The notes beneath the pieces are model-generated. The model was not told the origin of the DNA. It did no database searches and saw only the letters and a list, made by a program, of their open reading frames with translations. DNA of 64,000 nt from positions 17,144-81,143 of the IMG/VR virus record IMGVR_UViG_3300048623_000062. One strand, 5' to 3'. The first letter of the stretch is position 1. Every line of letters begins with the position of its first letter. The position numbers and the translations under genes are program-made. Shown here in pieces: positions 1-64,000 of the stretch. Source of the stretch: a virus. Taxonomy: Duplodnaviria > Caudoviricetes.

Positions 1-2489
1 ATCGAGGCGGTATTGGATGTGCCGAGACGCGCGACCTGGGCTGCGGGGAGGTTGTTGATGCCACCGACCGAGACGGGGATCAGGTTGGTGATGCCGCCGC
101 CGGTCGCGCCGGTATTGCCGCTGCTCGAGGCGCCCGAGTTGCCGCCGGTACCAGGGCGGAACGCCGTGGGGGCATTGTTGGTGTCCCCGCCGTTCTGGCC
201 GTTGTTCTGGAGGCCATCGGAGCCGCCACCGCTGAAGCTGTTCAGCGAACCTTCGGTGCCAAGAAAGCCGACGCCCCCGGTGCTGCCGGATGCGTCGTTG
301 CCCTTGCGCGAGATCGTGAAGGTGCCGCTTCCGGGACCAACGAGCGCGGTCCGACAGAAGATCCGGAATCCCGCCGAATCGAGCGTCACGCTTGAAGATC
401 CGGTGAGCGTGTCATAGAACATGTCGCGCGTGAGCGTGGAGGCGGCGGTGACGCTGACGTTGCCGTCGGAGCCATCTCCGAAGTACCCGCCGACGAGAGT
501 CGGCGTTGCAGGTACGGACGCGGTGACCGTCGATCCGCTCATGCCGAACGAGACGCCGTTGGCGTTCGAGAACACCACCGTGCCGGCGGACTGGCTCGAC
601 CCGGCGGCGCTGAGCGCCACGCCACCGCCACCGGCGGCGGTGGCGGAGAACGACGCGGTCACGATATTGTTGCTCATCCCGAACGTGATGTTGTTCGAGT
701 TCGAGAACACGACCGTGCCGGCCGTCGCCATCGTCGATCCGGCCGAGATCGCATTCGGCCCCACGCCCACCGCCGATGCGGTGATGGTCGAGCCCGACAG
801 GCCGAACGAGACGCCGTTCGAGTTCGAGAACACCACGGTGCCAGCGCCGACCGACGCCGCACCGGCGCTGATCGCCGCCGGTCCAGTCGACTGGCTGTAG
901 CTCGCGGTGACGATGGACGAGCCGGACATGCCGAACGAGACGCCGTTCGAGTTCGAGAACACGACGGTTCCCGCCGTCGCGGTCTGCGTGCCGGCCGCGA
1001 TCGCCGCGGCGCTGGCGCCGGCCGCGCTGGCCGTGACGATCGATCCGTTCATGCCGAACGAGACGTTGTTCGAATTCGAGAACACCACCGTGCCGCTGGT
1101 GAGCGTCGAGGCGCCCGCCTGGACGCCGATCGACGGCCGCACGGATGCCGTCAAGGTGGAGTTGCTGAGGCCCCAGGTGACGCCGTTCGAGTTGGCGTAC
1201 GACACGGTGCCTGCGGACTGCGTGGCCGTCCCGGCAATGACAGCGTCGAGGCCGAGCTTGGAGGCGGTCACCGTCGATCCGCTGAGGCCGAACGAGACCC
1301 CGTTCGAGTTCGAGAACACGACCGTGCCAGCGCCGACCGAGGCGGTGCCGGCGCTGATCGCCGCCGGTCCAGTCGACTGGCTGTAGCTCGCGGTGACGAT
1401 GGACGAGCCGGACATGCCGAACGAGACGCCGTTCGAGTTCGAGAACACGACGGTTCCCGCCGTCGCGGTCTGCGTGCCGGCCGCGATCGCAGTGGGGCCG
1501 AGCCGCGAGGCGGTGAGGACGCCGTTCGACAACCCGAACGTGATGTTGTTGCTGTTCGAGATCGTGATCACGCCGGTGGTGACCAGCGACGCGCTCGCGC
1601 TGATGCCGATGCCCGACGCGGTGCCGCCGGCGGTCTGCGCGGTCGCGGTGATCACCGAGCCGGACATACCGAACGAGACGTTGTTCGAGTTCGAAAACAC
1701 GATGGTGCCCGACGTTCCGGTCGACCCGGCCGCCGCGATCCCCGATGGACCGTCGTGGCTCGCGGTGACGATGGACGACCCCGACATCCCGAACGTGACG
1801 CCGTTCGAGTTCGAGAACACCACCGTGCCGGTCGTCGCAAGTTGAGACCCCGCGGAGATCGCCACCGCGCCCGAGGTGCCAGCGTCCTCGGATGTCGTCG
1901 TGAAGCCGACGTTGACCAGCGGGGTGCCCGGGTTGTTCACGGGGACGCCCGAGCGCCGCACGCGCATGAACTTCGCGACGATGACGCCGCTCGCGAGGCG
2001 GTTCGACCCCTGGAACTGGAACGGCTGCGCCCAGTCGGTCGTGCCGTCGACCGAGATCTCGACGATCAGCACGCCGCCGAAGGCCCCACCGACCTGCACC
2101 GTCTTGAACAGCCCGATGTCCGCGCTGACGTCCACGGACGCGCCCACGCCGTTCCCCGCGGGGACGGTCAGCGACGCGAACGTGGTGCCGGAGGTCGTGC
2201 CGCCGACGTTCACCGTGCTCGTGCCGCCGACGTTCACGTTGTAGCCGGAGACGCGCACGCGCAGGAACCGCGCCGCGACGTTGATGGTCGTCGAGCCGCT
2301 GTTCTGGATGCTGGCCACCGCCTGCCATCCACCACCCTGGGCGGCGTCGTTGTTGAGCTCGATGGTGATGGTGCACAGCGCGGTGCCTACGACCGTGATC
2401 GTCTTGGTGGCCCCGAACGTCGAGACATCCGTGGCGGCGCCGACGCCGTTGCCGAGCGGTACTGTGAGAGAAACGAATTGATTCGCCAT
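1..2489 (-). CDS. fibre/spike protein, 3' end runs off the window
   Basis: Read by hand from ATG 2489 (MANQFVSLTVPLGNG...), no stop before base 1, so absent from the ORF track. N-terminal domain is paralogous to 3257-4138, followed by 11 repeats of TVVFSNSNGVSFGMSGS.VTAS and a Gly-rich domain. Confidence 0.8.
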   Translation of the reverse strand, partial: MANQFVSLTVPLGNGVGAATDVSTFGATKTITVVGTALCTITIELNNDAAQGGGWQAVASIQNSGSTTINVAARFLRVRVSGYNVNVGGTSTVNVGGTTSGTTFASLTVPAGNGVGASVDVSADIGLFKTVQVGGAFGGVLIVEISVDGTTDWAQPFQFQGSNRLASGVIVAKFMRVRRSGVPVNNPGTPLVNVGFTTTSEDAGTSGAVAISAGSQLATTGTVVFSNSNGVTFGMSGSSIVTASHDGPSGIAAAGSTGTSGTIVFSNSNNVSFGMSGSVITATAQTAGGTASGIGISASASLVTTGVITISNSNNITFGLSNGVLTASRLGPTAIAAGTQTATAGTVVFSNSNGVSFGMSGSSIVTASYSQSTGPAAISAGTASVGAGTVVFSNSNGVSFGLSGSTVTASKLGLDAVIAGTATQSAGTVSYANSNGVTWGLSNSTLTASVRPSIGVQAGASTLTSGTVVFSNSNNVSFGMNGSIVTASAAGASAAAIAAGTQTATAGTVVFSNSNGVSFGMSGSSIVTASYSQSTGPAAISAGAASVGAGTVVFSNSNGVSFGLSGSTITASAVGVGPNAISAGSTMATAGTVVFSNSNNITFGMSNNIVTASFSATAAGGGGVALSAAGSSQSAGTVVFSNANGVSFGMSGSTVTASVPATPTLVGGYFGDGSDGNVSVTAASTLTRDMFYDTLTGSSSVTLDSAGFRIFCRTALVGPGSGTFTISRKGNDASGSTGGVGFLGTEGSLNSFSGGGSDGLQNNGQNGGDTNNAPTAFRPGTGGNSGASSSGNTGATGGGITNLIPVSVGGINNLPAAQVARLGTSNTAS
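862..1490. repeat. 143-bp exact direct repeat inside the fibre gene (862-1004 and 1348-1490)
   Basis: Identical sequence at offset 486. Confidence 0.9.
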
Positions 2490-2503
2490 AGATGAACTCC
2501 CTG

Positions 2504-3250
2504 TTAGACGCCGCGAACGAACCAGAACCCGGGCGCTGTCGAGTCGAAGGTGATGATCACGCCGCCGCCCGCGGGGATGACGTAGTCACCAGGCCCGAAG
2601 AACTTACCACCCGCCGTGCCGGCGTCGTTCTGATTGCGGAGGGTGAGCGTCTGGCCGCCCGCGGTGCCGATGTTCTGGATAGCGATCTGCCGCCCGTCGG
2701 GATTGGGCGACGCGATGATGATGGAGTCGATGGTCGTCCCGGCCGCGTTCGGAAAGACATCGAGTCGGGATGCGAGATTCAGCCCGGTAGCCTGACTCGG
2801 GCCGAGCTCGGCGTAGTTGGCGTTCGACGGGTTGAGCGTGGCGCTGTTGCCCAGGGTGAGCATCGTCTGCAGTACCGTGGCCGTGCCATTGATGACCGCG
2901 ATCTGCGCGGTCTCGACGATCTGCCCGGCCGTGGTCACCACGTTGCCGTTGGTGTTGGTGACGAGCAGGTTGCCCGTCGATGCGAGGTTCGAGGTGATCT
3001 GCGTGCCGGAATTCTCGAGCAGCAGGTCAGCGCCATCGGTGACGAGGTGCATCCCAGCTCCGTCGTCGCAGGTCAGCGCCATCGTGTTCCCGGCGCCGGA
3101 CGCGACCAGCGTGGTGCTCGACGCCTGCAGGAGCGCCGTCGGGACCTCGTCCGGGCCGTCCTTGCTGAGGATCAGACGCGCGGTCGAGTCGAGCACGCGC
3201 ACCGTCACGGACTCGCCGGCCACTACACGACATGCAAACGGCTTCGCCAT
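2504..3250 (-). CDS. beta-rich virion/spike-associated protein
   Basis: Thr/Gly/Asn-rich beta-strand pattern, co-oriented with fibre genes. Confidence 0.6.
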   Translation of the reverse strand: MAKPFACRVVAGESVTVRVLDSTARLILSKDGPDEVPTALLQASSTTLVASGAGNTMALTCDDGAGMHLVTDGADLLLENSGTQITSNLASTGNLLVTNTNGNVVTTAGQIVETAQIAVINGTATVLQTMLTLGNSATLNPSNANYAELGPSQATGLNLASRLDVFPNAAGTTIDSIIIASPNPDGRQIAIQNIGTAGGQTLTLRNQNDAGTAGGKFFGPGDYVIPAGGGVIITFDSTAPGFWFVRGV

Positions 3251-3256
3251 GGATCC

Positions 3257-4138
3257 TCAGGTGGGGCTCGAGGTGAGGGGGGAGACGAAGAACGTGATGC
3301 GATCGCCGGCCTGGAGCTCGGCGGTCGCGATGCACACGAACTCCGTCGTGGTCTGCTGGTCTCGCGGGATGTCGAAGGCGACGATCGCCCCGACACTCTG
3401 ACAGGTGCACGTCACGCCGTAGACCGCGGTCTGCGCGGTCGGCAGCGGGATCGTGAGCTCGGACAGGTCCGGCTCCTCGCCGGTGACGATGTAGTCGAAC
3501 ACGACCAATGTCGATGTGGTACCGCCCCCGCCGCCCTCGCCGAGCGTGGTCGCGCCGACGTTGACGACGGGCAGCCCGGGGTTGATGGGCGGCACGCCCG
3601 CGCGCTTGACGCGCATGAGGCGCGCCACGACCACCGTCGATTCGGCGTTCGGCCGGTAGAACGCGAATGGCTGCGCCCACTCGTCGCCGTCGACCGATAC
3701 CTCGACGATCAGCGACCCGCGGAACGGGCCGCCGACCTGCACCGTTTTGAACAGGCCCAGCAGCGCCGAGCTCACGTCGACCGAGTCACCGACGCCGTTG
3801 CTGGCCGGCACCGGAAGTTCAACGAACGTCGCCCCGGCATCGGTCGCGCCGACGTGCACCGAGCTCGTGCCGCCGACCCGGGTGTTGTACGCGGACACGC
3901 TCGCGCGCATCCACCGCGCGGCCACGGAGACCGTGATCGATCCGCTGTTGTGGATGGTGGTCAGCGACTGCCACGACCCGAGCGTCGGATCGTCGCTGTT
4001 GTTGAACTCGATGTTGATCGCCGAGCGCGCGGTCCCGACGACCACGACGGTCTTCGTGCCGCCGAACGTCGACACGTCGACCGCGGTTCCGTTGCCGTTT
4101 CCGAGCGGAACCGGAAGCTCGGTGAAGACATTGCTCAT
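3257..4138 (-). CDS. spike-base protein paralogous to fibre N-terminus
   Basis: VPLGNGNG.AVDVSTFG.TKT ... WAQPF ... MRV.R.GVP..NPG.P.VNVG shared with the 2489 ORF; start at MSNVF. Confidence 0.75.
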   Translation of the reverse strand: MSNVFTELPVPLGNGNGTAVDVSTFGGTKTVVVVGTARSAINIEFNNSDDPTLGSWQSLTTIHNSGSITVSVAARWMRASVSAYNTRVGGTSSVHVGATDAGATFVELPVPASNGVGDSVDVSSALLGLFKTVQVGGPFRGSLIVEVSVDGDEWAQPFAFYRPNAESTVVVARLMRVKRAGVPPINPGLPVVNVGATTLGEGGGGGTTSTLVVFDYIVTGEEPDLSELTIPLPTAQTAVYGVTCTCQSVGAIVAFDIPRDQQTTTEFVCIATAELQAGDRITFFVSPLTSSPT

Positions 4139-4749
4139 ACGTGTCGCCTCCGCTGATAGAGGAGCCACAGGAACACCGCGGCCCCGCCGACGACCAACAC
4201 CGCACCGACGCCGATTCCGGCCAGCGCCAGCCAGCCGAGCGGGTCGTCGTTGTTCGTGAAGTTGCTCTCACCGGCCGCGAAGTCCGGCACCATCTTCCGA
4301 CGCACCTCCCAGTGCGTGTGGTTCGCCGAGCTCGTCACGCCGACCTGCTGGCCGGCGGCGACTCGAGCGCCCGCAGGTGCATAGGCGGCGGTCAGCGGCT
4401 CGAGGTGCGCCAGGAGGTGGAACTTGCCGCTGTCGCCCTGGATGATGATGAGCCAGGGGCCATAGCCAACGAACGGCGCGCTGTTGCCATCGGCCGTTGC
4501 GACCACCGTCCCGGATTCCGGCGCCACCACGGTCGTCCCCGCGAAGCCCGCGACGTCCACGCCAGGATGACGGCATGGGTACAGCCCGACGCCGCACGAC
4601 CCGTCCGCAGGCGTCGACCTGACCTCGAGGTAGCCGCCATGCGCGCCGACCTGGAGCGGGTAGATCGGCGGCTGCGGCCTACCTGGCGCCGGCGCGGCTG
4701 TCTCAACGGGGGTCGCCCCCAGCGCCTGCGCGGCGCGGGCGTAGGTCAC
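4135..4749 (-). CDS. M23-family peptidase with C-terminal TM anchor
   Basis: HPGVD, HLLAHL, GQQVG and HTHWEV motifs; hydrophobic tail then RRR. Confidence 0.85.
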   Translation of the reverse strand: MTYARAAQALGATPVETAAPAPGRPQPPIYPLQVGAHGGYLEVRSTPADGSCGVGLYPCRHPGVDVAGFAGTTVVAPESGTVVATADGNSAPFVGYGPWLIIIQGDSGKFHLLAHLEPLTAAYAPAGARVAAGQQVGVTSSANHTHWEVRRKMVPDFAAGESNFTNNDDPLGWLALAGIGVGAVLVVGGAAVFLWLLYQRRRHV

Positions 4750-4752
4750 GTC

Positions 4753-6819
4753 TCACCACCCGTCCCTTTCGTTGAGTACGAAGTGGAAGGTGGCACCGCG
4801 ATCGCTGATCTCGGACTCCGCGACCTCGTCGGGGTCGAGCGCGCCGATGAGGTCCGCGCGAGCGAGCACGAGCGCCCCGGTGCGGTTGAGCTCGACGAGT
4901 TTCTTCTTGAACTGGTCGTAGGTCATGCCGCCCAGCCGTGGATCGTCCTGGACGCGGCGCCAGATCGCCGAGACGAACACCTTGCTCCCGAAGCGGCCGT
5001 AGCCGCGTCCGTTGCGCTGGTCCTCGTCGGTCTTCTTGACCGCGTCGATGACCGCGTCGGCGACGCCGCCCACCGGCGCCACGACCGTCGCGGGCGCTGG
5101 ACGCTGGACCACATGCCGAGTCACCGCCGGGGCCGGCCGCGCCGGGGAGCGCCGCGCAGCCTGATTGGGTTCGTTGACCACGAAGTGGTACGTCGCGCCG
5201 CGATCGTGAATCTCCGACCCGATCACCTCATTGTGGTCCATCGCGGCAACGAGGTCCGCGCGCGCCATCGTGAGCAAACGCTGGCGATGCGCCTCGAGCA
5301 GACGCCGCTTGAACTCCTCGGCGGACATCGAGGCGAACCGAGGGTAGTCCCGGAGGTCTCTCCAGATCGCCGCGATGAACACCTTCCGATCGCCGAATCG
5401 GCCGCGCGCCTCCCCCTCGACCTCGCTCTCGTCGCCGATCCCATCGGCCGCCACGTTGACCGCCTGGGCGAACTCCTCGATGGGCATCTCGCGCCGCGCA
5501 GACCGCGCAGGAGCCGCAGCCGGCGCATGCCCGAGACGCTGGCGATATGCCGCGTACTGCAGCCGCGAGTCGCCCTCGAAGATACCGCCGGCGAGTTGCT
5601 CGTCGGTCAGCTTCACGTGCCGGCCATCCGCGCTGTCGAGGCTCAGCACTTTCTGCCGGCGCATGTCGTTCACGCCTGCGGTGAACTCCTCGTGCGAATA
5701 CTGCGGCATCGCCTTGCGCAGGTCGTAGAGCAGTACGTAGTTGTGACCCTTGTCGAGCCGACGGAACGCCGTCTCGAAGTCGCGGGCGAAGTTCGCCGCG
5801 AACGCGCCGGGGTCCGGCAACGGGTCTGGCTTCACATGCGGCCCCGGCGCGGCGAGCAACCGGTCGTACTCGGCTGCCTCGCGCTCGTGGCGTCTCATGT
5901 CTCGCAAATCCGCGCGCGTCGCCCCGGTCTTGGTCGGCCGGGGGCGAGGCGGCGGGCTCAGCACTGCGTCGGGCGGTCGCGACAGCTTGACCGTCCGCGA
6001 GGCCACGGGCGACGGCGCACGCGCGGGCGAGCGAGGCGACTTCGGCTTCGACATCCGATCCGTGTCGCGCGCGGGCCGCTTGGCGAAGATCACCTCCTTG
6101 AGGTCCTTGGCCAGCGCGCCGCCCTTGGCGAGGTATCGGTAGTGCTCGAACTCCGCCGCGGAGTTTCCGGTAAAGAACACAAACCGGTCGACGAGGTCCG
6201 GGCGATTCTCCTCCACCCAGTGAAACAGGTCGATGCCGCTCTTGTCGCCGAGCACATCCACGTCGCTCACGATGAGGCCGACCATGTGGACCTTGATATT
6301 CGCGATCGCCGCGTCCACGTTGTCCGAGACGATGACCGGCGTGCCCTTGAAGATCCGCCCGAGCATCTTCGTGGTGCCGGCCTGCAGGACCGGATCGTCC
6401 TCGAGCAGGATGATGCGATCTTGGCTGTTCGCGGCGTGGACGTCTTGCTTGGCCGGGTTCTGCACCTCGGCGCCACCATCCCAGGTCAACTCGAGTTGGC
6501 CATCGCGGGACTCGAGCTCGGCCGTGAACGTCGGCACGCGGAGCCCGGCGCCATACACCACCGAGTCCCACTCGCCACCGGCGCCCATCGCGTAGGACAC
6601 CAGGATATCGCCGACGTCCGACGGACGGAGGTCCGACGCGGATCGGTGAAGTTGATCGGCGATGCCCACGAGGCCGGTGTGGTTCACCTCCTCGTAGAGG
6701 TGCGCGAGATCCTCGGCCGCCTTGCGCGCTGGCGCCGGCGCCTTGCCGCGGGTCTGCGATACGCTCTCCCAGAGCGCCTCGCTCATCTCATTGATCAGGC
6801 CGCCCCGAGACCACGTCAT
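4753..6819 (-). CDS. multidomain protein: receiver (REC)-like domain plus repeated unknown domain
   Basis: IILLEDD...LIVSDVD...FVFFTG; two copies of FG.KVF..AIW...F...L......L..ARADL..A.D..EV..SEI.DRGAT.HFV. Confidence 0.7.
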   Translation of the reverse strand: MTWSRGGLINEMSEALWESVSQTRGKAPAPARKAAEDLAHLYEEVNHTGLVGIADQLHRSASDLRPSDVGDILVSYAMGAGGEWDSVVYGAGLRVPTFTAELESRDGQLELTWDGGAEVQNPAKQDVHAANSQDRIILLEDDPVLQAGTTKMLGRIFKGTPVIVSDNVDAAIANIKVHMVGLIVSDVDVLGDKSGIDLFHWVEENRPDLVDRFVFFTGNSAAEFEHYRYLAKGGALAKDLKEVIFAKRPARDTDRMSKPKSPRSPARAPSPVASRTVKLSRPPDAVLSPPPRPRPTKTGATRADLRDMRRHEREAAEYDRLLAAPGPHVKPDPLPDPGAFAANFARDFETAFRRLDKGHNYVLLYDLRKAMPQYSHEEFTAGVNDMRRQKVLSLDSADGRHVKLTDEQLAGGIFEGDSRLQYAAYRQRLGHAPAAAPARSARREMPIEEFAQAVNVAADGIGDESEVEGEARGRFGDRKVFIAAIWRDLRDYPRFASMSAEEFKRRLLEAHRQRLLTMARADLVAAMDHNEVIGSEIHDRGATYHFVVNEPNQAARRSPARPAPAVTRHVVQRPAPATVVAPVGGVADAVIDAVKKTDEDQRNGRGYGRFGSKVFVSAIWRRVQDDPRLGGMTYDQFKKKLVELNRTGALVLARADLIGALDPDEVAESEISDRGATFHFVLNERDGW

Positions 6820-6831
6820 CGCTTTCGCCCT

Positions 6832-7356
6832 CTAGGCGTCCATCGCCCGGTTGTTGGTGATTCCGATGCGCAGCCGGCACAGCGACACGCCGCTGTGCAG
6901 CGCGCCCGCCACGTGCCTGTCGTCGCCCATCTCCCACGCGCATTCGAACGGCTCGATCGAGAGACGCCCGATACCGCCGGCCGCCATCAAATCCGGTGAC
7001 TGCGTCGCCAGGATCGTCGTGCGCATCGGATTGACCGCCGACGGGTCGAAGTCGATCGCCTTGCGATCCCCCGGAATCCGCGACTGCTTGCGACAGCGCG
7101 GACAGATGATGTGCGCGACCAGCGGCTCGCCGGGGATGGCGTAGACATCGACCGTCAAGAACTGGTCGCCGTACACCACCACCACCTCCTGCTTGCCTGC
7201 CGTCAGGCTGGTCGTCATCGAGATCCCGGTCTCCATGTCTCCGGCAATGCGCACGACCTCGCGCTCCTTGCCACTGGCAAGCGAACCCGGCTTCACGCCC
7301 ATCATGTCTTGCACGCGCGGGTCGCGGAGGTCGATGGAGAGCGAGTTCTTGGTCAT
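6832..7356 (-). CDS. hypothetical protein (CPRC motif)
   Basis: ORF track, operon context. Confidence 0.6.
   Translation of the reverse strand: MTKNSLSIDLRDPRVQDMMGVKPGSLASGKEREVVRIAGDMETGISMTTSLTAGKQEVVVVYGDQFLTVDVYAIPGEPLVAHIICPRCRKQSRIPGDRKAIDFDPSAVNPMRTTILATQSPDLMAAGGIGRLSIEPFECAWEMGDDRHVAGALHSGVSLCRLRIGITNNRAMDA
7268..7280. promoter_or_regulatory. palindromic operator TTGCCACTGGCAA, copy 1 (intragenic)
   Basis: Perfect 13-bp palindrome, extends to 15 bp. Confidence 0.75.
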
Positions 7357-7366
7357 GGAGCCGAGT

Positions 7367-7630
7367 CTACTTCTTCAGGAGCAAGACGGCGCCGAGCCCG
7401 GCCACGCCGAGCAGGAGAAGCGTCGTGGTAGAGATCCCGCCCTGCTGGGCGGCCAGCGCCGCCGCGAGATCGCGGTTGGTCTGGGCAGCCGCGGCAGCCG
7501 CGCCCGCTGACTGCTGACTGCGGTTGTAGAAGTCGAGGACCGCCTTGGCGCCGCCGCCGATGTCGTCCCAGAAGTCACCGACCCCGGCGTACCCGGATCG
7601 GCTGATGAGGTTGTTTCGCGCGTACGCCAT
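7367..7630 (-). CDS. small TM-anchored virion protein
   Basis: MAYARNNLISRSGYAGVGDF; C-terminal TM + KK. Confidence 0.75.
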   Translation of the reverse strand: MAYARNNLISRSGYAGVGDFWDDIGGGAKAVLDFYNRSQQSAGAAAAAAQTNRDLAAALAAQQGGISTTTLLLLGVAGLGAVLLLKK

Positions 7631-7643
7631 GGTGGGTGTCTCC

Positions 7644-8045
7644 TTAGCCGCGCTTCTTGAGGACGAGCGCGAGCATGATGATACCGCCACCGATGGCGAT
7701 CGCGGTAGTAGTAGACAGGCCGGTCTGGGGCTGCGGGGCGATGACGGTCGGCTGCTGGCCGGGGAGGAAGCGGAGGATGGAGTCCAGGATGCCGCCGCCC
7801 GCACTCATTCCCGCCGGGTGCGCCGGATCGGGATCCACGGCGCCCGGCGCGCGGTACGTCGACCCGTCGGAGTTGAACGTCGTCATGCCGCCGTCCGGGG
7901 TCGCGCAGTAGTTGCCCGGCTTCCGGTAACCATCGCCGATGGGAATCGTCGAGCACTGGTCATCCGACGAGAACCCCCCGAACGCCCCGAGGACGCCCCC
8001 GAGCAGGGAGCGCTTGTTCTTGACGAGGACGCGCTTCATGTACAT
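7644..8045 (-). CDS. small TM-anchored virion protein
   Basis: MYMKRVLVKNKRSLLGGVLGA; C-terminal TM + KKRG. Confidence 0.7.
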   Translation of the reverse strand: MYMKRVLVKNKRSLLGGVLGAFGGFSSDDQCSTIPIGDGYRKPGNYCATPDGGMTTFNSDGSTYRAPGAVDPDPAHPAGMSAGGGILDSILRFLPGQQPTVIAPQPQTGLSTTTAIAIGGGIIMLALVLKKRG

Positions 8046-8386
8046 CAGATCTTCCCCTTCTTCTTCGACAGGAGATAGTAAGCGAGGCCGCCGCCGGCCG
8101 CGAGGACGACGTAGGGCACGTAGTTGGTCTTTGGCTCGGGCTGCGCACCTTGCGCGCCGCCGCTCACGGCGCTCGAGAGCGCATCCTTGAGCCAGTCGAG
8201 CATGCTCGGGCCGCACGCGGCGCCAACGCGCTTGAACGGATGGTCGGCCGGAAACTGATCGCACGGGATCCGCTTGGGGCCGGTGATGTCGATGGGCGGG
8301 TTGCTCGAGTTCGGGTCGAAGATCGTCGGATCGACCTCGTGAGGAGCGGTGACCGGATCGCCCATGCCGCGTCGGTGGTAACTCAT
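8045..8386 (-). CDS. small TM-anchored virion protein
   Basis: MSYHRRGMGD; C-terminal TM + KKKGK. Confidence 0.75.
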   Translation of the reverse strand: MSYHRRGMGDPVTAPHEVDPTIFDPNSSNPPIDITGPKRIPCDQFPADHPFKRVGAACGPSMLDWLKDALSSAVSGGAQGAQPEPKTNYVPYVVLAAGGGLAYYLLSKKKGKI

Positions 8387-9132
8387 GAACTCTTCCGATC
8401 CTTGAGTAGGAGGTAGGCCCCCAGGACGGCGACACCGCCGACCAGGAGCACCGTGGTCATCGGGTATCCTGCGATCATGACGCCGTTCGCGTCTGGGATC
8501 TCCGGGCTGGGCGGAATGACGATCGGCCCATTGGGACCCATGACGACTCGGCCGCCGTCTGGAGTCGGGACCGCACCTCCTCCGCCACCACCACCGCTGC
8601 TTGGTACCGGGGGCTGCACGACAAGACCAGGACCAGGTGGTTGCGTCGGCGACGTGGGGGATGTTGGCGTCGTGGGTGACGTCGGGTTCTGGGTCGTCGC
8701 ACCACGATGATCACGCACGATCGCGCCGGGGATCGGGGCCTTGGTTCCCGGCACGAACCCGGGCGGGATCGCTGCGGGTGGCGGCGGCGGCGAATTCGGA
8801 CTGTGATACGCGCCGGGCTGCAGCGTTCGCACGCCTCGCATGCCGGGGAGTGGAACCGGGTTTGCCGGAGGGGTTGGTGTTGGCGTACGGGTTGGAACCG
8901 GCGCTGGGCGACGGTCCGGAGCGCGGCTTCCGCCCGGCGATCGCCGATCTGGCGTGTCGCGATCGATGGCCCCGAGAGCCCCCGATGCGACCGCCGCCAT
9001 GAGGCGATCTCGTGCGCGGGTCGCGCGCCCGACCTGAACCCGGCGGTAGCGGGTCGACGATGACACCATGTCGGATGCGGCGATCGCCCCCACGCCGCGC
9101 GTCGCGCGGTCGCTATCTCTCGTGTACCCCAT
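8383..9132 (-). CDS. Pro-rich TM-anchored virion protein
   Basis: MGYTRD...RGVGA; C-terminal TM + KDRK. Confidence 0.7.
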   Translation of the reverse strand: MGYTRDSDRATRGVGAIAASDMVSSSTRYRRVQVGRATRARDRLMAAVASGALGAIDRDTPDRRSPGGSRAPDRRPAPVPTRTPTPTPPANPVPLPGMRGVRTLQPGAYHSPNSPPPPPAAIPPGFVPGTKAPIPGAIVRDHRGATTQNPTSPTTPTSPTSPTQPPGPGLVVQPPVPSSGGGGGGGAVPTPDGGRVVMGPNGPIVIPPSPEIPDANGVMIAGYPMTTVLLVGGVAVLGAYLLLKDRKSS

Positions 9133-9422
9133 TACCGTCGCCCTCGGCCGTGGTGCCCATGGCCGCCCCCATGGCCACCGCCCCGCCCTCTACCAGCACG
9201 ATAGGACCCCCACGACGGCCCCCACGGCATGCCCCACCCAGCGGGCGGATCGTAGTCCATGTCCGCCGCCTCCACGTTCACCACGACCTGCGGGGCCGCA
9301 AACGGCGGCGACTGCGTGCCAGCCGACCCGGCCGTGAGCGCAGAGGTGGCCGCAGACTTCTTGGACAGGTAGTAGAGCGCCACGGCGGCGCCACCCAGGA
9401 TGAGCACGGTGGAAGTCTTCAT
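9132..9422 (-). CDS. small membrane protein with Gly/His/Arg tail
   Basis: N-terminal TM (MKTSTVLILGGAAVALYYLSKK). Confidence 0.65.
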   Translation of the reverse strand: MKTSTVLILGGAAVALYYLSKKSAATSALTAGSAGTQSPPFAAPQVVVNVEAADMDYDPPAGWGMPWGPSWGSYRAGRGRGGGHGGGHGHHGRGRR

Positions 9423-9736
9423 CGGTTCTTTCCGAGCTCGTACCCGATCAGCGCCGGCACACCGAACAGCGCGGCGAGCGCGAGTGGGTACACCCATTTG
9501 TTCTGCTGCGCGAACGCGTACCCGCGTAGCGCTGGCATCAGGCTTCGCAGTCCGGCGCCGCCTGCCAGGTTCGGCGGCGTCGTGCCGCACGAGATCACCG
9601 GCTCACCGCGCTCGACGCTACGCAGTTGCCCAGCGATGCACACCGCCTCATTGAAGTACGGGTCGTTGACGACGTTCGCCGCCGCCGAGATGGTGTCGCC
9701 GATGCCGCCCAGAGATGTTCTGCGTTGATACGTCAT
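9419..9736 (-). CDS. small TM-anchored virion protein
   Basis: MTYQRRTSLGGIGD; C-terminal TM. Confidence 0.75.
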   Translation of the reverse strand: MTYQRRTSLGGIGDTISAAANVVNDPYFNEAVCIAGQLRSVERGEPVISCGTTPPNLAGGAGLRSLMPALRGYAFAQQNKWVYPLALAALFGVPALIGYELGKNR

Positions 9737-9749
9737 TTGGTGCTGGTGT

Positions 9750-9869
9750 GAAGTCGGCTGAGGTCGCCCGCCCGCGCTATCGCATCCTTCCCGGGATTTT
9801 GGTGACGACGCGAAGACAGAAACGTCGCCCTCATTGCGCTCGCACCGGCGAGCGACCTCAGCCGACTTC
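9750..9869. repeat. 18-bp perfect inverted repeat bracketing an intergenic segment
   Basis: GAAGTCGGCTGAGGTCGC at 9750-9767 and its reverse complement at 9852-9869. Confidence 0.85.
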
Positions 9870-9871
9870 GA

Positions 9872-10321
9872 TCACCGGCCTCCTTTGCGCATGAGGAACA
9901 CGACACCCACGACGCCAGCGATCAAAAGGAGCGTCGACCTCGACATCCCACCAATCTGGTCGTCGCCGGACGCGGCGGGCAGCCCCAGCGCGTCGGCCAT
10001 GCCGGAGACGGCGTTCGTAATCTCGGCCATGCGAGACGACACGAACGAGACCGGGTTGGCGAATGCGGCGTTTGCCGCCTCGATCGCTAGGCGCGAACCC
10101 TCGTCGTGGAACTGCGTGAACGAGTCGGTCGCCTTCCGCTGATAGATCAGGACCGCGGCCATCGCGAGCTCGGGCGTAACCTGGTTGCCGACCGGCAGCG
10201 GCGCGGTGATGAACTGGTACGGCACCTTCGCGGCCATGAACCGATTGACCTGGCGCGCCAAAACAGCGGCCGGGCCGGTGGCCTGGACACTGTCATCTCC
10301 CATGGGGCGCAGGTAAGTCAT
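9872..10321 (-). CDS. TM-anchored virion protein
   Basis: MTYLRPMGDD; C-terminal TM + RKGGR. Confidence 0.75.
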   Translation of the reverse strand: MTYLRPMGDDSVQATGPAAVLARQVNRFMAAKVPYQFITAPLPVGNQVTPELAMAAVLIYQRKATDSFTQFHDEGSRLAIEAANAAFANPVSFVSSRMAEITNAVSGMADALGLPAASGDDQIGGMSRSTLLLIAGVVGVVFLMRKGGR

Positions 10322-10325
10322 GGGC

Positions 10326-10949
10326 TTAGAGGTTCGTGATGCGGTAGCCGATGAGGTCGACGTGCAGCGTGCCTTCGGTGGGAGGGACGGCGCTGTTCCA
10401 GGTGAAGGCGAGGTAGTTCGGGCGGAACACGATCGTCGCGTTCGGCGACCACATGGTCGGGACCGGACACGGCACGATGTTGTCGGGCCGAGAGAACAGC
10501 GGGCCGCGCGGCGCGTTCTGCATGTTGCGCTGCGCGCCGCCGTCCTGCATCTCGTACATGAGATCGATGATGTCGGTGCCGACCTGCTGCGTCGGTAGCG
10601 GGAAGGTGGACACCGGGCGCCACCGGCCGAGGTTCGTGGCGCCGCTCGGCCCGCTCGGCCGCCATAGCGCCATCGGATAGTGCGTCATGATAAACGGGCC
10701 ATCCTGCGACACCGTGATGATGATCGGCGCGCCAGCCTGGCCCTCATCGGAGGCGGTGAAGGTGACCTCGCCAGCGAGCACGCTCTCGATGCGGCGCCCC
10801 GGGATCCGGTCGATCTCTTCCTGGACCGAGGCCGGGCGCTCGTTGAGTTGGTTGAATGCCTGGGCCAGTTGACCGATCTGCGCCTGCAGAGTGGTCAGCG
10901 CGGTCTTGTGGCTGCGGAGGATCGCGGCTTCGGCTTGCGACAGTGCCAT
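10326..10949 (-). CDS. candidate single-jelly-roll capsid protein 2 with N-terminal coiled coil
   Basis: Heptad N-terminus then about 160 aa of beta-strand pattern ending LHVDLIGYRI; adjacent to capsid candidate 1. Confidence 0.55.
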   Translation of the reverse strand: MALSQAEAAILRSHKTALTTLQAQIGQLAQAFNQLNERPASVQEEIDRIPGRRIESVLAGEVTFTASDEGQAGAPIIITVSQDGPFIMTHYPMALWRPSGPSGATNLGRWRPVSTFPLPTQQVGTDIIDLMYEMQDGGAQRNMQNAPRGPLFSRPDNIVPCPVPTMWSPNATIVFRPNYLAFTWNSAVPPTEGTLHVDLIGYRITNL

Positions 10950-11085
10950 GTCAGGACTCCCTTTAGGTGGGGTTCCCGGAGATTCCGGGCTCGCCGAGCG
11001 AACTCGGCGGTGGGACAGACGTCTCAGATGGCAACTTCAGTTGTGGTGCCCGGCGACCTGTTCAGGAGCCGTCGGGCGGCGCGTC

Positions 11086-11661
11086 CTACTGGACGTCGCG
11101 GGTCTGGAGACCGTCGAGCATGAACATGATGTTCTTCACGTCGTCGGTCGCGCCGCTGTTGAGTTGGTCCAGCGCGCTCGTGGTGCCGATCGCGAAGAAG
11201 TCCGCCTGGGCGGCGAAGTTCTGGCGAACCGGCACGATGATCGGGCGGGCCAGCTTCAGGATCGACGCCTGCTCGGGCGTGCCGTTCGAGAACACCGACT
11301 GCGAGGAGTCGAAGCCCCACACGCCACCACCGGCCGGGAAGTACCAGCACGGCGCCTGGAACATCGGCTTGGTGCCGACGGTCAGGGTCCAGAACAACTG
11401 GCTGGTGACGTTCAGGTAGTTGTCGCGGCGGTTGGTGCCATCGAAGTACTCGAAGCACCGGATCGCCAGGATCACGTACGTCTGATCCGACGCCAACTGG
11501 CCGGCGGTCTGGAGGTTGGTCAGCGCGAGGTTGCCGATGTTCGCGTTGCCGAACAGCTTCGTCGAGTTGACGATCGGCGTGGTGGGGTCACCCGTGGTGC
11601 GGATGAGGGTGTCCCAGAGGGGCTGGTGGAGCCGCTCGCGGTATCCATGGAGACGAGGCAT
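11086..11661 (-). CDS. candidate single-jelly-roll major capsid protein 1
   Basis: 191 aa, beta-rich, no TM, central in the virion module, paralogue at 36722. Fold is inferred. Confidence 0.6.
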   Translation of the reverse strand: MPRLHGYRERLHQPLWDTLIRTTGDPTTPIVNSTKLFGNANIGNLALTNLQTAGQLASDQTYVILAIRCFEYFDGTNRRDNYLNVTSQLFWTLTVGTKPMFQAPCWYFPAGGGVWGFDSSQSVFSNGTPEQASILKLARPIIVPVRQNFAAQADFFAIGTTSALDQLNSGATDDVKNIMFMLDGLQTRDVQ

Positions 11662-11786
11662 CTGTTTGTCCTTGCTATGTACGTTTGGTTCGGTGAGGGG
11701 CTGGAAGAATCTCCGGCGGTCACCAGGCGGGGGTCGCCCGCCGCATCTCAGATGTCGTGTCCGCGGGTGAACCGCGGGTAAGGCGA

Positions 11787-13097
11787 TCAGCCGCCGAACT
11801 TGCCGGCGAAGATGCCGTTGTAGAGTTGGCCCGGGTTGTCGTAGCTCGTACCGGCGGCCGGGATCTGCTTGGTGAACGACCTCGCCGGCACGGGCGCGAG
11901 GAACGACTGCGTCGGCACCGGCGCGAGCAGGTTGCCACCGCCACCCATGAGGCCGCCCATCGTGCCGCCGAGCTCCTCTTCGACGCCGAGTTCCTCCTCG
12001 AGGCCGAGCTCTTCCTCGACGCCATCACCGACCGCGATGTAGTCGGACAGCGTCATGCTGTCATTGATGGGCGTCGCGCCGACCGCGATGTAGTCGCCCA
12101 TCTGGACGTAGTCGGACAGGCCGATCATCGACTTGACGCTCGCCGGAGCGAACGATCGGATGATGGACTCGAGCGCGCCCAGGCCGGTGCCCAGCAGGAT
12201 GGCGTTCTTGTGCTTCGCCAGGAACCCCACCTTGCCAGCGCCCCAGTTCGCGAGCGCCATCGCACCGACCGACAGCACCGGGCCGGCGGCCGTACCGAGG
12301 AACGTCGCGCGCGCCGCGACCGAGCTCACGACGAACTTGCTGCCGTACAGCGCGGCGAACACCGGGATGGCGCTCTTGGCGATGTCGATCAGCCCCCCGA
12401 ACATGCCGGGGTTGCGACGGTAGCGGCGGTGGCCACCACGGCGCATGCGCCGCGCGCCACGGCGGCGGCGCCGCACGGACCCACGCCGACGACGCCGGCT
12501 GCGCCGCCGTCCCGGGTTCGAGGCGTACGCGCCGGGGTGCGGAACACGGAGGGTGCGGGCGCTATGCGCCGAGTGCGTGCGCGTACTGCGCCGCGTGCGC
12601 GAGCTCTTGCGGCGCCGACGACGGCGCTTCGGAGCGCTCGCCTTGCGTGCGCGGCGCCGACGACGGCGCTTCGGAGCGCTCGCCTTGCGTGCGCGGCGCC
12701 GACGGGTCCGGCCGATGCCGCCGACCTTGCCGGCCTTCCGACGAGCTGCCCAGCGCCGCTTCATGGCGCGAGACCGCTTCGATGATTTCTTCCGCTTCGC
12801 CATAGTAGCTTTGCTCCTGCGGGCTCGACGGCCACGCTTTGTGCTGGTCGACTTGTGCGCGCGCCTGCGCTTGCGAGTTGGACTCTTCTTGGATGCGCGG
12901 CGGGCCTTCCAATACCGCGCAAGCGCGGCGGGCTGCCGGCGCTTCCTGCGCGACCCGCCGGCTTTAAGATGCGCCAGGTAGCGCTTGGATAGCGCGCGCC
13001 GCTTTCGGCGGGCTGGGTTCTTGATCACCGCTCTGCCGCGGACCCGAAGCCCGCGACGCTTACCGTTGACGAAGAGGATGCCCACCTGATCGGACAT
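11787..13097 (-). CDS. Arg/Lys-rich core (DNA-condensing-like) membrane protein
   Basis: Very basic N-terminal half with NP motifs (KNPARR, SNPGRR, RRNPG), hydrophobic helices, acidic EEELG repeats. Confidence 0.7.
   Translation of the reverse strand: MSDQVGILFVNGKRRGLRVRGRAVIKNPARRKRRALSKRYLAHLKAGGSRRKRRQPAALARYWKARRASKKSPTRKRRRAHKSTSTKRGRRARRSKATMAKRKKSSKRSRAMKRRWAARRKAGKVGGIGRTRRRRARKASAPKRRRRRRARKASAPKRRRRRRKSSRTRRSTRTHSAHSARTLRVPHPGAYASNPGRRRSRRRRRGSVRRRRRGARRMRRGGHRRYRRNPGMFGGLIDIAKSAIPVFAALYGSKFVVSSVAARATFLGTAAGPVLSVGAMALANWGAGKVGFLAKHKNAILLGTGLGALESIIRSFAPASVKSMIGLSDYVQMGDYIAVGATPINDSMTLSDYIAVGDGVEEELGLEEELGVEEELGGTMGGLMGGGGNLLAPVPTQSFLAPVPARSFTKQIPAAGTSYDNPGQLYNGIFAGKFGG
12609..12704. 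repeat. 42-bp tandem repeat (about 2.3 copies) encoding RRARKASAPKRRRR
   Basis: Seen in sequence. Confidence 0.85.
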
Positions 13098-13117
13098 CGA
13101 GGGTGGACATACTTAAG

Positions 13118-13372
13118 TCAACCCCCTATTTCGTCTTTCTTGCCACTGTCGTGACCGTCATCGGTCGGCAAGAAATCGCGCAGGACGATCACGAGACTGT
13201 CCTCATCGTCCAGCTTTTGATAGCTGCCAGGCTGGGTTAGACCGTCCAGCGCTTTGGATAGTTGGTCGGCGGCACGGCCGATGCTCAAGTACGCGTCGAT
13301 GGCACGGACGCACGCGGGGGATGCGCTGAGTTCTTGGCCGCCGCTACCCTCGGCAAATCTGACGAACGACAT
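13118..13372 (-). CDS. hypothetical protein
   Basis: ORF track, operon context. Confidence 0.55.
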   Translation of the reverse strand: MSFVRFAEGSGGQELSASPACVRAIDAYLSIGRAADQLSKALDGLTQPGSYQKLDDEDSLVIVLRDFLPTDDGHDSGKKDEIGG

Positions 13373-13891
13373 CTAGATATCCTTCCGTCGCCCGGTTAGG
13401 CGATCGCTGATCTTGCGAAGTGCGTTGCCGAGTTTCTCGTCGGCATCTGCGGCGGTCTTCGCGACGGTCTCCATGTTCTGGATGTACTCGCGGCGCTGGA
13501 TGTTCTCCGCCTCGCGGGCGTCCTCGTAGAGCTTGCGGAGGTTTTCCGCCTCGCGGTGCGCGTACTCGGCGCGGAGCCGGTCATGGATGCCGTCGAGTCG
13601 AACGCGCTCCGCGGCCCACACCTCGCGCTCCTTGGCGTGATCGATGATGGCCTGATGTCGCGCCCCCTCGACTTCGGATATCCGCTTGCTGTGGGCGGTG
13701 GAAAGCGTCTCGAGTTGCTTGGCGTGCTCGGCGTCGAGTTTCTCGCGCGACTCCTCAGACTTCGCCATGCGGCCCGCGTAGTGCTTGAACAAAAAACCGA
13801 CTGTCAGGGCTAGCGCGGTGACGGCGACGATCAGCGCGGAGTCGAGCGTGGACAGGGTGGACGGGTCGATATTCGGTGTCAGCGGGGTCAT
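13373..13891 (-). CDS. N-terminal TM plus coiled-coil protein
   Basis: Start MTPLTP inferred. Confidence 0.65.
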   Translation of the reverse strand: MTPLTPNIDPSTLSTLDSALIVAVTALALTVGFLFKHYAGRMAKSEESREKLDAEHAKQLETLSTAHSKRISEVEGARHQAIIDHAKEREVWAAERVRLDGIHDRLRAEYAHREAENLRKLYEDAREAENIQRREYIQNMETVAKTAADADEKLGNALRKISDRLTGRRKDI

Positions 13892-14412
13892 CCGTCGATT
13901 CCTCTCGGGTAGACGCCAAGCCCGCCGCCCCACATCATCGCGATCACCTTCGTGCGCGCCTCGATCACGATCAGGCAGTTGCCATCCGGCGTGGCGTAGA
14001 GCTCGGGATAGCCGCCCTTGCGGGTGGCGCGCATCTCCTGCTTGAACCCATCGGGCATCTCGTACGAGAAGCCCAGGTTGATACCCAGACGGGTGAGCGC
14101 CGTGGCGTCGCGGAACTTCGCGGGCACATCCACCGCCGGACCGCCATCGGCATCCGCCGACGTGGGCAGGTACGTGTTCACGCCCGCGTCGTGCTCGTGG
14201 ATGTAGTTGACCGGAGACCTGGGCTTGCGCAGTGTCTCCGGGTCGACCTTGGGCGAGCGGTAGGTCACCCACAGCGCCTTGCCAGCTCGGTACATGGTGC
14301 GCGGCATCTCGAATCCGCGACCGACGATGATGCGTTTGTGCCCGTAGCGGTGGAACTCCTCGTACTTGAGGATCGCCGCGTCGAGATCTTCGTTGTCATC
14401 GTCGTCGTGCAT
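13888..14412 (-). CDS. hypothetical protein
   Basis: Start MHDDDD inferred, overlapping stop/start. Confidence 0.65.
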   Translation of the reverse strand: MHDDDDNEDLDAAILKYEEFHRYGHKRIIVGRGFEMPRTMYRAGKALWVTYRSPKVDPETLRKPRSPVNYIHEHDAGVNTYLPTSADADGGPAVDVPAKFRDATALTRLGINLGFSYEMPDGFKQEMRATRKGGYPELYATPDGNCLIVIEARTKVIAMMWGGGLGVYPRGIDG

Positions 14413-14414
14413 GA

Positions 14415-15140
14415 TCAGTCCTTGGCGAGGTACCGCTCCCACAGCAAGTACCCGCCCACGACAAGCGCGGTGTACTTCAGGACTCGGTATAGGTCTGGGA
14501 GGTCGTTGGCCACCAGGACCGCGGTCTCTCCGATCGCCAGCACCGCGCCAATCAGCAGTTTTGCCGTCGACCATGCCTTGTCGAACGCGCGCTGAAAGGT
14601 GGCCAGGCTCCCGATCCACCACGGCGCGATGCACCCAACGACCGCGGCGGTTACCATGCTCGACGAGCACGTCGCGAGCGAATCGACCACCCAGCGCTTG
14701 AGGCCCTGGGCGTTGACGAGTCGGATGCCGTTCTGATCGGCGTTGTTAGCCGCAGCCAGATAGCCGAGCGACCGCTCGCCCACGCGCGCCAGGTCGTTGA
14801 CCGCGCGCATGATGCTGTCCTGCGATGCATTCGGCTCCGCGCGCGCCTGGTCGATCGCCACCTGCACGGTCCTCACCGTATCCATGACGTTGGCGACCTG
14901 CGTCCGAATCTCGTCGGGCGTATAGAACCCTGTCGGATTCCAGTTCGCCGACAAGTCGTTCACCTTGGCATCCATCGGAGCAAAGGTGGCATTCGCAAGC
15001 GCGATGCATTGCGCCTCGTCGCTGGGCCGTGTCGTCGGCAAGCCGAGATCGGCGTTGAGGTTGTTCATGAAGTCACCCCACCAGTCGCCGAGACTGGTGG
15101 GCTTGCGTAGACGCGTGCGCACTCGTCTGGTGTACGTCAT
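14415..15140 (-). CDS. helical TM-anchored virion protein
   Basis: MTYTRRVRTRLRKPTSLGDW; C-terminal TM. Confidence 0.7.
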   Translation of the reverse strand: MTYTRRVRTRLRKPTSLGDWWGDFMNNLNADLGLPTTRPSDEAQCIALANATFAPMDAKVNDLSANWNPTGFYTPDEIRTQVANVMDTVRTVQVAIDQARAEPNASQDSIMRAVNDLARVGERSLGYLAAANNADQNGIRLVNAQGLKRWVVDSLATCSSSMVTAAVVGCIAPWWIGSLATFQRAFDKAWSTAKLLIGAVLAIGETAVLVANDLPDLYRVLKYTALVVGGYLLWERYLAKD

Positions 15141-15448
15141 CGGAGAATTCTCCATGCAAGATATCCGAGCGCCGCGTACATCAGTAGCGATCGCGACGAC
15201 AGCGCTTCGTCAGACCCGTCGAGGCTCGCGACACGGCCTTGCGGCAGTTCGCCGCTGCCTACCTTCGTCGCTCCCACGGGGAGTTTCCACGACGCACGCG
15301 ACGGGGACACGCCAAAGTCGCCCTCGAGCCCCGGCCCCACAGGCTCGGGCGTCGCCTTCGACGGCGACCCGGCGTGAGTGCCGCCGGGTCCGGGCGCCTC
15401 GTAGTAGTCGTAGGCGCGCCGCGTGTAGTCGTAGACCGAGTACCGCAT
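15137..15448 (-). CDS. small TM-anchored virion protein
   Basis: MRYSVYDY...SLDG; C-terminal TM. Confidence 0.65.
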   Translation of the reverse strand: MRYSVYDYTRRAYDYYEAPGPGGTHAGSPSKATPEPVGPGLEGDFGVSPSRASWKLPVGATKVGSGELPQGRVASLDGSDEALSSRSLLMYAALGYLAWRILR

Positions 15449-15453
15449 GGGGC

Positions 15454-15801
15454 CTACCGGCGCCGCTTCTTTCCGAACATCTTCCATGCGACGAAGAGGC
15501 CAACCACGGCCAGCGTGGCCATACCGCCGGGCACCGACTCGACGATGCCGGCCAAGGCGCCACCGCCGCAGCCGCACGACCCGTGACAACTGCAGTCGCC
15601 CATCGGCGCCTGCCGCGTCACGCCGATCGGCTCGGGCGCACCGGGCGCCGGCAAGATCGTTGATCCGTCGAGCGACGTCCCCTCGAGCGAGCCGAGACCA
15701 CAGCATCCGAGCGCGGTCGCGTCGGCCGCGCGCGTCTGCTGCGGGATGCCGGTCTTCCAGTTGATGATGGAGCCACCACCGCGTTGATACGCAAACTTCA
15801 T
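15454..15801 (-). CDS. small Cys-containing TM-anchored virion protein
   Basis: GLGS and PMGD motifs; TM + KKRRR. Confidence 0.7.
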   Translation of the reverse strand: MKFAYQRGGGSIINWKTGIPQQTRAADATALGCCGLGSLEGTSLDGSTILPAPGAPEPIGVTRQAPMGDCSCHGSCGCGGGALAGIVESVPGGMATLAVVGLFVAWKMFGKKRRR

Positions 15802-16085
15802 GGGCAACCCTTCTTCTGCCCGAAGCCCTGGGCGATGGAAATTGGGACTGCGGCCACTGGCACGAGCCGACCAGCGAGCCCGTAGATGAGCGCCCAGATG
15901 ATCGACCCCGTGCGACGGTACCCGTGGTAGGTGAGCGCGATCGCGGATGCCGTCTTGACCGGCTCGCTGGTCACGGCGCGGCGCAGGCTGAACGGTTCTG
16001 GGGCGGCGTCGGCTCCGAGCCCGTTGATCCCGACCGGCGCGACCACGATGCCGCCCCCACGAGTCCTGTATCGCTGATAGCGCAT
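15798..16085 (-). CDS. small membrane protein
   Basis: MRYQRYR...NGLGAD; two hydrophobic segments. Confidence 0.65.
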   Translation of the reverse strand: MRYQRYRTRGGGIVVAPVGINGLGADAAPEPFSLRRAVTSEPVKTASAIALTYHGYRRTGSIIWALIYGLAGRLVPVAAVPISIAQGFGQKKGCP

Positions 16086-16717
16086 TACTTCCTCCCTCGC
16101 TTGCGCTTGTTCATGAGCAGGTAGCCGATGCCACCAGCCACGCCGAGCAGGGCGAGTTTTTCGATGCCGGAGAGCGCAGCCAGCGACGCCATGACGCCGG
16201 CGTCCGGTGCCACGATCGTCTTGCCGCTCTTGGTCTGGATGGTGGGCACCGAGACCGCGAGCGGCCCCGAGACCGTCGCCGGCACGCCCAGCGTATCGGC
16301 CATCGCCCGCACCTGGGCGGCCAGGACATCGACGTCGGGCGCGACGCCCATGCAGGTCGACGGGTCGCCCATCACCGAGCCGGCGGACGCCGCCTGCACG
16401 CGGCGAAACAGCGCCAGCGTCGCGGGGCCGACCGAGCCGTCCACGACGATCTTGCCGAACCCCTTGGCCTGGGCGACGCGGTTGAGTTGCCGCTGAAACT
16501 CCTGCACCACCTTGAGAGCGGGGAAGTTCATCGGCTTGCACACGCCGTTCACCGTCACGAAGTCCGCGGACGACGTGGTCGATCCGCCGTTGGCGGTCTG
16601 GTTCACGTTGTCCGACGGATCCGGCTCGACGGCCGAGAACGGTCCCAGGGCCTTGAGCAGGTCCGCGAGGCCGCCGTTGTCGTCGCCGACCGCGGAGCGA
16701 TGTGCGAGGTACGTCAT
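16085..16717 (-). CDS. peptidoglycan-binding-like domain protein, TM-anchored
   Basis: MTYLAHRSAVGDD; VQEFQRQL...VDGSVGPAT; TM + KRKRGRK. Confidence 0.7.
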   Translation of the reverse strand: MTYLAHRSAVGDDNGGLADLLKALGPFSAVEPDPSDNVNQTANGGSTTSSADFVTVNGVCKPMNFPALKVVQEFQRQLNRVAQAKGFGKIVVDGSVGPATLALFRRVQAASAGSVMGDPSTCMGVAPDVDVLAAQVRAMADTLGVPATVSGPLAVSVPTIQTKSGKTIVAPDAGVMASLAALSGIEKLALLGVAGGIGYLLMNKRKRGRK

Positions 16718-17187
16718 CGAGACCTCCGCTTCGAGAGCATGCAGTAGAGGATGTAGGCCCCGATCCCGTAGGTGACGATGCCGCCCGGAACTTCCGGCAG
16801 AAAGTCGAGCGGACCATCGACCGCAACCGGGAACGTCATCGGCTGGTAGGCCATCGCGACGGTCGGCTGGATACGGAAGCCCTTGCGCTCCGCATCGATC
16901 AGCGCCTTCACGTTGGCACCCCAGGACATTCGCTCCCAGTTCGGGCCAGCAACCTGCTCTAGAGCACGCTCAGTCGCCTCATCGAGCCGCCCGCTCACGA
17001 GCACGTCCATCGCCCCCAGCTTCCAGAGCGCTCGCTGGATCTGCTGGACGAGGATGATGATCTGGCTGGCCTTGGGGTCCGTGGTGGCCGGAGCGACCAT
17101 CATGTACGGGATGATGCCCGTAGCGTTGAAGTTCCCGACGCCGATGGCGGTCAGGAGCTCGCGCGATTCCATCGATGTCTCGCTCAT
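16714..17187 (-). CDS. peptidoglycan-binding-like domain protein, TM-anchored
   Basis: IQRALWKLG...SGRLDEATERAL; TM + KRRSR. Confidence 0.6.
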   Translation of the reverse strand: MSETSMESRELLTAIGVGNFNATGIIPYMMVAPATTDPKASQIIILVQQIQRALWKLGAMDVLVSGRLDEATERALEQVAGPNWERMSWGANVKALIDAERKGFRIQPTVAMAYQPMTFPVAVDGPLDFLPEVPGGIVTYGIGAYILYCMLSKRRSR

Positions 17188-18911
17188 GACTTCTTCTTTT
17201 TCTTGGTCAGGAGGGCCACTGCTAGCACGCCGCCGCCCGCAACCAGCACCAGCGGCAGCACTGATTTCTTAACCACGACCGGCGGCGGTGGTGGCGGCGG
17301 TGGGGCGCCGTTGCACGCGCGCGCCGCCGCGCCAGCACCGGCATTTCCGGCCGCTGCGCCCGCAGCCGGATTGCCAACATAGGCCCCGGCAACGGCCCCG
17401 GCTGCGGCGCCGACGCCTGGCGTCGAGACGAGGTCGCACGTGAGGTCGCCGACCTTGCGGACGCCATCGGCGATGGTCTTGCCAACGACATGCGAGATCG
17501 CCTGCCCGATGCCGAGCGGGTCCGCGATCTTGATGAGCGTCTGTGGAAGCTTGATGACCGTGTTGATGATCGACCCCCACGTGCTCACGTCCGGCACCTT
17601 GGACAGCCACACCCGCAACGCCTGTGGGTTCTCCGGTGACCAGTCCTTATAGTCAGTCCCAGGCCAAAAAATCATGTGCAACTGCAGGTTGTTCCCGTTG
17701 TTGGGATCCTGGAGGTATGCGACCGCCGTCCCAGGGTTGAACATATTCCTGGCCGTCAGGAGGTTCACCTTGGTTTCTGGCCCGATCCCGACTCTCGCGA
17801 GCATAGCGAGTTCTTCGGGCCGGAACGGCCGACGATGCTCGAGGTCCTTCAGGGGGCCATCCGGCTTGGTCAGCAAAAGTTCCCCGATGGCCTTCACCTG
17901 CTCATTCGTGAGCGTGCGAAGGTCGCGGGCCGCAAAATCCGGCTTGCGGCCACCTCGGTCAAGGTGCAGCGGCTGTCCCGATCCGGCGGCCACCGTAGGG
18001 CTCTGAAAGTTCATTCCGCCGATCGAGAACGTTCCCGGCGGTGGCGGTGGCTCTGAGATGCCGCCCGGCGCACCGGTGCTCTTGGTGACGGTCCACGGTG
18101 TCCCGTCCGCCTTGCATGGCATCGGATTCGGGGCCACGCCCACGCGCACACGCACGAGATACCCACCCTTCCCATCGTCGACCCAGTTGTATCCCTCGGG
18201 CGGCAGGCAGTTGAGGGCCGGCTTGGCCGGCGCTGCCGTGTCGCCCATCGCCCCTGGTGAACGCATGTAGCACCCCAGGCCCAGGGACGTACCAGCCTGG
18301 GGTGCGACGCGACGAGCGCCCTTGGTGACGAGCTCGGCCGTGACGCCAGCGGCCATCGCGCGCGCGATTGCCAGTGGCAAGGCGTCCGCGGGCGATACAC
18401 CATGCGCGAGGTAGCGACGAAAGATGTCCTGCGTCCGGTCGTACAGCGACTTGTCGATGCGGCCCATGATCCCGCGGAGCGCGGTCTCCTGCTGGGCGCG
18501 CGGCAGCGTCGAGATCTGCGACAGGATCGCCTGAGCCGCCTTGGCGCCGTAGGTCTCCACCGCGGGGGGCAGTGGCTCGTCGCCGCTCAGCGGCTGCACC
18601 GTGACTTGACGGCCGCCGCCCGGCAGCGGGCGAGCCGCGACGAGCTTCGGGCGCTGGTTCAGCCACGGCGGGATCTTGGGGCCGGAATACGACCCCGAGG
18701 GCTGCCACTTCGTGGTGAACGTGCCCTGCCCGTACCCTTCATCGTCGATGTACTGCGGCACGGCGAAGCCGCCGTTGCCGACGCGCGGGTCATCGTAGGT
18801 GCCGCGCGGCATCTGCTTGGTGATGAACGCGCGGCGCTCGAGGCCCTCGTCGTCCACGTTGTCCGGGATCGCGTACCCCGAGGACCATGGTGGTGGTAGG
18901 TTGTATGCCAT
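17184..18911 (-). CDS. large TM-anchored virion protein
   Basis: MAYNLP; internal SLGLG and AMGD; poly-Pro then TM + KKKKK. Confidence 0.7.
   Translation of the reverse strand: MAYNLPPPWSSGYAIPDNVDDEGLERRAFITKQMPRGTYDDPRVGNGGFAVPQYIDDEGYGQGTFTTKWQPSGSYSGPKIPPWLNQRPKLVAARPLPGGGRQVTVQPLSGDEPLPPAVETYGAKAAQAILSQISTLPRAQQETALRGIMGRIDKSLYDRTQDIFRRYLAHGVSPADALPLAIARAMAAGVTAELVTKGARRVAPQAGTSLGLGCYMRSPGAMGDTAAPAKPALNCLPPEGYNWVDDGKGGYLVRVRVGVAPNPMPCKADGTPWTVTKSTGAPGGISEPPPPPGTFSIGGMNFQSPTVAAGSGQPLHLDRGGRKPDFAARDLRTLTNEQVKAIGELLLTKPDGPLKDLEHRRPFRPEELAMLARVGIGPETKVNLLTARNMFNPGTAVAYLQDPNNGNNLQLHMIFWPGTDYKDWSPENPQALRVWLSKVPDVSTWGSIINTVIKLPQTLIKIADPLGIGQAISHVVGKTIADGVRKVGDLTCDLVSTPGVGAAAGAVAGAYVGNPAAGAAAGNAGAGAAARACNGAPPPPPPPPVVVKKSVLPLVLVAGGGVLAVALLTKKKKKS
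18368..18380. promoter_or_regulatory. palindromic operator TTGCCAGTGGCAA, copy 2 (intragenic)
   Basis: Perfect match. Confidence 0.75.
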
Positions 18912-18922
18912 TTCGTTGTCCT

Positions 18923-19540
18923 TTAGGCCGCCACCGGCCAGGTCGCCCCGGCCTTGACGCGAGAGAGCATCTGCGGGGTCTTCTCTGCCGCCACGGGGTC
19001 GAGCACGATGTGCGTGCCGGTTCGCGGCTCGAGGGCGCGCGTGAACACGTGGGAGTATTGCGGTTGCCCCTGGAAGAACATCCGCTGAAACGCGACGGTG
19101 GCGAAGTCAGCTCGACCGCCAACCGCGATCACCGCAGCTGCCAGCCAGCACGCCATGTCGTCGCAGTCGAGCGACGGCCGGTGACCGGCCATGATCTGCT
19201 TGCTGATCAGGTGGGGGGCGCGCACGAGCTCGGTGCGGCGCGGGTCGCGCATGTACCGCGTGCGCTGCAGCAGGAACTGGTACAGCGCCAGATACTCGGA
19301 CGTGTAGTCTTTGCTGTCGAGCCACTCGCAAACGATCTCGGCGAGTTGCCGCGTCTCGAAGTGGTCCGCGTCGCCCAGCACGGCGCGCCGCATGACGTCG
19401 ATGGTCTGCGGCGCGCCTGCGTACCCGATGCGCGACGTCGGCGCCTGGTCCGGGAGCCAGAATAGACGCGCCCCCCCATAGCCCATCCCCGACTGGGGGA
19501 CGAGCGGGGCGAGGCGGGCGCTATTCGGGTTGGTGGGCAA
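18923..19540 (-). CDS. transglutaminase-like Cys-His-Asp enzyme, candidate maturation protease
   Basis: RYMRDP, LDCDD, SHVF and LDP motifs. Confidence 0.8.
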   Translation of the reverse strand: MPTNPNSARLAPLVPQSGMGYGGARLFWLPDQAPTSRIGYAGAPQTIDVMRRAVLGDADHFETRQLAEIVCEWLDSKDYTSEYLALYQFLLQRTRYMRDPRRTELVRAPHLISKQIMAGHRPSLDCDDMACWLAAAVIAVGGRADFATVAFQRMFFQGQPQYSHVFTRALEPRTGTHIVLDPVAAEKTPQMLSRVKAGATWPVAA

Positions 19541-19616
19541 GCACAGCGTTCACCCGGGAAGATGAGGGCTGGCAGGAAGACGTCGTGGTCCCAGCGGCGA
19601 GTCGGCTGGGGTCGGG

Positions 19617-21287
19617 TTACTCGATGAGGGCGGCCCCGACCTTGCGCAGCCAGTTCTTGCCTGACTGCGATGAGAGGGGCGATTCACCCGGCAACTGTGC
19701 CACCTTCTGCATGAATAGGTCAATACCGGCCATCTCGGGCGAGTGATGCTTGCGCAGCCATGCCAGAATGTCGGCCGGGATGGCCGAGCGCCCGCTCTGC
19801 GCCACGATCTCCGGGTCCGCGCCGCCGCCGAATGCGTTCTCGAGGAACGTGATGAGCCGCTTGAGCTCGGCCGGGTCGACCACGGGGATCTCGATGGCCT
19901 CACCGTTCACGCCCGGCACGAGTTTGGGCTTCCGGGTGACCGGGCGGAGCGTGGTTCCATCCGTCGTCTTGTATCGCTGGCCAGTGGCCTCATTGACGAT
20001 GATGCGCGGACGCGCGGGCGCCTGGGCCTGCTGCGGAGCCGCCGGCGCGGGCGCCGCCCCCTTGAACACCGAGGTCACTGCCCCGATATTCTCCGGGGTG
20101 AGCGCCCCGAAGATCTTGCCGATCGTCGAGGCATCCTCTTGATCATCGTCGCCTGCGATGACCTCTTTGAGGTTCTTGATATCCTTCATCTGCTCGAGGA
20201 GCGGCTTTTCTTTCTTCTCGCGGAGTTCCTTCACCTCGATTCTAAGCTCGGCGTTGTCGCGCTCGAGGCGCCGCACGTCCGCGTTGAGCACGCTGACCTG
20301 GACGTCGTTGGTCGCCTTCATAGAGGCGATCGCCACCTCGTGCGACTGGCGTAGCGCGGTGATCTCGCGCTCGTAGCTCTGCTTGGTGTTCATCATCTCG
20401 CGCTCGTGCGCTCGCTCGGCCGCCTCCCTCGCGCGATCGTGGCGATCCTCGGCGCGCGCGATGTCCGCGTGCGCTGCCTCCTTGAGTTGGCGCACCTCTG
20501 ATTCGTGCTGCGTGCGTAGCGCGAGCACCTGGCCGTTATTGCCGTCGATGGCGTTGGTGAGGATGCGGTCCAGCACCGGGTTCTCTGGTGGCTTCGTGTG
20601 GCGCATCTCCGATAGTTCGCGGCGCATGTCGGCGATCTCGCGCTCGCGCGAGCGCACCGTCTCCTGCATCTGCTCGAACATCATCTGAACGCTTGGGTCG
20701 ATGCCACGCGGCTCGTGGTCGTCCTTGCCGTCCTTGCGGTCGAGCAACTCCTTCATCGTATCCATCGCGATCTTCGCCATCTGCGGCGACTCGCTGTGAG
20801 AGGCGGTCCCCGGGGGTGCTATGCCCGTCTTGCCAGGGATCCGTGGCTCACCGGCGATCTTCATCGTCCGATGGGCCTTGTACTCGAACGACCCCTTGGC
20901 GTTGGGCAGCATGATGCGGAGGTTGTACTTGCCACCGCCGTGCTCGTTGCGGAGGAATTCCTCGTCGAAACGCTCCTCGTACGTGTGGAGGTATCCCTCG
21001 ATGGACACCATCTGACCCGTCGCCGGGTCGCGTACTTCCCGGGGGCTCTCTCGGCGAACGACGATGCGCATGGCGCCGCCCTTGCCGATCTCGCTGAGCC
21101 AGTCATGGAGTGACTTCTCGTCCTCGGTCTTGATGGCCTGCATGACCGGGGATAGCCGCTCGGGCGCAACCGCCGCCGGCACCGGCGCGGCCTTCCCCTT
21201 GGTGCGCTTCGCCTCCGGCGGCGACTCATCGACACCAGCTTTCAGATCATCCTCGGTCATGTCGAGCGCGGCGACTTCCTTCATCAC
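19617..21287 (-). CDS. long coiled-coil protein
   Basis: Central about 170 aa of E/R/K heptads. Confidence 0.75.
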   Translation of the reverse strand: MMKEVAALDMTEDDLKAGVDESPPEAKRTKGKAAPVPAAVAPERLSPVMQAIKTEDEKSLHDWLSEIGKGGAMRIVVRRESPREVRDPATGQMVSIEGYLHTYEERFDEEFLRNEHGGGKYNLRIMLPNAKGSFEYKAHRTMKIAGEPRIPGKTGIAPPGTASHSESPQMAKIAMDTMKELLDRKDGKDDHEPRGIDPSVQMMFEQMQETVRSREREIADMRRELSEMRHTKPPENPVLDRILTNAIDGNNGQVLALRTQHESEVRQLKEAAHADIARAEDRHDRAREAAERAHEREMMNTKQSYEREITALRQSHEVAIASMKATNDVQVSVLNADVRRLERDNAELRIEVKELREKKEKPLLEQMKDIKNLKEVIAGDDDQEDASTIGKIFGALTPENIGAVTSVFKGAAPAPAAPQQAQAPARPRIIVNEATGQRYKTTDGTTLRPVTRKPKLVPGVNGEAIEIPVVDPAELKRLITFLENAFGGGADPEIVAQSGRSAIPADILAWLRKHHSPEMAGIDLFMQKVAQLPGESPLSSQSGKNWLRKVGAALIE

Positions 21288-21706
21288 TTCGACTCCTTGT
21301 CGTCCTCGGACTCTTGGTCTTCGTCCTCGTCCTCATCGGGAACGGTGATCTCGCCGAGCACGTTGCTGCCGTCCTCGCACAACTCGCGGAACTTGGAGAT
21401 CGCCTCGAGCACCTTCGGTTCGCCGGTCGCGCGCTTCTCGAGCTCGGTCGCCAGCACGAGGCCAGTGGTGATGATGCTCGCGAACGTGTCAGCTGTGTCC
21501 TCGTGGAGCGTGTCCGGCGCGCCATCCATGAGGTCGGCCACGGCTTCGTCGACCTCGCCGAACTCCTCGACGAGCGACTCGAGCCACGGCAGCAGATCGC
21601 TCGAGAAGAACGACACGACGTCATTCGCCGTGGTCAACTTCCCGGCGAAGCCCTTGGCTTTGCCGACGATCTCCTTCAGGTCACTCTTCAGTTGTACGGT
21701 GCTCAT
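21284..21706 (-). CDS. acidic helical hypothetical protein
   Basis: ORF track, SD-like GGAG upstream. Confidence 0.7.
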   Translation of the reverse strand: MSTVQLKSDLKEIVGKAKGFAGKLTTANDVVSFFSSDLLPWLESLVEEFGEVDEAVADLMDGAPDTLHEDTADTFASIITTGLVLATELEKRATGEPKVLEAISKFRELCEDGSNVLGEITVPDEDEDEDQESEDDKESK

Positions 21707-22418
21707 TTGTCTCCCTGGTGCTCGGTAGCGGTTCGTTGTTGAGGATCATCTCGCGAATGCGCGCTCGCGCGTGCGCGGCAGCTGCGGCGTGGGCGGCGTT
21801 GTGACTCGAGTTGTGAAATTTCCGGTCCGGGAACTGATCGCACCAGGCGCACCGCATGGACGGCGCATCGTAGTCATCGTCTCGACCAGATATCGTCGAC
21901 GAGAACGTGCAGAGCGCGAATTCCGCCTCGACCTGTGCGTCGAGAATCAGCCGCTCCGCTTCCTCGGCTTCACGCATGGCTTTGCGCCGGCGCCCCTCCC
22001 ACCGCGCGACCTGGTACGCAAAGTCACCCCCATCCTTGGACTGCCGGTAGGCGCGTTCGCGCTTCCTGCGCCCCTCGTCCGGCGCCACCGGTTCCCACCG
22101 GTTGCACTCCGTTACCGGCATCACCCCCAGCGGCATCTCGATGCCAGTGTCCGGGTAGCAATAGCGGTGCGTCTCGGCGTGGAACGGCACTGGGGGCTGG
22201 TAGGTGCCCCCCCCAACCCCCGGAACGATCACAGGTAGGCGCCTCACTTTGGGGGGTTCGGCGTCGACCTGAATGCGGAACCGGTGGTAGTGGCGGCATG
22301 GCCCCGCCTCGCACAGGCTCGGGCGAGGGTCCGGGGGCGGACGCTGGGCCGTGAGCGACGCAGGAGCGTCGAGGTCGACCCCGTGGGAGGGGTCCGTGGG
22401 GGCGGTAATTGTGCGCAT
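21681..22418 (-). CDS. hypothetical protein with Cys/His motifs
   Basis: First gene of the minus-strand module. Confidence 0.6.
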   Translation of the reverse strand: MRTITAPTDPSHGVDLDAPASLTAQRPPPDPRPSLCEAGPCRHYHRFRIQVDAEPPKVRRLPVIVPGVGGGTYQPPVPFHAETHRYCYPDTGIEMPLGVMPVTECNRWEPVAPDEGRRKRERAYRQSKDGGDFAYQVARWEGRRRKAMREAEEAERLILDAQVEAEFALCTFSSTISGRDDDYDAPSMRCAWCDQFPDRKFHNSSHNAAHAAAAAHARARIREMILNNEPLPSTRETNEHRTTEE

Positions 22419-22685
22419 GCCGCATCATGCCAGTCTCATGCGGGGTTTCCGTGGGACGAGTGTGGGTTTTCCGTGGGTTTTCCAAGCCCCAGATCTGGGT
22501 ACCTGGAGCCCCAGGGAGATCTCCGACCCCACCCTGTAGCGTAGGGACGCCTCACCCAAGCACTGAAAACCCTCTAGGAAACCCTCTGAGTGGTGAAATC
22601 CGCCCGGTCTGGTGTGTCCAAAAGTCGACAGTTCACCACTCCGGAGTGGCCGAGCGGCGCGTTAACCCCGGTCGTCTCGTCGATC

Positions 22686-22698
22686 TTGCCACTGGCAA
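22686..22698. promoter_or_regulatory. palindromic operator copy 3, in the divergent control region
   Basis: Perfect match, intergenic. Confidence 0.8.
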
Positions 22699-22777
22699 GG
22701 CGTTCGCATTACTTCTGGGAGTCGGGCGGTTGTCGCCTGGCCCTGACACCGCCCCTTGGGGGAAGGAGAGTTCTGAG

Positions 22778-22945
22778 ATGAGCCGAAAATTCTACAAGGA
22801 CAATGGTCGCGCAGAGATGTCGGCGCGGATCGCCGGTGGGGGCGGCTGGTGGCTATCCGACTGCCCATATACCGGATGGCGCCGCGAAGCCTGGCAGGCT
22901 GGCGCATGGTCCGCCATGCAGTCGGCGCGAAAGGCTGGAAAGTAG
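22778..22945 (+). CDS. small early-type protein
   Basis: Preceded by a partial family-1 repeat with AAGGAG. Confidence 0.6.
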   Translation: MSRKFYKDNGRAEMSARIAGGGGWWLSDCPYTGWRREAWQAGAWSAMQSARKAGK

Positions 22946-23194
22946 ATGCGCGCCATCCTCCTAGGCGTTCTCCTGTCGGCATGCGCCGTAGAGGCGCCCG
23001 AACCCGCCCCGGCGCCCGAGGCCAGTGCGTTCCCGTTGCCGCGGTGCAAGACGACGCACTGCACCACGGTGGAGTGCACGGACGACAGCGGCGTGTGCAC
23101 ATGCCACTGGCCACCGGCGTACGACATTCTCTGTGAGGGTGTCGAGGGTGACGCGATGGGCGATGGCCACGACCACACTCACGGTGCGCCGTGA
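22946..23194 (+). CDS. Cys-rich putative lipoprotein
   Basis: LLSAC lipobox-like; HCTTVEC...CTCHWPP shared with 31313. Confidence 0.7.
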   Translation: MRAILLGVLLSACAVEAPEPAPAPEASAFPLPRCKTTHCTTVECTDDSGVCTCHWPPAYDILCEGVEGDAMGDGHDHTHGAP

Positions 23195-23367
23195 ACGCGA
23201 AACAGGCGCGGTACGCCGCGCAACTACTCAGCACCACGCTCAAGACGCGGGCCGCACTTGCGGCGAGGCCCTGGACGGTCAAGCTGGACGGGCGGTTCTA
23301 CGGTCGCTACGCCTCCGAGGGAGAGGCACGCGCCAAGGCGGACGAGATTGGCGGAACAACTCCGTAG
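23191..23367 (+). CDS. small protein (58 aa)
   Basis: GTG start overlaps upstream stop; its TAG lies at the start of the repeat. Confidence 0.5.
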   Translation: MNAKQARYAAQLLSTTLKTRAALAARPWTVKLDGRFYGRYASEGEARAKADEIGGTTP

Positions 23368-23466
23368 GGGGTACAGATTCGCCAGGGTCGGCCGACCCAC
23401 CCTGACGAGCCGATACTGCTACCGAGCCACACCGCACCGCCCCTTGGGGGAAGGAGTTCTGAGATG
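23364..23466 (+). repeat. family-1 intergenic hairpin/RBS repeat, copy A
   Basis: Nearly identical to 24823-24926. Confidence 0.9.
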
Positions 23467-23682
23467 AGCAAGAAATTCGCACCAGGGATGAAGGTTCGCT
23501 TCACTGCGAAGTTCCTTCGAAACACCGGGTCGTACACTGGCAGTGCGGGGCTTGACCGGTGGGTCGTTCAGCCGTGCGACTGCAGCCTGTGCGGCACTGG
23601 CGACTTCGTCGCCACCGACGAGTCCAGCGACTACGGTGGACAGCGTCACATCAACGTTGACAACCTGCAGGCAGTACGCTGA
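23464..23682 (+). CDS. small protein with CxCxxC motif
   Basis: Starts at the end of the repeat. Confidence 0.7.
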   Translation: MSKKFAPGMKVRFTAKFLRNTGSYTGSAGLDRWVVQPCDCSLCGTGDFVATDESSDYGGQRHINVDNLQAVR

Positions 23683-23933
23683 TGTACGTCAGCGTCTACT
23701 GCAACGAAGGAATGGATAGCGGGTTGGTGTACCTTCTCAACGAGCGGACATTCGCCGATCAGGTTGCGGATGAGAGGGAGGCCACGATCGCCGAGCCTGA
23801 CGGATACATTCCCAACTGCTGCGGGGATCTCCGTGTGGAGTTCACCGACCGCGTTCCCCACGTCATCGGTGAACGATACCAGGGCAGCACGTGCATTTGG
23901 TCCGGGGCCTCGTTTTACTTCGAGGGCCGCTAA
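23682..23933 (+). CDS. hypothetical protein
   Basis: Coupled start. Confidence 0.6.
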   Translation: MYVSVYCNEGMDSGLVYLLNERTFADQVADEREATIAEPDGYIPNCCGDLRVEFTDRVPHVIGERYQGSTCIWSGASFYFEGR

Positions 23934-24362
23934 GAAAATGCGTCGCGCCGTCATCCTGCAACTCGTCGAGGGAGTGCGCGTGCTGCCGTCGGTGGGGATC
24001 CGTAGGCACCGGATCACCCTGACGCACCGCCCGACCCTCCGTCGCCTTACCCTGCCTCGCCCCAGCGTGGTTGTTGGTCCGGCCATCTACGACTCTCGCG
24101 TAGACCCTCCGAGGTTTTCGCACTGGTCGGCCGTGGCCACCCTGCTTCTCCTGACGGTGCTTTGCGCATGCGTCGGGTTTGTTGAGTTACCCCACAGGTA
24201 ACTCTACGGCGATGCTCCCTGGCCGAACTAGAGAGCATGAGCCGCAAAGCACACCAGCCTACCCTCCCAATTCTGCCGTCAGACATTGGTCGCCGGACAC
24301 CAGAGTTAGACCTCGCGGTCTGCTACTACCACCAAACCCGGACTTTCCACAGGACGCCAATC

Positions 24363-24623
24363 ATGACATCGAACGAATACCACGAAGCACGGATACGTGA
24401 GTTCGGCGCCGAATGGTTGGGCAGGTTGGCACGTGAGCAGCACACCCAGGACGCTATTAAACCGTGGGTCGTACTTGCGTACAAGCGTAACGTGCGTAAC
24501 GTGCGTGATTTCGCCATCGTGGCTGGCTACAACCGCTGGACTGGCGAGAGCATCCACTGGATCGTGCCGTCAATCACCGATGACGAGCGCTACGACATTT
24601 CCGCAGCTGTCGAGGTGACCTGA
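24363..24623 (+). CDS. hypothetical protein
   Basis: Start MTSNEY inferred. Confidence 0.55.
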   Translation: MTSNEYHEARIREFGAEWLGRLAREQHTQDAIKPWVVLAYKRNVRNVRDFAIVAGYNRWTGESIHWIVPSITDDERYDISAAVEVT

Positions 24624-24818
24624 ATGCAGACCTACAAGATCGTCCGCCTGTTTTTCAACAGCAATGCAAGGCGCGTCATCCGCAGGCGTCTGACCCTGTC
24701 CGAGGCGCAACGGCATTGCCAGGACCCAGAAACATCGTCCAGCACGTGCACCAAGTCGGCTGGCAAGCGTCGCACGAAATTGCGCGGGCGGTGGTTTGAC
24801 TCGTATACGAAGGAGTAA
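24624..24818 (+). CDS. small basic protein
   Basis: ORF track. Confidence 0.6.
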   Translation: MQTYKIVRLFFNSNARRVIRRRLTLSEAQRHCQDPETSSSTCTKSAGKRRTKLRGRWFDSYTKE

Positions 24819-24822
24819 CTCT

Positions 24823-24926
24823 GTAGGGGGTACAGATTCGCCAGGGTCGGCCGACCCACTCTGACGAGCCGATACTGCTACCGAGCCAACACCGCACCGC
24901 CCCTTGGGGGAAGGAGTTCTGAAATG
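24823..24926 (+). repeat. family-1 repeat, copy B
   Basis: See copy A. Confidence 0.9.
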
Positions 24927-25232
24927 AGCGAGAAATCGACCGAGCAAGATCCGGCCATCCTCGTGGCCGAGGGAACCATAGGCGCGAACCGCTGGCGCCA
25001 ATACTTCGTGATCACGGATCGTCGCTGTGCGATCGTGGAGATGAGCGAAGCGCTCCTCTGTGGTTGGCGCTTCGCTCGGGTCACTGTCCAGGGTGAGGAA
25101 GACTGGCCGATGCCCAAGGCGAAGATTGTGCAGTGGAAATTCGCAAACGGCGACTACGCCGTCGCGCCGGACCTAGGCGATTTCAGGAATGCGCTGCTCA
25201 AGGTCGCTAGCGCCGGAGCCATCGAGCGATGA
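24924..25232 (+). CDS. hypothetical protein
   Basis: Starts at the end of the repeat. Confidence 0.65.
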   Translation: MSEKSTEQDPAILVAEGTIGANRWRQYFVITDRRCAIVEMSEALLCGWRFARVTVQGEEDWPMPKAKIVQWKFANGDYAVAPDLGDFRNALLKVASAGAIER

Positions 25233-25315
25233 CGTGCTACGTCCATCAGGATCCCCGCTTGCTGCCACGCAGGCTCGGTCGGCGGTGCGGTGATACCATT
25301 CTCGGAGGCGAAGCG

Positions 25316-25549
25316 ATGACTGAGCAGTCACTCGAAGGCGCGCTAGCGGATCTCCAGTCGGAGCACGATGCCGACGTTGACGCACGGCTTCACGCGGTCG
25401 CGTGTGCAATCTCCGAGGAAACCGGATGCCAACCGCTCACGGCCATCCGGTCTATGCTGCAGAACGCCAAAGGCATCGGCGAGCGTCTGACTCTCTCGAC
25501 GGAAACGGTCGAGACGTGGTGCCGAGAAGCAGACTTCGACGACGAGTAG
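25316..25549 (+). CDS. small acidic protein
   Basis: GGAGG upstream. Confidence 0.55.
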   Translation: MTEQSLEGALADLQSEHDADVDARLHAVACAISEETGCQPLTAIRSMLQNAKGIGERLTLSTETVETWCREADFDDE

Positions 25550-25551
25550 CA

Positions 25552-25618
25552 GGGGCATGGCGCCCATCGGTGGCACCGGGGATTGTCTCGGTGCACTGAC
25601 TGACGCCACGCACAGACA
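25552..25618 (+). repeat. family-2 intergenic hairpin repeat, copy 1
   Basis: GGGGCATGGCGCCCATCGGT.GCACC...GGTGC.CTGACTGACGCCACG. Confidence 0.85.
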
Positions 25619-25647
25619 CCCCGCTCATGGAGCGGAGGGAGATTGAG

Positions 25648-26349
25648 ATGAAGAAATTCGCGAACGTTTGCGCCACGCTTGCCACGCTCATGGTTCCCGG
25701 GGTCGCTTTGGCCGCCACTGGCGCCGCACCGGAGTCCGGAGTGGCAGGGATCGTCACGGGGGTTGCCGGACTGGTAACTGCATGTGCTGGACTGGTGACC
25801 GCGATGCGTGGCATCCGGTTGGCACGGCGCGCGGATGCGCGCGCCAAGAGCGCCGTGAAATGGGCAGACCGACTCGCCAACGCACACGAGGACGGGGTAG
25901 TCCTCGTTCTCAGTTACCCTGCGGCACGCGTCTCGTGCCGAGGATTGCTTGAAGCAAATGGGTGGCGAATCTGCCATTACCCAGTGACGCAAGCCGAGCT
26001 TGATCGCGGTGTATTTTTGCCTGGCCCGCACACGGTCGCTGACGTCTGCGTGGCAGACGCGATAGTGGTGGAGGGGCTAAGCGACACCGACATGTCGAAG
26101 CTTGCGACCGTGCGGGAATTTCGCGACAATATCCGGCTGGGTGCTGGAGTCGTCATGTTTACCGCCGGGTCAAACACCCGGTACGACCTGACGGCGTGGG
26201 GAGAATGCGATCAGGGGGTGACGACCCCCGTGACCTGTGAGGCCGCTGTCCGCGCCTCCCTCGCACGCCGAGCGGCTACGGCGCGGCGTCAGGGGATCCG
26301 ACCGGGGACGCTGTCACAAGCACGTGCATCGCTGCTGAACGCGGACTAG
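25648..26349 (+). CDS. membrane protein with alpha/beta C-terminal domain
   Basis: Signal-like N-terminus plus TM. Confidence 0.65.
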   Translation: MKKFANVCATLATLMVPGVALAATGAAPESGVAGIVTGVAGLVTACAGLVTAMRGIRLARRADARAKSAVKWADRLANAHEDGVVLVLSYPAARVSCRGLLEANGWRICHYPVTQAELDRGVFLPGPHTVADVCVADAIVVEGLSDTDMSKLATVREFRDNIRLGAGVVMFTAGSNTRYDLTAWGECDQGVTTPVTCEAAVRASLARRAATARRQGIRPGTLSQARASLLNAD

Positions 26350-26354
26350 ACACG

Positions 26355-26421
26355 GGGGCATGGCGCCCATCGGTAGCACCAAGGGCTGGTCTTTGGTGCG
26401 CTGACTGACGCCACGACACAG
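26355..26421 (+). repeat. family-2 repeat, copy 2
   Basis: Compensatory changes in the inner stem relative to copy 1. Confidence 0.85.
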
Positions 26422-26432
26422 GGGGTTCTGAG

Positions 26433-27143
26433 ATGACGCTCTACCGCAACGTGTACAAACTCGGCCGGAAGCTCGACGCAATCATTGCTATTGACGAGGA
26501 TTCGCCGCTTTCGACTCCGGTCGGCGCCGAATGGGACGACACGATCGATCACGTCAGGGTCGCCGCTACGGTCATTCTACCGACCGACGTCGCAGGCAAT
26601 ATCCACGTCGACCTGCTAGGTAGCAACGTCGCTGTGGCAGGGGTTCATGTCGCCTATATCTGGGGCGAGCGCTGCCCTGTGGGGCGACAACGGGTAATCC
26701 GACTCGGCGCCGAGACGCTTGCCGACGCAGTAGCGGCCGTGCGACAGGGGCTCGAGTGTGACCTTTCCGAACTCCGTGCACATGTAGGGCGCCGAGACGC
26801 ACGCATCCAGTTGCGCGAGGGTCGCCTCGCTCACGGGCGAAGCGTAATGCCACCAAGGCAGGAGTTGGTGGCGCGGTTCGATGTGACGGGCATGGCGCTG
26901 GGCGAGGTGTCCGCTCTCGCTGCCGAGGTTGTCGCCCAAGCGGAAGCGTGCGAGGAACACCCGGACGTCACTGTCCGGGTTGAGATACCGGACGGAATCA
27001 CCGATGACGGTGCGTTTCCCGCACACTGCGTCGACGCCACGGAGGCGCCCACCGCCCGGATCCGCGTTCCGATGGATGCGGTACCCGAGGAGTTGGACGA
27101 CTGGGGCCAGCCGACCACGCCGCGCTCCGGGCCGTCGGACTGA
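26433..27143 (+). CDS. hypothetical protein
   Basis: Starts after the repeat. Confidence 0.65.
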   Translation: MTLYRNVYKLGRKLDAIIAIDEDSPLSTPVGAEWDDTIDHVRVAATVILPTDVAGNIHVDLLGSNVAVAGVHVAYIWGERCPVGRQRVIRLGAETLADAVAAVRQGLECDLSELRAHVGRRDARIQLREGRLAHGRSVMPPRQELVARFDVTGMALGEVSALAAEVVAQAEACEEHPDVTVRVEIPDGITDDGAFPAHCVDATEAPTARIRVPMDAVPEELDDWGQPTTPRSGPSD

Positions 27144-27422
27144 GTCCAAACCACACAGGAGATAGCATGCGCTGCGACAAAGAGATCGGCCGGATCGGCC
27201 ACTGGCACCAATGCGACCGTACTGCTGTGGTCACGGTGGCATCGAAAACCATCCACAGCCCAACGCTGTTCATGAACTACTGCGACAAACACAAGCCGCT
27301 CAAGGATGGCAAGTAGCCATGACCGTCCGCGCCGATCCAGCCTACCGCGGCGTCGCCCTACACCTTGGCCACACTGCCAGGTCGTGGATCGCCGAGCAAC
27401 GCATTCTCGCTGCCGGCGGTCG

Positions 27423-27529
27423 GTAGGGGGTACAGGTTTCACCGCGGATGGTCGATTCATCCCGGTGAGCCGATACTGCTACCGAGCGACAACCGCAACC
27501 GCCCTCCTGGAGGGCAAGGAGCCACCATG
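27423..27529 (+). repeat. family-1 repeat, diverged copy C
   Basis: Same flanks GTAGGGGGTACAG and GAGCCGATACTGCTACCGAGC, different inner hairpin. Confidence 0.8.
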
Positions 27530-28057
27530 GGTAAGAAGGAACTGGAAACCGCCTGCATCGAGCTCGGACTCACGATCGAGGCGTTCTTCGTGCCGTACTC
27601 GCAGAGCGAGAACGCAAAGATGAGCGCTGGTAGCGATAGGCCGTGGCGCTCGCTAAACTGGACGATCGTCTTGCGCTGCAAGGGCAGTGAAATCCTCCGC
27701 ACCAACTTCGCCGCTGGAGTAGGTCACACGCCGACGTGGGCATCGGGGACGTGGGCATCGGGGGCATCGAGTCGCGCCGATGTCGCAGCGGCGATCGCGC
27801 GAGAGATCGAGACTGGCCGCGCCAACGGCAAGCCAATCCTCCCAGACCGCATCGACTGCATCGCCAGCGTGGTCGCCGACGCGGACGTGCTCGACTTCCC
27901 CGACTTCGAGGCGTTCGCCGGCGAGCTTGGCTACAACCCCGACAGCCGTCACGCAGAGCGGATCTACAACGCCTGTGTGAAGACCGCCATAGCACTGCGC
28001 GCTGCCGTTGGCGAGGATGGCCTCGCTAAACTCCGCGCGGCCAGGGAGGACTACTAG
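27527..28057 (+). CDS. hypothetical phage protein
   Basis: AAGGAG SD; FEAFAGELGYNPDS motif. Confidence 0.7.
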   Translation: MGKKELETACIELGLTIEAFFVPYSQSENAKMSAGSDRPWRSLNWTIVLRCKGSEILRTNFAAGVGHTPTWASGTWASGASSRADVAAAIAREIETGRANGKPILPDRIDCIASVVADADVLDFPDFEAFAGELGYNPDSRHAERIYNACVKTAIALRAAVGEDGLAKLRAAREDY

Positions 28058-28061
28058 GCTC

Positions 28062-28262
28062 ATGGCGACGCCATACGAGATCGCGAGTGAAGCCCATCGG
28101 CAAGCCGCGTCGTTGTACGCTAAGGCGTCGAGCGCCTACCGCGCTCGCACGATCGGCGACGCCGAATTTCTCGCGGCTAGGGCTGCATTCGATGCGGCCA
28201 CCGCGGCATTCGATGCGGCGTACGCCGCCGAGGAAGCGCGAGTGCTGGCGGGGGAGTCATGA
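28062..28262 (+). CDS. Ala-rich small protein
   Basis: ORF track. Confidence 0.55.
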   Translation: MATPYEIASEAHRQAASLYAKASSAYRARTIGDAEFLAARAAFDAATAAFDAAYAAEEARVLAGES

Positions 28263-28750
28263 CCGACATTTGCCAGTGGCAAGAGTCGGAAGCGGTGCGC
28301 CTCGGCAGCACCGACCAGCAGTTGCTGTACGCCTCTGGGCAACTCCGCGAGGAGGACCTCACCTCACTAGCTCGCAATGCGCTGTTCGCTCCGCTCTCTG
28401 TCCTGCGTCCTAGGCGCCAGATGTCACCCACCGTCATCCGTCATCCCGTGGACGCGTCCACCGGCCGGTGGACCTGCGCACCGGACGGCCGACGTTTACC
28501 AGTTCGGTGGTCAACTACACTTACGTCCGAGCTTACGGACATGGAGTTAGCCTCTCTCGCTGCGGTGGAGATCGCAGTCGAGCGCATGAACCTCAATGAG
28601 TGGTTGATCCGAGCGCGCGTTTACGCCACGATTCAACCACGGCTTCACCGGGGATACTGCACGGCATGCCTGCAGTCCGCCGCTGAAGTATCCGCTCTCG
28701 TCTCGGTCTCTTGGGCCGGACGCACCCTTTCCCGGGAGTACGCACTATGA
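28259..28750 (+). CDS. hypothetical protein (CTAC motif)
   Basis: Coupled start. Confidence 0.55.
   Translation: MTDICQWQESEAVRLGSTDQQLLYASGQLREEDLTSLARNALFAPLSVLRPRRQMSPTVIRHPVDASTGRWTCAPDGRRLPVRWSTTLTSELTDMELASLAAVEIAVERMNLNEWLIRARVYATIQPRLHRGYCTACLQSAAEVSALVSVSWAGRTLSREYAL
28270..28282. promoter_or_regulatory. palindromic operator copy 4
   Basis: Perfect match. Confidence 0.75.
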
Positions 28751-29133
28751 GCCGCCATACTCGCTCCTACGCGGAGCGCCCCGCATCGCGCGTCGTCGCA
28801 ATCCCGTCCCTTCGTGCGACCACGGAGATCCCGACGCCACCGCCGCGCCATATTCCATCGTCGCTGGACGACTTCGGAGACCAGACCGACCACGGTCACC
28901 ACTCCATCACCGGGATCCCGGCGATGGAGTGCAACCGGCCCGCACTCGCGCCGTGGGCCGTCCAGAATGGCGTATTGGCGGTCCTCCAGGCGACCGGGGG
29001 GTACGTGTCCGCTCATGACGCCATGGCGGGCTCGGTCGATCACATCGACGAGCTCGAACAACTCATCGTGCGCCTCACGGCGCGCGACGCACTTCACATC
29101 CCGTTCGTTCAACCGGAAAGGATCCCTTCATGA
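28747..29133 (+). CDS. hypothetical protein
   Basis: ATGA overlap. Confidence 0.55.
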   Translation: MSRHTRSYAERPASRVVAIPSLRATTEIPTPPPRHIPSSLDDFGDQTDHGHHSITGIPAMECNRPALAPWAVQNGVLAVLQATGGYVSAHDAMAGSVDHIDELEQLIVRLTARDALHIPFVQPERIPS

Positions 29134-29327
29134 CCCTCAGCGCCCTCAAAACCCAGAAGACCGTGTACCAGTCCGGCCACACGCCGGAGGTCCGCCCCAC
29201 GCATCGCTGCAAGCAGAGCATCACGCTCGACGGCGCCAAGTACCCATGCCTGCTGAACATCGAGCACCACGGGATGCATGACGGGTTCGCCGTCCATCCC
29301 GTCGACGGCAACGTCGTCCTCTGGTAG
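29130..29327 (+). CDS. small protein
   Basis: ATGA overlap. Confidence 0.55.
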   Translation: MTLSALKTQKTVYQSGHTPEVRPTHRCKQSITLDGAKYPCLLNIEHHGMHDGFAVHPVDGNVVLW

Positions 29328-29355
29328 TCCCTCCCCCTCCTACCAGAGGCGATAA

Positions 29356-29392
29356 CCCCGGCGCGAATCCCTCCCCCGTTCCCGCGCCGGGG
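29356..29392 (+). terminator. GC-rich hairpin, possible terminator
   Basis: 10-bp stem CCCCGGCGCG/CGCGCCGGGG, no U tract. Confidence 0.45.
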
Positions 29393-29446
29393 TCTGCAGG
29401 ATCTGCCCTACCTGCACTGATGAGCCAGGGCCACGGAGATTCTTAT

Positions 29447-30043
29447 ATGACCGAGCACGCCAACACCGAATACCCCCGCCTCACGGACGATCGCCAGTGG
29501 CATCGCTATTCGTACAACATCGGTTCCCCGTACGACGACTGGGCGACCGCGCGCAAGGATGCACAGCGCGAGCTCGAGGCGTTGCCACTGGGTGCCGCAA
29601 TCGTCGATGTCCACTGGGCGGGCGGCGACGGCTACCTGGTCGTGCGGCCGACTGTCGAGGACGCCGAGCGCTACCTCGACGAGTTGGTGGACCGGCACCG
29701 CGGAACCCGGCCGAGTCGACATTACGCCGACCTGACCTATCCGGGATGCAGCGAGAGCAGTGCGGTCGTCCTTGTGGTCAAGGCGGCTATCGACTCTGTA
29801 CGACGAAACGCGGTCACCGATGACGACCTACGCAAGCTGCAGCAGGAGGCCGAGGCCGCTCACGATTTTGACACGGTCTATCTCGTCAACTGCGCGCTCG
29901 ACCTGCCAGGTCCGGCGCCGAAGATGCCACCGGGCGACGCGCGGGCCAAGTTGGAGCAGCACATCATGGACGTGCGCAAGGCGCGCATGGATGAGGCCAG
30001 AAGCAAACTCTCGGACGTTGTCTGCGAGCTCTGGAATTCCTGA
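29447..30043 (+). CDS. hypothetical protein
   Basis: GGAG SD. Confidence 0.65.
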   Translation: MTEHANTEYPRLTDDRQWHRYSYNIGSPYDDWATARKDAQRELEALPLGAAIVDVHWAGGDGYLVVRPTVEDAERYLDELVDRHRGTRPSRHYADLTYPGCSESSAVVLVVKAAIDSVRRNAVTDDDLRKLQQEAEAAHDFDTVYLVNCALDLPGPAPKMPPGDARAKLEQHIMDVRKARMDEARSKLSDVVCELWNS

Positions 30044-30062
30044 ACTTCCCGTGCTCGAACTC

Positions 30063-30215
30063 ATGAACACGCAAGACGACGCCATCCTGTCTATCGCATG
30101 CCCCAAATGCGAAGCCTACCCGGGCGACCGCTGCCACTCGATGGCCAGCAGTGGGTGGAGGGTGGTCCGTGCGCATCGCGAGCGCGTACTCGCCGCCCAC
30201 AGGAAGGCACCATGA
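30063..30215 (+). CDS. small zinc-finger-like protein
   Basis: CPKC....GDRC...H. Confidence 0.5.
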   Translation: MNTQDDAILSIACPKCEAYPGDRCHSMASSGWRVVRAHRERVLAAHRKAP

Positions 30216-30520
30216 TCACGTTCTGCGAATGCGGCCACGGACGTGAATCGCACGATCTCGATGACGCGTGCTCCGCGTGTCGCTGCCGCGCCATGAGCAA
30301 CCCAGCCGACATGAACCTTCCCATGGTCAAGGTGGCGCGCGAGCGGCACGAACTTCGCCTGCATCGCAACCGGAAGGCATTGCGCGGCGCCACCGTCATC
30401 GCGATCACTGCCGCGTACTTCCTAACCTACAGCAGCGTAGTTCTCGCAGTTGTGATAGCGGCTGGCCTGGTCGGGGAGATCGCATCGGAACGGTGGCAGA
30501 AGCGCCAGGAGGTCCCATGA
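30212..30520 (+). CDS. Cys-cluster plus TM protein
   Basis: CECGH...CSACRC; C-terminal TM. Confidence 0.6.
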   Translation: MITFCECGHGRESHDLDDACSACRCRAMSNPADMNLPMVKVARERHELRLHRNRKALRGATVIAITAAYFLTYSSVVLAVVIAAGLVGEIASERWQKRQEVP

Positions 30521-30825
30521 GCGAACTCACCAAGCTCGACGTTGCTGTACTCACCTGCTTCATCACGACGCTGTTCTGCGGGGTGATCGGCGTGTGGCGC
30601 GCCATCCTGGAGGCCAAGGCGAGCGACCGCAGGGAGTACGAGCAATACGAGCGAGGACTCCGGCACGGACGAGAAGGGGAGGCGCGAGACCAGCGCCAGC
30701 GAGAGATCGACGCCGAACGCTCACGAATCGACCTCGAGCACGCGGCGCGGAATCTCGAGATCGTGGAGGAATACAGCCGTCGAGTCCGAGCGTACGTCGA
30801 CGACGAAAACAGGACCTGGAACTGA
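30517..30825 (+). CDS. TM plus coiled-coil protein
   Basis: ATGA overlap. Confidence 0.6.
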   Translation: MSELTKLDVAVLTCFITTLFCGVIGVWRAILEAKASDRREYEQYERGLRHGREGEARDQRQREIDAERSRIDLEHAARNLEIVEEYSRRVRAYVDDENRTWN

Positions 30826-31316
30826 TGCTTGACCCACGCACCATCGAGACGCTGCTCGCCGAGGCCGTTGCCCTGCAGGACTGGGATACGGTCGCGGTGT
30901 GCGAGCGTGCGTTGACCGGGATCATCTCGGTCGCCACCATGAAGCGCCTCAGCCCGCAAGCGTGCGTGGTCGTCCAGACCCTCGAGCTCAGACTCGCAGG
31001 CGTCCGGGCCGACAACCCGATGGTGCCCGAGAAGTACACCGAGATCGCCTTGCTCACCCAGGACAAGGCCATCGAACGACTCGAGGCGAAGATAGGTCAT
31101 CGCGTCGACCTTGATGAACGCGACCCCGCTTATTTGCCACCCGATGACGCGACTGCAGCCTGTGACGATGTCGATGTGGAGCTTGAGCTCGATGTCGACG
31201 TGTCCGATCTCGCCCCCACTCTTCCGCCCACGCCGCGGATGATCCGCGTATTCTCAGGGCTCGACCTCACTGAGCTCGATGACCCGGATGACGACAAGAC
31301 GGTGATACCATCATGA
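30825..31316 (+). CDS. hypothetical protein, acidic tail
   Basis: Coupled start. Confidence 0.6.
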   Translation: MLDPRTIETLLAEAVALQDWDTVAVCERALTGIISVATMKRLSPQACVVVQTLELRLAGVRADNPMVPEKYTEIALLTQDKAIERLEAKIGHRVDLDERDPAYLPPDDATAACDDVDVELELDVDVSDLAPTLPPTPRMIRVFSGLDLTELDDPDDDKTVIPS

Positions 31317-31735
31317 GAATCATCCTGCTCCTTACCCTGCCTCTTCTCGTGACGTGCGCCGCGCTGTCGTCCGGCGGCCCCAGCGATCTGCCGGACTGCG
31401 CGGCCATCCACTGCACCACCGTGGACTGCGAAGGTGGTGACTACCAGATCGGGCGTTCCTGCACATGCCACTGGCCGCCCGCGAACGACATCCAGTGCTG
31501 GGATGACAGTGGCACGGTGGACCGGATGACCGGCTGCGCCGAGCAGGCTGATCTCTGGTGTACTCGAGCCGGGTTCCCCGGCGGCGGGTGTGTCGTGTGG
31601 TACGCCACGCGCTGCATGCCCACCGGACCTGACGCCACCATGTACTCTGACGAGCTCGCGGACTGTCTGGCTGCGATCGTGACCACCCCGCTACCGCGCA
31701 CCGAGCCGCTCGAGTGCGTCGAGACCTGGCGATGA
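31313..31735 (+). CDS. Cys-rich secreted/lipoprotein paralogue
   Basis: HCTTVDC...CTCHWPP. Confidence 0.7.
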   Translation: MRIILLLTLPLLVTCAALSSGGPSDLPDCAAIHCTTVDCEGGDYQIGRSCTCHWPPANDIQCWDDSGTVDRMTGCAEQADLWCTRAGFPGGGCVVWYATRCMPTGPDATMYSDELADCLAAIVTTPLPRTEPLECVETWR

Positions 31736-31938
31736 CGCCTGACCGGAAACGCGTCATCGCGATTCACGTGTTGATGTACATCGCCGACCACATGGAAGCA
31801 GTGCTCGACGTGGACCCCGGACCCCATGACCTCGTCGAGACCGACGTCGAGGACGCATTCCTCGTCAAAACGTTCAAGCGCGAAGCGGACAAGATACGCA
31901 AACGCGCCGACCGACTGCGCAAATCAAGGAGAATCTGA
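31732..31938 (+). CDS. small protein
   Basis: ATGA overlap. Confidence 0.55.
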   Translation: MTPDRKRVIAIHVLMYIADHMEAVLDVDPGPHDLVETDVEDAFLVKTFKREADKIRKRADRLRKSRRI

Positions 31939-32109
31939 GATGCCTACCAAGATTGTCTCTAACCGCTCGATGACCCCGGCCCCGGACTTTCATATGGCCC
32001 TCCTATGGCTCCGTTCCATGGAGTCCATAATCGGCCACTCTGCGGTGGTCCTGCTGTCGGAGGTCGAGCAGTACGACCTGTTCGGGAACTACCGGCCGTT
32101 GGTTAAGGC

Positions 32110-33145
32110 GTGATCTCGACCACGCTCTACAACGAGAACGACGACTTCGCAGCCACCTGGCTGGAAAGCCTCATCGCCCATGGCCACATCGCGCAAGGAA
32201 CCGTCGACCGACGCTCCATCGCCGACCTCACCCCAGCCGACGTTTCCGGGCCTGGACAGCGCCACTTCTTCGCCGGGATTGGCGGATGGTCCCATGCCCT
32301 ACGCCTCGCCGGAGTCAGCGACGATACCGACGTCTGGACAGGGAGTTGCCCCTGCCAGCCGTTCTCGGACGCGGGCAAGGGGGGGCGGAGTTCTCGACCC
32401 TCGACATCTTTGGCCGGCATGGTTCTCACTCATCCGCGAGTGCCGCCCTCCAATCATCTTTGGAGAGCAGGTTGCGAGCCGCGATGGTCTCGAGTGGTTC
32501 GACGCTGTTTCGACTGACCTGGAACGATGCGATTACGCCGTCGGGGCGGCGGATCTATGCGCTGCGGGCGTCGGTGCTCCGCACATCCGACAGCGGCTGT
32601 ACTTCGTGGCCTACGCCATTGGCGACCGACGGCTCAAAGGCATCGGCGTACAGCAACCGCAACGGCGACCCGAACCAGCCGTGCCTCAAGCTGACCGGAG
32701 CGGCGAAGATGGCGGCGTGGCCGACGCCGGTGGCACGGGACCACAAAACGGGCGGGATGGACAGCCAGCTATCGACCGTGGCTCCGCTCGCAGCATGGGC
32801 AACCCCGGCCGCACACGAGGCGGGCGGAACGCCGGAGACGTTCATGGCGCGCAAGACGAAGTGCGCGGAGCGAGCCGCGGACCGGGGCGTGAGCATGGGC
32901 GTCTCGTTGACGTCGCTGGCGATGCAGGTGCAACTCGCGGATTCTGGAACCCAGCCGACTGGATCCTCTGCCGAGACCCAGCCGGGGGTCAGCCGGTCGC
33001 CCGGCCAGTTGAACCCGGAGCATTCCCGCTGGCTGCAGGGGTACCCGGCCGCGTGGGGCTCTTGCGGGGCTACGGCAACGCCATCGTCCCGCAAGTCGCC
33101 GCCCAGTTCATCCAAGCGGCGCTCCAAGCCATAGGAACGGCGTAG
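32110..33145 (+). pseudogene. C5-cytosine DNA methyltransferase, frameshifted at a G7 tract (32379-32385)
   Basis: FFAGIGG and SCPCQPFS in frame 1; RHLWP, GEQV, RQRLYF and GYGNAIVP in frame 2. One extra G joins them. Confidence 0.8.
32484..33134 (+). CDS. overlapping alternative-frame ORF, candidate methyltransferase beta subunit
   Basis: WPTP repeats and LNPEHSRWLQGYP (motif IX-like); start uncertain. Confidence 0.6.
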   Translation: MVSSGSTLFRLTWNDAITPSGRRIYALRASVLRTSDSGCTSWPTPLATDGSKASAYSNRNGDPNQPCLKLTGAAKMAAWPTPVARDHKTGGMDSQLSTVAPLAAWATPAAHEAGGTPETFMARKTKCAERAADRGVSMGVSLTSLAMQVQLADSGTQPTGSSAETQPGVSRSPGQLNPEHSRWLQGYPAAWGSCGATATPSSRKSPPSSSKRRSKP

Positions 33146-33166
33146 CAGATCCCGGATGATTCCGAC

Positions 33167-33179
33167 TTGCCAGTGGCAA
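33167..33179. promoter_or_regulatory. palindromic operator copy 5, upstream of the ParB-like gene
   Basis: Perfect match. Confidence 0.8.
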
Positions 33180-33350
33180 GCGTGGCGAGCATGATGCCAC
33201 GCGACTCTGTGATTGACCCTGCGATCGAACGTTTTGGCAATGGCGGTAGCCCGCGAGGCGGCGTACCTCACCGCTGAACGCGAAAGCCTCGGACTGGTGA
33301 GTCCTGACGGCCCGCCACCCTTCCCTATCCCCATCCCCAAGGAGACTGTG

Positions 33351-34682
33351 ATGCGTTTCGATGACGATACTGACACCACCCCCGAAGAAGAGATCGATGA
33401 AATCGGCCCGGAAGTGACCGACGAGATCGAAGGCGACCCCGACGACAACGAGATCCCGGACCCGGAAGTCGTTCTAGTTCCAGACCCGGAGGCCGACTCG
33501 CCCGAGGAGCCGGTGCCGACCAAGGGGAATGGCCGCTCCAAGAAGCGGGCTTCGAAGCCGAAGCCGGGATCGGATGACCTCACGCTGGTGCCGACACGCT
33601 CGTTCGCCAAGCAGATTCCGGTCGCCGCCGAAGTCGTGGAGCCGCCGACTCCGGCCGAGGAGCGTGAGGTCCGGTACGAGCGCTTGAGTTCGATCCGGAT
33701 CGAATACAAGCACTGGCAGAACCCGCGCCAGCGCACGGGGCTCGAGGACGCCAAGATCAAGGCTCTTGCCGAGAGCATCTCGGCCCGCAGCACTACCGAT
33801 GAGACCGGCGTTGTCACGGCCGGCCTCAAGACGCCGCTGGACGTCGTCGCCATCAAGTCCAACGGCGGCACCGTCCTCCTGGCGATCGACGGTCAGCGCC
33901 GGACGCGCGCGATGGAGTACCTGGGTCTACCGAGCGACACGCTCGTCCCGGTGTTCTACTACAAGCCGGAACCCATCGACTGGACCCCAGCGGTTGCCGC
34001 CGAGCTCCTGCTCGAGGTCGTCGAGATGGCCTCCACGCGCGAGGGGCTGTCGAGCTTCGAGCTCGCGGACGTCGCCCAGCGACTCCGCTCGTCCAAGGAC
34101 GAGGACACCGGCAAGGAATACACGATGGCGAAGATCGCCAAGGCGATCGACCGCTCCGAGTCGTGGTGCTCCAAGATCCTGGGCGCGATGAAGACCGCCA
34201 CGCCTGCGCTCTTGCTGCGGTGGGAGAAAGGCGAGGTCACGGACGAGCAATTTAAGGATTTGGCCGCGACCAAGGAGCCAAGCAAACAGAAGTCCGCCCT
34301 CAACGCCGTCATCGAGGCGCGGACGACCGGCGACACGCGCGGCGCGCGCACCCTCGCCAAAGAAGCGAAGGTCATCGCAAAGCGCGACGAGCCAAAGTCG
34401 AAGCCAAAGAAGCCGGCCAAGGGCGAGCAGACGTCGATCGATACGCCTCCTCCCATGAGGCCAACCCCGGGTGCGATCCTCGACGACCTGATCCGCGTGG
34501 CCGACGATCGCCCGCCGACCCACGACTACGTGCGCGGCATCATGGACGGCTTGCGATATGCGCGCGGCGGCATCGACCCGAGGAACTTCGGTAAGCCGTG
34601 GGGGGTATATCTGGGGCTCGTCATGGGCGAGTCGCCCACGAAGGCGAAGCCGGCCAAGGGCGCCAAGAAGCCCAAGAAGTAG
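33351..34682 (+). CDS. ParB/KorB-family DNA-binding protein
   Basis: QNPR, IDGQRRTRA and HTH-like MAKIAKAIDRSESWCSKIL; AAGGAG SD (ORF track start 33213). Confidence 0.8.
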   Translation: MRFDDDTDTTPEEEIDEIGPEVTDEIEGDPDDNEIPDPEVVLVPDPEADSPEEPVPTKGNGRSKKRASKPKPGSDDLTLVPTRSFAKQIPVAAEVVEPPTPAEEREVRYERLSSIRIEYKHWQNPRQRTGLEDAKIKALAESISARSTTDETGVVTAGLKTPLDVVAIKSNGGTVLLAIDGQRRTRAMEYLGLPSDTLVPVFYYKPEPIDWTPAVAAELLLEVVEMASTREGLSSFELADVAQRLRSSKDEDTGKEYTMAKIAKAIDRSESWCSKILGAMKTATPALLLRWEKGEVTDEQFKDLAATKEPSKQKSALNAVIEARTTGDTRGARTLAKEAKVIAKRDEPKSKPKKPAKGEQTSIDTPPPMRPTPGAILDDLIRVADDRPPTHDYVRGIMDGLRYARGGIDPRNFGKPWGVYLGLVMGESPTKAKPAKGAKKPKK

Positions 34683-34884
34683 ACGCTTCTCAGTGCGCTC
34701 GGACTGAGACTAGAACTGGCACTGACTCTTTGAGCGTAGCTCGGTACGATTTGAGCCCGAGACGGAAAATTCGCCAGTACTCCTCGGGCTCGCCGAGACG
34801 GGCAATGCAGATCCGAGACGGCCTTCTGCTGCCGTGACAGCCACTCCTGGTTGACCTGACCATTGTTCCGCGCGACCATGCAGC

Positions 34885-35103
34885 ATGGGAGCAATCATCG
34901 ACCTGTGGAAAAGCGAGCGCGGCCTCATGGCCATGGTGCTCATCATCGCGAGCTTCGTGCTCACCATGACCGGCAAGGTGTCGGCCGACGTGTGGGTCGA
35001 ATATACGAAGTGGATCTTCGTGACCTACGCGGCGGCCAAGATGGTCACGAGCGTGGCCGAGACGCGTGCCGGAGCGACCGCTGACCAGAAGCCGCAAGGG
35101 TAA
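34885..35103 (+). CDS. holin-like two-TM protein
   Basis: 72 aa, two hydrophobic helices. Confidence 0.5.
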   Translation: MGAIIDLWKSERGLMAMVLIIASFVLTMTGKVSADVWVEYTKWIFVTYAAAKMVTSVAETRAGATADQKPQG

Positions 35104-35216
35104 CCCGCCGCCCTCCACCTGGCTGGGCACGCTGAGCGCGCCGACGCTCCCGATCATTTAGAACACCCCAGCGTTCCAATGGCTGGGACTGCACCACCAC
35201 TCTCACGGAGAAATCG

Positions 35217-35624
35217 ATGAACAACTACCGCTATCCACGATCGCCGATCACCGCCTATTTCACGTCCGTCGTCTGCCTACTGCTGTTCGCCTGCACGCTC
35301 GGCGCGAGCTGCGACAAGAGCCAGCGGCAGGACACCCTCCGCGCCAGCCTCATCACCGTGAACGCGGCCCGCGACGGCTTCACCGTGTGGGACGTCGAGC
35401 ACCAACAGCGCCTCGTCGAGGACGCCGTGGATCGCGAGACCGCCATCAAGGCGGTCACCGAGTACCGCACCACCACGCAGAAGCCCATCGTCGATGGGTT
35501 CACCGTCGCCTATCGCGCGCTGGCCGTCGCGGCCACGCAGACCGACGAGCCGTCACTCAAGGCAGCGCTCATCGCCGCCACCGAGCTCGTGGACGCCGTC
35601 AAACGTCTCACCCAAGGGAAGTAG
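35217..35624 (+). CDS. putative lipoprotein (spanin-like context)
   Basis: Hydrophobic segment ending LGASC, then helical domain. Confidence 0.5.
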   Translation: MNNYRYPRSPITAYFTSVVCLLLFACTLGASCDKSQRQDTLRASLITVNAARDGFTVWDVEHQQRLVEDAVDRETAIKAVTEYRTTTQKPIVDGFTVAYRALAVAATQTDEPSLKAALIAATELVDAVKRLTQGK

Positions 35625-35627
35625 CCA

Positions 35628-35915
35628 ATGCCATCCACCGCCAGCAAGGTTCTCAACATCTCCGCCGTCGCCCTCGAGGCCGTCGGCGCCGTCGCAGCGC
35701 ACGCCAAGACAGTGCTCGGCGGCAGCCACACCGTCGACCAGTTGTCGGACATCGCCAAGATGTTGGTGGCGGTTGTCGAGGCAGTCCGACATGGCCTCGA
35801 GACCACCGCGACCGCCGCCGATGTCGAGGCATCCCTGACCTCACTGCTCACCGGCATCACGTCGAACAACTCGATCGTCGACGCGATGATTGACGAGAAG
35901 TTCAAGCAAGGGTAG
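35628..35915 (+). CDS. small helical protein
   Basis: ORF track. Confidence 0.6.
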   Translation: MPSTASKVLNISAVALEAVGAVAAHAKTVLGGSHTVDQLSDIAKMLVAVVEAVRHGLETTATAADVEASLTSLLTGITSNNSIVDAMIDEKFKQG

Positions 35916-36076
35916 CCAGCGACCCTGATCGCTGGACGCCATCCGAGTGAAGCCAGAGGTAGCCCGATGCCTTACCAAACCGGGAACTCCACCTGTCGAG
36001 GACCTGGATGTATCGGGACTAGGCGCGCCATGGGGAATCGGGACTTGAGCGGAGTGGTTGTCGTATACTAGGCGTC

Positions 36077-36712
36077 ATGCCTAGCCCCCAGCGAACCGCC
36101 CGCGCGCCGCGCTGCCAGGTGTACGAGAACAACCGGCGCTGCACGCGCGACGGCCACGGCGAACCGGCCGTGTGCGCGCGCCACCGCGCCGCAATCGCCG
36201 GCGCCGCCAAGGCATCGCCATTCGCGACGATCGTCGCCGAGCAGGTCGAGAACTTCCTCGGCGGCAAGCCCATCAACCGCGAGGCGATCTTCGGCGGCAT
36301 CGCCGAGACCCTGGCCCAGCAGTGGGCTCCGGCCATGGGCGGCGGGTACCACCCCGAGGTCGGACGACAGGAGAGCGAGAACTCAGCCCATCGGCGGGCT
36401 CAGTCAGGTCGCGCCGCCCAAGGCGTGAACTGGGGCGACATCTTCCGCGACGCCCAGGAGCGCGTACGGGATGCACAGCGCCAAACTCGGCAAACGCCTC
36501 CACCCCAGGCGGACGACAGCGAGCGCATCGCCCGCGACGTCGCGCTCGCTCGCCAGGTCATGGGGTTCGCGGCTTCCGAGCCGCTGACCGAGGAGGTGAT
36601 CACCGCGAGGAAGCGCGCGCTCGCCAAGAAGCACCACCCGGATCGCGGCGGCAGCGTCGAAAAGATGGCGACCATCAACAACGCGGCTGACGTGTTGATG
36701 GCGTCGCTGTAG
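36077..36712 (+). CDS. J-domain (DnaJ-like) protein with N-terminal Cys/His motif
   Basis: AKKHHPDRGG...INNA. Confidence 0.85.
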   Translation: MPSPQRTARAPRCQVYENNRRCTRDGHGEPAVCARHRAAIAGAAKASPFATIVAEQVENFLGGKPINREAIFGGIAETLAQQWAPAMGGGYHPEVGRQESENSAHRRAQSGRAAQGVNWGDIFRDAQERVRDAQRQTRQTPPPQADDSERIARDVALARQVMGFAASEPLTEEVITARKRALAKKHHPDRGGSVEKMATINNAADVLMASL

Positions 36713-36721
36713 CATCGGCGG

Positions 36722-37432
36722 ATGCCAAGACTCTACTCGTACCGAGAACGCCTCTACTCCGACCTCTACGACGCCGTGTCGCCGCGCGCGTTCGACCGCA
36801 ATACCGACGGCCGAGGCGTCGTCCTCAAGATGTTCAGCAACGAGAACATCGGGAACGTCGCGCTGACCAACCTCCAGACCGCCGGCCAACTCCCGGATAT
36901 GGCCATGGCAGTCTACAGTTGGTACGCGCGCACCAACATCTCCGAGATCGGCGGTACCGACGCGTTCAAGCGCGCGTGGCACGCATGGGTCAATGCAACG
37001 ACTGTCGATTTCATCGTCGGAGCGAGGCCGTACGGCGTGCGGTCGCTGGCCAGCCTGCTCATGGGGCGCGTGCCCTTCGAGTCGACGCCCGACGCCGCCG
37101 CGACCGATCGCATCGCCAAGCACGCGTGGGCGGCGTTTAGCAGTGAAATCAGCGTTGCCACGAACGGTGATCGCGATGGAACCGCCGCCTGGGAAGAGGC
37201 GGCATGGCGCCTTCTCTCCCCTCAAGAGCGACACGCATGGTTCAAGGCAGCGACCGCCAAGGACCCCCGCAACGCGGTTATTCACATGCCGAGACGCACG
37301 AGCTTCGGTGTCACCGTGACCAGCGATCCAAGCGCGCTACGGGCGCTGCTCGAGGTGATGCCGACCGACGCCGCCCCTCAGGCGCTGGTCTGGGTGCATC
37401 TCGAAGGCTGGACGACCCGCGATATCCAGTAG
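36722..37432 (+). CDS. paralogue of capsid candidate 1 with helical insertion
   Basis: MPRL..YRERL, NIGN.ALTNLQTAGQL and C-terminal TRD.Q shared. Confidence 0.8.
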   Translation: MPRLYSYRERLYSDLYDAVSPRAFDRNTDGRGVVLKMFSNENIGNVALTNLQTAGQLPDMAMAVYSWYARTNISEIGGTDAFKRAWHAWVNATTVDFIVGARPYGVRSLASLLMGRVPFESTPDAAATDRIAKHAWAAFSSEISVATNGDRDGTAAWEEAAWRLLSPQERHAWFKAATAKDPRNAVIHMPRRTSFGVTVTSDPSALRALLEVMPTDAAPQALVWVHLEGWTTRDIQ

Positions 37433-37449
37433 CCTGATATGATGCTGGC

Positions 37450-38178
37450 ATGGCGGATGCCAGCTTCGACGCCGACGTAGCCCAAGCGCGAGGCGTCTAC
37501 CAGACGCTCGGGCCGTGGATCGACCGCTACCACGGCGGGATCCCAGTCGGCTTCCTGGCCGCCGCCATCTCCCACGAGAGCGGCGGCAACTTCAACGCCC
37601 CGGGCGACATCCTGCTGGGCGAGGTCGGTTACCTCCAGGTCGCCGCCTACGTGCCGCCGCTGTTCGGATACGCGGCCGAGGCGCGGAACGACCCCGAGTC
37701 GAACATCGCGATCGGCGTGCTCGAGTACGAGCTCGAGGCCGCGCTGTGGGCGCTCTCGACGCCCCAGGTCTCACTCGGCTCGTCCGACAACTGGAAACTC
37801 GCCCGGCTGGCGTTCGCGGTCGGCCGCTCCGGGTCGCGTCAACTCGCCAACGCCGCCGCCTTGAGCGTCGGCCTCCCCCAGGGCGACGTGTTCGGCGCCA
37901 TCCGGCGCTACGTGCAGGTCTCCGGCGGCATCCCGCTCGGCAGCCAGAGCGCGGACAAGGTCGCCGCGCGCGTGCTCAGCATCGATCGCCAGTGGGACAT
38001 CGGCCAGGCCGTGGCCTTCGGGATCCCCGGCCCTCCGATGTACATCCCGGATCCGCCGGCCGGCCCGTACGTCATCCCGCCTGAAGTTGCCCCCTATTTC
38101 GTGAAGCCGATCTCAGGTATCCTCCTACTCGCAGCCGGTGGAGCTGTACTCACCTACCTCCTACTGAGGCGAGCATGA
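37450..38178 (+). CDS. lytic transglycosylase-like protein, TM-anchored
   Basis: AAISHESGG...GYLQV...DPESNI; C-terminal TM + RR. Confidence 0.75.
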   Translation: MADASFDADVAQARGVYQTLGPWIDRYHGGIPVGFLAAAISHESGGNFNAPGDILLGEVGYLQVAAYVPPLFGYAAEARNDPESNIAIGVLEYELEAALWALSTPQVSLGSSDNWKLARLAFAVGRSGSRQLANAAALSVGLPQGDVFGAIRRYVQVSGGIPLGSQSADKVAARVLSIDRQWDIGQAVAFGIPGPPMYIPDPPAGPYVIPPEVAPYFVKPISGILLLAAGGAVLTYLLLRRA

Positions 38179-38684
38179 AGCCCTTGATTCTCACGCCCCG
38201 AACGAGACCGCAGCCCGGCGGCGCGGGCAGCAAGATCGGCCCCATCTCCACGAATCGGACGGTGGCCACCGTCCAGACCCCAGCGGTCCAGAGCGGCCAG
38301 TCCGAGTACCGGTACCAGGCGAACACCTACATCACCAAGGTCCCGGTCACCGGCGAGCCGCCGCAGATCATCTACAACGGCGATCGGCTGTGGGCTCGCG
38401 TGACCCTGACGCTCGAGACCGCCGGCCCCGTCGCGGTCGGCGAGAACCAGCAGTTGACCCCGGTGCTGTCGGGCAAGGGGCAGTTGCTGCAAACGGGCGT
38501 CGCGACCACGTTCAACATCGGCAAGGGCAACAAACTCTATGTCGCCGCCACGACGGTGAACAGGATCAAGGTCCTCGTCGAGGCGGTACCGTGGCTCGAG
38601 ACCATCACCGGGCTCCTGACCTCGGTGCTCGGATCGATGGGCGGCAGCGTGCTGGACCTCGTCCGGTCTCGCTCGAAGCTGTAG
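38175..38684 (+). CDS. beta-rich virion-like protein
   Basis: Composition and context. Confidence 0.6.
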   Translation: MKPLILTPRTRPQPGGAGSKIGPISTNRTVATVQTPAVQSGQSEYRYQANTYITKVPVTGEPPQIIYNGDRLWARVTLTLETAGPVAVGENQQLTPVLSGKGQLLQTGVATTFNIGKGNKLYVAATTVNRIKVLVEAVPWLETITGLLTSVLGSMGGSVLDLVRSRSKL

Positions 38685-38687
38685 ACC

Positions 38688-38700
38688 TTGCCACTGGCAA
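38688..38700. promoter_or_regulatory. palindromic operator copy 6, intergenic
   Basis: Perfect match. Confidence 0.8.
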
Positions 38701-38718
38701 CCAGAGGACCCTACCCCT

Positions 38719-39519
38719 ATGTCATACCCTCAGCCCTCAGCGAACGGCTACTGCGTCGGCGGATCCCAGTTCTTCCGTCTACGCACGCTGCTGTCGTCTC
38801 CCGGTGACATCTACGAGTCCGACCAGGGCTGTCTGGCCCTGTCGCTCGGTCCGGACTCGGACTTAGCGAACATCAACGTCAACTACTTCGATGACCAGGT
38901 CACGAACTTCGTGCAGCAGACGACGATCGGCCCGCAGCGGTCGTTCGTTGGTCGAGTCGACGCGAACCCCAGCGAGACCTACTCGCCATCGAAGGTCCCC
39001 GGTCGGATCTTCTTCTGGTCGGCCGATATCTACGATCCGAATTTCCGCCCCAGGACGTTCGATTTCACCAACGACACGATCAACTTTCAGACGCCGGTTC
39101 TCGACGTGGTCCAGTATTTCCAGGCGCCCCCTACGCTGGTTCCGCCGCGCATCGACAAGCAGTTCGTATATCAGAACTACAACGCGTTCGGCGGCGTGTG
39201 CTGGATCGTGGTCCCGTTCTACAGCCGGAAGTTCGCGTACATCCAGTTCACGAATCGCACCCCGGCGTCGGGAATGACGTTCCAGATCATCGGCGTGAAT
39301 TTCGCGATTTCGCCGAACCCGAACCCGATGAACCCGCTTGCCGGTCCGCCGTATCACCAAGAACGACAAATCTTGGCGCCAACGCTCATCCCGTTCACGA
39401 CCTCGTCGAACACCATCGTCAACGCGACCACCGTTGGGATGTTCGACGCGCTCGTGATCGGCATCCAGGGGGCGGTTGGGCCGGCCCCGCTCCGCATCGT
39501 CACCTCGGACACGCTGTGA
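38719..39519 (+). CDS. beta-rich virion-like protein
   Basis: Composition and context. Confidence 0.65.
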   Translation: MSYPQPSANGYCVGGSQFFRLRTLLSSPGDIYESDQGCLALSLGPDSDLANINVNYFDDQVTNFVQQTTIGPQRSFVGRVDANPSETYSPSKVPGRIFFWSADIYDPNFRPRTFDFTNDTINFQTPVLDVVQYFQAPPTLVPPRIDKQFVYQNYNAFGGVCWIVVPFYSRKFAYIQFTNRTPASGMTFQIIGVNFAISPNPNPMNPLAGPPYHQERQILAPTLIPFTTSSNTIVNATTVGMFDALVIGIQGAVGPAPLRIVTSDTL

Positions 39520-39526
39520 GGACCAC

Positions 39527-39880
39527 ATGCCAGCTGCACTGACCCTTCCGGAGGCCGCCGGGGCCGCGTTCGACAACCTTCAACTCAAGTGGGTATCGGA
39601 CAATCTCAAGAGCAGCATGACGCTGTTTTCGAACGGCATCTCTGGTGTCGGGTCCGATCAGCAGGCGGACTCTCACCCGATCCGGAACTGGTTCGCGCTG
39701 ATCGCGAACCTCGCCAATCAGATGCCGTCGTTTGCGGTCGCCATCGGCGATCTGACGCTGTCGGCCGAGTACATCTACCGGATTTGCTGGGTCACCCAGC
39801 AGTTGCTCGACCAGTCCCTCATCACGTCCGGGCAAGCGGCGGCGATCCTCATCGAGTACAACGCGGCGTTCACTATCTAG
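39527..39880 (+). CDS. helical hypothetical protein
   Basis: GAGG SD. Confidence 0.65.
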   Translation: MPAALTLPEAAGAAFDNLQLKWVSDNLKSSMTLFSNGISGVGSDQQADSHPIRNWFALIANLANQMPSFAVAIGDLTLSAEYIYRICWVTQQLLDQSLITSGQAAAILIEYNAAFTI

Positions 39881-39885
39881 GCTTG

Positions 39886-39932
39886 CTCGGCAGCCTTTGG
39901 CCGAGACCCAACTCGCCAGCCTTGGCCGAGAC
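39886..39932 (+). CRISPR. non-canonical repeat unit(s): CTCGGC-loop-GCCGAG-AC plus duplicated 3' arm
   Basis: Same stem as 55555 and 56973 units. Confidence 0.45.
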
Positions 39933-39955
39933 CCACGCTGCGGCGAGATATGATG

Positions 39956-40540
39956 TCATCTATACGGCTTACGTCCGTCGCCTGCCAGCTTTTGGATCAC
40001 GTGCTGGAAGAACGCCGTGGTGAGTGCCTGCGGTCCGCGCTTCGCGCGCATCAGCGCGACGAGCTCAGCGGCCGACGCGCGCGTGAGGCGCGCCAGCGAG
40101 AGAGAGGCGACCAAGGAGGATCGGTTGGCGTCGGCGGCACAGGCGACCAGTACGCGCTTCCCAGCGCCCAGCGCCTGCGCCACCATGCGAGACGCCATGA
40201 TCACGGCGGCAAGCTCCTGGTGAGACAGGATGTCGTTCACCACCGGGCAGCGCACCAACTGGCCGCGAAACGCAACATGATCGGGCTGCGCCTCCGCTGC
40301 GCACAGCACCAACATGTCGAAGTCGGGCAGGTCCCGGTCGACCATCGGCGTGGCCCCCACCCAGAGCCGCGGCACGATGTTGCTGACATCGAGCGGCTCC
40401 GCGCCCGCAGCGAGCTTGCGGCGCCGTCGCTCCGCGGAGAGCCACCCGCCGCGCTGCGGCGCTGGCGCTTGCTCGTGCGCACGACAGAACAGGCTGCCGG
40501 GTTCCCGGCCGTCTGGGCACCGCGGCGCGATGCAGGACAT
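39956..40540 (-). CDS. dual-specificity phosphatase-like protein with N-terminal zinc motif
   Basis: IVPRLWVG...VLVACAADANRS (CX5R intact, preceding His absent). Confidence 0.7.
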   Translation of the reverse strand: MSCIAPRCPDGREPGSLFCRAHEQAPAPQRGGWLSAERRRRKLAAGAEPLDVSNIVPRLWVGATPMVDRDLPDFDMLVLCAAEAQPDHVAFRGQLVRCPVVNDILSHQELAAVIMASRMVAQALGAGKRVLVACAADANRSSLVASLSLARLTRASAAELVALMRAKRGPQALTTAFFQHVIQKLAGDGRKPYR

Positions 40541-41454
40541 CACACCGCCGGAGCGTCGACCCAGGACAGCGCAGCAAAGGTCTTCGGGCCGATGACGCCG
40601 TCCGCAGCGAGGACGTGGAGCGTCTGGAACGTCTTGACCGCAGCCAGGGTCGATGGGCCGAAGACTCCATCGATGTCGGACGGGTTGCCGGCCGCGCAGT
40701 AGTGATCGGTGCTGGCCCCGAATACTCGACGCTGCACCCACTTCACGCGATCACCGCGCTCGCCTTGCCGCATCACGTTGAAGCGGTTGAGGTCGACGGT
40801 GTTCGTGAACCCGTACATCGGGAACGCGTCGCCCTGGTACTGGTGAATCCACCAGTTGCCATTGTCGCCCCACGGCGGCGGCACCGCCGGGTCTAGATCG
40901 CCCTTGGCGAACGGGGTCGGGTCGAGCCGCGCCTTCGCGTGCGTCGGCCACGGCCACGGTTTCGCCAGCCATAGCGGGGACGCGCGCATGGCGCCGGCCG
41001 GAAGGTTCTTGAGGTCCTCCCTCCAGACCCGCGCGGAGGTGTAGATCATCGGCGCAGCGCGGTAGACTGAGCTCATCGCCTCCCACGCGCGGCTCACCAG
41101 GTCAAGCTCAACCGCCGGCGACGCCGCCGTGTCTTCGACATCGATCGTCGGGATCAGGTCCTTGCCGGTCAGCGTGCCGACGTTGTCGGCGAACGCGTGG
41201 ACTTGGTCCTCCGGCGACATCTTCGCGACGATGTCGGGCTTGAGCCGGAGGTAGAGGTACGCCCCACGGACGAGACCTGCCGCTCCGGCGTTGACCCAGT
41301 CGCGGCCGATGACCGGATCCGCGAAGGTGCCCCAGGCACCCCGGAACACCACGAACCCCAGCGACGATCCCTGGTCCGCACACCCCCGCTTCGCGTCGTT
41401 CCAGTTGGGCGGCCGATTGCCGTCCACCGACGCGTAATCGACGCCGACGATCAC
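40540..41454 (-). CDS. GH25 muramidase plus peptidoglycan-binding domain (endolysin)
   Basis: GVDYAS, IDVE, IHQYQ...VDLN; DGVFGPST..VKTFQ..DGVIGPKT. Confidence 0.85.
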   Translation of the reverse strand: MIVGVDYASVDGNRPPNWNDAKRGCADQGSSLGFVVFRGAWGTFADPVIGRDWVNAGAAGLVRGAYLYLRLKPDIVAKMSPEDQVHAFADNVGTLTGKDLIPTIDVEDTAASPAVELDLVSRAWEAMSSVYRAAPMIYTSARVWREDLKNLPAGAMRASPLWLAKPWPWPTHAKARLDPTPFAKGDLDPAVPPPWGDNGNWWIHQYQGDAFPMYGFTNTVDLNRFNVMRQGERGDRVKWVQRRVFGASTDHYCAAGNPSDIDGVFGPSTLAAVKTFQTLHVLAADGVIGPKTFAALSWVDAPAV

Positions 41455-41825
41455 CGACGCCCCGCTGGCAGGGGGAACGGGAGCGCGACCGAGTTGGCGA
41501 CGAGCTCGGCGATGCGGACGCCGATCATCTCGACCATCTTCATGTAGTCACTGATGAGGCCGGACGGACAGAATGACCCACGCATGCCCTTGGGTTCGCC
41601 GGTGATCGTGTCCACCGTCTCCCATTCGCGGACGATCGCGAAGGTGATGATCCCGTCGCGGCGACGCTGACTTATGATCCCGACCATCCCGTTGGCGCCC
41701 GTGAGCCGGTCGATGTCCACGAACGGTGCCGCCGACTGCGAGCGCAGCGGCTGATGCTCCGGATTGAGGTGCGGCGCCAGTCGGCTCCGCCGTGAATACG
41801 TCGCAGATTCCTTGTGGTTCGCCAT
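41451..41825 (-). CDS. hypothetical protein
   Basis: Start MANHKE inferred. Confidence 0.55.
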   Translation of the reverse strand: MANHKESATYSRRSRLAPHLNPEHQPLRSQSAAPFVDIDRLTGANGMVGIISQRRRDGIITFAIVREWETVDTITGEPKGMRGSFCPSGLISDYMKMVEMIGVRIAELVANSVALPFPLPAGRR

Positions 41826-41959
41826 GTGAGACACACCGTACCATCTGCTGGTGTATCCGTGGTAAGAAGACACTACGGGTAGCGGCTCGAACCATAGCGC
41901 CTCGGGGAGACCCCAAGGACAGGGTGTATTTGGCTCGGTGTCTCAGTCCGCCGAGTAAC

Positions 41960-41987
41960 GTCGGATGGCAAGGGGATGCACCATCCG
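41960..41987 (-). CRISPR. isolated stem-loop-AC unit (CGGATGG/CCATCCG-AC)
   Basis: Fits the unit pattern; single copy. Confidence 0.3.
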
Positions 41988-42238
41988 GGACCTACATTCA
42001 ACAGACTCGAGCCGTTGCCCGGCTTTCATCGCTTCCGGCGCTGTTGGTCGCAGGCGTTGAGGTCGCTGACCTATTTTGGGCAACTGGCGCTGTAGGTGTC
42101 GTTGCACCATGGCTGCTTGCTCGTCGCCACCGCCCCTGCGGCCACCTGCGTGAGGTGGGCTGTGGTGAGCGTGCGGATGGTCTCGAGCTTCAGGGCGACG
42201 CGCGGTCTGGTGTTCTTCATCCCCCAGACTAGCACGCC

Positions 42239-42589
42239 TCAGCGCGACGGCGGAGTCGCGTACTCGGGGCCGACCATCGACGTGTCGACGACGATCGCCG
42301 CGGGGAACTGCGACGGCTCGGCCGCGATCACCTCGACCTGGATGGTCGCCTGCTTTCCGAGGGCGTTGATATTCACGTTGATGGGGCCGGGCGACTCGGT
42401 CACCCCGTCGATATACACCGTCCGGCCGTCGGGGAGCACCCCAACGCGACAGCGCTCGCTCGGGCAACTCGCCACGATCGGCGAGGTCGTGTCGAGCACG
42501 TTGTTCGCCGATCCGATGGAATCGAACGCGGAGTACAGGAGGATGGGACCGAGGTTCCGAGACTTGCCAACATGAATTTGGAATTGCAC
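42239..42589 (-). CDS. small beta-rich protein
   Basis: GTG start inferred. Confidence 0.45.
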   Translation of the reverse strand: MQFQIHVGKSRNLGPILLYSAFDSIGSANNVLDTTSPIVASCPSERCRVGVLPDGRTVYIDGVTESPGPINVNINALGKQATIQVEVIAAEPSQFPAAIVVDTSMVGPEYATPPSR

Positions 42590-42714
42590 TGGCCGTGGTG
42601 TACCATGGCGCTGCCCAAGCCGACCGCAGTAGGTCTCAGGTAAGAGCCGGGTCCTGAGGCCCACGTACCCACCGTGGAATCGTCCCTGTCAGCTACGGTC
42701 GGCCCGGCTTGGGT

Positions 42715-43623
42715 CTATCGTCGCCTGCGCTTCGCGCGTTCAACCACGGGCGGCGCCTTGAGCAGCCCGCTCACGAGGCCAGCGCCGATGTTGTCGAGCT
42801 CGTCCTGCGACACCGCGCTCACGTAGCGCGCTGCGGTCTCCATGCTCTCCCACCCCATGTACCGCTGTAGCTTCACGATCGCGTTCGGGTCGCCGGCCAA
42901 CTGGTTCAGGTAGTTCGTCGCGAACGTGTGCCGGTAGCGGTGCGGAGACATGTTCGCGATGTCGACCTTCGCTGCGGTCCGCTTCGCCGCGCGATACACC
43001 ATCACCCGAGCCACCTCCGGGTTATCTGATGCGCTGATGAGATCGCGGACGCGCTCCCAGTCGGAGAAATCGGCGAGCTCGCGCAATTGCGCCCGGATCG
43101 GCTCGGCAGAGATCTCCATGCGCTTGCGACCCTTACCTTCGTACACAAGCTTGCCAGTGGCAAGCGCGCGCTGCACATCGGCGTTCTGCATGCGCAGGAC
43201 GTCACTGCAGCGAAGCCCACGGATGGCCATAATGAGCAGCACCTGGCGCATCGCCTCGTTGCGCATTGAGCACGTCTGCATGTGCTGGATGACCTCGCGC
43301 CACTGCTCGAGGTCGAGCGGTTGCTTGGTGGTCAGGCGTCTGGCCGGAGGGAGTCGGATGTCCTTGAGTACCTCGGCCATCTCCGGGTTCTTGGAGAACT
43401 TCGCCCACGCGCGCAGCGCAGCCATGTTGGTGCGCAGCGAGTTCGGGGCCAGGCGGCCGGCCACGAGGCGCCGGGTGAGTTGGCGATCCTTGGCGCATGA
43501 CTTCAGGTTCGACACGTAGAGCGCCGCCGTGCCGATTGACCGACCGCGGTCGAGAACCCAAGAGCGGAACTTCGCGAGGTTATGCTCGGTGATTTCCATC
43601 GGCAGCGGTAGGATACCATTCAT
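42715..43623 (-). CDS. tyrosine recombinase/integrase
   Basis: GLRCSD, HRYRHTFA and MGWESMETAARY; start 43623 or 43599. Confidence 0.9.
   Translation of the reverse strand: MNGILPLPMEITEHNLAKFRSWVLDRGRSIGTAALYVSNLKSCAKDRQLTRRLVAGRLAPNSLRTNMAALRAWAKFSKNPEMAEVLKDIRLPPARRLTTKQPLDLEQWREVIQHMQTCSMRNEAMRQVLLIMAIRGLRCSDVLRMQNADVQRALATGKLVYEGKGRKRMEISAEPIRAQLRELADFSDWERVRDLISASDNPEVARVMVYRAAKRTAAKVDIANMSPHRYRHTFATNYLNQLAGDPNAIVKLQRYMGWESMETAARYVSAVSQDELDNIGAGLVSGLLKAPPVVERAKRRRR
43151..43163. promoter_or_regulatory. palindromic operator copy 7 (in integrase gene)
   Basis: Extends to a 17-bp palindrome. Confidence 0.75.
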
Positions 43624-44374
43624 GGTGAGCGCGCGAACGTTTGTCGATAATCCGCCATGGGCAACCCAACTACTGGCCAATGCATACGAGTCTCTCGAGG
43701 CTCGTGTTCGGCCGGACTGGTTGCCCAAGCTATCTCGGGTCACTGCCGGCAAGGCAACGCAGCGATCCGCGAAGGTCGTGATGAAGGCCGAGATGCGGGA
43801 GTACGGCTGCGGCGCCTTCGGATGCGTCATGCCGACGCTTGATGAAACCGTTGTTCTGAAGCTCACCTCCGACGACACCGAGGCCGAGTTCGCGAGGGGG
43901 ATCGCCGCCACGCTCGTCGCGCCGATCTGCGTCCGCTACTACGACATCCTCGAGACGGATCAAACCTTCAAGGGGGAGAGGGTCTGGCTCCTCTGGCGCG
44001 ACAGCGCCAACTACGTGGGCGACGTCTACGCCGCCTTCGGTGACATGAAGGGCGACGTGGCGTCGCATCTCATCAATGAGCAGCACCGGTCAGCAGCGTT
44101 CGTGCTCGTCAAGGTGTGGAAGATGAGCAAGCAAGGCACCAAGGGCGACCTGTCGGCGGTCGCCCCGGAGATCAAGATCTGGCGCGCCAGCGTGCAGGAC
44201 ATCATCGCGTCGGCCGTCAAACCGATCGCTGACCTGTTCTCTGGCGTCCTCCGGGTGTTTGACGAACAGAGGATCTTCATCGGCGACGTGCACGAGGGAA
44301 ACGTTGGACAGGTGACCCAGGACGGCGTGGAGCGGTGGGTAATCACTGACCCAGGTCACGTGGTGGTGTTCTAG
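43622..44374 (+). CDS. protein kinase-like protein
   Basis: GCGAFG, VLKL, DVHEGN and ITDPG. Confidence 0.8.
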   Translation: MVSARTFVDNPPWATQLLANAYESLEARVRPDWLPKLSRVTAGKATQRSAKVVMKAEMREYGCGAFGCVMPTLDETVVLKLTSDDTEAEFARGIAATLVAPICVRYYDILETDQTFKGERVWLLWRDSANYVGDVYAAFGDMKGDVASHLINEQHRSAAFVLVKVWKMSKQGTKGDLSAVAPEIKIWRASVQDIIASAVKPIADLFSGVLRVFDEQRIFIGDVHEGNVGQVTQDGVERWVITDPGHVVVF

Positions 44375-44632
44375 AGGACCAGAGACACTACCGGTAGACC
44401 TGCACCTCCGTGCAGTGTGCGGGGAGATCTGCCGCTCTATGTCATCAGCGCGCGATCAGAGTATCGTTTGCCACATGTGGCGCCTTCACGTGCTTGCCCG
44501 GTTCCTCAGTTGGTATGACCTCTTGGGTGTCGGGTTGGCGATGTTAGATGGGTCATACTGGAAAACGCCGATCTACGACGATCGGAACTTCCTGCCGCCG
44601 TCCGAGGCGGGTGCGGCGTTCGAAGGAGGGGA

Positions 44633-44827
44633 TTGATGCCTCGCCTGATCGGGTGTCGCAAGCCACCGATCTGCATCACGGTGGCATCCGAAACGGTGTG
44701 CGTAAGCAACCGATTCACACTTCTCGTTCTCGAGACCGAGGTCGTCCGTCTGCCGCCACTCACCGAGGACCAGCCGACGCCGCGTGACTGGCCCGCCGCG
44801 TGGCTGGTGAAGTGGAGAGATCGATGA
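44633..44827 (+). CDS. small protein
   Basis: GGAGG SD. Confidence 0.45.
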   Translation: MMPRLIGCRKPPICITVASETVCVSNRFTLLVLETEVVRLPPLTEDQPTPRDWPAAWLVKWRDR

Positions 44828-45027
44828 AACGCATCGTCGACATCGCGCTCACACCACTCGGTGATGGGCGCGTCCACGTCTACGCCATCCACAAGACCGC
44901 AGATGTCACGACGGTTCTATTCGACTGCTCGGTCGAATCTGGACGGGTCACGAGAACGATGGACGAGGTCGCACACCCAGAATCCAACGTGCGCAATATC
45001 TCGATCTGCGGTCGGGAGCGGTCATGA
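44824..45027 (+). CDS. small protein
   Basis: ATGA overlap. Confidence 0.5.
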   Translation: MKRIVDIALTPLGDGRVHVYAIHKTADVTTVLFDCSVESGRVTRTMDEVAHPESNVRNISICGRERS

Positions 45028-46142
45028 GCGCCTTCACTCGTCTTGGATGCTCCATCTGGGACTGGGAGGTGTTCACCGAACTCACGATGCTGGGGCGCAA
45101 CTTGTGGCTCGGGCTCTACACGTCGTCGGAGGCCAAGCGCCACGTCCCCGGACTGTGGCAAGGCGGCATTGCGACGATGGCGGACGCCGCGCGGATGCGC
45201 CCTGATGAAGCACGCGACGCGCTCGAGGAACTCTTGACTCGCGAGGTCGTCGAGTACGACCCCAAGACGCGTGTCCTCCGGCTCTGCGAGCTTCCGGATG
45301 CCGGTGAGTACCCGAGCAACGGCAAGGTGATCCTGAACTGGTGGACGAAGTTCAGAACGGTGCCCGACTGCCCGGTGCGGAACGCGCACGTGCGAACGAT
45401 CGCGTGGCTCCTGACCGAAGGAGCGAAGAGGTCAGGCAAGGAAGCCGCCTCACCTCACCATGCTGAGGCGTGGTCAACCACGTTCGGGCTGATCAAGGTT
45501 CCGGCGAATCGGCGTCGTGGTCTGCGAAGTCTGTCGGATAACTCCGACACCGGAACACCTTCGCAGCCGTCTCTGTTCGGGATCCTCGCTGCCCCTTCCG
45601 GAGCCTCCGGGTCCGATTCAGAGTCTGAGTCGAGTTATCCACAGGATGTGAACAGTTCTGTGGATAACTCTGCCGTTCTGCGTCAATCGAATAAAATCAG
45701 GGGTCCGGAAACGGTATCCGATACGGTATCCGATACCGTATCCGATACCAACAGGATCCCGGATCCCGGATCCCGGATCCCGGATCTTCTTTCTTTCTCT
45801 GGAGAACGGACTAGCAAGCGATCGGTCCTGACGCTGGTCCCAACCACGCTGCCGTACAGCGCAAGCGACGTGCTCCGCGAAGTCGCCAAGGCTGGAGCAT
45901 GGGACCCATCGCTCGATTTGGCCTATCAGGCTGCCCTGGGAGCGATGATTCAGACCTGGTCGGCGGCAGGGATACCCCTGGACGATTTTCGCGTCCTGGG
46001 CGAGTACAGCGCGCATTCCAGGGTCACCCGAGATGCGAGGTGGCTGGTGGGTTGCGATCTACCCAAGGAAATCTCGCAAGCGCGCCGCACGCTGGAATGG
46101 CGTGACGCGCAGGTGGCGATGATGCGAGAGTCCAGTTCATGA
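45024..46142 (+). CDS. phage replication initiator-like protein
   Basis: Helical N-terminal domain, low-complexity linker with DNA repeats, C-terminal domain, as in lambda O-type initiators. Inferred. Confidence 0.6.
   Translation: MSAFTRLGCSIWDWEVFTELTMLGRNLWLGLYTSSEAKRHVPGLWQGGIATMADAARMRPDEARDALEELLTREVVEYDPKTRVLRLCELPDAGEYPSNGKVILNWWTKFRTVPDCPVRNAHVRTIAWLLTEGAKRSGKEAASPHHAEAWSTTFGLIKVPANRRRGLRSLSDNSDTGTPSQPSLFGILAAPSGASGSDSESESSYPQDVNSSVDNSAVLRQSNKIRGPETVSDTVSDTVSDTNRIPDPGSRIPDLLSFSGERTSKRSVLTLVPTTLPYSASDVLREVAKAGAWDPSLDLAYQAALGAMIQTWSAAGIPLDDFRVLGEYSAHSRVTRDARWLVGCDLPKEISQARRTLEWRDAQVAMMRESSS
45709..45788. repeat. iteron-like tandem repeats: 12-bp x3 and 7-bp GGATCCC x4
   Basis: ACGGTATCCGAT x3, then GGATCCC repeats. 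Confidence 0.75.
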
Positions 46143-46267
46143 ATTTGAGACGCGAGGTTGAGTGCCAAGGAGTTGGGACGATGCCGCGATGCTATCGCGG
46201 CGCAGGAGGACCGCATCGCCCGTCAGGACGGCGACATCCGCGAACTTCGTCGACTGCGAGGACTCGC

Positions 46268-46450
46268 ATGACTCGTCGTTCCATCAACGCCCATCGGATC
46301 GTGATCTATCAGGCCGGTGGCCAGTGGTCGGCAGCCTGCAGGTGCGCGCTGATGCTTGTCGTCGTCGGAAACAAGCGCGCCGACGTCGAGCGCGAGTACA
46401 AACAGCACGTCAAGCGCTCGGAACGAGCGTCCAATAGGAGCAAGCAGTGA
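46268..46450 (+). CDS. small protein (CRC motif)
   Basis: Start inferred. Confidence 0.5.
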   Translation: MTRRSINAHRIVIYQAGGQWSAACRCALMLVVVGNKRADVEREYKQHVKRSERASNRSKQ

Positions 46451-46737
46451 GTCTCGAGTACGCCATCCGCGAACTCGCCAAGCGCCACAACCGCGACGTC
46501 GCGGTGCTACTCGAGGTCTGGAACGAGCGTGCCGCGATCCGCGAGTACCTCTCGCGGACGGGCCGGCCTATGGCCGAGCTTGAGGCGCTCCACGAGGTGG
46601 AGGCGATGTACAAGATCGGCCAGCACGCGCCGAGACCACAGCAGCCAGCGGCTCCTGATGCTGGACTAGGGCCCTCCTCGACACCGCGGCGCCGCGCGGT
46701 CCGCAAGCCGCACCCGGGTGACAGCCGTGCTGGATGA
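46447..46737 (+). CDS. hypothetical protein
   Basis: Coupled start. Confidence 0.55.
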   Translation: MSLEYAIRELAKRHNRDVAVLLEVWNERAAIREYLSRTGRPMAELEALHEVEAMYKIGQHAPRPQQPAAPDAGLGPSSTPRRRAVRKPHPGDSRAG

Positions 46738-47023
46738 CCTGATCGCCATGTTCGTGTCGGCGTGGATCCTCGTGTGGACCGCGCTCTACGAGCCGAACCG
46801 CGGAGGGTGCCCCGCTGGCTGGCATCACGAGGGGATTCGCGAGACCGGCCGCTACGAGTGCGTGCGCGCGCCGGTGGGGTCGATGGACTTCGACGGCACC
46901 TGGGGCAAGCCGGACCGCAGTTACGTTCCGCCGGGCCGCGTGGAGAGCAGGATCTACTGCACCGGCGGCGCGCGGCCGATCGTGGTCAACGAGCGCACCG
47001 TGGGATGTCAGCGATTCTGGTGA
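46718..47023 (+). CDS. secreted Cys-containing protein
   Basis: N-terminal TM, four Cys. Confidence 0.55.
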   Translation: MTAVLDDLIAMFVSAWILVWTALYEPNRGGCPAGWHHEGIRETGRYECVRAPVGSMDFDGTWGKPDRSYVPPGRVESRIYCTGGARPIVVNERTVGCQRFW

Positions 47024-47026
47024 GCG

Positions 47027-47491
47027 ATGTCGCCGTCGACCTGCGCTATCTGCATGCAGCCGATCGTCAAGCCGCAGAAGATCCTGATCACGGGGACCGA
47101 GGCTGTGCACCGTGCGTGCGCCGCCGTTGGCGGCCTGACGGTTCGGCAGCGCCAAAGCGAAGTCACCCTGAAGGCTGTCGCTCTCGCCGAGCGTCTGCAG
47201 CGTGAGCTCGCGATCGCCGAGCAGCAAGCGTCATCAGCGAGCAAGGAGTGTCTCGAGGCCATCGGGGTGATAAGCAAGCGGCACACCGCCGAGATGGACA
47301 CGGCACGGGCGCAGCGCCGGGAACTCGAGCGGCAACTGCAGGACGCTGACAACGAGCGGCGGCGGCTGGGCGTCGAGCTCGATGCGGCCAGGGCCGAGCT
47401 TGCGAAGCGCAACGCCCCGGAACCCAAGGTCGAGCCCGCCGGTGACGACGCGGAGGTGCGTTTTGGGTTGCTTGAACTCGACCCGTTGTAG
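47027..47491 (+). CDS. zinc-finger plus coiled-coil protein
   Basis: CAIC...HRAC then heptads. Confidence 0.65.
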   Translation: MSPSTCAICMQPIVKPQKILITGTEAVHRACAAVGGLTVRQRQSEVTLKAVALAERLQRELAIAEQQASSASKECLEAIGVISKRHTAEMDTARAQRRELERQLQDADNERRRLGVELDAARAELAKRNAPEPKVEPAGDDAEVRFGLLELDPL

Positions 47492-47514
47492 TACAAGCTA
47501 ACACGCGACGCTGC

Positions 47515-47856
47515 ATGGGACCGCACGGTGTGCTGAGGGATTCTCCGCGGTTCGCCGACCTCATCGGGACCATTGCAGCGTCGCTACCATCTGAGATGCC
47601 ATCCAAACCGTCGCCGCTCGACCTCGCGAATCAAACGATTCGCAATCTCAAGAACGAGCTCCACAAGGAACGAACATCACCGGAGCGTCAGGCGGAGCGT
47701 CAGGCACTGCTCGAGGAGAAGCACCGGCTTCAGCAGGAGCGTGATGCGGCGGTTCGGCGGGCCGAGAGCGCTACGCGCGAGCGCGCCGCCTACGCGATGG
47801 CGTTCTCGGCGATGGTGTCGCTGTGGCATGTCATCGGGTCAGGCAAGGAGCAGTAA
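47515..47856 (+). CDS. coiled-coil protein
   Basis: Start uncertain. Confidence 0.55.
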   Translation: MGPHGVLRDSPRFADLIGTIAASLPSEMPSKPSPLDLANQTIRNLKNELHKERTSPERQAERQALLEEKHRLQQERDAAVRRAESATRERAAYAMAFSAMVSLWHVIGSGKEQ

Positions 47857-47857
47857 C

Positions 47858-48175
47858 GTGGAGCGGATCAACAGCACGAATGTCCGAGATCGCGTCGTGA
47901 ACGCCACGACCGAGGCGATCGTCGACATCTTCAACCAGTACGACCCCGAGGACCTGGAGGACGAGGCAGTGGTCGCCGTCGGTGCGAAGATCGCCAATCT
48001 GACCGCCGACAAGCTGGCGCCGTTCCTGCGCCCGGTCCTAGACGAGCGCGATGCGTATCGCGAGATGATCAAGCAGTTGCTCAAGTCGGCCCATCCGAAC
48101 CCGCGTGACCATCCCAACATGACGGTCGCCTGGAACGCTGCAGCGGCCCTTCTCGGAGAGGACAGCCCATGGTGA
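47858..48175 (+). CDS. hypothetical protein
   Basis: GTG start inferred. Confidence 0.55.
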   Translation: MERINSTNVRDRVVNATTEAIVDIFNQYDPEDLEDEAVVAVGAKIANLTADKLAPFLRPVLDERDAYREMIKQLLKSAHPNPRDHPNMTVAWNAAAALLGEDSPW

Positions 48176-48429
48176 CGGTGCGGTGCAACCTCGACAACGA
48201 GGAACTCGCCACTGGTGGTCGCGGACTGCTGCGTGATCACGCCGAGGAGATGGCCGAGGAGTTGCTCCACCTTCGCGCCAAGATGGGCGCGCTCACCACC
48301 CTCGGTGCCATCACGCAGGAGCGCGATCGCCTGAAGGAGATCTTGGCGTCATCACGGGCGCAGTGCGAGCACGCCCAGGCCGAGGTGCTTCGTCTGAAGG
48401 CGCGCCTCATCGAGGCGCTTGGCCGATGA
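48169..48429 (+). CDS. coiled-coil protein
   Basis: ORF track. Confidence 0.55.
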   Translation: MVTVRCNLDNEELATGGRGLLRDHAEEMAEELLHLRAKMGALTTLGAITQERDRLKEILASSRAQCEHAQAEVLRLKARLIEALGR

Positions 48430-48944
48430 GTTCCGACAGTTGGTGCTCGCCACCCGAGATCACCGAACGGCTGGTCGAGTTGTTCGACGGACCGGTGGAC
48501 GTCGACCCATGCTCGAACGGCCGCTCGATCGTGGCGGCGCGTCAGGCGTTCACCGCGCGTGGACTCGCGCGACCGTGGTTGCTCTCCAAGCCGGTCGACC
48601 GCACATGGTACCAGAACGACCCATACAGCCAGGCGTACCCGTGGACCTACAAGATGTTGGCAGAGCTTGCCAGTGGCAACATCGTTGAGGGAGTTCGCCT
48701 GTCCATGATGTCGACGTCCACCGTGTGGTGGGAGGATATGTGCAAGTGCCTTACGCATAACCCGCGGATTCTGGCGCTCAAGCGCATCCCGTTTTTGGAC
48801 CCCGACGCGCCCGTGGCTGGGCAGCGCCGGATGACGTGCCGGTTCGAGCCGGCGCTGACGTACTTCGGGCCACGTAGCCGCGTGGCCAAGTTCGAGCGCA
48901 TCTTCAACCCGCTCACTCGTTGGGCGGCCTGGGGGCAATCATGA
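48426..48944 (+). CDS. phage N6-adenine methyltransferase-like protein
   Basis: WCSP, DVDPC and YQNDPYS (NPPY-like). Confidence 0.75.
   Translation: MSSDSWCSPPEITERLVELFDGPVDVDPCSNGRSIVAARQAFTARGLARPWLLSKPVDRTWYQNDPYSQAYPWTYKMLAELASGNIVEGVRLSMMSTSTVWWEDMCKCLTHNPRILALKRIPFLDPDAPVAGQRRMTCRFEPALTYFGPRSRVAKFERIFNPLTRWAAWGQS
48667..48679. promoter_or_regulatory. palindromic operator copy 8 (intragenic)
   Basis: Perfect match. Confidence 0.75.
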
Positions 48945-49131
48945 GAATCTGGGTCGGACCCGACGACAATATCGGCGCCGCGCACACGCCTGCGACCGAG
49001 GACAAGGTCAAGTCGTTCATGTGTGCGCTCTGTCGCGTGACCGGAAATCGCATGAAGGCAGAGGCGTATCTGCTCGAGTTGCAGGCGATCTGGGCGACGC
49101 GCGCGCGCCCGTGGCTGGAGGGGTTCAAGCC

Positions 49132-49452
49132 ATGAGGTGGTTCGTATGGGCGCCGGACGAGAACACGCGCGATGAGGCCGTCGTGTACGACGAGATGTTC
49201 GCATATTCCGCCCCGTTCGATACAACCGGAGATGCCTACCAGGACTGGCTAGAATCAACCGCCGCTCGATACGCTGAGATGTATGCCGAGGTCAAATATT
49301 ACGACGATGGCGCTGATGCCACGCTGACTTCGTACCAAATGAATGTCGCTGCAGTCGGCGACGACGACGTCGAAGTGTCGCTGTTTGAGTTCGTGATCTA
49401 CACGGAATTCGATCCGACGTTCAGCGCCAAGAGGACCAATGTCAAAGAGTGA
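49132..49452 (+). CDS. acidic hypothetical protein
   Basis: ATGA overlap. Confidence 0.55.
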   Translation: MRWFVWAPDENTRDEAVVYDEMFAYSAPFDTTGDAYQDWLESTAARYAEMYAEVKYYDDGADATLTSYQMNVAAVGDDDVEVSLFEFVIYTEFDPTFSAKRTNVKE

Positions 49453-50341
49453 CATCGAGTGGACGGACGAGACTTGGAATCCAACTCGCGGGTGCAAAGT
49501 CTGCTCGCCGGGGTGCGCCAACTGCTACGCGATGCGTGTCGCGAACCGGTTCAGTAGCCCTGGGTTGCCGTACAACGGCCTCGTGACGCTCGCCAAGAAT
49601 CGCCGGCCGATATGGAACGGTGAGAGCATCTTCGATGCGGACATGCTCGCCAAGCCGCTTCATTGGGTGAAGCCGAAGCGGGTGTTCGTCAACTCGATGT
49701 CGGACCTCTACTACGAGGGGTTCAGCTTCGAGCAGATCGCTGCCGTGTACGGCGTGATGGCGGTGTCTCCGCACATCACGTATCAGGTGCTCACGAAGCG
49801 CGCCGCCCGTCGCAACGCGTTTCAAGAGTGGCTACGAACGCGGGGAAAGACGTGCGTCCAGGAAGCGTTTAACCACCTGAATTCGGACAGCAAGGAACGG
49901 TTTGCGGCGTTGGAGTTCAAAACGCGCCGCAGCAGAGCGTGGCCTCTTCCGAACGTATGGGAGGGCGTGAGCGTAGAGAACCAGGCCGCGGCCGACGAGC
50001 GCATCCCTGAACTCCTGGTGTCTGACGCCGCGGTGCGGTTCCTGTCCTGCGAGCCGCTGCTTGGCGAGCTCGACCTCTGGGCGTACCTCCCCGGCGAGTT
50101 GCGGGGCCAATCGTTGACGGTCTTGGGTGTGGAGCGCCAGATGCCGACGGTCGACTGGGTGATCGTCGGCTGCGAGAGCGGCACCGGCCGGCGCCCCTGT
50201 GATGACTTCTGGATCACGCGGATCCGCGACCAGTGCGTCAAGGCCAAGGTCGCGCTGTTCGTCAAGCAGGCGTATCGCGACGGCCTGCTCGAGAGCCTGC
50301 CCGTGGTCGACGGCAAGCGCTGGGCGGAGTTTCCGCGATGA
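49439..50341 (+). CDS. DUF5131 / phage Gp37-Gp68-like protein
   Basis: IEWTDETWNP..GC...SPGCANCYA, FVNSMSDL, LTKR and FLSCEPLL. Confidence 0.85.
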   Translation: MSKSDIEWTDETWNPTRGCKVCSPGCANCYAMRVANRFSSPGLPYNGLVTLAKNRRPIWNGESIFDADMLAKPLHWVKPKRVFVNSMSDLYYEGFSFEQIAAVYGVMAVSPHITYQVLTKRAARRNAFQEWLRTRGKTCVQEAFNHLNSDSKERFAALEFKTRRSRAWPLPNVWEGVSVENQAAADERIPELLVSDAAVRFLSCEPLLGELDLWAYLPGELRGQSLTVLGVERQMPTVDWVIVGCESGTGRRPCDDFWITRIRDQCVKAKVALFVKQAYRDGLLESLPVVDGKRWAEFPR

Positions 50342-50847
50342 CGATGTGCTGCCCGTTGTCCGGCAACGACGGCGACGCACCGAAGGTGCACGACACGGTA
50401 TTCCGAGCGGCTAGGAAGCCTCACCGATGCAGCGAGTGCCGCGAGGAGATTGCCCAGGGGGTGCTACACGAAGTGGTTCGCGGGCTATGGGGCGACCGAT
50501 GGGACACGTTTCGCACCTGCTTGCCGTGCATGGACATCCGCCACCACTTCGGGTGCAATGGCTGGGTCTACGGGCAACTCTGGGACGAGCTTGAGGAGAA
50601 CTTCTTTCCGGACATGAAGGTCGGCGGCCCATGTATGGCCGGCCTGTCGCCGCGAGGGAAGCAAAAACTAATCGACGCCCGCCTGGAGTGGGTCCTCGCT
50701 CACGACGAGTGGGAGCCAGAGGGGTTCGCGCTGCCGCCGCAGTACCAGCCGCAGAAACCGCGGCGTGAACGTATCGACACCAGGACGCGGATCGCCGAGT
50801 TCGGGGAGAACGTTTTGCCTCCGATGTACCCGGACTACGACGAATGA
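50338..50847 (+). CDS. Cys-rich hypothetical protein
   Basis: HRCSEC...CLPC. Confidence 0.6.
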   Translation: MTMCCPLSGNDGDAPKVHDTVFRAARKPHRCSECREEIAQGVLHEVVRGLWGDRWDTFRTCLPCMDIRHHFGCNGWVYGQLWDELEENFFPDMKVGGPCMAGLSPRGKQKLIDARLEWVLAHDEWEPEGFALPPQYQPQKPRRERIDTRTRIAEFGENVLPPMYPDYDE

Positions 50848-51206
50848 AGCGCACCCCGCTCAAGCGCACGAGCGCGCTCCGACAAAAGGCATGGCTGCGG
50901 CCACGCGGTAAGTCGGGGTACGCCGCGCGCCCGCGGGACCTCGACTATATGGACTGGATACGTAGCCAGCCGTGCGCCGCCGGTGAATTTGCGGCGCCAT
51001 GCAGTGGCAGGATTGAAGCCGATCACGTGGGCCGTCGACCGATCGGCCGCAAAGCCCCTGACGACACGTGCGTTCCGATGTGCCAGCATCATCATCGTCA
51101 ACGCGACAACTTCCACGGGCCGTTCAAGCACTGGGACCAGCAGAAGATGCGCGAGTGGCTCGCATCGCTTGTCGTCAAGTACCAGGAGATGTATGCAAAT
51201 CGATGA
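50844..51206 (+). CDS. DUF968-like His-Me finger protein
   Basis: YMDWIRSQPC...C...H...VPMC..HH. Confidence 0.7.
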   Translation: MKRTPLKRTSALRQKAWLRPRGKSGYAARPRDLDYMDWIRSQPCAAGEFAAPCSGRIEADHVGRRPIGRKAPDDTCVPMCQHHHRQRDNFHGPFKHWDQQKMREWLASLVVKYQEMYANR

Positions 51207-51477
51207 TCAGATCAAGGCGCTCCGCGCCCACGGTCACAGTTGCAAGGTCTGCGGGGCTTCCGGGGGGCCGTGGGAGCCGTCAAATGACAGGAACCGCTGC
51301 CGCAACTGCTACCGCACATTCCCTCACAGCGAGGGATGTACTGCCGCAGCATGCATCCTCGCCGACCTGCTGGTCGAGCTCAAGATCAAGCTGACCGAGC
51401 GCTACGGCGACGACCACCTTGGTCGTGATCGTGCGCTGGCCGAGGCGCAGGAGATCTTGAACGCGGTCAGGCTATGA
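51193..51477 (+). CDS. zinc-binding small protein
   Basis: CKVC and CRNC. Confidence 0.55.
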   Translation: MQIDDQIKALRAHGHSCKVCGASGGPWEPSNDRNRCRNCYRTFPHSEGCTAAACILADLLVELKIKLTERYGDDHLGRDRALAEAQEILNAVRL

Positions 51478-52172
51478 AGCGACTGCCCATCGCGATGACG
51501 CTCAAGGAGGCCGAGGCGATCGCGGGGCGACTCGGCCATCCCAGCAAGATGCCGGGCTACTCCTACGGCATCAGCGCTCAGAAGTGCATCACGGGCAGCA
51601 AGCTTCGCCAGATCCCAGGGTCGGTATGTCGGTCGTGCTATGCGATGACCGACTGGTACCGCTCCTGGAAGCCGCTTCTACAGGGGCATCAGCGCCGGTG
51701 GAACGGACTGCGCCATCCCAGATGGGTGGACGCCATGGTCACGATGATCGCGATGAAGTGCTCGCCGCCGAACAACTACTTTCGCTGGCACGACTCCGGC
51801 GACCTTCAGGGTGTGTGGCACCTCGAGAACATCGCCGCCGTCTGCGATCGCACGCCGGACGTCAAGCACTGGCTGCCGACCCGTGAGGTTCCGTTCGTGC
51901 AGCAGTTCCTTGCCACTGGCAAGGTGCCGATCAACCTCGTGATCCGGCTGTCAGCGATGATGGTCGACACCGAGCCCGTGCTACCGGCCGACCTCGCAGG
52001 GTTCCCGACCTCGGCCGTCTCGAGCGTGCCGGAAAGCTCGAGTAAGTTCCGGCTCGTGGAAGGCAAGGGGTCGATCGAGTGCCGCGCGGTCGAGACCCGA
52101 GATAACAGGTGCGGCGACTGCCGGGCGTGCTGGGATGCCCGGGTGACGAACGTGACTTACCCGCAGCACTGA
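51474..52172 (+). CDS. phage gp88-like protein
   Basis: SKMPGYS, C...C..CYA, FRWHDSGD, HWLPTRE and C.DCRACW. Confidence 0.75.
   Translation: MKRLPIAMTLKEAEAIAGRLGHPSKMPGYSYGISAQKCITGSKLRQIPGSVCRSCYAMTDWYRSWKPLLQGHQRRWNGLRHPRWVDAMVTMIAMKCSPPNNYFRWHDSGDLQGVWHLENIAAVCDRTPDVKHWLPTREVPFVQQFLATGKVPINLVIRLSAMMVDTEPVLPADLAGFPTSAVSSVPESSSKFRLVEGKGSIECRAVETRDNRCGDCRACWDARVTNVTYPQH
51910..51922. promoter_or_regulatory. palindromic operator copy 9 (intragenic)
   Basis: Extends to a 17-bp palindrome. Confidence 0.75.
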
Positions 52173-52179
52173 GGGAATC

Positions 52180-52683
52180 ATGAGCAACCCATTCGACGAC
52201 ATCCTCAAGAATGAACCGGAGTACGAGGCCCACCCCGCATGGAGTGCGTTTCGCCGTGACATGGAGACTCGGAGCCGATTCGCCGCGGCCCTATTCGGTG
52301 TCAGGGAGTTCACCGCCGACGGACTCAGAGGCGCGTGGTACGACTTCCGCAACGGGTGGGATGCAATGAGCGCCGAGGTGCGCCGATATTTTGCCGCCGA
52401 GGACGCCCCCGCGAAGTCTCGCTCTCGGAGCGAGGGGTCGGCGTGGCTATCCAGGTGCGCGGAGGCGGAGCGCACGCTTCGCGCACTCGTCGGCGCCAAG
52501 AGCCGGGACGCGCTCGCCGATATCCCAGAGCTTGCGGCCCTCGCCGCTCGGCTCGAGGCCCAGAACAAGCTACTGATCGAGTTCGCTCACGTGATCAACT
52601 ATCTCGGCTGCGGGACCGTGTCTGGCGTCTGCCCGTCATGCAAGGCTTCGGAGATACTGAAGCAGATCTCCGCGGTCACTTAG
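52180..52683 (+). CDS. hypothetical protein
   Basis: GAGGG SD. Confidence 0.6.
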   Translation: MSNPFDDILKNEPEYEAHPAWSAFRRDMETRSRFAAALFGVREFTADGLRGAWYDFRNGWDAMSAEVRRYFAAEDAPAKSRSRSEGSAWLSRCAEAERTLRALVGAKSRDALADIPELAALAARLEAQNKLLIEFAHVINYLGCGTVSGVCPSCKASEILKQISAVT

Positions 52684-52705
52684 CCGTCACACCCCCGATC
52701 TATCA

Positions 52706-52913
52706 ATGGTGGATGGCAGACACCCCGCTGACCATCACCCCAACATGCGACCACTGCGAGCAGGGACCACACGCGCCGAACGGCGTCATGCTCGAGATGG
52801 CGCCCGGCCTGGACGGCATCCCGTGGTACCTGTGTCCAAAGTGTTGGTTCGAGGGTCTTCACCCGAACAGCATGCGGACGCTCGGTGTAGTCGAGGGCAG
52901 CGCCAAGCCCTAA
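52706..52913 (+). CDS. small zinc-finger protein
   Basis: CDHC...CPKC. Confidence 0.5.
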
Positions 52914-52981
52914 CCTGGCGACCTAGTCCGCACAGCCCTTGAGCCTTGCGGAACGACCAGCAATCTGGGTACCCTACGCTC

Positions 52982-53581
52982 ATGGCGCGACTCCGTCACC
53001 GGCGGTACCGAAGGAACCCAAGTAGCGGCAGCGCGCCCAAGCGCAACCCGCCGATGATGACGGACCTGGTGGAGTTCATCGGTCCGGGCTTCGCGAGCTT
53101 CGCCGTGACGCGCTTCGCGACACGCCTGGCTGCGCAGCAGTTGGGAGCGCGCAAGCCGTCCTGGGGAAAGCATGCGGGTGCGCTGGTGTCGGCTGGCGCG
53201 TTTCTGAGCGCGTGGTTCCTGGCGCATCGGTGGAAGTGGCTGGAGCGCTGGCACACGCCGATCGTCGTCGGCTCCGCGATCGCGGCGATTCAGTCGATCG
53301 TGCAACTCTACATCCCCCGCATTGGGTGGATGCTCGACGCAGTCCCCGAGGAGATCACGGCGCCGCCGCAGACGGCTGGCGAGCTCGCGGCGACGCAACT
53401 CTCGAAGCTCGGCCTGCGGGCCGTGGACGAGGACCCCAACGAGTACACGTACAATGACGAGTACGACCCCGGGCTCTACTCGAAGCCACAGCAGCCTCCG
53501 GGCGTACAGGCGGACGTGTCCGATCTCGCAATGGACGACGCGGTCGGCCAGAGCGGCAATCTCGGGGTGTTCCAAAACTAG
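52982..53581 (+). CDS. RRNP-motif membrane protein, related in architecture to the core protein
   Basis: RHRRYRRNP...KRNP, hydrophobic helices, acidic tail. Confidence 0.7.
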   Translation: MARLRHRRYRRNPSSGSAPKRNPPMMTDLVEFIGPGFASFAVTRFATRLAAQQLGARKPSWGKHAGALVSAGAFLSAWFLAHRWKWLERWHTPIVVGSAIAAIQSIVQLYIPRIGWMLDAVPEEITAPPQTAGELAATQLSKLGLRAVDEDPNEYTYNDEYDPGLYSKPQQPPGVQADVSDLAMDDAVGQSGNLGVFQN

Positions 53582-53670
53582 CCCGGCGGTCTGCTGGCCG
53601 GGACGACGCAGGGCGCTCGCCTTTGCGTGCGCCCTGCCGACGACGGCTGAGCCGGGACGAGGAGAATCGG

Positions 53671-54021
53671 ATGTCTTACTTTCGACGACCACAACGAGCG
53701 CTCTCCGGCGGTCCGCCGGCCTGGTACCGTGCCATGGGAGGCGTCTCAAGTATGCCGCCGCGGCGCAAGTTGCCGCAGGTCCAGTCGCTCGGATCCCTCG
53801 GTGACGCGCCGTCGGATCCGACCACGCTCTCCACGCCCACGGTCACCGACCCGACCACTGCGTGGCAGGCGGAGGTTTTGCTCAACCTGCAGGCGGGCGT
53901 GAAGACCCTGCAGATGGCCGAGATGCAGAAGTGGCTCCAGATCGCCGCGACGCTGGCCATCCCGCTGTCAGCGGCGGTGTGGAAGGCGATCTTCCGCCGC
54001 GGCGCAGACATCACGTCGTAA
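53671..54021 (+). CDS. leader-bearing virion-like protein
   Basis: MSYFRRPQRALSGG...SLGD; C-terminal hydrophobic helix + RR. Confidence 0.7.
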   Translation: MSYFRRPQRALSGGPPAWYRAMGGVSSMPPRRKLPQVQSLGSLGDAPSDPTTLSTPTVTDPTTAWQAEVLLNLQAGVKTLQMAEMQKWLQIAATLAIPLSAAVWKAIFRRGADITS

Positions 54022-54025
54022 GCGG

Positions 54026-54080
54026 CCAGCGGCTTTTGTCGCTGGACAAGGGGTAGCCAGCGACTTTTCCGTCGCTGGAC
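54026..54080 (+). CRISPR. two tandem stem-loop-AC units (CCAGCG.C-loop-GTCGCTGG-AC)
   Basis: Homologous to the 57239-57264 minus-strand unit. Confidence 0.5.
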
Positions 54081-54197
54081 TGGAAGATCGGTTATGGCCT
54101 GCGCAATTTGCGCAAGTCCTGCCCGGCGGAGGATTGCCGGAGACTCCACGATAGCGTCGTATGGTGCACAGAGCGGTGAATGTGTACGCTCCGTTCC

Positions 54198-54590
54198 ATG
54201 CGCTATCCAGACGCGATCGCGAACCTGCACGCCTTCATCAAGACGGCGCGTGAGTGCTCGAGGGAGTGGACGATCACGCGTGACCTCGTGATGAGCGTCG
54301 AGCTCGACCTGTCAGCGCTCGCTGCGCCGGTGGTCACCGCGCGCCACTCGGCGAGGCAGCGAACGGTGGCCGGGCAGATGCTCGTCGTGACGTTCCATCG
54401 GTTCTACGGAACGGGCGTGTACTCGTGGCCAGACGCGCTCGAGTGCACGCGGCTGTCGTCGGCTGAGAAGGAACTCGTGGAGAGCCGACGCAGGGACCTG
54501 CACGCGTGGTCGTCGAACGAGATCGACGACCTGCCGCCCAGCACCACGACGCGTGTGGCGGATCTGCGTTCCGGCCGCTGCACCGGGTGA
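54198..54590 (+). CDS. hypothetical protein
   Basis: Start MRYPD inferred. Confidence 0.55.
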   Translation: MRYPDAIANLHAFIKTARECSREWTITRDLVMSVELDLSALAAPVVTARHSARQRTVAGQMLVVTFHRFYGTGVYSWPDALECTRLSSAEKELVESRRRDLHAWSSNEIDDLPPSTTTRVADLRSGRCTG

Positions 54591-54605
54591 GGTATCATCC
54601 GCGCC

Positions 54606-55406
54606 ATGCCCAAGCCAAAGCAGCCGCTGGATCAGACCGTTCCATATCGCGTCCGGGATCGCTTCGTCGAAGGCGAGCCCATGAAGGTGTGGGGCGAGGA
54701 CCTCTCCTACGACGACGCCATCCGGCTCAAAGAGAAGGTGGTCGCGTCCAAGCAGAGTCGCACCGCGCGCCTCGAGCCGATGAGCGTGCCGCGACCGGAC
54801 ACCGGGATCGTGATCGACACCGCAGCGCTGGCGGAGGCGTTCTCCGGCGACTCCGGCGACTCCGGCGGGTCCGGGGTCAAGACGGTGTTCAGCATCGAAG
54901 GATACGACCCGATCGTGGCGCCGGCGAACGGCCTGGTGGTGAAGGTTCCCCTGGGGGGCGAACTCCTGGTGAATGACCAGGTGGTGCCCATTCCTGCTTC
55001 CGTGCAGGCAGGCGACCGCGTTCAGTGTCGGCCGCTCGACCCCGAGCTCGCCGCCGCCCGCGAACGCGCCCTCGCGGCGGCCCGGCCGGTCGCACAGGCC
55101 CGCAATGCCGGGCGCGCAGCCTACAGGGACCGCACGGTCAAGCAGCCGGCGCCCCGCACGGGGCCGGTGCCCCGCGATAAGACGGTCAGCAAGCAGCCGG
55201 TACACGTTCGGCTCGACCAGCCGATCGTCGGCGCGGCCAAGCCACTGGCAAGCCCGCTCAAGGTGGCGACGATGCCGATCGGCGAGCAGTTGCCCGATGA
55301 CGCGCTGTACGACGAGGATCTGAGCGATCTCGTGGCGAACGTCGGCGGGTCCGAGTCCGACGACGACATGGCCCACGCGAAGCGCGTGCGGGACCAGCAG
55401 GGGTGA
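54606..55406 (+). CDS. hypothetical protein
   Basis: ORF track. Confidence 0.65.
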   Translation: MPKPKQPLDQTVPYRVRDRFVEGEPMKVWGEDLSYDDAIRLKEKVVASKQSRTARLEPMSVPRPDTGIVIDTAALAEAFSGDSGDSGGSGVKTVFSIEGYDPIVAPANGLVVKVPLGGELLVNDQVVPIPASVQAGDRVQCRPLDPELAAARERALAAARPVAQARNAGRAAYRDRTVKQPAPRTGPVPRDKTVSKQPVHVRLDQPIVGAAKPLASPLKVATMPIGEQLPDDALYDEDLSDLVANVGGSESDDDMAHAKRVRDQQG

Positions 55407-55552
55407 CTGTGGGCGAGCCTATTCTCGCTGGGCCGCTACGTCGAGGCGCGCGGAAATCGATGGACGACGTGGGTCGTCGACGCGTAGATTGAACGCCTTC
55501 GGTAACTCGACGCCGTATTCGATCGAGGCGGGACGCTGGTCGGATCGCGACA

Positions 55553-55641
55553 AGCTCGGCCGCTTCTCAGCCGAGACGACTTTGACACCTGGACGCCAGG
55601 CTCCCTATCGGTCCGGACTGGACGACGCGCTTGGCCTGGAC
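55553..55641 (+). CRISPR. unit AGCTCGGC-loop-GCCGAGAC plus further GAC-ended segments
   Basis: Stem shared with 39886 and 56973; TTGACA follows within the putative spacer. Confidence 0.5.
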
Positions 55642-55688
55642 GACGTTGGCAGTTGCACATCGCCTGCCAGTATGGATAGACTCCGCTC

Positions 55689-56048
55689 ATGGCATTCGGC
55701 GGAACCATCGTTGTCACCCAGATCTCGGATCAGATCGTGCGCATCTCGGGGGCAACCCTGGCCGCCACGACGTCCGGCACCATCGGCCTGTTCGGCGCGA
55801 CCGGCACCGCGCCCGACGTTCGACTCCCCGAGTCGTTCAAGCCACTCCCTTACACGTACAGCGACAATGCGGCGCTGGCGCTGTCGGACTTCATCGAGAT
55901 CACCGCGACCGCAGCGGGGGCGAGCGGACAGACGCTGATCGGTATCGTCAAGACTGGGACGACCGACGCGGCCTGGCGCACGACCGTGCTCAACACGTTC
56001 GGCAGCGCCTCCGGCGTGCTCGACATCTACGTCAAGTACCACACCTGA
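55689..56048 (+). CDS. small beta-rich virion-like protein
   Basis: Thr/Gly/Ala-rich strands ending LDIYVKYH. Confidence 0.65.
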   Translation: MAFGGTIVVTQISDQIVRISGATLAATTSGTIGLFGATGTAPDVRLPESFKPLPYTYSDNAALALSDFIEITATAAGASGQTLIGIVKTGTTDAAWRTTVLNTFGSASGVLDIYVKYHT

Positions 56049-56148
56049 TCGGACTTGCGGTCGGCTCGGAATCGACCGCCTCGCTCCGCGTTAACCCGCG
56101 GAGAGTCGACGAGATCGGAGTGCTGTGATAGCCTCCGCACCCGTGAGC

Positions 56149-56574
56149 ATGCGGGTACTTGATGCTGTCTGGGAGCTTGGTTCGCGATTCGCGAACCTCA
56201 ACCTATCCTGGTTCCAAGCGCTCCACGCGGTGGTGCACACGCCGGATCCGGACATGAACCCGTTCGTGATCGCGCACGCGCGGCGCGAACTCGGCGACGA
56301 CTGGGCAGGAGCTGTCTACGAGCGCGCCCGCGCTGAGACGTCCGCCGTCCCCGAGGTCTACATCGATGCGGACCCCACCGAGCCTGGCGAGCCGGGGTGG
56401 CCGTCCGTGGAGACGGTGATCCGCAAGCTGTCGGCGATGCGCGACGCGGACCCGGACATCGGTGCGATGCGGGTGATGTTGGACAAGGGCAATGGCCTGG
56501 TCGAGCTCGACCTCATCAAGGCGGTGGCCACCGGCGCACCCGGCGACGACGGCGTCGTCATCATGTTCCGATGA
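56149..56574 (+). CDS. hypothetical protein
   Basis: Start uncertain. Confidence 0.55.
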   Translation: MRVLDAVWELGSRFANLNLSWFQALHAVVHTPDPDMNPFVIAHARRELGDDWAGAVYERARAETSAVPEVYIDADPTEPGEPGWPSVETVIRKLSAMRDADPDIGAMRVMLDKGNGLVELDLIKAVATGAPGDDGVVIMFR

Positions 56575-56939
56575 TGGTGGACTGGGACACCTTTGTCGTG
56601 GGTATGATCGCTTGCGCCATCGTCCTGGGATGCGTGGTTGCGATCTTCGACATCCGGCGCGACCATCAGGCCATGCTGGTCATTGACGCGCGCAGCGGCA
56701 GGGAGATGCACGTCGGCGACACCGTCCGGTACCCGGGCGGTGAGAGCGTGACGCTGCTCGAGGCGAAGCCGGGCCTGCTCAAGGCCATGGCGAAGCTCCG
56801 GATGGTCCACCTCGACTACGCCGATCCGGAGCTCGAGATCGCGCCGCGGTACGTGACGCGCGAGGATTGGGTGCCGCTGCAGGTCAGGTGGACGCACCCG
56901 AGTTACTTCGGAAAGTGGGTCGGGTTCATCCCGAGTTGA
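56571..56939 (+). CDS. TM-anchored small protein
   Basis: N-terminal TM. Confidence 0.65.
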   Translation: MMVDWDTFVVGMIACAIVLGCVVAIFDIRRDHQAMLVIDARSGREMHVGDTVRYPGGESVTLLEAKPGLLKAMAKLRMVHLDYADPELEIAPRYVTREDWVPLQVRWTHPSYFGKWVGFIPS

Positions 56940-56950
56940 CGAGAATCCTC

Positions 56951-57268
56951 GTCTCGGCAATATGGTGCGCCCGTCCCGGCGCGGAAAGCGGCCGAGCTCG
57001 CGTTCTGTTCACGTCCGAGGTCATCGCGCGCAGTGTTCGGTCATCGCTGCAAAGACGCGATGCTGTCGTTGCCGCGCAGCCTGCGACAGGAATCCATCAG
57101 GTCCATCCGTGAAGCGCAGATGGATGCGCCTTGCGATCAACGCTGCAGTCCGTTCGCGAGGCACGTGATCTCTTGGTCCGTTCCGGATCGAGGGCCGCCC
57201 TCAGCGCGAACGGCTACGCTTGCTCCGCTCCGGCTACAGTCCAGCGATCCAGAGTCGCTGGCTACGCT
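56951..57268 (-). CRISPR. non-canonical array A: 8 GAC-ended units with heterogeneous stems
   Basis: Unit ends at 57239, 57176, 57148, 57101, 57040, 57020, 56973 and 56951. Confidence 0.6.
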
Positions 57269-57660
57269 AGGACGCTCGCGAGCACGTGAAAGTCGCTCTC
57301 GCATGCCCAGAACGAGAGAGCGGCCTTCATGTTCGATGCGCCGGCCATGGGGAGGAGGCCGCGACACAGCCCTGCGATGAGCGCGATCGCCTCCGGCGTG
57401 CGCCCGGTCTCGTCGATGGGCATCACGCCAAACGACGTCGACCACGCCGCCTTGCATCTGACGATCTCCACGCAGGATCGTTGCATGGCGTCGAACCCGA
57501 ACCGTGTGGCGACGTAGGCCATGGCGCCAGCGATCGCCGCCGCGGTGTCGTTCGCGTTGAGCATTCCGATCGGAACTCGGGCGATGAAGCCCGGCGACAC
57601 GGAGGTAGCGAGAGAGCGGACGTCGGGGATGTCGTTCTTCCAGTGGTCGATGGCGGTCAT
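57262..57660 (-). CDS. hypothetical protein between arrays A and B
   Basis: AGGAG SD, ATG 57660. Confidence 0.7.
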   Translation of the reverse strand: MTAIDHWKNDIPDVRSLATSVSPGFIARVPIGMLNANDTAAAIAGAMAYVATRFGFDAMQRSCVEIVRCKAAWSTSFGVMPIDETGRTPEAIALIAGLCRGLLPMAGASNMKAALSFWACESDFHVLASVLA

Positions 57661-57711
57661 CACAAACTCCTGTGGTTGCAGATTGCACACGGTGGCGTAC
57701 CTCGTCAAGTC

Positions 57712-57724
57712 TTGCCAGTGGCAA
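57712..57724. promoter_or_regulatory. palindromic operator copy 10, 3 bp upstream of a TTGACG (-35-like) on the minus strand
   Basis: Minus strand reads CTTGCCACTGGCAAG-AC-TTGACG. Confidence 0.8.
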
Positions 57725-57739
57725 GCCGAGCGGATGCAG

Positions 57740-57938
57740 GTCCCAGGCGTATAAGAACCCTGGGGTGTCGTTGCCATCCCGCTGTCCCGATTACGAGAGA
57801 GCCTCGTTCGGGGCCGGGTCCCGATACTCCGAGTAGTCCATCGGGCTGGACTTTCAACACATGGCCCGGCAGGCAAGGCGCCGGGCGGCCGTCACTGGCA
57901 ACCGATCGACTCCCTCGTCCCGACGCTATGATGTCGGG
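57740..57938 (-). CRISPR. non-canonical array B directly downstream of the Cas12m-like gene
   Basis: Four CCC-stem-GGG-AC units ending at 57917, 57818, 57784 and 57740. Confidence 0.6.
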
Positions 57939-59887
57939 ATATCCGTTGCCAGGTCTCCGCCTTTCTTGCGACGTCGCAGGATCTGCGAGCGGGCCGGCTT
58001 CTTCGCGGTGTCATCCGGCGGCGCCTCGAGTTGCGCCTTGGCGCGGCCGAGTATGTTTATACAGGCGTTGGGGTCCTGGTCCCAGGATGCCAAGCATGCC
58101 GAACACGTCACGATGCGCGGGTCGCCCGGCCGACGATCGAACTCGTTGAGTGCGCCGCATGGAGCGCACGTCCGAGTGATATTGTCGGACTCGACGGTGA
58201 TGGCGTACTTCGACTCGAAGGCGTTTACCACGGTCTGCCGAAGCAACGATCCGGCGACGAGGCGCTGGGCGTACTTGATCTGCGTGATCTCGACGTCCTC
58301 ACTCTCCGGTGCTGGCGATCGCTGCATCTGGGATAGGTTGGTATCCTCGACGACGACGTAGCGGTACCGCCGGGCCAACTCGCATCCGAGCAAGCGATAG
58401 AGTTCACGCCGGTGGTTGAGTGCGCGACGCCGCATGCCGCTCTCGTAGCGCTCGAGGTGCTCGTCGCGGTAGCGCCACTTCTCGAGCACGGCGTGGGCTT
58501 CCTCGTCACCCTTGAACCGGCTCGATCGCCAGCGGAAGGTGAACTCCCGGATCTTCGCGAGCGACTTCCAGGAGTGCGCGTACGTCGTCCCCCGCACGAA
58601 CCAGTTGGGCACGTGAGAGACCACGCCACGCTCGCTGGTGTCGATGTAGAGGCACATACGCTTGAAGCTCTCGCCGAGGACAGAGTCCCAGTTGGACAGG
58701 TGCCCGTCAGGCGTGCTCTGCGTCGTCGTCTGGTCAGGCGCAAATCCGATGACCGCCTGCTGTACTTTCGCGTAGTGCTCATCACGGATCGCCCGCGCCA
58801 TCGGCACGAACACCGCCTTCATGGCTTCGAAGTCCCGATCCCGGAACCCCTGCAGGGACTCGCTCTTGGCGATCGGGTCGATGACGCCCTCCATGGGGAG
58901 CACGATCTCTTTCTGATAGCCGTCATCACCAACGGCATATCCGGCCCGCAGGCTGCCGTCGGGCCGGCGGCTGAACCCGAGGTTGATGGCGACCATGCCG
59001 GACTCGGGCACGGCGCGCCGGCGCCAGTCCTCCGGCGTGTCGACGAGGATGTGGACCTCCCAGGTCATCATGCGGCAGTCGTGGGGGCGCGAGATGACGG
59101 TGGCCGCCTTGACCACGCTTCCCTCGGGTAGCGGCCTGTGCATGATCATCGGGAACTTCGCCCAGATGGGCTTTTTCTTCTCGTCCGAGCCGATGCGCAG
59201 CCAGAGCATCGTGCGTGACAGGCGGCGGCGATCGCCGCGCTTGGTGCTCAGCGTGTCGTACGCTCGCGGGTCGACCGGGTCGATGCGGATCTGGGTGTCG
59301 GTGCCCCAGAGGTCCTTGAGCTCGATGCCGCCCTGGATCTGCACCCCGATCCGGCCGCCGCGGGTGGCGTGCACGAACTCCGGCATCCCCTTCCCCTTGC
59401 GGGCGGCGTCCGCCGCTGCCTCCTGCAGGAGGTAGGTGCCCCAGTACACGCCGCACTTCGCCCGCTCCGCCTTAATGCGATCCCGGGCGTGCAGGTCGAG
59501 CGCGTTGAGTTGATCCTTCACGGCGCTGTCGGAGATGAGGACCTTCTTGGCCTCGTTCAGCCGGGCACGGATCTCCTTGATCCTCGCCCCGAGGTCACGG
59601 ATTGCCGTCCGGACCTCGGGGGTCTCGTTGCGCCGGCGAGCCTGCTTGCGGCCAGCCTGCATGTCCTCTCGCGCGGCGTCACGCGCGGCCACCGCGGCCT
59701 CGAGCTCGAGGCGGATCGCGTCGACATCCGGGTGATGGGACAGGATCCGGCTCGCTTCCTTGCGGCGATCGCGCTCGATCTCGATGAGCATGTTGCGGTA
59801 GCGGTGCGCGAGCTTGAGTTGGGTCTCGATGGATTCGCCGCCCTGGATGGGCGGCCGAAGGCCGTAGACGAAGATTCGGGGCGGCAT
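57926..59887 (-). CDS. cas12m: Cas12m (type V-M)-like RNA-guided effector, RuvC-I Asp replaced by Asn
   Basis: QLKLAHRYRN, long coiled coil, YWGTY, GRIGVQ, MHRPLP, VAINLGF, VVVEDT, TRTCAPCG...CSAC...WDQDPNACINI. Confidence 0.75.
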   Translation of the reverse strand: MPPRIFVYGLRPPIQGGESIETQLKLAHRYRNMLIEIERDRRKEASRILSHHPDVDAIRLELEAAVAARDAAREDMQAGRKQARRRNETPEVRTAIRDLGARIKEIRARLNEAKKVLISDSAVKDQLNALDLHARDRIKAERAKCGVYWGTYLLQEAAADAARKGKGMPEFVHATRGGRIGVQIQGGIELKDLWGTDTQIRIDPVDPRAYDTLSTKRGDRRRLSRTMLWLRIGSDEKKKPIWAKFPMIMHRPLPEGSVVKAATVISRPHDCRMMTWEVHILVDTPEDWRRRAVPESGMVAINLGFSRRPDGSLRAGYAVGDDGYQKEIVLPMEGVIDPIAKSESLQGFRDRDFEAMKAVFVPMARAIRDEHYAKVQQAVIGFAPDQTTTQSTPDGHLSNWDSVLGESFKRMCLYIDTSERGVVSHVPNWFVRGTTYAHSWKSLAKIREFTFRWRSSRFKGDEEAHAVLEKWRYRDEHLERYESGMRRRALNHRRELYRLLGCELARRYRYVVVEDTNLSQMQRSPAPESEDVEITQIKYAQRLVAGSLLRQTVVNAFESKYAITVESDNITRTCAPCGALNEFDRRPGDPRIVTCSACLASWDQDPNACINILGRAKAQLEAPPDDTAKKPARSQILRRRKKGGDLATDIPTS

Positions 59888-59903
59888 GGAGCGTGGGGGC
59901 CTT

Positions 59904-61043
59904 TCAGCGCGCGGGGGTCGGCGGGTTCTGGCGAGCCAGGATGGGCAGGATGATCAGGTTGACGAGGTCGCAGAACTCCGTCGACGCGGTGACCGAACGG
60001 GCGAGCGCGGTGAAGACCTTGCACAGGTTCCGCTGGCGCGCGGCGACCGAGTCCTGGAGATAGAGGGTCGCGCCCTCGGTCAAACTTTCCGAGAGCATGA
60101 CGGTGTCCGACGGGGTGAGTTCGTCGAACGGATCGATCCCGGTCGGCCTTTCGATCACGTCGAGCACCTGGCTGGTGACTGTCGCCTTGGGCTTGTTGGC
60201 GAGCCACTTCGCGATGTCCCTGGGGCTGGCCAGCAGCCCCAGCATGTAGCGAAGCTCGGTCGCCGCGGCGTGGTCGCGGCCGGCCGTCTCGACGCACGGG
60301 GCGCCGCTCTCGCGGCTGCCGTTGCTCGACTCGAGCTCGACGATACGCCGCTTCAGCATGTAGCGCGCCTGGTCCCAGCGCTGCGCGCGCTCGATGATCT
60401 CGGTGCCGTCCTTGTCCCACGCCGGGACCTGCATGGCGCTGGCGACGCGCTGGACGATCAGGCGGAGGTGCGTGACCTCCTCCAGTAGGGCCGCCTCGGC
60501 CTGGCGTCCGAACGACATCGCCTCGGCGAGGGAGTCCCCTTTTGACGAGGGGGTTCCATCATCCCCGACGTCGCCGGGGTTCTTCAGCTTGAGGAGTGCC
60601 GCGTGGATAGCGCGCGCGGCATCGCCTGGTGTCTGGCCGACCACATCAATACCGAGCTCGCGCCCGATATCGACCAGTAGTTCGATGCCGAACAGCGCGG
60701 CCTCGGCCACGGTTCGTTCGAGCGGCGGCTTCGATAGCGCGACGGACGCCGCGAGATTGCCAGGCTGCGGCTTGGCATCGTCGCCCAGCCGGGCGATCTC
60801 CTGATCGACGAGGTCGTCGAAGGTGTCGCGTGCTTCCGCTCGGACGGAGGTTCCCGGAAGCCCCTCGGCATCTCGGAGATCCTCGATGGCCTTTGCGAGC
60901 GGCGCCTCGTACTTCGAGACGTTGTCGGAGGTGATGCCGCTCGGGCGCGGGATCTTGGCGCCGAGCCGGTTCGCGATCATCGCGATCAGTGAGCAGGCGG
61001 CGGTGAAGTTGGCGGCGGTCTTGTCGTTCTGAGATTTGGTCAC
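59904..61043 (-). CDS. helical hypothetical protein
   Basis: AAAGGA SD before GTG 61043. Confidence 0.7.
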   Translation of the reverse strand: MTKSQNDKTAANFTAACSLIAMIANRLGAKIPRPSGITSDNVSKYEAPLAKAIEDLRDAEGLPGTSVRAEARDTFDDLVDQEIARLGDDAKPQPGNLAASVALSKPPLERTVAEAALFGIELLVDIGRELGIDVVGQTPGDAARAIHAALLKLKNPGDVGDDGTPSSKGDSLAEAMSFGRQAEAALLEEVTHLRLIVQRVASAMQVPAWDKDGTEIIERAQRWDQARYMLKRRIVELESSNGSRESGAPCVETAGRDHAAATELRYMLGLLASPRDIAKWLANKPKATVTSQVLDVIERPTGIDPFDELTPSDTVMLSESLTEGATLYLQDSVAARQRNLCKVFTALARSVTASTEFCDLVNLIILPILARQNPPTPAR

Positions 61044-61072
61044 GGTATTCCTTTGCGGGTCACGCAGGCTTC

Positions 61073-61190
61073 GTCCCAGCAGTAGACCGCTGGGCACGTA
61101 TTGAGTCGAGGTTGACGCAGGTCCACATTCGCGACGCTGTCCACGGCGCGCGAGGCGCGTCCCGGGATGAGTGGCGCACCACTCCACGGG
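61073..61190 (-). CRISPR. intergenic cluster C of stem-loop-AC units
   Basis: CCCG-loop-CGGG-AC, two GTGGAC ends, CCCAGC-loop-GCTGGG-AC. Confidence 0.45.
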
Positions 61191-61254
61191 ATTGAGGCCA
61201 CGTGGCTGGCCTTGATGTCAAACGCAAGGGCGCGGCTCGCAGAGCGCCGCGCTG

Positions 61255-61743
61255 CTAGAGCGCCTTCACCTTGTGGAACTCTCGGTCGTAGAGTTGCCCA
61301 TCGGCGTCATCGATCCTGAACTGCAGGTCGCGGTTCAAGCTCAGCGCCCCCTTGAGCATGCTCACGAGTGCGGTAAGCGCCTCGGCAGCCTCGTGGCCGC
61401 GCAGGTCAGAACGCAATCCGTGCACGATGGTAGCGAAGAGGTCGTCCTCGCGGCCGTCGGTGAGGCTACCCTGCGCGGCGTCGACGTCGCGCGCGGCCTT
61501 GAGCAGCGTGAACGCGAGCCGCCGCGCGGCCTGCGGACTGGCGCTGAACCCGGCGCCGGACATCTGGGTCACCGGGCCGATGACGTCCGGACTCCGGCTT
61601 GGCGTTCCGATGATGATCCGCGCCTCGTCCGGGTAGGTGTCGCCCACGTCCATGATGGCGTGCACGGCGAGCACCGTCGGGCTCTGGCCATCGTCGGTCA
61701 GTAGACCGCTGATGTGATTGTAACTCTTGTCTTTCTTCGACAT
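61255..61743 (-). CDS. hypothetical protein
   Basis: Same GCAAAGGAATA SD as the 61043 gene. Confidence 0.7.
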   Translation of the reverse strand: MSKKDKSYNHISGLLTDDGQSPTVLAVHAIMDVGDTYPDEARIIIGTPSRSPDVIGPVTQMSGAGFSASPQAARRLAFTLLKAARDVDAAQGSLTDGREDDLFATIVHGLRSDLRGHEAAEALTALVSMLKGALSLNRDLQFRIDDADGQLYDREFHKVKAL

Positions 61744-61848
61744 CTCATATTCCTTTGCTGCACGTCAGTCGACGCCCCGGAAGACACAGAGGCACCAGGC
61801 CCCAGCGTTCAAGGGCGCCGGGGTGCCCTTGTTTTCAATCCTGCGCAA

Positions 61849-61871
61849 GTCCAGAGCGGTGACATCTGGCT
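61849..61871 (-). CRISPR. single unit AG-CCAGA-loop-TCTGG-AC
   Basis: Fits the consensus; 5-bp stem only. Confidence 0.35.
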
Positions 61872-61883
61872 GCCCTCGCGGTA

Positions 61884-61973
61884 GTCAGCATGGAACGCCG
61901 TGAGGAATTTCTCGGCGTGCACTCCAGAGTTGGCCCCTGACGGGATTGGCTACCCACGGCGTTCCCTGCTGAC
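61884..61973. repeat. 19-bp inverted repeat (1 mismatch) around 52 nt
   Basis: 61884-61902 versus 61955-61973. Confidence 0.8.
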
Positions 61974-62018
61974 GTGTTCGTTTGTATTACGAGCACCAGC
62001 CGCACGCAAGCAGAAACG

Positions 62019-63425
62019 TCAGGGCGTTGGGCATCCGGATCCCACGCAGACGGGGACCGAAGCGAGGTTCAGGCCTAGACGCGGCGCGACGATCGGCTGG
62101 GGCGAGCCGTCCAGGGCTGTGACGGCCGTCAGATTGCCCACCACGACGTTTCCATCGACCTCGAGACCTACGACAGGGGTGATGGTTCCGCGCGCGTAGA
62201 CGGCAGTACGGCCGGCCCCGGGGACCGTCCAGGTCATGTGGTTCCGTAGCACCTTCAGGCGTGAACTGCTCTCGCTGTACACCCCGAAGCTGGGCGTGGA
62301 CTGTGTCATGGCATTGTCCGACACGATCGCGTCGTCACAGGTGCCGGTGCCGTGCGGCACGATGCGCACCATCGGCCCCGGAGAACCCTCGCGCACGAGC
62401 TTGTTGTCGGTCACGCGCAGAACGGACAGGACCGTCGAGCCGTCCGGCGCAGTGCTCGTCGCGCTGCAGGTGTTGCTGACCTCGATGACGCCCTGGCCGT
62501 CCTTGCCCGGGACCAGCGGTGCCCTCGAGCGCATCCAGATGGTCTCGTCGTGGATGGACACGCCGGACGAGCGGACGACCGAGATCCCGCGGCCGATGCC
62601 GATGTGCTGGTTGTTGTAGATCTCGACGTTGGCGGCCGTGGTGATCGCGATGTCGTAGTCGCCCTGCGTGCTGGGGCCGCTGATGAACTTGTTCTCGGTG
62701 ATGGTGACGTCCATGACCTCGAGGCCCGGCGCCCAGCCGGTCACCTCCATGTCGAAGTGCTGGTCCGCCGTTGCGCCCTTGCAAGTGTTGCGGCGGAACA
62801 TGAGACCGCGGACGCCGCGCTGCACGCCGACGCACGAGCGAGCTCCATCAAGGATATTGTCCTCGATGACCACGTCCATCAGGAGCGTGCTGAGGCCGTC
62901 GCCCAGCAGGCGGATGCAGTCGCCGCGGCGGGTGACGCCGCGCGGGTGGATGCACTCGCTGTTGCGGATGGTGAGGCCGACGATCGGCGTGCAGGTGCCC
63001 ATGGCCTGCGAGCAGATGCCGTTTGTGCCCCACAGGTGGGTCTGCTCATCGGTGTTCCAGGCGTTGGTGCTGGTGAGCGTCACGCCATCGAACACGATGT
63101 TCTTGGCGCCGGCATTGATGGCCCACAGGGTGGTCGCCTGCGCGCCCTGGTCACCCACGAGGTCCACGAACGATCCCCCCTTCACGCCCTGCACGGTGAG
63201 GCCGTTATGGTGCGTGCTCACAGCTGCAAACCGGTCCCAGATGCCAGGACCGGAGCCGCGGCGGTGCACGCGAAGGTGGCCGCGCGGGATGCATAGCGTC
63301 CCGCGCGGCGGTGTCGCGTCGATCGCCGCCTGGAGTTGCGCGGTGTCGTCGAGGTCGTCGGTCGGATCGGCGCCGAAGTCGACAGGGTTGATGCAGGTCG
63401 TGGCGAGCGCCAGTGCGAACAGCAT
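62019..63425 (-). CDS. right-handed beta-helix (pectate-lyase-like/GH) protein with signal-like N-terminus
   Basis: NPVDFGADP...DDTAQLQAAID...LCIPRG; repeated I.I.N/D rungs. Confidence 0.8.
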   Translation of the reverse strand: MLFALALATTCINPVDFGADPTDDLDDTAQLQAAIDATPPRGTLCIPRGHLRVHRRGSGPGIWDRFAAVSTHHNGLTVQGVKGGSFVDLVGDQGAQATTLWAINAGAKNIVFDGVTLTSTNAWNTDEQTHLWGTNGICSQAMGTCTPIVGLTIRNSECIHPRGVTRRGDCIRLLGDGLSTLLMDVVIEDNILDGARSCVGVQRGVRGLMFRRNTCKGATADQHFDMEVTGWAPGLEVMDVTITENKFISGPSTQGDYDIAITTAANVEIYNNQHIGIGRGISVVRSSGVSIHDETIWMRSRAPLVPGKDGQGVIEVSNTCSATSTAPDGSTVLSVLRVTDNKLVREGSPGPMVRIVPHGTGTCDDAIVSDNAMTQSTPSFGVYSESSSRLKVLRNHMTWTVPGAGRTAVYARGTITPVVGLEVDGNVVVGNLTAVTALDGSPQPIVAPRLGLNLASVPVCVGSGCPTP

Positions 63426-63577
63426 TCCGTCAGTATCGGATGCGACGACAGCCGTGCCCAGCAAAATGTAGGGTCGCTGGGAACCAATTGATGCAATCGC
63501 CTAAGTCTCGCTGCTGAGGCCAGCGAGCAAACCTTGGATAGGACCTGGTCTCGCAGGATGGGATGCAGGGTTGCGAG

Positions 63578-63925
63578 CTACCCGTTACCGTACTTCGCCG
63601 GCTTCGTCTCGAGCGCTTTGCAGGCTCGGTCGGCGATCTCTATGGCGGTCGCGTGCGACCCCGTGTCGTCCCCGATGACACCCACGCACGCCGCAAAGAC
63701 AGCATCCCATGTCCGCTCGTGCATAGCGGCGTCGTGGGTATGGATATCGCCGAGGTCGCGGCCGGTCTCCACGAGCTCGACGATGGCCTGCGCGACGGCG
63801 TCCTGGTTGTTTGCGGCGTTGAACCACTGACTGCCGTGGCGTTCGCCCATGACGCGGTCGATGACGTCCATCACCTGCTTGTGGGTTACGTGCGGCAGAC
63901 GCTCAGCGATCGGCTTGACGGCCAT
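63578..63925 (-). CDS. hypothetical protein
   Basis: ORF track. Confidence 0.6.
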   Translation of the reverse strand: MAVKPIAERLPHVTHKQVMDVIDRVMGERHGSQWFNAANNQDAVAQAIVELVETGRDLGDIHTHDAAMHERTWDAVFAACVGVIGDDTGSHATAIEIADRACKALETKPAKYGNG

Positions 63926-64000
63926 CGCCGCGAGCGCTCCGGCGTTGTGGCCACCCTTGCGATCAGGAACTACGAAATCGATTCCGTACGCCTTGCAAGC

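What the first reader, a model, noticed from the sequence alone, without database searches (positions are those of the whole stretch)
56951..57210. One 5' arm, two 3' arms: possible alternative-folding guide switch
Seen: a full hairpin-AC is followed after 12-20 nt by a second copy of only the 3' arm plus AC. Cases: GAACGGAC x2 (ends 57176, 57148), GCGATGAC x2 (57040, 57020), GCCGGGAC/GCCGAGAC (56973, 56951) and TGGCCGAGAC x2 (39907, 39932). Inference: the single 5' arm can pair with either copy, giving mutually exclusive guides or cut sites. Alternatively this records Cas1-independent array growth by partial duplication.
Basis: partly seen in the sequence, partly recalled or inferred. Interest (0 to 1): 0.72.

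Follow-up and report, generated by a model that had tools for sequence, protein, structure and literature searches.

The report
Doubled repeat ends in phage Cas12m array
The flagged stretch is a decayed CRISPR-like guide array of a virus-encoded, DNA-binding Cas12m protein, in which the last 8-10 bases of several repeats have been copied a second time a few bases downstream; the copies are real and non-random, they most likely arise by repeated small duplications, and whether they act as an RNA switch is untested.

Summary
Observation confirmed. All motifs sit where stated, on the minus strand (39900-39932 on the plus strand).

The 320-nt non-coding stretch 56940-57261 lies downstream of a 653-aa Cas12m homologue (57926-59887, minus strand). 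Related viruses carry canonical type V-M arrays at that position.

It holds five diverged repeats (R1-R5); two or three more lie upstream of an embedded 132-aa gene. Several keep the family's two-helix pseudoknot and its invariant terminal AC. Each has its own stem sequence.

The "second 3' arms" are 8-10-nt copies of the pseudoknot 3' strand plus AC.

Among the eight best covariance-model hits, four carry an exact second copy within 60 nt (background 0.0075 each).

Close relatives carry 1, 2 or 3 copies at the same units, some as plain 9-, 14- or 25-nt tandem duplications. No Cas1 is present.

Free-RNA folding favours the distal copy by 2-12 kcal/mol, so alternative pairing is feasible. Only 6-10 nt separate a distal copy from the next repeat, so a second guide is unlikely.

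Best reading: recurrent partial duplications in a Cas1-less degenerate array. A masking or switch role is possible but unproven.

The parts
57926..59887 (-). cas12m (653 aa), type V-M effector homologue, Asn at RuvC-I (N-D-D type)
   Evidence: phmmer against PDB: Cas12m 23vw_A E 7e-55, Cas12m2 8hhl 7e-20, 8pm4 9e-17. 190 homologues, most with PF07282. RuvC-I motif from alignment A2.
57917..57939 (-). 7-bp hairpin followed by AC, spanning the cas12m stop codon
   Evidence: read
57863..57898 (-). R0, degenerate repeat (ends CC, not AC)
   Evidence: covariance model R1, 8.8 bits, E 0.089 in the 1-kb search
57818..57858 (-). Ra, pseudoknot-type repeat
   Evidence: 16.1 bits, E 0.0018; conserved in L001, L003 and L002
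57784..57791 (-). second copy of Ra's terminal 8-mer (gap 26 nt); it has a 5' arm and an inner hairpin of its own
   Evidence: kept in L001, degenerate in G001
57740..57777 (-). Rb, pseudoknot-type repeat, no second copy
   Evidence: 16.5 bits, E 0.0015
57262..57660 (-). 132-aa gene of unknown family embedded between the repeats
   Evidence: GC3 periodicity; no Pfam or PHROG hit; conserved in L001 and L002
57239..57268 (-). R1, short repeat (conserved 9-nt head, 7-bp hairpin, GGAC); its head overlaps the stop of the 132-aa gene
   Evidence: two compensatory stem changes in L002; model score only 4.1 bits
57176..57220 (-). R2, same 9-nt head, nested hairpin, ends in AC (atypical; not found by the model)
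57148..57155 (-). second copy of R2's 3' arm plus AC, inside the 38-nt spacer S2 (57138-57175). With 3 more bases it pairs 9 bp with the 5' arm, against 6 bp for the proximal copy.
   Evidence: (I3, D9); weakened in G001, deleted in L001
57101..57137 (-). R3, 37-nt repeat with the family topology (helix A 5 bp, helix B 5 bp, AC). Present only in this genome.
   Evidence: read; absent from L001 and G001; the model scores it only 0.3 bits
57040..57075 (-). R4, best canonical-like repeat
   Evidence: 19.7 bits, E 2.6e-4
57020..57027 (-). second copy of R4's 3' arm plus AC, 12 nt into spacer S4
   Evidence: (D7). G001 has two such copies (14-nt tandem duplication) and its proximal copy has lost the AC.
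56973..57009 (-). R5, pseudoknot-type repeat; its proximal 3' arm pairs with one G-U
   Evidence: 11.7 bits, E 0.019
56951..56958 (-). second copy of R5's 3' arm plus AC (perfect complement of the 5' arm), 14 nt downstream
   Evidence: It is invariant in L001 and G001 while the proximal copy varies.
56938..56953 (-). terminal 6-bp hairpin over the stop codon of the convergent plus-strand gene 56574-56939
   Evidence: read
39873..39932 (+). solitary Cas12m-type repeat over the stop of gene 39476-39880, plus a 25-nt tandem duplication that gives the second 8-mer
   Evidence: 17.3 bits; TRF. G001 has a single copy with a compensatory flip of one stem pair.
53569..53658 (+). solitary repeat (53569-53604) over a stop codon, a 46-nt insert with its own hairpin, then a second 8-mer (53651-53658) that abuts the next gene's ribosome-binding site
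   Evidence: 23.2 bits. L001 has 2 copies with a 12-nt insert; G001 has 3 copies.
54026..54080 (+). two hairpin-AC units sharing the same terminal 8-mer (54040-54047 and 54073-54080)
   Evidence: G001 has an insert of about 330 nt between them.

Best explanation
The region is the distal part of a degenerate, Cas1-less type V-M (Cas12m) guide array carried by an 81-kb virus and read on the minus strand. Each unit is a diverged repeat. Several repeats keep the family pseudoknot: helix A, with the 5' strand of helix B in its loop, then a linker, the 3' strand of helix B and AC. Each repeat has its own stem sequence.

The extra '3' arms' are short direct copies (8-10 nt) of helix B's 3' strand plus AC. 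In the array they lie 12-26 nt after the repeat, so they mostly start at or beyond the roughly 17-nt guide that Cas12m2 uses.

I infer that they arise by recurrent small tandem duplications and indels at these hairpin-rich junctions (replication slippage or template switching), not by Cas1-type acquisition. Most would then be young and close to neutral.

In the transcript, each copy offers the single 5' strand a second partner that is thermodynamically better. The canonical handle would then have to form first, co-transcriptionally, or be captured by Cas12m. Otherwise the RNA would settle into a long hairpin that buries the handle and the guide.

Shown here: the effector homology, the repeat architecture, the non-randomness of the doubling, the copy-number variation among relatives and the folding preference. 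Inferred: the mutational mechanism and any effect on crRNA biogenesis.
For: 1. Effector: Cas12m homology. In the relatives fetched here, most carry canonical arrays that start just downstream of the gene on the same strand, with 36-nt repeats and 35-39-nt spacers.
2. Family repeat structure: supported by covariation. 88.6% of cells are paired (helix B 97.6%), 0 of 500 shuffles reach this, and the terminal AC is invariant. This agrees with the Cas12m2 structure, where C(-22..-17) pairs with G(-8..-3), G(-23) contacts A(-2), and the heteroduplex is 17 bp (PMC10442227).
3. Model hits: in the 1 kb downstream of cas12m, the four best hits of the model built from other viruses are all on the minus strand: R4 E 2.6e-4, Rb 1.5e-3, Ra 1.8e-3, R5 0.019.
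4. Doubling: 4 of the 8 best hits carry an exact second copy, against a background of 0.0075.
5. Duplication origin: a 25-nt tandem duplication at 39886-39935 is absent from G001. G001 has extra 14-nt (R4) and 9-nt (R5) tandem duplications. The 53569 unit has 2, 2 and 3 copies with unrelated inserts of 46 nt, 12 nt, and 8 + 9 nt.
6. Indel hot spot: indels of 6 nt or more between G000 and G001 are about 12-fold enriched at model-hit zones, 7 of 47 in 1.27% of the window, p 2e-6.
7. No Cas1 is detected.
8. Divergence: by my count on A4, A5, distal copies differ from G001 at about 4 of 48 positions. That is the genome-wide level, so no special constraint is needed.
9. Related viral arrays (L010, L007) also hold truncated repeats and 6-35-nt spacers.
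Against: - Apart from the clear tandem cases, the sequence between and after the two copies shows no similarity: R4 has 9 of 9 identical bases, then about 2 of 11. A simple old tandem duplication that decayed neutrally should not leave only the 8-10-mer intact.
- In R2 and R4 the distal copy pairs with more of the 5' arm than the proximal one (9 against 6 bp; 7 against 6 bp). A plain copy of the proximal arm does not predict this.
- R5's distal copy is invariant in three genomes while the proximal copy has three variants. The inner hairpin that goes with the distal fold is kept through changes on both strands.
- The indel enrichment is measured against the whole window, not against non-coding DNA only.
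- R1, R2 and R3 are called by eye; the model does not find them.
- No RNA data exist.
Confidence: 0.5

Rival explanations
1. Functional two-state crRNA. The distal copy is kept by selection because it competes with the proximal 3' strand for the one 5' strand. State A (proximal pairing) gives the Cas12m handle and a free guide. State B (distal pairing plus an inner hairpin) masks both. The balance would be set co-transcriptionally or by the Cas12m level, which gates guide loading or processing.
For: - Distal pairing is predicted with probability 0.84-1.0 and is 2-11.6 kcal/mol better than forced proximal pairing. The most distal copy is also preferred in L001 and G001.
- The distal complementarity is longer in R2 and R4 and perfect in R5.
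- R5's distal copy is invariant, and the inner hairpin is kept with changed sequence in three genomes.
- In G001 the proximal R4 copy has lost the invariant AC while the distal copies keep it.
- The doubling at the 53569 unit persists although the insert between the copies is replaced.
Against: - No covariation linking all three elements could be shown; only three close genomes are available.
- The 79% relative L002 lacks the doubling, and G001 has degraded the Ra and R2 distal copies without compensation.
- Distal copies diverge at about the genome-wide rate.
- The folding ignores the pseudoknot and the protein.
- If the distal copy were read as a handle, the linker would be 26-50 nt, against 7 nt in all 33 family repeats.
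- Only 6-10 nt follow before the next repeat, so there is no room for a second guide.
Confidence: 0.25
2. Insertion scars. The paired 8-10-mers are target-site-like duplications left by a Cas1-independent process that inserts DNA at the repeat/spacer junction. The inserts range from a few bases to whole small genes. The doubled arms would then mark cassette boundaries.
For: - Identical copies flank inserts that differ between genomes 92-95% identical: the 53569 unit has 46 nt, 12 nt, and 8 + 9 nt.
- G001 has an insert of about 330 nt between the two units at 54040 and 54073.
- L002 has about 130 nt containing a called 61-aa ORF between two copies of one 8-mer after the cas12m stop.
- The 132-aa gene sits between repeats.
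Against: - No enzyme candidate was identified.
- Several inserts look like degenerate copies of the motif itself, which points to slippage.
- The other indels in the array have no flanking direct repeats.
- No insert matched foreign DNA.
Confidence: 0.12
3. Each repeat with its second arm is a former two-repeat mini-array whose distal repeat has decayed, as described for regulatory mini-arrays. Only its last 8-10 nt are still recognisable.
For: - Mini-arrays with a degenerate distal repeat and short spacers are widespread, and solitary repeats occur in viruses (PMC10120712).
- L061's last repeat shows the same arm-only copy 11 nt downstream.
Against: - Neutral decay would not spare exactly the terminal 8-10 nt.
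- Copy number changes on a much shorter time scale than repeat decay.
- In type V systems the downstream repeat's 3' end has no known role for the upstream guide.
Confidence: 0.08
4. Not CRISPR-related. The stretch is a stack of GC-rich terminator or stabiliser hairpins between convergent genes, and the repeated 8-mers are chance or composition effects.
For: - The region lies between convergent genes.
- The whole-region fold is not more stable than shuffles (z -1.3 and -0.06).
- Close 8-mer repeats are common in this genome.
- Genome-wide, AC after a generic 6-bp hairpin is enriched only 1.13-fold.
Against: - The model hits are strand-specific and significant in the a-priori 1-kb search.
- The position matches that of the arrays of relatives.
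- Doubling at repeat ends has p of about 2e-7.
- No intrinsic terminator pattern is found in the region.
Confidence: 0.05

Closest known systems
Type V-M CRISPR-Cas12m systems (MmCas12m/Cas12m2, GoCas12m; PMC10442227, PMC11013384)
   Same: - The effector is homologous and has the N-D-D type RuvC described for cleavage-deficient, DNA-binding Cas12m.
- The array sits downstream of the gene.
- The repeats have two interleaved stems and end in AC directly before the guide.
- No tracrRNA-like element is needed.
   Different: - The repeats are not identical; each has its own stem sequence, and some are shortened or nested.
- Spacers are 18-38 nt.
- A protein gene is embedded in the array.
- Further solitary repeats lie at gene ends elsewhere in the virus.
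- The last 8-10 nt of several repeats are present twice.
Regulatory mini-arrays and solitary repeat units (scaRNA, CreA, tracr-L analogues; virus-borne mini-arrays; PMC10120712)
   Same: Degenerate repeat-like elements without an adaptation module, short spacers, a decayed distal repeat, and occurrence in viruses.
   Different: - No target with partial complementarity was found here.
- What remains of the 'distal repeat' is its 3' end, which can pair with the upstream repeat. This has not been described for mini-arrays.
Long degenerate Cas12m arrays in related viral contigs
   Same: The same effector family, truncated repeats and 6-35-nt spacers, which implies array remodelling without regular acquisition.
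   Different: There all repeats share one stem sequence, and truncated copies keep both arms. Arm-only copies are rare: one clear case in 325 repeat ends.
Transcription attenuators and riboswitch expression platforms (mutually exclusive helices)
   Same: One strand has two alternative partners, with a kinetic (proximal) and a thermodynamic (distal) helix.
   Different: No ligand, leader peptide or terminator U-tract is present, there is no Rfam match, and no covariation support is available yet.

Membership tests
Type V-M CRISPR-Cas (Cas12m) | Effector homologous to Cas12m over its full length | tested here: met
   23vw_A Cas12m E 7e-55 (residues 8-367). Cas12m2, Cas12m4a and 8pm4 give E 1e-17 to 1e-20 over the C-terminal RuvC/TNB part. 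PF07282 is weak in the query but common in homologues.
Type V-M CRISPR-Cas (Cas12m) | Non-canonical or canonical RuvC triad as described (D-E-D, H-D-D or N-D-D) | tested here: met
   Asn at RuvC-I in this clade, Asp in the distant clade, and the RuvC-III Asp retained. The triad types are listed in PMC11013384.
Type V-M CRISPR-Cas (Cas12m) | Repeat of about 36 nt forming stem plus pseudoknot and ending in AC before the guide | tested here: met
   Family structure from 33 repeats. R4, Rb, Ra and R5 match the model with E 2.6e-4 to 0.019. R3 fits by eye. R1 and R2 do not fit the pseudoknot form.
Type V-M CRISPR-Cas (Cas12m) | crRNAs made and loaded; PAM-dependent DNA binding | not testable with these tools
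No protospacers were found.
Canonical CRISPR array | Near-identical direct repeats at regular spacing | tested here: not met
   No repeat family longer than 14 nt in 56900-57300. No tandem or periodic array is reported there. The k-mer array finder is negative for the window's relatives L001-L005 but positive for most others.
Canonical CRISPR array | Adaptation module (Cas1) available in cis | tested here: not met
   PF01867 is absent from the 81-kb record, while the controls are positive.
Regulatory mini-array / solitary repeat unit | Repeat-like element plus spacer with partial match to a promoter or gene it regulates | tested here: inconclusive
   Only 11-15-nt identities were found, to a low-complexity Gly/Tyr/Ser repeat gene. 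No consistent PAM was seen.
Alternative-helix RNA switch | Two mutually exclusive helices, both energetically accessible | tested here: met
   Forced proximal against distal folds differ by 2-11.6 kcal/mol in favour of the distal fold; relatives give the same picture. The pseudoknot and the protein are not modelled.
Alternative-helix RNA switch | Covariation that preserves both helices across relatives | tested here: inconclusive
   Only three or four related genomes exist. One hint comes from R5's inner hairpin. There are counter-examples at Ra and R2 in G001 and in L002.
Intrinsic terminator cluster | GC-rich stem followed by a U tract | tested here: not met
   No terminator-like site in 56940-57261 on either strand.

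The most novel reading that the evidence does not exclude
A natural self-masking guide RNA. In this virus each Cas12m repeat carries a built-in competitor for its pseudoknot. The crRNA would become functional only if Cas12m captures the kinetically first (proximal) fold; otherwise it collapses into an inert hairpin. The same 8-10-nt junction motif would also be the site of a Cas1-independent process that duplicates repeat ends and inserts short DNA, and even small genes.
Probability: 0.2. Interest if true: 0.8.

Novelty: new variant of a known kind. Interest (0 to 1): 0.55.

Why it matters
Cas12m is a compact, binding-only effector that is now used for base editing and gene circuits. How its arrays are kept and remodelled without an adaptation module, especially in viruses, is not known.

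This locus shows an array whose repeats have diverged in sequence while keeping their fold. Their ends are repeatedly duplicated over short evolutionary times.

If the duplicated ends prove functional, they would be a natural example of conditional guide RNAs, a design so far known only from engineering. If they are mutational by-products, they still document how Cas1-less arrays change, and they show why identity-based CRISPR finders miss such arrays.

Tried and rejected
- **Rfam and tRNA scans of the window:** nothing found.
- **Whole-region folding:** not more stable than shuffles on either strand.
- **Coding potential of plus-strand ORFs across the region:** rejected by the GC3 profile.
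- **Self-targets of nine candidate guides in the 81-kb genome:** only 11-12-nt chance-level hits. The exceptions are S1 against a low-complexity repeat gene, and the genome-wide palindrome inside the spacer after Rb.
- **Phage database search with the whole region:** one weak 39-nt hit to a Microbacterium phage tail gene, E 0.3.
- **Exact scans of viral contigs:**
  - The S4 16-mer hit 61 contigs, mostly one family with a 17-nt match. That family is E. coli phage PHB10-like, so it is an implausible target for a 65% GC virus. The number of independent hits is what chance predicts.
  - The S5 16-mer gave six unrelated hits.
  - The S2 17-mer was found only in the relative itself.
- **Metagenome scan for more close relatives:** returned only the known 86-kb contig.
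- **Atlas look-up of the 132-aa protein:** no usable hit.
- **Generic '6-bp hairpin followed by AC' count:** too unspecific, 9055 hairpins and AC enriched only 1.13-fold.
- **Hand-made pseudoknot pattern:** also too permissive for a clean survey of other loci.

Full report
**What is at the coordinates**

- One 8-mer lies at 57183-57176 and again at 57155-57148.
- A 9-mer lies at 57047-57039 and again at 57027-57019.
- A pair with one mismatch ends at 56973 and 56951.
- A plus-strand pair ends at 39907 and 39932, inside a 25-nt tandem duplication.

Each pair is preceded by a single complementary 5' arm. The stretch 56940-57261 shows no codon-position GC signal. It lies between a plus-strand gene that ends at 56939 and a minus-strand 132-aa gene at 57262-57660.

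**Context**

On the minus strand, upstream of the 132-aa gene, lies a 653-aa ORF (57926-59887). It matches solved Cas12m structures: E 7e-55 to 23vw_A, and about 1e-17 to 1e-20 to Cas12m2, Cas12m4a and 8pm4. In this clade its RuvC-I residue is Asn, one of the triad types described for cleavage-deficient Cas12m (PMC11013384).

The window is part of an 81-kb virus record, and no Cas1 is detected in it.

I collected 54 viral and 5 genomic loci with relatives of the protein. Most carry a canonical array that starts just downstream of the gene on the same strand, with 36-nt repeats and 35-39-nt spacers.

Thirty-three of these repeats align without gaps and end in an invariant AC. They support two interleaved helices with strong covariation: 88.6% of cells are paired (helix B 97.6%), and 0 of 500 shuffles reach this. 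This is the pseudoknot seen in the Cas12m2 structure. There the six bases before the terminal AC pair with bases -22 to -17, and a 17-bp guide-target duplex is optimal (PMC10442227).

**The array in this virus**

I built a covariance model only from the repeats of other viruses. In the 1 kb downstream of cas12m its four best hits are all on the minus strand: R4 57040-57075 (E 2.6e-4), Rb 57740-57777 (1.5e-3), Ra 57818-57858 (1.8e-3) and R5 56973-57009 (0.019). A degenerate R0 lies at 57863-57898.

By eye, R3 (57101-57137) has the same topology. R1 (57239-57268) and R2 (57176-57220) share a 9-nt head followed by a simple or nested hairpin and AC.

Every unit has a different stem sequence, which is why identity-based repeat finders see nothing. 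Relatives show compensatory stem changes:
- R1 in L002;
- the 39873 unit in G001.

The 132-aa gene is embedded between Rb and R1 and is conserved in relatives. Further solitary units lie at gene ends elsewhere in the window, always on the coding strand: 53569, 39873, 34676, 55553, 61073 (minus) and 63505 (minus).

**The doubling is real**

Under the proximal reading, the second copies lie inside the spacers. They start 20 nt (R2), 12 nt (R4), 14 nt (R5) and 26 nt (Ra) after the repeat. At the solitary units the gaps are 17 nt (39873) and 46 nt (53569).

Selecting units only by model score, 4 of the 8 best carry an exact second copy of their terminal 8-mer within 60 nt, and R5 carries one with a single mismatch. 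The background for any 8-mer ending in GAC is 0.0075. That gives roughly 2e-7.

In the canonical arrays of other viruses an arm-only copy is rare. I found one clear case, at the last repeat of L061, among 325 repeat ends.

**Origin**

Three close genomes (L001; G001, which is the record behind L003; and L002) show that these junctions change quickly.
- G001 has two distal R4 copies through a 14-nt tandem duplication, and an extra 9-nt duplication after R5.
- The 25-nt duplication at 39886-39935 is absent from G001.
- The 53569 unit has 2, 2 and 3 copies in the window, L001 and G001. The inserts between them are unrelated (46 nt; 12 nt; 8 and 9 nt), while the flanks, including the next gene's ribosome-binding site, are conserved.
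- R3 and parts of its flanking spacers are missing from L001 and G001, with different end points.
- L002, the 79% relative, lacks the doubling altogether.

Indels of 6 nt or more between the two complete genomes are about 12-fold enriched at model-hit zones (7 of 47 in 1.27% of the window, p 2e-6). The caveat is that non-coding DNA tolerates indels better.

By my count on these alignments, distal copies differ from G001 at about 4 of 48 positions. That is similar to the genome-wide divergence.

**Function**

Folding each unit with its downstream 30-50 nt predicts that the single 5' arm pairs almost exclusively with the distal copy. The pair probability is 0.84-1.0, and the distal fold is 2.0 to 11.6 kcal/mol better than a forced proximal helix. 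In relatives the most distal copy is likewise preferred.

Several observations give a switch or masking role some support.
- In R2 and R4 the distal site pairs with more of the 5' arm than the proximal one.
- In R5 the distal copy is a perfect complement and is invariant, while the proximal copy varies. The inner hairpin that accompanies the distal fold is kept through sequence changes.
- In G001 the proximal R4 copy has lost the otherwise invariant AC.

Several observations weigh against it.
- Degraded distal copies in G001 (Ra, R2) are not compensated, and L002 lacks the pattern.
- A distal-copy handle would need a 26-50-nt linker, against 7 nt in all family repeats.
- Only 6-10 nt lie between a distal copy and the next repeat, which leaves no room for a second 17-nt guide.
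- The folding ignores the pseudoknot and the protein.

**Targets**

No credible protospacer was found. A 17-nt match of the most conserved spacer, S4, falls in E. coli PHB10-like prophages and is best read as chance. RNA evidence could not be obtained.

**Verdict**

The doubled ends most likely record ongoing partial duplications. They create a strongly favoured alternative helix, but its use as a switch is unproven. 'Two guides per repeat' is unlikely.

This is a new variant of a known kind, of moderate interest.

Noticed in passing
57711-57725 and at least 14 other sites (e.g. 7267, 18368, 22685, 28270, 33166, 38687, 43150, 48666, 51909): A 15-nt palindrome recurs across the virus genome about every 5 kb. 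One copy lies in the spacer after Rb, directly upstream of a promoter-like TTGACG / 17 nt / CAATCT in front of the 132-aa gene. An earlier scan note links it to a ParB-like gene.
   Followed up: partly
57262-57660 (-): A 132-aa gene with strong codon bias sits inside the repeat array. It is conserved in L001 and L002 and has no Pfam, PHROG or Atlas match. A Cas12m partner, regulator or anti-defence role is conceivable.
   Followed up: partly
53569-53604, 34676-34710 and 34733-34762, 39873-39907, 54026-54080, 55553-55650 (+); 61073-61107, 63505-63541 (-): Cas12m-type repeat-like units lie scattered at gene ends, always on the coding strand and often overlapping the stop codon. They would be transcribed as parts of mRNAs, which suggests guide production from, or processing of, polycistronic transcripts.
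   Followed up: partly
54047-54073 against G001 (L133); L002:6436-6600: Small gene-sized inserts lie between two units that share the same terminal 8-mer: about 330 nt in G001, and about 130 nt containing a called 61-aa ORF in L002 after the cas12m stop. The hairpin units therefore behave as cassette junctions.
   Followed up: partly
G000:C1:8000-8340 (upstream of the window): A minus-strand gene ends in a long Gly/Tyr/Ser/Asp hexamer-repeat tail. Spacer S1 shares 11 nt with it in 12 places, and the S1 versions of L001 and G001 share 15 nt with it.
   Followed up: partly
L010:4412-6787; L007:2700-4050: Related viral Cas12m arrays with about 40 repeats. Their first units are canonical, while later units have truncated repeats and 6-35-nt spacers.
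   Followed up: partly
39886-39907 against G001: A compensatory flip of one base pair in helix B between the two viruses. The window's duplicated second unit still carries the other virus's 5' arm, so a duplication may have bridged the compensatory change.
   Followed up: no
679-1454: Tandem repeats of 123-129 nt (2.4-5.4 copies) inside a long minus-strand ORF, probably a repetitive fibre-like structural protein.
   Followed up: no
62019-63464 (-): A 481-aa protein with weak pectate-lyase / beta-helix and tail-spike hits, probably a depolymerase-like receptor-binding protein.
   Followed up: no
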